Assembly (NCBI GenBank): GCA_015523565.1
Contig: WAKA01000100.1
Location: 1 to 25,853, forward strand
Origin: Candidatus Heimdallarchaeota archaeon
Lineage (GTDB): Archaea; Asgardarchaeota; Heimdallarchaeia; Heimdallarchaeales; Kariarchaeaceae
DNA length: 25,853 nucleotides
Direction: 5' to 3'
The translations under genes were made by a program, and so were the position numbers. This document shows, piece after piece, positions 1-25,853 of this stretch (its first letter is position 1; the number at the start of each line of letters is the position of its first letter). The notes under the pieces were generated by a model, which worked only from the letters and a program-made list of their open reading frames with translations, did not search any database and was not told the DNA's origin.

Positions 1-101
1 GGATTTTATAGGGTATTTTCTGAGTTTTTGGGAAAATTGTCTTTTAAGAAAAACAATCCATGGAAGCATTGGGTTCAGACTGTTTGATGAGACGATGTGG
101 T

Positions 102-512
102 TTATTTGTGATGATCATATTTTTTGGCAAGTCTGTTCCATTCAATTTTCGGACATTTGTCTTGGATGAGCGTTATTCCCCTGAATTCAGCTTCTTTTTT
201 TAGTATTGTTGTTATTCCCAATGGAAGCCAGATAAGTGGGATGTTCAGTTCTATTGCCTTTTTCACCATTCTGTCAACGTTTCTTTGGCTTAAGTATATG
301 ATTACTGCGGTTGGGTTTTTTACGTCCTCCAATTTTTTTTTCGGTTTCCAATGACCTATTTCCTCAAGGACAGGGTGTATGGGGATGATTTCATGTCCTT
401 TTTCCTCAAGGAATTCGGGAACATATCTGCTTGGTTGTGATGGATCTGGGGACATTCCTACAACGGCGATTTTTTGGGGGGTCATGAGGAATTCCCTGAT
501 GATTTCATCCAT
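102..512 (-). CDS. CoA-binding protein (YccU-like Rossmann fold)
   Basis: 136 aa; IAVVGMSPDPSQPS, IIPIHP, LIWLPLG and IQDKCPKIE match the small CoA_binding_2 family pattern. Confidence 0.85.
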   Translation of the reverse strand: MDEIIREFLMTPQKIAVVGMSPDPSQPSRYVPEFLEEKGHEIIPIHPVLEEIGHWKPKKKLEDVKNPTAVIIYLSQRNVDRMVKKAIELNIPLIWLPLGITTILKKEAEFRGITLIQDKCPKIEWNRLAKKYDHHK

Positions 513-584
513 ATTGGATGGTTTTGTGTTTGGTATAAAAATGGGATGGTTTTGTGTCAGATAGAGATATTGGTTTTTTTTGTT

Positions 585-1811
585 TCATGGGACTGGCAAT
601 GCTTTTCCTTTTTCAGCCACCAATTTGCCGGATTTGAACACTTTAATGATATTGATTGGGTTTTCGAGGTTTGAGATGTCCTCCAGTGGATTTTGTTTGA
701 CGAGAAGCAAGTCGGCGACATATCCTTGCTTGATTCCCCCTGTTTTATCGAGTCCGATTGCAGAGGCGGCGTTGACAGTTGCGGTTTGCAGAGCTTCAAG
801 AGGGGTCATGCCAAGCTTTTCCACATAAATTGTCAATTCCCTTGCGGAAGTTCCGTGTGGATTTCCAGGGACACCTGCATCAGTTCCGCATGCTATTTTG
901 ACTCCTTTTTCGAATGCGGTTGCGTGTCTTTCGATCATTGCGGAATCGACTTCAATGGTTTTTTTTCTCACTTCTGGAGGGAGTTGCATCATCAGTTCAG
1001 GTTTATCCATAAATGCAGAGGTTTGGGTTGGAACAAGGGTGATGTTGTTCTTTTTCATGAGTTTTATTCCTTCGTCATCGACGAGGCTACAGTGCTCAAT
1101 GGTGTCGACTTTTGCCTTTGCGGCGTGGATAATGCCTTGTGTTCCGTGTGCATGGACGGCTACATGCATTCCAAGCCTGTGGGCTTCGTTGACCATGGCG
1201 GTAAGTTCTTCTTCTGTCCACAGGGTTCGTTCAAGTTTTGATTCCATTCCATGGAGGACGCCACCTGTTGTCATGGTCTTGATGAAGTCAGACCCTAGTC
1301 TTTTTCGTTCACGGACTGCATGACGAACGCCGTCGGTACCTGTGAGAACTTCCCTTCGTTTCTGCAATTCTATCCACTCATCGGGACCCATTGCTTCTTG
1401 GTTGCCCCATTGGCTTATTGTCCATTGTGCAACGATCAATCTTGGACCAATGACAGTTCCTGAATCGATTGACCGTCGCAGGGAACTCCCCCACAGTTCA
1501 CCGCCGCAGTCTCTAAGAGTTGTGAACCCTGCCTTCAGGTGTCTCAGCGCATTTGCATAGGCGATGTAATGGTTCATTCCTGATTTTTTCCTCATCATTT
1601 CCTCTGCCCAATGGACAGTTGATGTTGCTTGCAGGTGGACGTGAAGATCAATCAACCCAGGAATGAGGAACATTCCATTTCCGTCAATTATTTTGTCAGG
1701 AGATGCTTGAGGTTCCCCAATCCATTCGATTTTTTCGGAGAAGCCGATTGATCCTTCAGTTTTTTTTCCGGTTTCCACGTCGATTATATTGACGTTTTCG
1801 ATTTGTATCAT
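585..1811 (-). CDS. Metal-dependent amidohydrolase (Xaa-Pro dipeptidase/prolidase-like subgroup)
   Basis: 408 aa; PGLIDLHVH (HxH), GFTTLRD, DFIK (candidate carbamylated Lys), HAHG, IEH, GTDAG, ADLLLV. Confidence 0.9.
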   Translation of the reverse strand: MIQIENVNIIDVETGKKTEGSIGFSEKIEWIGEPQASPDKIIDGNGMFLIPGLIDLHVHLQATSTVHWAEEMMRKKSGMNHYIAYANALRHLKAGFTTLRDCGGELWGSSLRRSIDSGTVIGPRLIVAQWTISQWGNQEAMGPDEWIELQKRREVLTGTDGVRHAVRERKRLGSDFIKTMTTGGVLHGMESKLERTLWTEEELTAMVNEAHRLGMHVAVHAHGTQGIIHAAKAKVDTIEHCSLVDDEGIKLMKKNNITLVPTQTSAFMDKPELMMQLPPEVRKKTIEVDSAMIERHATAFEKGVKIACGTDAGVPGNPHGTSARELTIYVEKLGMTPLEALQTATVNAASAIGLDKTGGIKQGYVADLLLVKQNPLEDISNLENPINIIKVFKSGKLVAEKGKALPVP

Positions 1812-1888
1812 TGAATGTTCATTTTCAGGGATTTATTTTACTCCTTTGTTTTCACCCATTTTATGGCAGAGGTATTCGCTCAAGTTGT

Positions 1889-2239
1889 TTAATATGCAGT
1901 AAGGAATTCTTCAGGAATAAGTTTTTTTGCCATGAGGACATTGAGCTCATTTTTCCTGTACCTATAGACGAGTTCGCCTTTTGATTCAGGGTGCAATCCA
2001 TATTCGGGCATTGCAACGATCACGTCACCAAGCCTTGTCCACATTCTTCTTCTGTATTTTCCAGGAATTCGGATTTGTCTTACTTTTCCGTCGACGCATC
2101 GTGTAAGCAACAATCTTCCACCGAGCAGTTGGATAACCTGTCCTAGAACTTCACCTTCCTGCGGGAGTCTTGTTCTTATTATTTCAGAGTTTGATCCCTT
2201 GGATCTATGTTTTTTGTTTTTTCGGTTTTTCTTTCTCAT
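1889..2239 (-). CDS. eif1a: Archaeal translation initiation factor aIF-1A
   Basis: 116 aa; RLPQEGEVLGQVIQLLGG, CVDGKVRQIRIPGKYRRRMW, GDVI and LVYRY form the eIF1A OB-fold signature; GGAG lies about 10 nt upstream of the ATG. Confidence 0.95.
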   Translation of the reverse strand: MRKKNRKNKKHRSKGSNSEIIRTRLPQEGEVLGQVIQLLGGRLLLTRCVDGKVRQIRIPGKYRRRMWTRLGDVIVAMPEYGLHPESKGELVYRYRKNELNVLMAKKLIPEEFLTAY

Positions 2240-2419
2240 TTTGAGGGCTCCATGTATTGATTTCCTTTTTTGTTCCCTTTTTTTGTTTCCGTGTTTCGAG
2301 AATTCTTTTCAAAAGGTCATATCAATTGGTCTTAATGTAATTATTATTTCTTTTCTAATAAGGGTTTGGTTGCAAGGCGGGGGGAATGACAGGGGGAGTT
2401 GGTTTTTTGGTATGGGTCA

Positions 2420-2437
2420 AAAGGTTATTTATTAAAA
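2420..2437 (+). promoter_or_regulatory. Putative archaeal BRE/TATA promoter of tldD-pmbA
   Basis: AAAGGTTATTTATTAAAA about 26-40 nt upstream of the tldD ATG, a spacing consistent with a leaderless or short-leader transcript. Confidence 0.45.
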
Positions 2438-2462
2438 GGAATTGTGCATATGAAATTCAGAC

Positions 2463-3875
2463 ATGATAGACGAATTGCGTTCGGTGATCGAGACGGTCGA
2501 CCGTTCAGTTGTTGAGTTTGTTGATATGAGAGCGTTTGAAAGCACTGAGCTGATGATAACGGTACGAAAGGGGAAGGCAGAGGACATTTCTTCGGACAAG
2601 CTTGGTGGGGTTGCGATCCGTGCACTGGTCAATGGTGCATGGGGCTTTGCCTCAGTCGCCTCTTTTGAGGTGCCAAAGTTGGTAGAAACATTGCATACAG
2701 CCATTAAGATGGCGAGGGGGGCATCACAGCATATCACCCGCAAGGCAGAGATTACGGTTGACCGTGCTTTTGAGGGGAAGAATATTTTCAGACCTGATGT
2801 CAATCCCAAGGACCTTTCATTTGAGGAAAAATATGAGCTTGCCTCCAAAACTGAAAAGACATTGAGGGATCATGACCACAGGATAATCAACTCAGTTGGT
2901 CGGTATACGGAAAAAATCCAGCGAGAGACCATAATAAATACTCTTGGTACAGAGGTTGTGAATGATTATGGAGTGTTCAGATTATCTGGCATGGCAACAG
3001 CACGTTCAGGGGATGTTATCCAGAATGTGTCGGACAGTGTGGCAACCAATGCAGGGTTGCAGAGGTTACTTGATTGGGAAATAGAACATGAGATGACACG
3101 TTTGGGAGATCGGGCAATAGGTTTGCTTGATGCGGTTCCGTCCCCCTCAGGTCGGATGAATGTTGTACTGGAACCCTCACTGGTTGGAGTTTACATACAT
3201 GAAGCATTTGGTCATGCATCAGAGGGGGATGCGATTCTTTCTGGCAGGTCAGTTCTTCGGAACAAGATTGGGGAAAAGATGGCAATTGATGGGGTGAATG
3301 TTATAGACGATCCCACATTGCCAGGGTTGCGGGGGTCTTTCAAGTTTGATTCGGAGGGCACACCTACATCTCGGAGGCAGATAATCAGAGATGGTGTCTT
3401 GGTTGGATACCTAAACGATTTGCAGTCTGCCTCTATGCTTGACAAGGGGAATGCGCTGAATGGTGCAGGTCGTGCAACTGATTTCAGGCATATGACCATG
3501 CCGAGGATGGGGAACACCTATATTGAAAACGGAGACATGAGTTTTGAGGAGTTGTTGGAAGCTGTTGGCAATGGTGTTTATCTGACACATTCGTATGGGG
3601 GCTATGTGAATCCTGCAAATGGTCAGTTTTATTTTTCATCGCAGTCTGGTTATCTTATTGAGAACGGTGAACTGACTAAACCAATCAGGAATTCAGGGAT
3701 GAGCGGCATGACGTTGGAAGTGCTTCAGAACACTATTGGTGTCGGGAATGACCTGATAATCGATGCGTTTCCAGGAGTCTGCGGCAAGGCGAATTTGACG
3801 GGGTTCCAACCGATGCCCGTTACGGGTGGTGGTCCCACGATAGCGGCAAAGGACATTGTAGTAGGTGGAAAATAA
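2463..3875 (+). CDS. tldD: TldD metalloprotease, catalytic subunit
   Basis: 470 aa; HEAFGH (HExxxH), DDPT, FDSEG, PRMGNTY, CGK metal ligand, GGPT. Confidence 0.93.
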   Translation: MIDELRSVIETVDRSVVEFVDMRAFESTELMITVRKGKAEDISSDKLGGVAIRALVNGAWGFASVASFEVPKLVETLHTAIKMARGASQHITRKAEITVDRAFEGKNIFRPDVNPKDLSFEEKYELASKTEKTLRDHDHRIINSVGRYTEKIQRETIINTLGTEVVNDYGVFRLSGMATARSGDVIQNVSDSVATNAGLQRLLDWEIEHEMTRLGDRAIGLLDAVPSPSGRMNVVLEPSLVGVYIHEAFGHASEGDAILSGRSVLRNKIGEKMAIDGVNVIDDPTLPGLRGSFKFDSEGTPTSRRQIIRDGVLVGYLNDLQSASMLDKGNALNGAGRATDFRHMTMPRMGNTYIENGDMSFEELLEAVGNGVYLTHSYGGYVNPANGQFYFSSQSGYLIENGELTKPIRNSGMSGMTLEVLQNTIGVGNDLIIDAFPGVCGKANLTGFQPMPVTGGGPTIAAKDIVVGGK

Positions 3876-5287
3876 TGGAGAAACTGGAACATAGGACAGG
3901 TCTTGTCGAATTATCCGATTTGGCGGAACGAGCGCTTGCATTGAACAAGGAAGGGGCACAGATGGAGATAACCTTGACCAATGGATTTGAGAGGAGCATT
4001 GAGGTCAAGGGAAATTCCATTTCAGGTGTACAGCAACAGACGAAGACAAAGGTGACAGTCAGGATTTATGATGGAAAAAGACTTGGTATAGCCTCTGCGA
4101 CATCTTTGAGCCCTAAGTCCATAGAGGAGACAGTGACCAATGCCATGAAGCTTGCAAAGTTGTCACCACCCGATGACAAATTTGTCTCATTGCCTGAGCC
4201 AATGGAAAGACAACCTGCAAATTTGGAGGGGTTGTATGATTCGGAACTGGCCTATCTTGACCCGTCAAAAGTGGTTGAAAGTATTGGAGACATGATACAA
4301 GGAGCAAGAGAAGTCCATGAAAAAGCCAATGTGGGAGGAAGATTGAACATGAACCTTATGGAGAGAGTGGTTGCAAATAGTTTAGGGATATTCACGCAAA
4401 CGGAGAATACATCGATGTCTTCCTTTGCATTCATATCCATACCGTTATCTCCACAAAACGTGGGAGTGGGATTTGAGGTTAATGTGGACAGGAAATGGGA
4501 TCCAGCATTCAGTTTTCATGAGTTTGGGAAAATTGCGGCAGAAAAGGCAAAACAGATGTTAAATGCAAAGATTGGCCCCTCTAAGAAGCTCCCCGCTCTT
4601 TTTGATGAGAGAGCCACATATCAATCCCTAAACCAAATCTTTGGGTTTGGGGTCAATGGGTATTCGGTAATGACAGGGACATCATACTTTGCTGACAAGA
4701 TAGGTGCAGAGCTTGCAAGTCATGGGCTGTCATTGTTTGATGACCCCCATGTTCCAGGTGGAGCGGCTTCAGTGGTTTTTGACCGAGAGGGGGTTCCGAC
4801 AACCCGAGTCCAGATCATGACAGATGGGGTGTTGGAAAGCTATGTGACTGATTCATACACTGCAAATGTTTTGGGTCTAGAAAATACAGGAAATGCGGGC
4901 ACAGGCTTTCGAAGTAAGCTTCCCAGACCGACAATACATCAGCTCCAGGTAGAGGCAGGCAATGATTCAAGGGAGGCAATGCTTGAAGATCTTAAGGAGG
5001 GGATTCTAGTGGAATCAGGAGTAGGACCTGCTGGAGGCTCGCCTCAGATTTCTGCGCAGATTAACAGGGGTTTTTATGTGAAAGATGGGGAGATTGAATA
5101 TCCCTTGAAAAATACGATGTTGGGAAGCAATGTCTATGAGTTTCTTGGTGGCATAGTTGCCATTTCAAGGGAATTGAGGAAAGAGTTCGGTCACCAATCT
5201 CCAATGATATTGGTAAAGGAAGTCTCAATCGCAGGAGCAGGAAAACAGAAAAAGCAGGGAGCAAACATTTCCATGAGCTCCTTTTGA
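3875..5287 (+). CDS. pmbA: PmbA/TldE, non-catalytic partner of TldD
   Basis: 470 aa; DDP, FDREG, TGNA, GFYVKDGEI, SP; lacks HExxxH; TAATG stop/start overlap with tldD. Confidence 0.9.
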   Translation: MEKLEHRTGLVELSDLAERALALNKEGAQMEITLTNGFERSIEVKGNSISGVQQQTKTKVTVRIYDGKRLGIASATSLSPKSIEETVTNAMKLAKLSPPDDKFVSLPEPMERQPANLEGLYDSELAYLDPSKVVESIGDMIQGAREVHEKANVGGRLNMNLMERVVANSLGIFTQTENTSMSSFAFISIPLSPQNVGVGFEVNVDRKWDPAFSFHEFGKIAAEKAKQMLNAKIGPSKKLPALFDERATYQSLNQIFGFGVNGYSVMTGTSYFADKIGAELASHGLSLFDDPHVPGGAASVVFDREGVPTTRVQIMTDGVLESYVTDSYTANVLGLENTGNAGTGFRSKLPRPTIHQLQVEAGNDSREAMLEDLKEGILVESGVGPAGGSPQISAQINRGFYVKDGEIEYPLKNTMLGSNVYEFLGGIVAISRELRKEFGHQSPMILVKEVSIAGAGKQKKQGANISMSSF

Positions 5288-5355
5288 GATTTGATTGGTC
5301 TGTTTAGGTTGGGGGTTCCCGATATCATTTTTTAGGATTAATACAATCAACAATT

Positions 5356-6945
5356 ATGAATATAATTCAAAAAGTGATGAGGTTTTTCGTCAATACGTTC
5401 TTGATTGGATTTATATTGCCCATACTTTACATTATAGTTAGATTGGCAAATGGAACCTCATTGTTTATCATTTTCAGGGATATTGCAGAATTTCTCGTAG
5501 CCATTGTATCCATTTTGAGAGAAAATGTATGGGGGTTCATGGCATCCTCATTTTTACTTTTGGGATTTTCAGTTTATGCGGGACATCTTCGCCAAATGAG
5601 AAAATTGGGGAATGGCATGTTGGGAATATTCTATGCATCCCTACTGATTTTCTACCCACTGAATCTCTTTTTCTTTAGGAATGCGGTGGTGACAGTCCCG
5701 TTTGTAATTGGAATTGGAGTGCTGTCGTCTTTTTCATTGGCAAATGACATTGCCAAGGTTAAAGTGGAAAAGACTGAGATCAAAAACATTAGAATTGGGT
5801 CATTGTTTCGTTCATTAATAGTGGTGATGACAGGATTGTTGCTTATTGGACCCTCGTTAGTTGCAATGGTTGGACCATCACCACCAATCGTCCCTACGAA
5901 ATATGGTAAGCAAGGACCGTATGATGTGCATCGTACCTCATTGCTTCAACAGGTCAACAAAACCATATTGGAGATGGTCATTCCAGAATTTCCCAACAAT
6001 GAGTGGAAGATATTCCTATATGTCCCAGAAACAACAGCAACAGTTCCAGTCCATATATTTCTTCATGGTCATGGGGGACCTGACCCGAAATACTATGACA
6101 ACATGATGCGTTTGGTTTCCTCTTGGGGGGTATTGGGAATTTTTGTGCAATATCCGACAAATTTCGACAACAAGAAACTGGATAGTTTTGTTGAAAAATA
6201 CTTGCCGTATGTCGCGAATGAAACAGAGATAGTCAAAGGAAATCCCTTACGCTATCAAATTGTCCTAGATGGAATTCTTCAAGCTTTGGAGAGTTTGAAT
6301 TCGTCATCCATTCCAGAAGTGAACTCTTTTCTCCCGAATGGTTTCAATCTTTCAATGCTGATGGTTGTTGGTCATTCACTTGGTGGTGGAATGGTTCTTT
6401 TCATTGCTTCAGAGATGGTGAAAAGGGGATGGGGAACAAAAAAACTGGTGCTTGATATTGAGGCTGGGTGGGTCAGTACAATTCCGACCAACATGACAAT
6501 TCTACCAGATCACACTTTGTTGAATGTTGCAATTTATGATCGGGATTCCATTGTCGCCCCCTGCATAACGGCAGACTTATTTGAAAGGATTGCAACAAGG
6601 GATGGACATAAGCCTCTTCCAAGTGACCAAACATCGTTAGTGATTGTCAGGAGTGATTATCATGGGTTTCCTAGAGAACTAGCACTGCATTACTCTCCAA
6701 CAGATCTGATAAAAGGCAATATATACTATAGAGCCTATGTTGGAAGATTGCAGGCCATGGCAGATTACTTGGTACAGGGGAATGGCAAAGAGTATTTTAT
6801 GGAGAACACAGACATGGGAGAATGGCGCGATGGGACACCATTCAAACCCCTGTTCAGAACAACAGACCCTTACGGTAAGAGAGGAGGAGAGCCAATGAAT
6901 CCATATGTCCAAGACTTTACGAGTGTGTATTGTGTTAACAATTGA
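5356..6945 (+). CDS. Membrane-anchored alpha/beta hydrolase
   Basis: 529 aa; about 5 hydrophobic segments in the first 175 aa, then FLHGHGG (oxyanion loop), GHSLGG (nucleophile elbow), DRDSIV (acid) and ALHYSP (His). Confidence 0.8.
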   Translation: MNIIQKVMRFFVNTFLIGFILPILYIIVRLANGTSLFIIFRDIAEFLVAIVSILRENVWGFMASSFLLLGFSVYAGHLRQMRKLGNGMLGIFYASLLIFYPLNLFFFRNAVVTVPFVIGIGVLSSFSLANDIAKVKVEKTEIKNIRIGSLFRSLIVVMTGLLLIGPSLVAMVGPSPPIVPTKYGKQGPYDVHRTSLLQQVNKTILEMVIPEFPNNEWKIFLYVPETTATVPVHIFLHGHGGPDPKYYDNMMRLVSSWGVLGIFVQYPTNFDNKKLDSFVEKYLPYVANETEIVKGNPLRYQIVLDGILQALESLNSSSIPEVNSFLPNGFNLSMLMVVGHSLGGGMVLFIASEMVKRGWGTKKLVLDIEAGWVSTIPTNMTILPDHTLLNVAIYDRDSIVAPCITADLFERIATRDGHKPLPSDQTSLVIVRSDYHGFPRELALHYSPTDLIKGNIYYRAYVGRLQAMADYLVQGNGKEYFMENTDMGEWRDGTPFKPLFRTTDPYGKRGGEPMNPYVQDFTSVYCVNN

Positions 6946-6957
6946 TATTTTTGACCA

Positions 6958-7908
6958 TTACCAATCTATATTTGAGACATACAATGACTTGAGTTTTGGA
7001 GGAAGGATTGGTTTTTCTATTGTTACAGTATCCAAAGTAAGTTTTTGCAAGACATAAAGGTGGCTAATTCCAAAATCCTGCCATACCTTCATGTTTTTCA
7101 ATGTGAGTTTACGTAAATTGGGGGCATGACAAGAAAGATCAGTCGCCAATGTGGAACATCCGTCCATGTGAAGAAATTTAAGAGCAGGGAATATTGCACC
7201 ATTGAAATTGAGAATAGAATCGGAGATGGTAATTCTTTTTAGGCTTGTATATTTCCTTGGTTTGAAATTCAAAGATACACTGGATAATGAGACAACTGCA
7301 AGTCTTTTGAAGTGATCCAGCCAAATTTCATGAAATTCTTTTCGATATTGCCTTTGACAAATTGACAATGTAAGTTTATTGAGGTGTTTGAAACGGGAAA
7401 TCCAGTCCAAATCCTCTGGCCAACTGTTGTAGCCGTAATGGATTGAAAGAACCGAGAGATTTTTGGCACATATGTTTTTCTTTTTAGGTTTGATTCCATG
7501 TGTTCCTTTCAGGTGAATTGCTAGAAATCTCAAGTGTTTCAGTTTCAATAGATGCATGGGAAAGAAAGGCAACGGAATGCGTGAGAAAAATCCAACAATT
7601 TTTCCATTTCTCAATATCCATTCCTTTTTTTTATTCCGTTTTGTGGGGAATTCGAGTATAAGCATTGCCCAATAGTTCCCATTATTGGTAATCATGGATA
7701 TGTACAACTGCCTTGAAAGAGGGTCAAAAACAAGTTTGAATTGGTCAAGTCGTGCAAATTTTAGAGGAAATATTCCTGAAAAACGTAATTCGATCAAAAA
7801 TTCAGAAAAATGTGTCCAGTCAGACTTATGCAGAAGATTTTCCACATCAATCAAGATCCCATTGGAAATTTGGACTATTTTTTGTTGGGCAGTTGCATGT
7901 TCATCCAT
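6958..7908 (-). CDS. Leucine-rich-repeat-like hypothetical protein
   Basis: About 9 LxxLxL-type units in the C-terminal half (LKHLRFLAI, KNLSVLSI, FKHLNKLTL, FPALKFLHM, APNLRKLTL, PKLKSLYV). ATG 7908 follows AGGGGT and is preferred over TTG 8016. Confidence 0.65.
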   Translation of the reverse strand: MDEHATAQQKIVQISNGILIDVENLLHKSDWTHFSEFLIELRFSGIFPLKFARLDQFKLVFDPLSRQLYISMITNNGNYWAMLILEFPTKRNKKKEWILRNGKIVGFFSRIPLPFFPMHLLKLKHLRFLAIHLKGTHGIKPKKKNICAKNLSVLSIHYGYNSWPEDLDWISRFKHLNKLTLSICQRQYRKEFHEIWLDHFKRLAVVSLSSVSLNFKPRKYTSLKRITISDSILNFNGAIFPALKFLHMDGCSTLATDLSCHAPNLRKLTLKNMKVWQDFGISHLYVLQKLTLDTVTIEKPILPPKLKSLYVSNIDW

Positions 7909-8110
7909 ACCCCTAGTTAAGCAATTATCCACAAAAAAACCTTTATTTTGGTGAAATGACACTCTAAAACACAAAGATTTTTGGTGTTCAATGGGTATTG
8001 CAGGCAAGACGGACAAAGAATATCTGGAAATTAAATTTTTTTGTATTTTTTTTGCTTAACAAGAACCCTATATCCACATTCTTCAAAAATGAAATGGATA
8101 AAGGAAAACC

Positions 8111-8689
8111 ATGGTCGATATCCTTGCAATACTGCAATCAATTGATAGAAATGTGTTGATGATTGCAATAATTGCCATTTTGGTCATTGAAGTGTTTCTT
8201 TTGTCTTTTCCAAAAGAGATTGTAATGGTTTTTGCAGGAATTGCTTTCGGAATAGCAGGAGGAACCATTCTTAACCTTATAGGACTTTTCGGTGCAGCTT
8301 GGTTAGGCTATGAGGGGGGACGTTTGGGAAAATTTGGGGTTGAGAGGTTAAGGGGACATAGATTAGTGGTTAAATACAAAGATCAGTTGGAAAGGAGGGG
8401 AAATACAGGCCTGTCATTGCTTAGACTCATTCCATTAACACCCAATGATATTCTCAGCATAACTTGTGGATTTGTTGAATTCAGGAAAAAGCCATATCTC
8501 ATCATTTCTTTCATAACCGCAATCCCCTACGCATTTCTTTGGGCGTATGTAGGGGACAAGGGGGTAGAAACGTTGATGGAGACCATTCCAACGGCATTTG
8601 ACCCAACCTTATGGTTACTTAGCTTTATCCTTGTAATTCTATTGTTCTGGGTTTTATCCAAGAGGCTTTTTGTAGAAGAGAATGAATGA
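8111..8689 (+). CDS. TVP38/TMEM64 (DedA/VTT domain) membrane protein
   Basis: 192 aa, hydrophobic; FPKEIVMVFAGIAFG, LLRLIPLTPNDILS and G..F.Y pattern. Confidence 0.88.
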   Translation: MVDILAILQSIDRNVLMIAIIAILVIEVFLLSFPKEIVMVFAGIAFGIAGGTILNLIGLFGAAWLGYEGGRLGKFGVERLRGHRLVVKYKDQLERRGNTGLSLLRLIPLTPNDILSITCGFVEFRKKPYLIISFITAIPYAFLWAYVGDKGVETLMETIPTAFDPTLWLLSFILVILLFWVLSKRLFVEENE

Positions 8690-8734
8690 TTCACCACTCG
8701 AAATGTTTTTTAGAGAGTAGTGTGAAAAAGACGT

Positions 8735-9169
8735 ATGGTTGATGAAGAAGTACATATGAAAGAGTCAGAAACACAAAAACCGTTAACGAAAAAGCTAGAA
8801 GTTGAAGACAGAACAGCATCTAAACTTGCTGATGGAGTGGCAGGAACAGATGTGGGTATTGCAAGAACCTTAGAGGAAATTGTAGTGTCCCCGATCAGGA
8901 TAGCTGGAAGAATTGTTGATGGAACAATACAAGGGGTGAAACATGGAATTGAGACTAGTTCCAATCCTGTTGAGGCAATGGCGAAACCTATCATTTCAGG
9001 AGTTGTAGGAGCTGTAAAAGGAACAATGAAAGGAATCGAACAATCAGCACGGAAGATTGGAGAGGGACTATCTGAGATAGGAGAAAACATAACCACAGTT
9101 GGCAAAACATTGGAAGGGAAAGAAGGCAATAACAAAAACGACCCCAATATTGGTGAGAAGACCACATAA
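8735..9169 (+). CDS. Hypothetical protein, Gly/Val/Ile-rich amphipathic helices
   Basis: 144 aa ORF filling the gap between co-oriented genes, with codon usage like its neighbours; no family recognised. Confidence 0.7.
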   Translation: MVDEEVHMKESETQKPLTKKLEVEDRTASKLADGVAGTDVGIARTLEEIVVSPIRIAGRIVDGTIQGVKHGIETSSNPVEAMAKPIISGVVGAVKGTMKGIEQSARKIGEGLSEIGENITTVGKTLEGKEGNNKNDPNIGEKTT

Positions 9170-9209
9170 AAGATAAAAACTATTTATCACTGAACAAAAA
9201 TGGGGAATC

Positions 9210-10586
9210 ATGGTAAATTATCCCCCACCCCCCTATAAAATCAAAATGGTTGAGCCCATCAATCTCATACCGAGAGAAAAAAGAGAAGAGGCTCTGAAAA
9301 GGGCGAATTATAATCTTTTTAATTTGATGGCGGATGAGATTTATTTGGATTTCCTGACAGATTCAGGGACGGGAGCAATGTCACAGACACAATGGAGTGC
9401 CATGATGCTTGGTGATGAAACCTATGCAAATGCAAGAAGCTTTTTGCGATTTAAAAAAACCATTGAGGAATTCACAGGATTGCCAGAAGTCATACCTGCC
9501 CATCAAGGCAGAGCGGCTGAAAACGTCTTGTTTGGTCATTTACTCAAAGATAAGGCAGGGTCATGGGTTGTTTCCAATCAAAGTTTCGACACAACAGTTG
9601 GGCACATTATGTACAATGGGGCAAAACCAGTGGACATAGTGATTGAAGAGGGTAAAGACCCACAGAAGGTTTTACCTTTCAAAGGAAACATGGATACTGC
9701 CAAACTCCAATCCATTCTGGAAAATGATGCAGACAAGGTGGCTGTCATAACTCTTGTTCTGACAAACAATGCGGGAGGAGGTCAGCCAGTTTCAATGGAA
9801 AATATTAAGCAGGTTTCCGAACTGGCCAAGAATTATGGTAAAATCTTTGCGCTTGATATAGCCAGAGTTGTTGAGAACGCTTATTTCATTCAACAAAGGG
9901 AAAGTGGATACAAAAATAAATCTTTAAAGGAAATAGTACGTGAAATTTGTACTTCGGCAGATGCCGTATGGATGTCAGCTAAAAAGGACGCCTATGTCAA
10001 TATTGGAGGATTTATTGCCTTAAGGGACAGCCAACTTGCAGATAAACTAAGAGAAAGACTCATTCTTTTCGAAGGTTTTCCCACCTATGGCGGACTGGCA
10101 GGGAGAGACCTAGAAGCAATTGCAACAGGTCTTCAAGAGGCTGTCGAAGGTGAGACAGTTGCCCATAGGGTTCAACAGGTGGGTTATCTTATTGAAAGAT
10201 TGAATGAAGAGGGAATCCCAGTGGTTTTGCCCCCAGGAGGTCATGCTGCGTTTATTGATGCAAAAGCAATGCTTCCTCATATTCCGCCAGAACAATTCCC
10301 TGCACAGGCTCTTGCATGCCATCTTTATTTGGAAGGGGGAATACGCTCTGTGGAAATTGGATCCTTAATGTTTGGTAGGCATGAAGAAGGCAAATTCATT
10401 CCAGCACCAATGGAACTTGTTCGTCTTGCAATTCCAAGAAGAGTTTATACAAAGGCACATTTTGATTATGTAGTGGATATTTGTAAACAACTGAAAGAAA
10501 AGGCAGATGAAATCAAAGGAATGAAAATCACTGAAGAGCCAGAACTGTTGAGGCATTTTACGTGTAAACTTACCCCTATTAGTTAA
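9210..10586 (+). CDS. tnaA: Tryptophanase (PLP-dependent beta-eliminating lyase)
   Basis: 458 aa; DFLTDSGT, HQGRAAE, MSAKKD (PLP Lys; TPL usually SGKKD), YGGLAGRD, RLAIPRR, LRHF (His typical of TnaA, Phe in TPL). Confidence 0.88.
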   Translation: MVNYPPPPYKIKMVEPINLIPREKREEALKRANYNLFNLMADEIYLDFLTDSGTGAMSQTQWSAMMLGDETYANARSFLRFKKTIEEFTGLPEVIPAHQGRAAENVLFGHLLKDKAGSWVVSNQSFDTTVGHIMYNGAKPVDIVIEEGKDPQKVLPFKGNMDTAKLQSILENDADKVAVITLVLTNNAGGGQPVSMENIKQVSELAKNYGKIFALDIARVVENAYFIQQRESGYKNKSLKEIVREICTSADAVWMSAKKDAYVNIGGFIALRDSQLADKLRERLILFEGFPTYGGLAGRDLEAIATGLQEAVEGETVAHRVQQVGYLIERLNEEGIPVVLPPGGHAAFIDAKAMLPHIPPEQFPAQALACHLYLEGGIRSVEIGSLMFGRHEEGKFIPAPMELVRLAIPRRVYTKAHFDYVVDICKQLKEKADEIKGMKITEEPELLRHFTCKLTPIS

Positions 10587-10627
10587 CCTACCGAAAAGGA
10601 AAAATAAAAGGAAAATCAATTGAAACA

Positions 10628-11197
10628 ATGGAGTTCCCTACATCAAAAGAATACATTGCCATAATTGACTTTGAGGCGACATGTACAGACAAAAAAGAAT
10701 TCCCTAGAAAAGAAACAGAGATAATTGAATTTGCCTGCATTGTGATTGACAAGAATTTAAATGAGATACAGAGGTTTGGAAAATTTGTTCGACCAATTCT
10801 TCATCCACAATTAACATCATTCTGTAAGAGATTGACCAGCATTTCTCAAGAAAATGTAGATACTGCGGATAGGTTTCCAGAAGTTCTGAATGAATTCAAG
10901 GAAGAAATAATTAAACCCTACAACCCTCTTTTTGCATCATGGGGCAGATATGACAAAAATCAGTTGCGACAGGATTGTCACTTACATAAGGTCGAATATC
11001 CTTTTGATGAGGAACATTTGGATATTAAAAGGTGGATACCTCGATTTTATCGATTTGAAAAGCCAAAGGGAATTGGGGCAATGCTCAAGTATTTGAAGAT
11101 GAATTTTGAGGGGACGCACCATAGAGGAATCGATGATGTCAGCAACATAATCAGGATACTCAGGAAAACAGATGAGTTGATAAGGCAAAGGGATTAG
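10628..11197 (+). CDS. ERI-1/KapD-like DEDDh 3'-5' exonuclease
   Basis: 189 aa; IDFEATC (ExoI), EIIEF, FVRP..P.LTSFCKRLTSI, WGRYD (ExoII), HRGIDD (ExoIII). Confidence 0.9.
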   Translation: MEFPTSKEYIAIIDFEATCTDKKEFPRKETEIIEFACIVIDKNLNEIQRFGKFVRPILHPQLTSFCKRLTSISQENVDTADRFPEVLNEFKEEIIKPYNPLFASWGRYDKNQLRQDCHLHKVEYPFDEEHLDIKRWIPRFYRFEKPKGIGAMLKYLKMNFEGTHHRGIDDVSNIIRILRKTDELIRQRD

Positions 11198-11229
11198 GAC
11201 AACCCCTAGTTTTTTAGACAGTTTCCAAT

Positions 11230-12435
11230 ATGGCGGATATGGATGTTGCAAAAGTTGCGACCAAAATTGGTGACAAAATCAAGTCAATTGATGAAATGCT
11301 TGAGGAGATCAATTTTCTTACGGAAATGATAGCAAAGGAAGCCGCTCCTCCATTTAAAGAGGAAAGAAGAGGGTCATTGATAAGGGAAAAGTTTGAAAAG
11401 CTGGGTTATCCCACATTTGTTGACTCAGTAGGGAATATTATTGCATCAATGAACCTATCATCCGAAAATAGGGATCAGGAAGCAATTATTGTTTGTGCGC
11501 ACCTTGACACAGTATTTCCAGAGAATACAGAAATTATCTTGAAAAGGGAGGACGGGAAAATGATAGGACCTGGGGTGGGAGATGATGCAAGAGGATTGAC
11601 CAATCTTCTCGTGATAGCTCAATTACTGAAAGATATGCTACAAGGCATTCCATTATATTTCATTGCAAATGTTGGGGAAGAGGGAATAGGAGATTTAAGA
11701 GGAACAAAACATATTTTCAATGCCGAAGAACATAAGGAAAGGTTCGCAAAAATCCGATATTTTGTCACAATAGATTCAACAGGAGCAGGGACAATAGTAA
11801 ACCAATCAATAGGAAGCAAACGTTACCGAATAAGTTTTCTTGGACCAGGAGGACACAGTTTTCAACAATTCGGAACCGTTAATCCCATTTATCCCTTAGG
11901 AAATTTTATTTCAGAAGTTGAGAAAATCAAGGTCAGTGAGATGCAAAAGACAACATACAACATAGGAATTGTAGAAGGGGGCATTTCGGTCAATGCAATC
12001 CCCACAGAAGGAACCTGCCTTGTGGATTTACGATCAGAAAGCACAGAGGAACTGAATAGATTGGAAAGAAAAGTTCTTGAATTTGCAAGAGAGGTAACAG
12101 AAACAGAAAACAGGAAAAGGGAAGGCAAAATCCAGTTGAAAATTGAAAAAATCGGTGACCGACCAGCAGGCAAGTGCTCCAGTCATTCTCAATTATTGAA
12201 AGTAGCAATTCAAGCAACAAGACATTTTGGTATTGAGCCCAATCTAAAAGCAAGCAGTACGGACGCAAACATTCCGCAGAGCAAGGGAATTGAAGCAATC
12301 GCAGTTTCTGGGACTGCCGATGGGGGAAATGCACATAGCCCTCAGGAATGGATAGATATTAGCCAAATGAGCCTTTTACCGATCAAAAGGAATTTGCTTC
12401 TAATAGCAACCCTTATTGAAGAAATGTTGCCATAA
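11230..12435 (+). CDS. M20/M25/M40 family metallopeptidase
   Basis: 401 aa; AHLDTVFP, GVGDDARG, GEEG, GGHS, GGISVNAIP, STDAN, AHSPQEW. Confidence 0.9.
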   Translation: MADMDVAKVATKIGDKIKSIDEMLEEINFLTEMIAKEAAPPFKEERRGSLIREKFEKLGYPTFVDSVGNIIASMNLSSENRDQEAIIVCAHLDTVFPENTEIILKREDGKMIGPGVGDDARGLTNLLVIAQLLKDMLQGIPLYFIANVGEEGIGDLRGTKHIFNAEEHKERFAKIRYFVTIDSTGAGTIVNQSIGSKRYRISFLGPGGHSFQQFGTVNPIYPLGNFISEVEKIKVSEMQKTTYNIGIVEGGISVNAIPTEGTCLVDLRSESTEELNRLERKVLEFAREVTETENRKREGKIQLKIEKIGDRPAGKCSSHSQLLKVAIQATRHFGIEPNLKASSTDANIPQSKGIEAIAVSGTADGGNAHSPQEWIDISQMSLLPIKRNLLLIATLIEEMLP

Positions 12436-12474
12436 TATCATACTACCTATCAAAATTGTAGTAATGTCCATCCG

Positions 12475-12496
12475 CAAAAACTATCTTTTTTATATA
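12475..12496 (+). promoter_or_regulatory. Putative BRE/TATA promoter of the por operon
   Basis: CAAAAACTATCTTTTTTATATA about 42-60 nt upstream of ATG 12538; SD-like GGAGTGG precedes the ATG. Confidence 0.45.
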
Positions 12497-12537
12497 GACA
12501 GAAGAGATTTCCTTTAGCAATTTTTGGAGTGGATAAT

Positions 12538-13146
12538 ATGCCAGAATATGAAATAGGTATCTTATCAAGGGGTGGACAAGGTGGTGTAACCTTAGGAAAG
12601 GTGTTAGCATATGCAGCCACCTATGATGGCAAATACGCAAGTGCAATACCGAAATATGGGGCGGAAAGAAGAGGTGCACCAGTCATGTCCTCAGTCCGCA
12701 TTTTTGATAGACCCGTGAAACGACACGCACAAATTCTTAAACCAAAAGACATTCTTTCATTGGATTATACATTAGTTCCGAGGTTTTATGCAAATGATTT
12801 TTTTGAAGGGATGGGGAGCATTACAGTAAACGCGGCGGAGATTCCGCAAGAGTACTACCGATATACACCAGCCAAGATCGGATTTGTGAATGTACAGGAA
12901 ATTGCCAAAAAACATGGATTAGTGAAAAGTGGGTCGACGCTTATTGGCATTCCAGCACTGGGAGCCTTTATTAGAACGACAAACATTATCCGCATTGATT
13001 CATTGCATAAAGCGATTGACAAGATGTTTCCAGCATCGAAGTATCTTGAAGCGAATCATAAGGCGGTTGATGAGTGTTTTGATGAGACAATGGTAATGAC
13101 CCTTGATGAATTGAAGGAAATGAAAATGGAGGTATCAGCAAAATGA
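12538..13146 (+). CDS. porC: Pyruvate/2-oxoacid:ferredoxin oxidoreductase gamma subunit
   Basis: RGGQGGVT, YGAERRGAPV; ATG 12538 chosen over GTG 12529 because the GTG lies inside the SD-like GGAGTGG. Confidence 0.9.
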   Translation: MPEYEIGILSRGGQGGVTLGKVLAYAATYDGKYASAIPKYGAERRGAPVMSSVRIFDRPVKRHAQILKPKDILSLDYTLVPRFYANDFFEGMGSITVNAAEIPQEYYRYTPAKIGFVNVQEIAKKHGLVKSGSTLIGIPALGAFIRTTNIIRIDSLHKAIDKMFPASKYLEANHKAVDECFDETMVMTLDELKEMKMEVSAK

Positions 13147-13424
13147 TTGAAAGAAGAATACATCCAGTAGTCCAGCCAATGGCGGGGGTAGCCGGAAGAA
13201 CAAGTGAATGGAGGACACAACGTCCAGAACTTTTTGTGGACAAATGCACAAAATGCATGAAATGTGTTGTCCATTGTCCAGATGATTGCATTACCTTAGA
13301 TGAGGAGGGATATCCAACAATAGACCAATATTACTGTAAGGGATGCATGATTTGTGAAGCTGTCTGTCCAGTTGATGCGATAATTGAAATTGAGACACTA
13401 CCAGGAGGTGACAAGGATGCTTGA
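13143..13424 (+). CDS. porD: 2-oxoacid:ferredoxin oxidoreductase delta subunit (2x[4Fe-4S])
   Basis: WRTQRP, CTKCMKCVVHCP and YCKGCMICEAVCP; ATGA overlap with gamma; GGAGGT upstream. Confidence 0.92.
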   Translation: MIERRIHPVVQPMAGVAGRTSEWRTQRPELFVDKCTKCMKCVVHCPDDCITLDEEGYPTIDQYYCKGCMICEAVCPVDAIIEIETLPGGDKDA

Positions 13425-14565
13425 TATGGGAAAAGTGGAAATATGGACAGGCAACCAAGCAATTGCTGAAGCGGCCATTCGATCTAGACCAGAAGTAATT
13501 GCGGCATATCCCATTACCCCATCAACACCTATAATTGAGACATTGTCGAAAGCAGTTGAAACAGGAAGATTGCGAGCAGAATTCATTGCAGTTGAAAGTG
13601 AACATTCAGCCATGGCAGGGGTAATTGGGGGAGCTACAGCAGGAGCTCGAGTATTCACGGCAACATCATCACAAGGCTTGCTTTACATGATGGAAATGAT
13701 TTATTGGGCAGGATATGGGAGATTGCCCATAGTGATTGGACTTGTCAACAGGGCCCTGGCACCAGGATGGTCAATTTGGGTAGATCACCAAGATGCCTAT
13801 TCAATGCGGGATGCAGGGTGGATGCAATTTTTTGCAAAAAACAATCAAGAGGCATATGACCTGATAATACAAGCATTCAAAATTGCAGAGAACCATGATG
13901 TTTACATGCCTGCAGCGGTCAACATTGATGGATTTGTCTTAAGTCATGTAGCAGGTCAAGTTATGCCGTTGGATCAAAAAACAGTTGATGATTTCCTTCC
14001 CCCACTGAACCCATTGTTCAAGCTTGACCCTAAGAATCCAGTCTCATTTGGTTCTTTGACATTGCCAGATGATTATAGACTTTTAAGACAAGACCTGTTG
14101 GATTCAATGGAAAGAGCCAAAACTGTGATTGAAAATGTCTCTAAAGAATGGGCAGAGATTACTGAAAGGGATTGGGGAGGTCTTGTAGAAATTTATGGCT
14201 CAGAAACTGCAGATGTTGGCATTGTTGCATTGGGAACAATTGCTGAAGAAGCTGAGGAAGCTGTTGACCTTCTTAAGTCTCAAGGATTGGATGCCTCAGT
14301 TATTCGGATCCGATCATTTAGACCATTCCCGACCGAAAAAATTGCGAAATTGGCGAGGAACTATGGCAAGCTTATGGTCATTGACAGGGGATTCAGTTTT
14401 GGAAGCTCGTCACCACTTGCCATGGAAGTGAGAAATGCCCTTTATAAAAATCAAGTCAAGGTGCCTGTTTATTCTCGACCCATGGGATATGGAGGTACTG
14501 ACGTAACATACCAAGAAATTGCAGAGGTCGCACAGGAAGTATTCAAGGAGGAAGAAGAATGGTAA
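13417..14565 (+). CDS. porA: 2-oxoacid:ferredoxin oxidoreductase alpha subunit
   Basis: GNQA, AYPITPST, ESEHSAM, TATSSQGL, NRA, DGFVLSH, RPFP; ATG 13417 follows GGAGGTGA. Confidence 0.92.
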   Translation: MLDMGKVEIWTGNQAIAEAAIRSRPEVIAAYPITPSTPIIETLSKAVETGRLRAEFIAVESEHSAMAGVIGGATAGARVFTATSSQGLLYMMEMIYWAGYGRLPIVIGLVNRALAPGWSIWVDHQDAYSMRDAGWMQFFAKNNQEAYDLIIQAFKIAENHDVYMPAAVNIDGFVLSHVAGQVMPLDQKTVDDFLPPLNPLFKLDPKNPVSFGSLTLPDDYRLLRQDLLDSMERAKTVIENVSKEWAEITERDWGGLVEIYGSETADVGIVALGTIAEEAEEAVDLLKSQGLDASVIRIRSFRPFPTEKIAKLARNYGKLMVIDRGFSFGSSSPLAMEVRNALYKNQVKVPVYSRPMGYGGTDVTYQEIAEVAQEVFKEEEEW

Positions 14566-15458
14566 ATTCAAAACAACTTGTTAAACTGGAAATGGGGGCA
14601 AAGGCAATTGAGAAAGGGAATCTTGCATGTCCGGGATGCCAATTGAACTTGGCATTCAAGCATTCACTTTCTGCCCTGAAGAACAATGCAATAGTTGTAG
14701 TGCCTGCCTGTTGTACATCAGTCATCCAAGGTGCAGGACAGGGTTATGGAATGCATGTGCCGATTTTCAATACAGCTTTCGCATCCGCCCCGTCAGTCGC
14801 CTCAGGAATTGCAAGGAAATTGAAACTTGATGGGTCAGATACCACTGTTGTTGTTTGGGCAGGGGATGGGGGAACTGCCGATATTGGTTTTGCATCACTT
14901 TCAGGGGCGGCAGAAAGAAATGAAAATATACTTTACATCATGTACGATAACCAAGGATATCAGAATACAGGAAACCAAAAAAGCGGTGCAACACCTAAAG
15001 GTGCAAAAACATCCACAACGCCATATGGAAAATCAAACAGACGCAAAGATATCGCAAGAATCATGATTGCGCAGGAAGTCCCATATGTGGCCACTGCAAA
15101 TGCCGCCTATCCAGAGGATCTTTATGAGAAAATTACAAGGGCGGCAAATGAATTCAAAGGGAATTTCAGGTTTATCCAAATTTTCTCACCATGTCCGCCA
15201 GGATGGACTGTTGACACAAGAGACATTGTGGAAGTTGGAAAACTTGCCAATTCCACAGGATTTTGGCCAATGTATGAAGCGGTGAATGGAAAAGTCATAT
15301 TAAGCAAGAGAAGTGCAAGATTTATGGATCCTGAAAAACGAACACCAGTTGAAGAATTCCTGAAAATTCAAGGAAGATTCACTGATGACCCTCAAGTAAT
15401 TAAGGCAGTAGAAGATGAAATAAATGACATTTGGGAATGGTTAAAGAAGTTCATGTGA
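14559..15458 (+). CDS. porB: 2-oxoacid:ferredoxin oxidoreductase beta subunit (TPP-binding)
   Basis: ACPGC, GDGGTADIG, YDNQGYQNTG, SPCP, QGRF; substrate specificity (POR versus VOR) not resolvable from motifs. Confidence 0.92.
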   Translation: MVNSKQLVKLEMGAKAIEKGNLACPGCQLNLAFKHSLSALKNNAIVVVPACCTSVIQGAGQGYGMHVPIFNTAFASAPSVASGIARKLKLDGSDTTVVVWAGDGGTADIGFASLSGAAERNENILYIMYDNQGYQNTGNQKSGATPKGAKTSTTPYGKSNRRKDIARIMIAQEVPYVATANAAYPEDLYEKITRAANEFKGNFRFIQIFSPCPPGWTVDTRDIVEVGKLANSTGFWPMYEAVNGKVILSKRSARFMDPEKRTPVEEFLKIQGRFTDDPQVIKAVEDEINDIWEWLKKFM

Positions 15459-15540
15459 AATATACCCTACTATAAAGACTAAAATCCATAGATGAAGAAG
15501 AAACCTTAATTCTCCATTGAATTAATCATAATCGATCAAT

Positions 15541-16908
15541 ATGAAGATACAGTCAATTAATCCAGCAACATTGGAAACTGTAGCAGAATATGACATTATG
15601 GAAGATGGACAAGTCAGGGAAATATTGGAAAAGTCATATGAGCAATACAAGAAATGGAAAAAGACAAGCATTGCCAAAAGGCAACAACTTCTCAGGAATT
15701 TGGCACAGACCATCAGGGAAATGAAAGAGGAAACTGCAAAACTCATGACAATTGAAATGGGCAAACCAATCAAGCAAGCACGCGCGGAATTGGAAAAATG
15801 CGCATGGACGGCAGAAGTTTATGCAGACAACGCGGAAAAATGGCTTGCAGAAGAAAAGCTTGATGCTGACGGCTTAAAACACAGGGTCATTCTTCAACCA
15901 TTGGGAGTCATTCTGGGAATTATGCCATGGAATTTCCCGATTTGGCAAGTAATGCGTTTTGCAATACCAACGACACTAGTTGGAAACACTGTGATCCTTA
16001 AGCATTCCAACGCGGTTCCAGGATGTGCACTTGCAATTGAAGAAATGTTTAGGAAGGCTGGGTATCCCGAGGGAGTTTTTTCCACAATCATTGCTACACA
16101 TTCACAGACAGAATGGTTGATCTCCCAGAACCAGATTATGGGAGTTTCATTAACCGGAAGTACGGAAGCAGGAGCGCGCATTGCAGAAATTGCTGGGAAA
16201 AATCTTAAGAAAGTGGTACTTGAATTGGGGGGTTCAGACCCGTTCATTGTATGTGAAGATGTAGACCTTGAATTTGTTGTGAAGAATGCTGTGATCGGGA
16301 GAACCCAGAACAATGGACAGAGTTGCATTGCTGCAAAAAGATTTATTGTGCATGAATCAATTGCAGAAAAGTTTGCAGAAAAATTGGGGGATGCACTAGA
16401 CAAGCTAAAGATAGGCGATCCATTGAATGATGATGTGGAAATAGGACCAATGGCGAATCAAGGTGAATTCGAGAGAATCCAGAGTCAATTGGAAGACGCA
16501 TTGCAAAAAGGTGGAAAGACTACAGCAGAAATCCCAGAAATAAAGGGGTATTTCGTAAAACCAGGGATAGTGCTTAATCCCAAGGAAAGTATGAAAGTTG
16601 TCAAAGAGGAGGTGTTCGGGCCATTGGCTCCAATTCTCACATTCTCAACAGATGAAGAGGCAATTGCGATTGCCAACAACACAGAGTTTGGATTGGGAGG
16701 GTCTGTTTGGACAAAAAATCTAGAACGAGGGGAACGGATTGCAAGAGAAATTGAGGCAGGGTCAGTTTTTGTAAATTCTATCACCAAATCTGACCCACGT
16801 GTTCCATTTGGAGGAATCAAGAAAAGTGGATTGGGAAGGGAACTGTCTTGGCATGCGCTTCGTGAGTTTGCAAATATTAAGGCTCTTAATGTTTATGAAC
16901 ATAAGTAA
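15541..16908 (+). CDS. gabD: NAD(P)-dependent aldehyde dehydrogenase, succinate-semialdehyde dehydrogenase (GabD1/Sad-like) family
   Basis: 455 aa; SINPAT, IMPWNFP, LTGS, LELGGSDP (catalytic Glu), GQSCIAAKR (catalytic Cys), EEVFGP, PFGGIKKSG. Confidence 0.85.
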   Translation: MKIQSINPATLETVAEYDIMEDGQVREILEKSYEQYKKWKKTSIAKRQQLLRNLAQTIREMKEETAKLMTIEMGKPIKQARAELEKCAWTAEVYADNAEKWLAEEKLDADGLKHRVILQPLGVILGIMPWNFPIWQVMRFAIPTTLVGNTVILKHSNAVPGCALAIEEMFRKAGYPEGVFSTIIATHSQTEWLISQNQIMGVSLTGSTEAGARIAEIAGKNLKKVVLELGGSDPFIVCEDVDLEFVVKNAVIGRTQNNGQSCIAAKRFIVHESIAEKFAEKLGDALDKLKIGDPLNDDVEIGPMANQGEFERIQSQLEDALQKGGKTTAEIPEIKGYFVKPGIVLNPKESMKVVKEEVFGPLAPILTFSTDEEAIAIANNTEFGLGGSVWTKNLERGERIAREIEAGSVFVNSITKSDPRVPFGGIKKSGLGRELSWHALREFANIKALNVYEHK

Positions 16909-16945
16909 ACTTTAGAGTGAAAAAACAAAGCAGATTTCTCAATCA

Positions 16946-16953
16946 ATTTTTTT
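16946..16953 (+). terminator. Possible oligo(T) archaeal terminator
   Basis: T7 tract about 40 nt downstream of the aldehyde dehydrogenase stop. Confidence 0.3.
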
Positions 16954-17008
16954 CGTTAAAGAAGTTGAAAACATAAAGCTTAAGATTATTGTTGACTTAA
17001 AGAAAGTA

Positions 17009-18037
17009 TTGATCAATGCAATTCTTTTGTTGATAGGGAACTTTTTTCTGATTGTTTCAATTCTGGTGATAATTGAGAGCATCCACAGGTATTCAATTGG
17101 AGAATTTTGGGGAATAGTGATTGGACTCGTATTCCTTTTCTATCACCTCTCTGTTGAAGCGTTTACCCAAATTATTCTGGAACCCACTTCTGAAAACATA
17201 GAACTTGCCAGAAAGTTGCTTTCAACTAGCATACCCTCTTTACTTTTTGGCTTTTTGATAATATGGATTACGATTGGGAAAATGCAAGGAAGAAATGAAA
17301 ATACACTCGACATCATTCATTATTCATTTTTGGGGTTCGCGGCGGGAGTGATTTTCTCCACGATTAAAACAGAGCCAAGGGATCAACAATGGTACACCTT
17401 TATTGATCCGCCATGGATTGTCCTTTTTATTGCACCACCATTTCTACTTATAATTACCAGGATTGCCAAGGCAAATATTGACGCCATAAGAGAGGGGAAA
17501 AAGGCAGGACGTTTGCTCTTTGCAGGATGGATTGTAATGGCAATTACCTTTTCAGTGTTGGCTGTTGAAAGATTGTTGCAACTGTCGACCGTACAGTTTT
17601 ATGTACTTTATCCATTTGCAGTTCTGTTGATGTCATTTTCAATACTTCAAAATCCGTTGGTACTGATCTCTAAAAAAGTATACCCAGCATATTTCATGAT
17701 AGTCCGAAAATTTGACGGAACTGTAGTATTTACACATGATTATGGAAAAACTCTTAAGCATATTCCGATGGCAATTCAAGCGGCAATGGAGATTTTGGCT
17801 GAAACAGCAGGAGAGACACGACCACCAAATGTGATCTCATTTCTCAATTCCTATATCACCATTGGAGAGAGTGAAAACTATTATGCATATTTATTTAGCA
17901 AAATAACAAACATTTCAGTAAAACGATGGATAAGTGAGATATTGGAGACGATAGAGGAAACTGGTGAGGAATGGGTCAAAAGTAATGGAATCCTTCACAA
18001 GAAATTGAATGCTTTGAATGGTGACCGAACAAACTAA
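17009..18037 (+). CDS. 7-TM membrane protein with C-terminal longin-like soluble domain
   Basis: 342 aa, TTG start; seven hydrophobic segments in aa 1-215, then about 120 aa with a beta-beta-alpha-beta-beta-beta-alpha-alpha pattern (YFMIVRKFDGTVVFTHDY...). Confidence 0.6.
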   Translation: MINAILLLIGNFFLIVSILVIIESIHRYSIGEFWGIVIGLVFLFYHLSVEAFTQIILEPTSENIELARKLLSTSIPSLLFGFLIIWITIGKMQGRNENTLDIIHYSFLGFAAGVIFSTIKTEPRDQQWYTFIDPPWIVLFIAPPFLLIITRIAKANIDAIREGKKAGRLLFAGWIVMAITFSVLAVERLLQLSTVQFYVLYPFAVLLMSFSILQNPLVLISKKVYPAYFMIVRKFDGTVVFTHDYGKTLKHIPMAIQAAMEILAETAGETRPPNVISFLNSYITIGESENYYAYLFSKITNISVKRWISEILETIEETGEEWVKSNGILHKKLNALNGDRTN

Positions 18038-19023
18038 AACAAACGATCAGAAACTGACAATTCATAATATTCCCTACTGCCATCACTTTTCTTGAAGTAA
18101 AGGTTTGAACCACTGCCATTTGTGTTTCTTACAAGACAATACCCAATGCCGTCAATCATTACGTATTCATAGAACCACAACAACGAGACAATCAACCAAA
18201 TCACCTTTCGCATATTCAAGTCCCTTTTTTTTGCCAATGGAGTGGCATGGGACAAGTAAATGGATTTTAGACCAGATTGAGACGCAATTTTGCTCAGGTT
18301 TGAATCAGTTGTCATAAATAGTACCTCCAAGTTGGTAACTTTGGACAATTGTGTGAACTGTTCTACAATTAAAAAGTCAAAAACAGGGCTTGTAGGGCTG
18401 AAATTTGAATATTTATAGCTATCCACCTCATCTTCAGGTTTAAAAACGACCATAGGAAAACCAGGCTTGGCGATGATTAACGGATAGCGTTCCATCAGTG
18501 TTTGAAGCATGAATGAACCAAATTTACCGCGTTGACCCCGAGGACGATACATCTTTGCGGGAAGGACAAATCCATTCGGAAAATTTTTAGGTCTACTCTG
18601 GTCTGAAGAAATCATGTGATGCAATTCATATTGGCTTGCATGGGATGCAAGAATCAATGGGTAACGAGTCAAAGTATGTTGACGCTGGAATTCCATCCTA
18701 ATAAATTCAATATAATTGGAAACTTGGTTCAGCAACAAAACCGATGTATCAAGAGCTAACGCGAGTTGTCGATTGTCCTTGAAAGAATCGCCCACGAGTT
18801 TTTTAATTTCGTCCTTGATCATTTTATCATTTGATGGAGGAATAATTCCAGCCCTCCACAAGATATCTCGAAAGGAGAACGCCTGATTCCCTTGTAAGTG
18901 AAAACGGTCATTGGAATGCTCGATATCAATTGACAAGGCAGGAGAATTACCGACCATGGCATCAATTTTAGAGATGCCACATGATCCTAGCAAATTCTTC
19001 ATTTCACGAAAGAATGATTTCAC
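18034..19023 (-). CDS. PIN-domain ribonuclease with N- and C-terminal extensions
   Basis: 329 aa; LALDTSVLL (D92), QYELH (E133), FDFLI (D216) and FMTTDSNL (D240) give a complete PIN acidic tetrad; stop overlaps the convergent gene's stop. Confidence 0.8.
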   Translation of the reverse strand: MKSFFREMKNLLGSCGISKIDAMVGNSPALSIDIEHSNDRFHLQGNQAFSFRDILWRAGIIPPSNDKMIKDEIKKLVGDSFKDNRQLALALDTSVLLLNQVSNYIEFIRMEFQRQHTLTRYPLILASHASQYELHHMISSDQSRPKNFPNGFVLPAKMYRPRGQRGKFGSFMLQTLMERYPLIIAKPGFPMVVFKPEDEVDSYKYSNFSPTSPVFDFLIVEQFTQLSKVTNLEVLFMTTDSNLSKIASQSGLKSIYLSHATPLAKKRDLNMRKVIWLIVSLLWFYEYVMIDGIGYCLVRNTNGSGSNLYFKKSDGSREYYELSVSDRLF

Positions 19024-19099
19024 AAGTAATGAATCCTGATTGAAGATTTAAGAATGATGCTATCTGAAAGCATAAAGTACTTGGAAAATAAGAACAAGC

Positions 19100-19576
19100 A
19101 TGAAAACAACCCTTATTGCAACTTCAGGAACAAGCATAAATGGAATCCACAACATCTTGTTCGCACACCACATTAAAAGGGCATATGAATTCGATAAAAT
19201 AATTCTTCTTCTAACTGAAAAATTAACTGGAAAATTCTTTGAGGATGTGGTCGAAAGAATCGAAAAATCAAACAGCGAGATGAATTGGAATCTCCCAAAG
19301 CCTGAAAAAAGAACCATTCCAGGGGAAAATCTCATAAAAATAAGAGATGCCATCATGGAAATTCTGAAAGATTACCAGCATTTTGTCCTTGATATCACGG
19401 CTGGAAGAAAAATCATGGCTGTTGGAGCGACAATTGCGTTTCAACAGACAAAAGCAGAGCATAAGGAACTTGCATATTACCTTTTAAAAGGCGATACAAC
19501 AACACCAGCCACCGATAGACTCATCCAGCAACTCCTCCCAGATGAGTGGACTCTCGATTATTATAAAGAAGTATGA
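19100..19576 (+). CDS. Stand-alone CARF-domain protein (ring-nuclease-like motifs)
   Basis: 158 aa; LIATSGTS (motif I, S12), DKIILLLT strand, VLDITAGRKIMAVG (D-x-T-x-G-R-K motif II), LAYYLL; no HTH or nuclease fusion. Confidence 0.82.
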   Translation: MKTTLIATSGTSINGIHNILFAHHIKRAYEFDKIILLLTEKLTGKFFEDVVERIEKSNSEMNWNLPKPEKRTIPGENLIKIRDAIMEILKDYQHFVLDITAGRKIMAVGATIAFQQTKAEHKELAYYLLKGDTTTPATDRLIQQLLPDEWTLDYYKEV

Positions 19577-19631
19577 GTAATTTCCATTATTTCAGCACAT
19601 TTTTTTTAACACATCAACTGGATTGTAAATT

Positions 19632-20099
19632 ATGGAGTCAAAACAGAATATCAAGACAATAGCGGCAATACTTACATTCGTACCATTGGTTTACATTGTA
19701 TTGCTGGCATTCATTGAAGGAATAGTCCCAATGTCCCATCCACAACCAGATACATTGTTGGAAATATGGATACCTGTAATACTTGCAGTTGTAAGCCTCT
19801 TTGACGCAGAATTAGCATTCCAATTGTTTTTCAAAAATGCAATCAAAGCTACAACGAAAGAACCAAACGAAAAAAATTTTGCGAAAGCCAGGTCAAATGC
19901 AATAATTGGTTTTGTGCTGATTGAAAGCGTTGCAATGTATGGTTTCCTGATAGGAATTATTCAATTATTTGTTACCCAAACCTTTAATATGACCATCCCG
20001 TTGACATTCATGACAATCTCATTTCTTCTCTCCTTGTATGCATATTTAACATATGTCCCAAAACTTTCCGAATTTATCCAAAATAGACAAATCGAATAA
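19632..20099 (+). CDS. Hypothetical 4-TM membrane protein
   Basis: 155 aa with four hydrophobic segments; TM3 is IIGFVLIESVAMYGFLIG. Confidence 0.75.
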   Translation: MESKQNIKTIAAILTFVPLVYIVLLAFIEGIVPMSHPQPDTLLEIWIPVILAVVSLFDAELAFQLFFKNAIKATTKEPNEKNFAKARSNAIIGFVLIESVAMYGFLIGIIQLFVTQTFNMTIPLTFMTISFLLSLYAYLTYVPKLSEFIQNRQIE

Positions 20100-20159
20100 A
20101 CGGATTAGAGGAAATCACAGTATAATTCGACAGCATTGATAAATTTCAAAAGAAACTTC

Positions 20160-20176
20160 CTCAAATTTTATATATT
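20160..20176 (+). promoter_or_regulatory. Putative TATA box of the tRNA-Gly gene
   Basis: CTCAAATTTTATATATT ending about 29 nt upstream of the mature tRNA 5' end. Confidence 0.55.
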
Positions 20177-20204
20177 CTACAAGATAAAATGAATTCGAGT
20201 AAAG

Positions 20205-20276
20205 GCACGCGTGGTGAAGGGGTTATCATAGGAGCCTTCCAAGCTCTTGTCCCGGGTTCGAGTCCCGGCGCGTGCA
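20205..20276 (+). tRNA. tRNA-Gly (anticodon TCC), intronless, CCA not encoded
   Basis: Acceptor GCACGCG/CGCGTGC plus A discriminator; D stem GTGA/TCAT; anticodon stem GGAGC/GCTCT with loop CTTCCAA; T arm CCGGG-TTCGAGT-CCCGG. Confidence 0.97.
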
Positions 20277-20281
20277 TCCGA

Positions 20282-20287
20282 TTTTTT
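20282..20287 (+). terminator. Oligo(T) terminator of tRNA-Gly
   Basis: T6 tract 5 nt after the discriminator base, followed by more T tracts. Confidence 0.5.
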
Positions 20288-20456
20288 GAGAGGGGGTTTT
20301 TGGTTACAATTGCTTCAGAATTTTTTCGTGTAGATATTGTCAAGGAATTTTTTTTGTGGAAGAGAGAAAGCCCATAGAAGAAATTTTTTTACCTAAAAAG
20401 GAAGTTTTCTTCTCTGGTATATACATTTAAATTTTGTGTACTGAAAGATGGATTAA

Positions 20457-21884
20457 ATGCGAGTATTGGTTGGTCAGAGTTATTTCCGTATTTTGGATCG
20501 GAAAGAGTATTCTCGTGCCATGCCTTATCCACCGTTGGGTACATTAATTTGCGTGTCAATGGTGAAAAATGCAGGGCATGAGGTAGAATTTTTTGATGCG
20601 ATGTTGGGCACTCCAGATGAGTTCATTGTCAAGTATACCAAAGACTCTTATGATGCGGTAATATTCTATGATGATGAATTCAATTATCTTACAAAGATGA
20701 GTCTTTCCCGCATGCGTGAAACTGTATTGAGTCTTGCTTCAAACATTTCCTCTCCAGTTATACTATATTCGTCAGATGGTATTTATCATCCAGAAGAGTA
20801 TTTGAAAGGAGGAGTTGATTACGTGATTACAGGGGAAGGAGAATATGCTGTTTTGGAGTTACTTGAGTTTTTGGAAGGAAATAGGTCGATAGAAGGAATT
20901 AGGGGGATTGCATATTTAGAGAGGGGAGAGATAAGACAAACACCATCCCGCCCATTGCATAGTCGTTTGGATGATTTTCCAGATCCTGCTTATGAATTGG
21001 TTGACTTGCAAAAATATAGGTTGATATGGCTTGAGAAACATGGGTATTTTTCGATTAACATAACCACAAGTCGCGGATGCACGTATAAATGCAATTGGTG
21101 TTCAAAACCGTTGTGGGGTCGGACATACAATGTTCATTCAGCATCCCGTATTGCCTCTCTAATGCGTATGCTCTCTGAAAAATGGGGGGTAGATCATTTT
21201 TGGATAACCGATGACATATTTGGAATGAAAAAGGGATGGTTAGAGGAGTTTTTGAATGCATTAGGTGATTTTCGTCCAAGATACAAGTGCCTGTCCCGTG
21301 CAGATTTATTGATTAAGGGACGGACAGTAGAGCTATTAAAGGCCACAGGTTGCCAAACAATATGGATTGGGGCAGAATCAGGGAGTCAACAGATATTGGA
21401 TCGGATGGAGAAAGGGATAAAAGTGGAGGACATATATCGAGCGGTTGAACTTTGCCGTAACCATAACATAGAAATTTGTTTTTTCATTCAGTTTGGATAT
21501 ATGGGTGAGAATTGGGAGGATATTGAGGCAACACGCCAGTTAATAAGGGAAACATTGCCTGACGACATAGGGATTTCAGTATCATATCCATTGCCTGGGA
21601 CAAAGTTTTACGAAATGGTAAAGAACAAATTGGGAAGGAAACGTCATTGGGTAGATTCAGATGATTTGGATCCATTGTTTCCAGGCACATATCCACGGGA
21701 GTTTTATAAAAAACTTCATCGTTTAGTTCATAATGAGTACAGATATTATAAATATCGAAATTCAAAAAAACCACGGGATTTATTGAAGACATTTTATCAT
21801 TTTGTAATGATGAAAGGATATGAAAAGAAGGTGAAACCATACAGAAAAACAAGATATTTGACAATTTTTGCCCAACCTTCCTGA
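20457..21884 (+). CDS. Cobalamin-binding-domain radical SAM protein
   Basis: 475 aa; YPPLG and GEGE in the N-terminal B12-binding-like domain; TSRGCTYKCNWC (CxxxCxxC), DDIF, IGAESGSQ, YPLPGT. Confidence 0.9.
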   Translation: MRVLVGQSYFRILDRKEYSRAMPYPPLGTLICVSMVKNAGHEVEFFDAMLGTPDEFIVKYTKDSYDAVIFYDDEFNYLTKMSLSRMRETVLSLASNISSPVILYSSDGIYHPEEYLKGGVDYVITGEGEYAVLELLEFLEGNRSIEGIRGIAYLERGEIRQTPSRPLHSRLDDFPDPAYELVDLQKYRLIWLEKHGYFSINITTSRGCTYKCNWCSKPLWGRTYNVHSASRIASLMRMLSEKWGVDHFWITDDIFGMKKGWLEEFLNALGDFRPRYKCLSRADLLIKGRTVELLKATGCQTIWIGAESGSQQILDRMEKGIKVEDIYRAVELCRNHNIEICFFIQFGYMGENWEDIEATRQLIRETLPDDIGISVSYPLPGTKFYEMVKNKLGRKRHWVDSDDLDPLFPGTYPREFYKKLHRLVHNEYRYYKYRNSKKPRDLLKTFYHFVMMKGYEKKVKPYRKTRYLTIFAQPS

Positions 21885-21987
21885 GTTTGCAATAAATTTC
21901 AGTGACAGAATTGTTTGTCTACAATAAACCAAGTGATGTCCGATATGGTCAACCTTATGTTTGGTTATGCATGATTCCAGATAGAGA

Positions 21988-22692
21988 ATGATTTTTCGTG
22001 AGATAAACCGTAATAAGGTAGAGGCTTTGTTTCTTGATTTTGATGGCACACTGATTGATTATCATGAAGTGGAGGATCGTGCAATCAGAGATGTTTTAAG
22101 CAGGTGGGGCGTCGGGAATGTTGAGAAAGGGGTACAATTTTATCGTCGGATCAATGAGGCATTATGGGAAATGTTTAGGCAAGGCAAAATCATTTCAGAT
22201 GATATCAGGTATAGAAGGTTCAAAGAACTATTTGACATATTGGGGTTAAACAGGAATGCAATTCAGTCAAATGAGGAGTATTTGGAATCGTTTATTTTAC
22301 ATTCAAGGGTAGAAGAGAAGGTTTTGGAGAAATTGGATCAATTAAAGGAACAAGGGTTTAAATTGATGGTTTTGACGAATGGGTTCCATAATACACAAAA
22401 GCGGAGACTTAAAAACTGCGGGATACTAGAACGAGTTGACGGGTTTATAACAAGTGAAGAGGTTGAAAAACCAAAACCTGCGCCCTACATGTTTCTGCAA
22501 GCCATGCAAAACCTTTCCATCAGCCCTGAACAGGCGGTAATGGTTGGGGATTCATATGATGCGGATATAAAAGGTGCACTCAATTTAGGGATAGAAGCCG
22601 CATATATTGGGAAGGAGATTCCAAGGGGAAAGTTACACCCATTTGGAATATTTCAAAATTTTAAATCGTTTGTCGATTATTGGATCGGTTGA
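21988..22692 (+). CDS. HAD-superfamily hydrolase, YjjG-like nucleotidase
   Basis: 234 aa; LDFDGTL (motif I), INEALW cap, LTNG (II), KPKP (III), VGDSYDADIKGA (IV). Confidence 0.88.
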   Translation: MIFREINRNKVEALFLDFDGTLIDYHEVEDRAIRDVLSRWGVGNVEKGVQFYRRINEALWEMFRQGKIISDDIRYRRFKELFDILGLNRNAIQSNEEYLESFILHSRVEEKVLEKLDQLKEQGFKLMVLTNGFHNTQKRRLKNCGILERVDGFITSEEVEKPKPAPYMFLQAMQNLSISPEQAVMVGDSYDADIKGALNLGIEAAYIGKEIPRGKLHPFGIFQNFKSFVDYWIG

Positions 22693-22762
22693 AAAGTTAA
22701 AATTTAACATGAATTCCCTTTCAAATCTTTAATCATTTGTTGATTACTACACAAGTTGTAAA

Positions 22763-24406
22763 TCAGATATTCGCTTCAGCGATTACCTCCCCAGAGAGAC
22801 GTTGAGCCGCACCCTTGTATGCTTTTTCAGGCATATGCAGGAAATTAATAAGGAGAGGTTTGGATTCGAAGAAAATGTTCCTCATTTCAGTAGTCATGTC
22901 TACAAGGTTTGGTAAAGCCTCGATAGCATTTCTGAAGGCAATATGCTTCTCAATGGATTTAGGAATCCAGTCAACAAAATCTAGAAGTTTCGGATGTAAG
23001 GGGTAATAGAACATTGCCTTGTGTTTTCCAAAAATGCTGTTTTTGTCAACTTTCTTTAGTGAATCAGGTAATTTTACAGGTGGAACTACATATGTATATG
23101 TATCAGATTTGTTTTTCTTGCCATATTGAAAGATATAGATTGGCATAAGAAGTTTGACTGTTTTTCCAGGAGCTGTGTTGAGTTTGAATCTTTCAGGTTC
23201 AATCATGGGGGCACTTTCTGTCTGAATTTGTTTTTCTATTTCATCAACCCATTGATCTTTGAGTGAGAGAAATTTGGAGTATTTTTCTTGGGCAACTGTC
23301 AATTCCCTTTTGATTGACTCGATTTCCTCTTTGCTTTGTTTTTCTGCAGATATAAGAACCTGCCTGATTTGTTCCTTGTCAATTTCGCATTTTCTTTCCA
23401 AGTCTTCCTTATCTAATTTATAATCTGCATCAATATCGGATTCACGGTTTCTTGTTTTTGTAACTTGTTCCTTGGCAAAGCTAATTGCCGCTCGAAAAGT
23501 GTCTGTAGCGTCTTCAAGATTGCTTAAGGTATTTTCGATGGCACTGACAGGGTCATCCCCAGGATTGGTTGTCAACTTTTCAAGTTCCTGCACATATTTT
23601 TCGATATCTTTTTCATCCTTCCTGATATTCTTTGCGACTCCCGCCACGAATCCTTTAAGGTTTTCCTTTTTAGCTTTTTCCTTTTTCTTTTTAAGATCTT
23701 CAAGGTCTTTTTTTAATTGTTCGTCTCGTTCCTTTAATTTCGTAGTTTCTTCAGCCTTGAGCCGTTTGAGTTCTTCTTTCCAATATTTTTCTCGATCAGT
23801 AAGTTGGTTTTTCAGGGTATCCACTACATCCTTAAAGGCATTGTCAACCAAAGATATTCTTTTGTTGATTTCAGTTTCCAATCGTTTTTTGTCATAAACA
23901 GCACTGTCTATTGCTTCAATATCCGCATTCAGTTCATCTTGTTCGCGTATTGGTGGCAGTTCGGTGAATTCCCAACTGCCAGATAATCGTTCTGCATCAA
24001 GCAAGGTATAAACAGCGTCCAAATCATTCTTGCTGAGACCACCCCTTAAGATTGTTTCCTTCACCTTAAACTGCATAAGTTTTTTGTAGACTTTATTTAC
24101 CTCGATATTGGCCTTGTTATCAAGGAAGACCTGTAATTCCTCAATAGGAAGAAGGGATGTAATCGGTACCCGAATCTCTTTTTGGCTTGACGGATTGAGT
24201 GCCAAGTATCCACCAGTTTTTGTTTTGACAAAAAGAATGGGAATGGAAGCTTTGGAGATTCGTTTAATTATTTCGGGTTTTCCCACCCTCTTGTCTCCCA
24301 AGAAATCAGATGCAAGGATCATCATCCCAGCCTTTTCCGCCATTTCGTCAGATTCTGCGGAGAGGGCACTTGTTTGGAATTTTACCTTTATTGTAGCCAT
24401 ATCCAA
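22763..24406 (-). CDS. Hypothetical protein with long central coiled coil
   Basis: 547 aa; E/K-rich heptad region at about aa 155-395 flanked by globular-looking termini; no Walker motifs. Confidence 0.8.
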   Translation of the reverse strand: MDMATIKVKFQTSALSAESDEMAEKAGMMILASDFLGDKRVGKPEIIKRISKASIPILFVKTKTGGYLALNPSSQKEIRVPITSLLPIEELQVFLDNKANIEVNKVYKKLMQFKVKETILRGGLSKNDLDAVYTLLDAERLSGSWEFTELPPIREQDELNADIEAIDSAVYDKKRLETEINKRISLVDNAFKDVVDTLKNQLTDREKYWKEELKRLKAEETTKLKERDEQLKKDLEDLKKKKEKAKKENLKGFVAGVAKNIRKDEKDIEKYVQELEKLTTNPGDDPVSAIENTLSNLEDATDTFRAAISFAKEQVTKTRNRESDIDADYKLDKEDLERKCEIDKEQIRQVLISAEKQSKEEIESIKRELTVAQEKYSKFLSLKDQWVDEIEKQIQTESAPMIEPERFKLNTAPGKTVKLLMPIYIFQYGKKNKSDTYTYVVPPVKLPDSLKKVDKNSIFGKHKAMFYYPLHPKLLDFVDWIPKSIEKHIAFRNAIEALPNLVDMTTEMRNIFFESKPLLINFLHMPEKAYKGAAQRLSGEVIAEANI

Positions 24407-24498
24407 AAGATGATTCTTCTTTACCTTACTTAAAGGTAGCAGTTCTTTTTAAGAGAATTGAAATGCAATCTAGATTTTCCATAAAACTGACATTCATT

Positions 24499-24514
24499 GA
24501 AAGTTTTTATTTAC
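24499..24514 (+). promoter_or_regulatory. Putative BRE/TATA promoter of the ABC transporter operon
   Basis: GAAAGTTTTTATTTAC ending about 27 nt upstream of ATG 24541. Confidence 0.45.
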
Positions 24515-24540
24515 ATGTATTCTCTATTTGAAAATGAATT

Positions 24541-25779
24541 ATGGGCAATCTTAGAGTTTTCTTCAAATCTGTGCGATTTACAACCCGGACAAAAAAGCGT
24601 TTCATTGTGTTTGTCACAATCTTTGCGTTGACTGCTGCATTTATCGCGTTTTTTGTTAATACGCTTGATGGCTATTTTACGTCAGATTACCTTGATCAAA
24701 GAGGTGTATACCTTGTACAATTCGATGATCACAATGTAACACAACCGCAAGGGAATCAATTGATTCAAAAGGTCAAAAACCTTAATCTAGATTTTGAACT
24801 TAATGAATTGCAGTTATACAGGTATATTGATATTGACAATGCATTGCGGATTTATAGCATTAACATTTCAAGACCGTGGCTACATCCGTGGGTCAATCCA
24901 GAAGTGGTACTTTCAGGAAAGTATCCGTCAAAACCAGACCAGGTTCTTATTCCAGAGGGAGACCTGCAAGTCAGGCAGACAATTGGCAACATATATGTTT
25001 CAAGTACTGTTGCAGTTGGAAGCAAGTTTTTCCTTTCAAATGGAACATATACAGATGCAAACGGGACGGTTCTAAAACTATCGGTTTCGGGTACCTTTGA
25101 CGCATCAAACTTTGGAGGAGGACAGAGAAACAGCCTGTGGATGTTTGTTGATGACAGTATTTTTGATAGGATTGTCCAACTTTATGGGTTCAACTCATCA
25201 CAAACATATGTACACTCTGCAAGCATCACTGTAAAAACAGCAGGACTTATTCCAACTGGTCAGGATTATGACAATGTTGCAACTTTGAAAAATGAAATTG
25301 AGAACAAAGTACTTTCAGACACAACAGTTGGGATTTGGAGAAAAACTGCAATTACAACATCCGCAACGGTCAAAAAGGAGGCAAGGAACAGGGACATCAC
25401 TTCATTTGGATTTGCAATTATGGGAGGTGTTGTTCTTGTGTTCATGTTTTCTTACCTTCTATCCAAGTTCCGTCGTAGGGAAATTGCAATCCTTAAAGCA
25501 ATGGGATACGGAAAAAGTTCCATAAGACTTACACTCATTGCAGAAATATTGACTACAGCAGTAACAGGATTTGTATTAGGAATGATTGGGGCAGATGGGA
25601 CTTTACTTTATCTTAATCTACGTGACATATCTGTTTTTAGAAAATCAGCGTTGTTAAGACCAGAGGCCATCCTTGCCTCATTCATAATTATTGTGCTGGT
25701 AACCCTACCAGGCATGATGTTTGCGACTTTTAGGGCGTTGAGGGTCAGTCCAATGGAGGCATTTAGAGACAGGACGTGA
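24541..25779 (+). CDS. ABC transporter permease, FtsX/MacB family
   Basis: 412 aa; N-terminal TM, large extracytoplasmic domain (SGKYP), RRREIAILKAMG, three C-terminal TMs, VSPMEAFR. Confidence 0.9.
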   Translation: MGNLRVFFKSVRFTTRTKKRFIVFVTIFALTAAFIAFFVNTLDGYFTSDYLDQRGVYLVQFDDHNVTQPQGNQLIQKVKNLNLDFELNELQLYRYIDIDNALRIYSINISRPWLHPWVNPEVVLSGKYPSKPDQVLIPEGDLQVRQTIGNIYVSSTVAVGSKFFLSNGTYTDANGTVLKLSVSGTFDASNFGGGQRNSLWMFVDDSIFDRIVQLYGFNSSQTYVHSASITVKTAGLIPTGQDYDNVATLKNEIENKVLSDTTVGIWRKTAITTSATVKKEARNRDITSFGFAIMGGVVLVFMFSYLLSKFRRREIAILKAMGYGKSSIRLTLIAEILTTAVTGFVLGMIGADGTLLYLNLRDISVFRKSALLRPEAILASFIIIVLVTLPGMMFATFRALRVSPMEAFRDRT

Positions 25780-25786
25780 TGTGATT

Positions 25787-25853
25787 ATGAGTGCAGAAAT
25801 ATTGCTTGAAGCAAAAAATCTAGTGAAAACTTACAAAAGAGGAAGAAATGAAG
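25787..25853 (+). CDS. ABC transporter ATP-binding protein (LolD/MacB-type), 5' fragment truncated by the window edge
   Basis: MSAEILLEAKNLVKTYKRGRNE starting 8 nt after the permease stop; typical LolD-like N-terminus. Confidence 0.75.
   Translation, partial: MSAEILLEAKNLVKTYKRGRNE

What the first reader, a model, noticed from the sequence alone, without database searches (positions are those of the whole stretch)
18034..20099. Orphan split CARF / PIN module (plus 4-TM gene) beside tRNA-Gly: candidate CRISPR-independent cyclic-oligonucleotide system
Seen: a PIN gene with an intact D92/E133/D216/D240 tetrad and a stand-alone CARF gene are divergent, only 76 bp apart, so they probably share a control region. 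A 4-TM gene follows the CARF gene 55 bp later. No cas gene, Cas10/CD-NTase cyclase or CRISPR array is in the window, and the PIN has no adjacent small VapB-like antitoxin. Established: CARF domains bind cyclic oligoadenylates and are usually fused to an effector (HEPN, PIN, restriction-like nuclease, HTH, TM helices). Inference: sensor and effector are encoded separately here. The CARF could control the PIN RNase in trans as a ligand-gated antitoxin or activator, with the PIN's roughly 85-aa N-terminal and 70-aa C-terminal extensions as docking surfaces. I cannot exclude that similar pairs were already noted in comparative CARF surveys.
Basis: partly seen in the sequence, partly recalled or inferred. 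Interest (0 to 1): 0.78.

Follow-up and report, generated by a model that had tools for sequence, protein, structure and literature searches.

The report
Split CARF sensor plus PIN RNase
In a Heimdall-group Asgard archaeon, a small signal-sensing protein (CARF) and a separate RNA-cutting enzyme (PIN) form a conserved gene pair that is a two-piece version of a catalogued one-piece helper protein (Crf6/CARF_m1); the pair is real, but its kind is known and the genome does carry CRISPR type III signal makers elsewhere.

Summary
A 329-aa PIN-like gene (18034-19023, -) and a 158-aa CARF gene (19100-19576, +) are divergent and 76 bp apart. A 4-TM gene follows 55 bp later, then tRNA-Gly. Both folds are confirmed by AlphaFold2 (pLDDT 88.6 and 92.8). 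The two models tile one solved fused protein, SiRe_0806 of Sulfolobus islandicus, a CARF-PIN protein crystallised with cA4. The CARF matches its residues 1-137 (Z 15.1) and the PIN-like protein matches residues 155-399 (Z 12.2). Both also hit the same PADLOC model, CARF_m1--CARF_PIN, a family now named Crf6.

All 19 loci examined that carry the PIN-like gene (about 16 lineages) have this CARF family directly beside it. The arrangement is either co-directional and overlapping, or divergent as here. The two proteins co-diverge (r 0.89).

The "CRISPR-independent" reading is not supported for this genome. It holds two Cmr cassettes (one Cas10 with GGDD), a Csx1, at least ten CRISPR arrays and two SMODS genes. 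Relatives of the pair lie beside Cmr2, beside Csx1/Csx20/SAVED, or beside Cas1-Cas2. [quoted passage not shown]

The 4-TM gene is linked only within the genus. This scan has met the same split pair on other genomes. Verdict: a new member of a known kind, of modest interest.

The parts
18034..19023 (-). Effector subunit, 329 aa: N-terminal adaptor domain (about aa 1-85), PIN RNase core (about 86-260; D92, E133, D216, D240), C-terminal beta-rich domain (about 261-329)
   Evidence: ORF. The family alignment shows the acidic tetrad is invariant. AF2 model pLDDT 88.6. VIA Z 12.2, 210 residues aligned, to SiRe_0806 residues 155-398; Z 8-10.7 to PIN domains over residues 86-268. PADLOC CARF_m1--CARF_PIN profile positions 229-308, E 3e-4.
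19024..19099 (.). 76-bp divergent intergenic region. It probably holds two back-to-back promoters: AT-rich TATA-like stretches lie about 25 bp upstream of each start codon (inference only).
   Evidence: Sequence. The spacer is 72-80 bp in the other directly divergent loci L031, L043 and L049, but its sequence is not conserved. No notable repeat was found.
19100..19576 (+). Sensor subunit: stand-alone CARF domain protein, 158 aa, with motif I G10-T11-S12 and motif II G102-R103-K104
   Evidence: Pfam CARF_Card1 30.4 bits, over the cut-off. PADLOC CARF_m1--CARF_PIN E 3.2e-12, profile positions 4-125 of 465. AF2 pLDDT 92.8. VIA Z 15.1 to SiRe_0806 residues 1-137, and Z 14.4-14.7 to the Crn1 ring nucleases. 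Family invariants are listed.
19632..20099 (+). 4-TM protein, 155 aa, with an ATP-synthase c-subunit-like C-terminal hairpin. It is probably co-transcribed with the CARF gene. Its membership in the module is doubtful.
   Evidence: ORF. PF00137 28.4 bits over residues 67-110. It is a second copy besides the canonical c subunit on contig C174. Homologues lie next to the CARF gene only in the congeners L003, L005 and L025.

Best explanation
The two divergent genes encode the two halves of a Crf6 (legacy CARF_m1) 'CARF+PIN' effector as separate subunits. Shown here: the CARF protein and the three-domain PIN-like protein tile the fused, cA4-binding protein SiRe_0806; the two gene families are always adjacent; and they are inherited together. 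Inferred: a CARF homodimer binds a cyclic oligoadenylate, most likely cA4, through motif I (G10-T11-S12) and motif II (G102-R103-K104). It docks non-covalently on the N-terminal adaptor domain of the PIN-like subunit, giving a CARF2:PIN2 complex equivalent to the fused homodimer. Ligand binding would then switch on metal-dependent RNA cleavage by the PIN site (D92, E133, D216, D240), causing dormancy or abortive infection. The Crn1-like motifs may also let the CARF slowly cleave the ligand and so reset the switch. In this genome the likeliest signal source is one of the two type III-B (Cmr) complexes encoded on other contigs. The 4-TM gene is probably only a genus-level neighbour.
For: Domain identity. 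Tiling of one fused protein: the CARF matches SiRe_0806 residues 1-137 (Z 15.1) and the PIN-like protein matches residues 155-399 (Z 12.0-12.2). Both genes hit the same PADLOC model, PDLC01973. Adjacency: the pair is adjacent in all 19 loci examined. That includes L053, whose CARF was not in the profile (E 2e-40). Co-divergence: pairwise identities of the two proteins correlate, r 0.89, with 0 of 5000 Mantel permutations as high. Signal source: Cas10 on C71 carries GGDD and is followed by Cmr3/4/5; a second Cmr set is on C223. There are CRISPR arrays on at least 10 contigs. Csx1, an accepted cOA effector, also lies among housekeeping genes in this genome. CRISPR links in relatives: Cmr2 plus a RAMP protein next to the pair in G006; SAVED, Csx20 and Csx1 next to it in L040; Cas1 and Cas2 nearby in L047. 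Cas10 is found in 6 of 7 pair-bearing genomes of the order, against 7 of 40 others. The family is listed as Crf6 'CARF+PIN', with functions sensor, effector and ring nuclease.
Against: Most loci, this one included, are not next to cas genes, and the census itself says Crf6 is typically not CRISPR-associated. G005 has the pair but no detected Cas10, at 89% completeness. The Cas10 association vanishes at genus level (3 of 4 against 4 of 9). ST0035, a fused CARF-PIN protein of S. tokodaii, bound cA4 only weakly and was not activated by it (PMC6546367). The sequence similarity of the PIN-like part to fused CARF-PIN profiles is weak (E 3e-4), and SiRe_0806 is matched by structure only.
Confidence: 0.62

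Rival explanations
1. The architecture is the same two-subunit one, but the signal does not come from CRISPR type III. The CARF would sense another nucleotide, for example a product of one of the genome's SMODS nucleotidyltransferases, or RNA ends with a 2',3'-cyclic phosphate as in RtcR. The pair would then act as a stand-alone stress or defence switch.
For: [quoted passage not shown] The window and most related loci sit among housekeeping, toxin-antitoxin or helicase-PLD genes. G005 has the pair without a detected Cas10. The own genome has two SMODS genes. ST0035 was not activated by cA4.
Against: The closest solved relative was crystallised with cA4. The cA4-contacting motifs I and II are intact and largely conserved in the family: G10, R103 and K104 are invariant and G102 is present in at least 90%, while position 12 varies between S, T and A. 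This genome has a GGDD Cas10 and many arrays. Three related loci are embedded in cas or ancillary genes. Csx1 is equally 'orphan' in this genome, so distance from cas genes says little.
Confidence: 0.22
2. The CARF is a stand-alone Crn1-like ring nuclease that only degrades cA4. The PIN-like protein would be an independently regulated RNase, and the two would be neighbours without forming a complex.
For: The profile of the CARF family hits the Crn1 proteins Sso2081 and Sis0455 at E 5e-12 to 4e-11. That is far better than its hit to the CARF of SiRe_0806 (E 0.022). Motif I (G-T-S) and motif II (G-R-K), which are needed for Sso2081 activity (PMC10018336), are present. The size (158 aa) is close to that of Crn1 (about 180 aa).
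Against: The NCBIfam Crn1 equivalog scores 19.4 bits against a cut-off of 125. PADLOC ranks CARF_m1 models first, and no CARF7/Crn1 model appears among the 25 best of the 44 families that matched. Strict adjacency and co-divergence with the PIN-like gene hold in every lineage, including loci and one genome (G005) with no type III genes detected, where a ring nuclease alone would have no substrate. The serine of motif I is replaced by alanine in L031 and L043. The two proteins tile one fused protein.
Confidence: 0.08
3. The pair is a toxin-antitoxin-like module. The CARF would be a ligand-gated antitoxin that keeps the PIN toxin inactive and releases it on ligand binding or on its own degradation. 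That would be de-repression, not allosteric activation.
For: In the co-directional loci the small gene comes first and overlaps the PIN gene, as in VapBC operons. L041 lies in an island of toxin-antitoxin genes.
Against: The partner has no DNA-binding antitoxin fold. The PIN protein is a 329-aa three-domain protein, not a roughly 140-aa VapC. The fused homologue cannot work by dissociation. In this window the genes are divergent, which removes translational coupling.
Confidence: 0.08

Closest known systems
SiRe_0806 of Sulfolobus islandicus (PDB 9jxw apo, 9jxx with cA4; deposited as 'PIN domain-containing protein', 429 aa)
   Same: It has the same three-part layout: CARF, then an adaptor domain, then the PIN core and a C-terminal domain. 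The window's CARF aligns to its residues 1-137 (Z 15.1, 137 residues aligned, rmsd 2.7-2.8). The PIN-like protein aligns to its residues 155-399 (Z 12.0-12.2, 210-220 residues aligned).
   Different: It is a single polypeptide, whereas here there are two genes on opposite strands. Sequence identity is only 14-20%, and sequence searches barely connect the two (E 0.022 for the CARF, nothing for the PIN part). I found no paper on its function in the library.
Crf6 (legacy CARF_m1) 'CARF+PIN' family of the CARF census (Makarova et al. 2025, PMC12669027, Supplementary Table 2; PADLOC models PDLC01973, PDLC01971, PDLC01972)
   Same: The window's CARF scores best on CARF_m1--CARF_PIN (E 3.2e-12), and the PIN-like protein hits the PIN part of the same model. 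[quoted passage not shown] Stand-alone CARF_m1 models exist in PADLOC.
   Different: The table lists the architecture as fused CARF+PIN. This subfamily is always two genes: 15 clusters of 317-373 aa and two shorter entries (157 and 170 aa), with no fused form among its sequence relatives. In the window's clade the two genes are mostly turned head to head (7 of 8 rows in the tree). No member of the family is known to me to have a demonstrated ligand-activated RNase activity. ST0035 was negative with cA4.
Crn1 ring nucleases (Sso2081, Sis0455; Crf7)
   Same: They are stand-alone CARF proteins of similar size and share motif I (G-T-S) and motif II (G-R-K). The family profile matches them at E 5e-12 and the structure at Z 14.4-14.7.
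   Different: The window's CARF falls far below the Crn1 equivalog cut-off (19.4 against 125 bits). The region that corresponds to the helical insert is shorter. It always has a PIN-like partner gene, which Crn1 does not.
VapBC-type PIN toxin-antitoxin pairs
   Same: A PIN RNase is encoded next to a small partner gene, which often lies upstream and overlaps it.
   Different: The partner is a ligand-binding CARF, not a DNA-binding antitoxin. The PIN protein is more than twice the size of VapC and has two extra domains.

Membership tests
Crf6 / CARF_m1 (CARF+PIN) | The CARF domain is best matched by CARF_m1 profiles | tested here: met
   PADLOC: PDLC01973 CARF_m1--CARF_PIN E 3.2e-12 is the top hit; PDLC01068 CARF_PIN E 3e-8; PDLC01971 CARF_m1--CARF E 1.2e-7. 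CARF fold: Z 15.1.
Crf6 / CARF_m1 (CARF+PIN) | PIN RNase domain with a complete acidic active site | tested here: met
   D92, E133, D216 and D240 are invariant. PIN folds match at Z 8-10.7 over residues 86-268. Weak hit to the PIN part of PDLC01973, E 3e-4.
Crf6 / CARF_m1 (CARF+PIN) | The CARF and PIN parts are collinear with a fused family member | tested here: met
   The two models tile SiRe_0806 residues 1-137 and 155-399. That SiRe_0806 itself scores on the CARF_m1 profile was not tested, because no sequence reference was available.
Crf6 / CARF_m1 (CARF+PIN) | CARF and PIN on one polypeptide (the architecture as tabulated) | tested here: not met
   There are two ORFs on opposite strands, and no fused form among sequence relatives. 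I do not treat this as clade-defining, because stand-alone CARF_m1 models are part of the same census set (PDLC01971, PDLC01972). I therefore file the pair as the two-gene form of the family.
Crf6 / CARF_m1 (CARF+PIN) | Binds a cyclic oligoadenylate and regulates the RNase | not testable with these tools
   Only the conservation of motifs I and II could be shown.
Crn1 ring nuclease (NCBIfam NF040581; Crf7) | Scores above the equivalog cut-off | tested here: not met
   19.4 bits against a cut-off of 125.
Crn1 ring nuclease (NCBIfam NF040581; Crf7) | Motif I (G-T-S) and motif II (G-R-K), which are needed for cA4 cleavage in Sso2081 | tested here: met
   G10-T11-S12 and G102-R103-K104 are present in the window's protein. 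In the family, G10, R103 and K104 are invariant, and position 12 is S, T or A.
Crn1 ring nuclease (NCBIfam NF040581; Crf7) | C-terminal helical insert (lid) with Tyr133 | tested here: inconclusive
   The corresponding stretch (aa 130-149) is shorter and is the least confident part of the model, at pLDDT about 63. It was not examined residue by residue.
Type III CRISPR ancillary effector | Encoded in or next to a type III cas locus | tested here: not met
   No Cas10 hit or CRISPR array falls on the window's contig. The feature is met in the relatives L029 (Cmr2 plus RAMP) and L040 (SAVED, Csx20, Csx1), and Cas1/Cas2 lie nearby in L047.
Type III CRISPR ancillary effector | The genome encodes a cyclase-competent Cas10 | tested here: met
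   The Cas10 on C71 (632 aa) carries GGDD and is followed by Cmr3/4/5. A second Cmr set is on C223.
VapBC toxin-antitoxin | Small single-domain PIN toxin with an adjacent DNA-binding antitoxin | tested here: not met
   The PIN protein is a 329-aa three-domain protein, and its partner is a CARF.

The most novel reading that the evidence does not exclude
The split CARF and PIN subunits form a non-covalent, ligand-gated RNase that answers to a signal other than Cas10-made cyclic oligoadenylate. It would be a CRISPR-independent nucleotide-sensing switch kept among housekeeping genes in Asgard archaea. In this genus the neighbouring fast-evolving membrane proteins (the c-subunit-like 4-TM protein, the 7-TM protein and the multi-TM wHTH proteins) might feed into it or act downstream.
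Probability: 0.2. Interest if true: 0.6.

Novelty: new member of a known kind. Interest (0 to 1): 0.28.

Why it matters
Crf6/CARF_m1 is a catalogued CARF effector family. I know of no member with a demonstrated ligand-activated activity, and the census says it mostly lies away from CRISPR loci, so what it senses is an open question. The natural two-subunit form would let sensor and nuclease be purified, mixed and mutated separately. That is a convenient way to ask how a CARF domain passes ligand binding to an effector without a covalent link, and whether the CARF also acts as a ring nuclease. For this genome the practical result is an annotation. The pair is a probable cOA-responsive RNase, one of at least two CARF effectors (with Csx1) that lie away from the cas genes while two Cmr systems are encoded on other contigs.

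Tried and rejected
- Sequence searches of the PIN-like protein against Pfam, NCBIfam and the PDB gave nothing. A family profile gave only marginal PIN hits: E 0.029 to MJ1533 and PIN_4 in 2 of 15 members. The fold search was needed to place it.
- No fused relatives were found. The exhaustive HMMER search found 15 proteins: 13 full-length (317-373 aa) and two shorter entries of 157 and 170 aa. The 'longer' word search with the CARF found nothing, which is weak evidence.
- The first genome-contig scan with the wide alignment failed for lack of a conserved stretch. A narrower alignment gave only 3 loci.
- The 76-bp spacer is not conserved in sequence across lineages, has no notable repeat and no terminator. 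The sigma-70 scan does not apply to archaea.
- The Atlas search for the 4-TM protein gave only unnamed clusters.
- The Makarova 2020 CARF census could not be read, and no paper on SiRe_0806 is in the library.
- I rejected the idea of an island inserted at tRNA-Gly. The same flanks (POR, Aldedh on one side; radical SAM, HAD on the other) surround the module in congeners.
- I rejected a simple frameshift split, because the genes are on opposite strands and the two-gene form is family-wide.
- A complex prediction was not possible, because the structure tool takes single natural sequences only.
Full report
**Observation**

- The PIN-like gene is at 18034-19023 (-) and encodes 329 aa. Its GTG start gives an N-terminus that aligns with homologues.
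- The CARF gene is at 19100-19576 (+) and encodes 158 aa. The divergent gap between the two genes is 76 bp.
- A 4-TM gene at 19632-20099 (+) follows the CARF gene after 55 bp.
- tRNA-Gly(TCC) is at 20205-20276.

There is no small VapB-like ORF. My array scan and the genome-wide Cas10 and SMODS searches placed no hit on this contig.

**What the two proteins are**

The CARF protein passes the Pfam CARF_Card1 cut-off. Its best PADLOC match is CARF_m1--CARF_PIN (E 3.2e-12), on profile positions 4-125 of 465. The PIN-like protein has no Pfam or NCBIfam hit, but it weakly matches positions 229-308 of the same PADLOC model (E 3e-4).

An exhaustive HMMER search of 1.84 billion representatives found only 15 relatives of the PIN-like protein. 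Thirteen are full-length (317-373 aa) and two are shorter entries (157 and 170 aa). In their alignment D92, E133, D216 and D240 are invariant, as are G59, H135, G166, G169, I219 and N231.

The AlphaFold2 model of the PIN-like protein has pLDDT 88.6. It has a PIN core at about aa 86-260, which matches PIN domains at Z 8-10.7. Its best match is SiRe_0806 of Sulfolobus islandicus, a protein crystallised with cA4. That match covers model residues 1-316 against chain residues 155-399 (Z 12.0-12.2, 210-220 residues aligned).

The CARF model has pLDDT 92.8. Its best match is residues 1-137 of the same protein (Z 15.1). This is tied within one Z unit with the Crn1 ring nucleases, Csm6, Card1 and other CARF proteins.

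The two gene products therefore tile one known fused CARF-PIN protein. The 'extensions' of the PIN protein are the adaptor and C-terminal domains of that architecture.

**Is the pair a unit?**

Within the organism's order (47 species genomes), the PIN-like gene occurs in 6 genomes and the CARF in 7, always side by side. The seventh CARF sits at a contig end. The record titles of related loci identify the group as Heimdallarchaeota.

I then looked up the contigs of eleven further family representatives. I scanned all loci with HMMs built from the two alignments. In all 19 loci, about 16 lineages, the family-specific CARF is adjacent. This includes L053, whose CARF was not used to build the profile (E 2e-40).

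There are two arrangements:
- **Co-directional.** CARF comes first and abuts or overlaps the PIN-like gene, in the same order as in the fused protein (L028/L050, L029, L033, L040, L041, L042, L045, L047, L053).
- **Divergent.** The window, L031, L043 and L049 have 72-80 bp spacers. L003, L005 and L025 have a multi-TM wHTH gene in between. L030/L052 has a DinB gene in between.

In a tree of the PIN-like proteins, the divergent form is confined to the clade that holds the window. Pairwise identities of the CARF and PIN-like proteins correlate at r 0.89, and none of 5000 Mantel permutations reached that value. This shows joint inheritance without partner swapping. Shared phylogeny contributes to that figure.

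**CRISPR context**

The genome assembly is 90% complete and split into 233 contigs. It contains:
- a Cmr cassette on C71 (Cas10 of 632 aa with the GGDD cyclase motif, then Cmr3, Cmr4 and Cmr5) and a second Cmr set on C223;
- a Csx1 (CARF-HEPN) on C219, which also lies among housekeeping genes;
- CRISPR arrays on at least ten contigs;
- two SMODS nucleotidyltransferase genes.

In relatives, the pair is the divergent neighbour of Cmr2 and a RAMP protein (G006). In L040 it follows SAVED, Csx20 and Csx1. In L047 it lies near Cas1 and Cas2. Three further lineages place it at the end of a conserved operon of radical SAM, SF1 helicase, an unknown protein and a PLD nuclease.

Cas10 is present in 6 of 7 pair-bearing genomes of the order, against 7 of 40 others (Fisher p 0.001). 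The genomes are kin, however, and at genus level the contrast is only 3 of 4 against 4 of 9.

[quoted passage not shown] An earlier report found that the fused S. tokodaii protein ST0035 bound cA4 only weakly and was not activated by it (PMC6546367). So the signal is not settled for the family. For this genome a Cas10-made cOA is the simplest source.

**Ring-nuclease question**

The profile of the CARF family hits the Crn1 enzymes Sso2081 and Sis0455 at E 5e-12 to 4e-11. That is better than its hit to the CARF of SiRe_0806 (E 0.022).

The residues shown to matter in Sso2081 are motif I (Gly9-Thr10-Ser11) and motif II (Gly104-Arg105-Lys106) (PMC10018336). They correspond to G10-T11-S12 and G102-R103-K104 here. 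In the family, G10, R103 and K104 are invariant, and position 12 is S, T or A. The protein falls far below the Crn1 equivalog cut-off (19.4 against 125 bits).

I read this as a ligand-binding site that may also cleave its ligand slowly. That agrees with the 'r' in the census table. I do not read it as a free-standing Crn1.

**Mechanism proposed**

A CARF dimer binds cA4, or another cOA. It is docked on the N-terminal adaptor domains of two PIN-like subunits. Ligand binding switches on the PIN RNase, and possible ligand cleavage by the CARF resets it.

What is shown: the folds, the tiling, the adjacency, the co-inheritance and the presence of cyclase-competent Cas10. What is inferred: the complex, the ligand, the activation and the biological outcome.

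**The 4-TM gene**

It has four predicted helices and a C-terminal hairpin like that of an ATP synthase c subunit (PF00137 28-30 bits). It is a second copy besides the canonical c subunit on C174. Homologues follow the CARF gene only in three congeners. I do not count it as part of the family-wide module.

**Comparison and verdict**

The pair is the two-gene form of the catalogued Crf6/CARF_m1 family. Its closest solved relative is SiRe_0806. The head-to-head gene order is a clade-level peculiarity.

Earlier notes of this scan describe the same split pair on several other genomes and name the same family. I checked that naming in the paper's supplement myself.

The finding is sound. 'Orphan, CRISPR-independent' is not supported for this genome. 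Novelty: a new member of a known kind. Interest is modest.

Noticed in passing
window 19632-20099 (+): The 4-TM protein has a C-terminal hairpin like that of an ATP synthase c/K subunit (motif LIESVAMYGFLIG; PF00137 over the cut-off). It is a second copy besides the canonical c subunit on G000:C174. It is kept beside the CARF gene only within the genus.
   Followed up: partly
window 17009-18037 (+); L005 7039-8049; L032 134-1042: This is a multi-TM protein of 342 aa with a soluble C-terminal domain; another note of this scan reads it as 7-TM plus a longin-like domain. In congeners it lies directly downstream of the PIN-like gene on the same strand. In the window it is inverted and overlaps the PIN-like gene's end by 4 bp.
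   Followed up: partly
L005 1694-5944; L032 2159-6416; L003 2-4172: Congeners carry a larger, fast-evolving block around the pair: two paralogous multi-TM proteins with a C-terminal winged-helix domain (428-455 aa) and a DUF7475 protein. All three are missing from the window.
   Followed up: partly
L028 3218-12128; L050 1099-10009; L045 1-9116: A conserved operon of radical SAM, SF1 helicase (AAA_11/AAA_12), an unknown protein of 351-366 aa, a PLD nuclease, the CARF and the PIN-like gene recurs in three lineages. Two of them (L028, L050) also show a divergent CARF-wHTH (HFX_2341_N) gene. This may be a separate helicase-nuclease defence unit that recruits the pair.
   Followed up: partly
L029 8838-14839 (G006, next to Cmr2/RAMP at 5365-8570): The second copy of the pair in a complete Heimdall genome has its PIN-like gene in pieces. 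It is interrupted by about 4.4 kb that carries a P-domain protein and a STAND NTPase-TPR gene.
   Followed up: partly
G000:C219:42650-44188 (L059 7651-9189, -): Csx1 (CARF-HEPN, PADLOC E 5e-55) is encoded among housekeeping genes (S49 peptidase, MFS transporter), far from the Cmr cassettes on C71 and C223. In this genome the CARF effectors found are encoded away from the cas genes.
   Followed up: partly
G000:C39 (L060 4011-4832, -) and G000:C49 (L061 4198-5085, -): There are two SMODS-domain nucleotidyltransferases. One lies next to a 619-aa M48 peptidase. The other has an OAS1_C-like region and lies next to a DNA methylase. These may be CBASS-like signalling genes.
   Followed up: no
window 18034-19023 (-), protein residues 135 and 140-180: Residues outside the PIN acidic tetrad are invariant: H135, and an R-G-x-R-G-x-x-G loop (G163, G166, G169) within an insertion in the PIN core. 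Their role is unknown.
   Followed up: no
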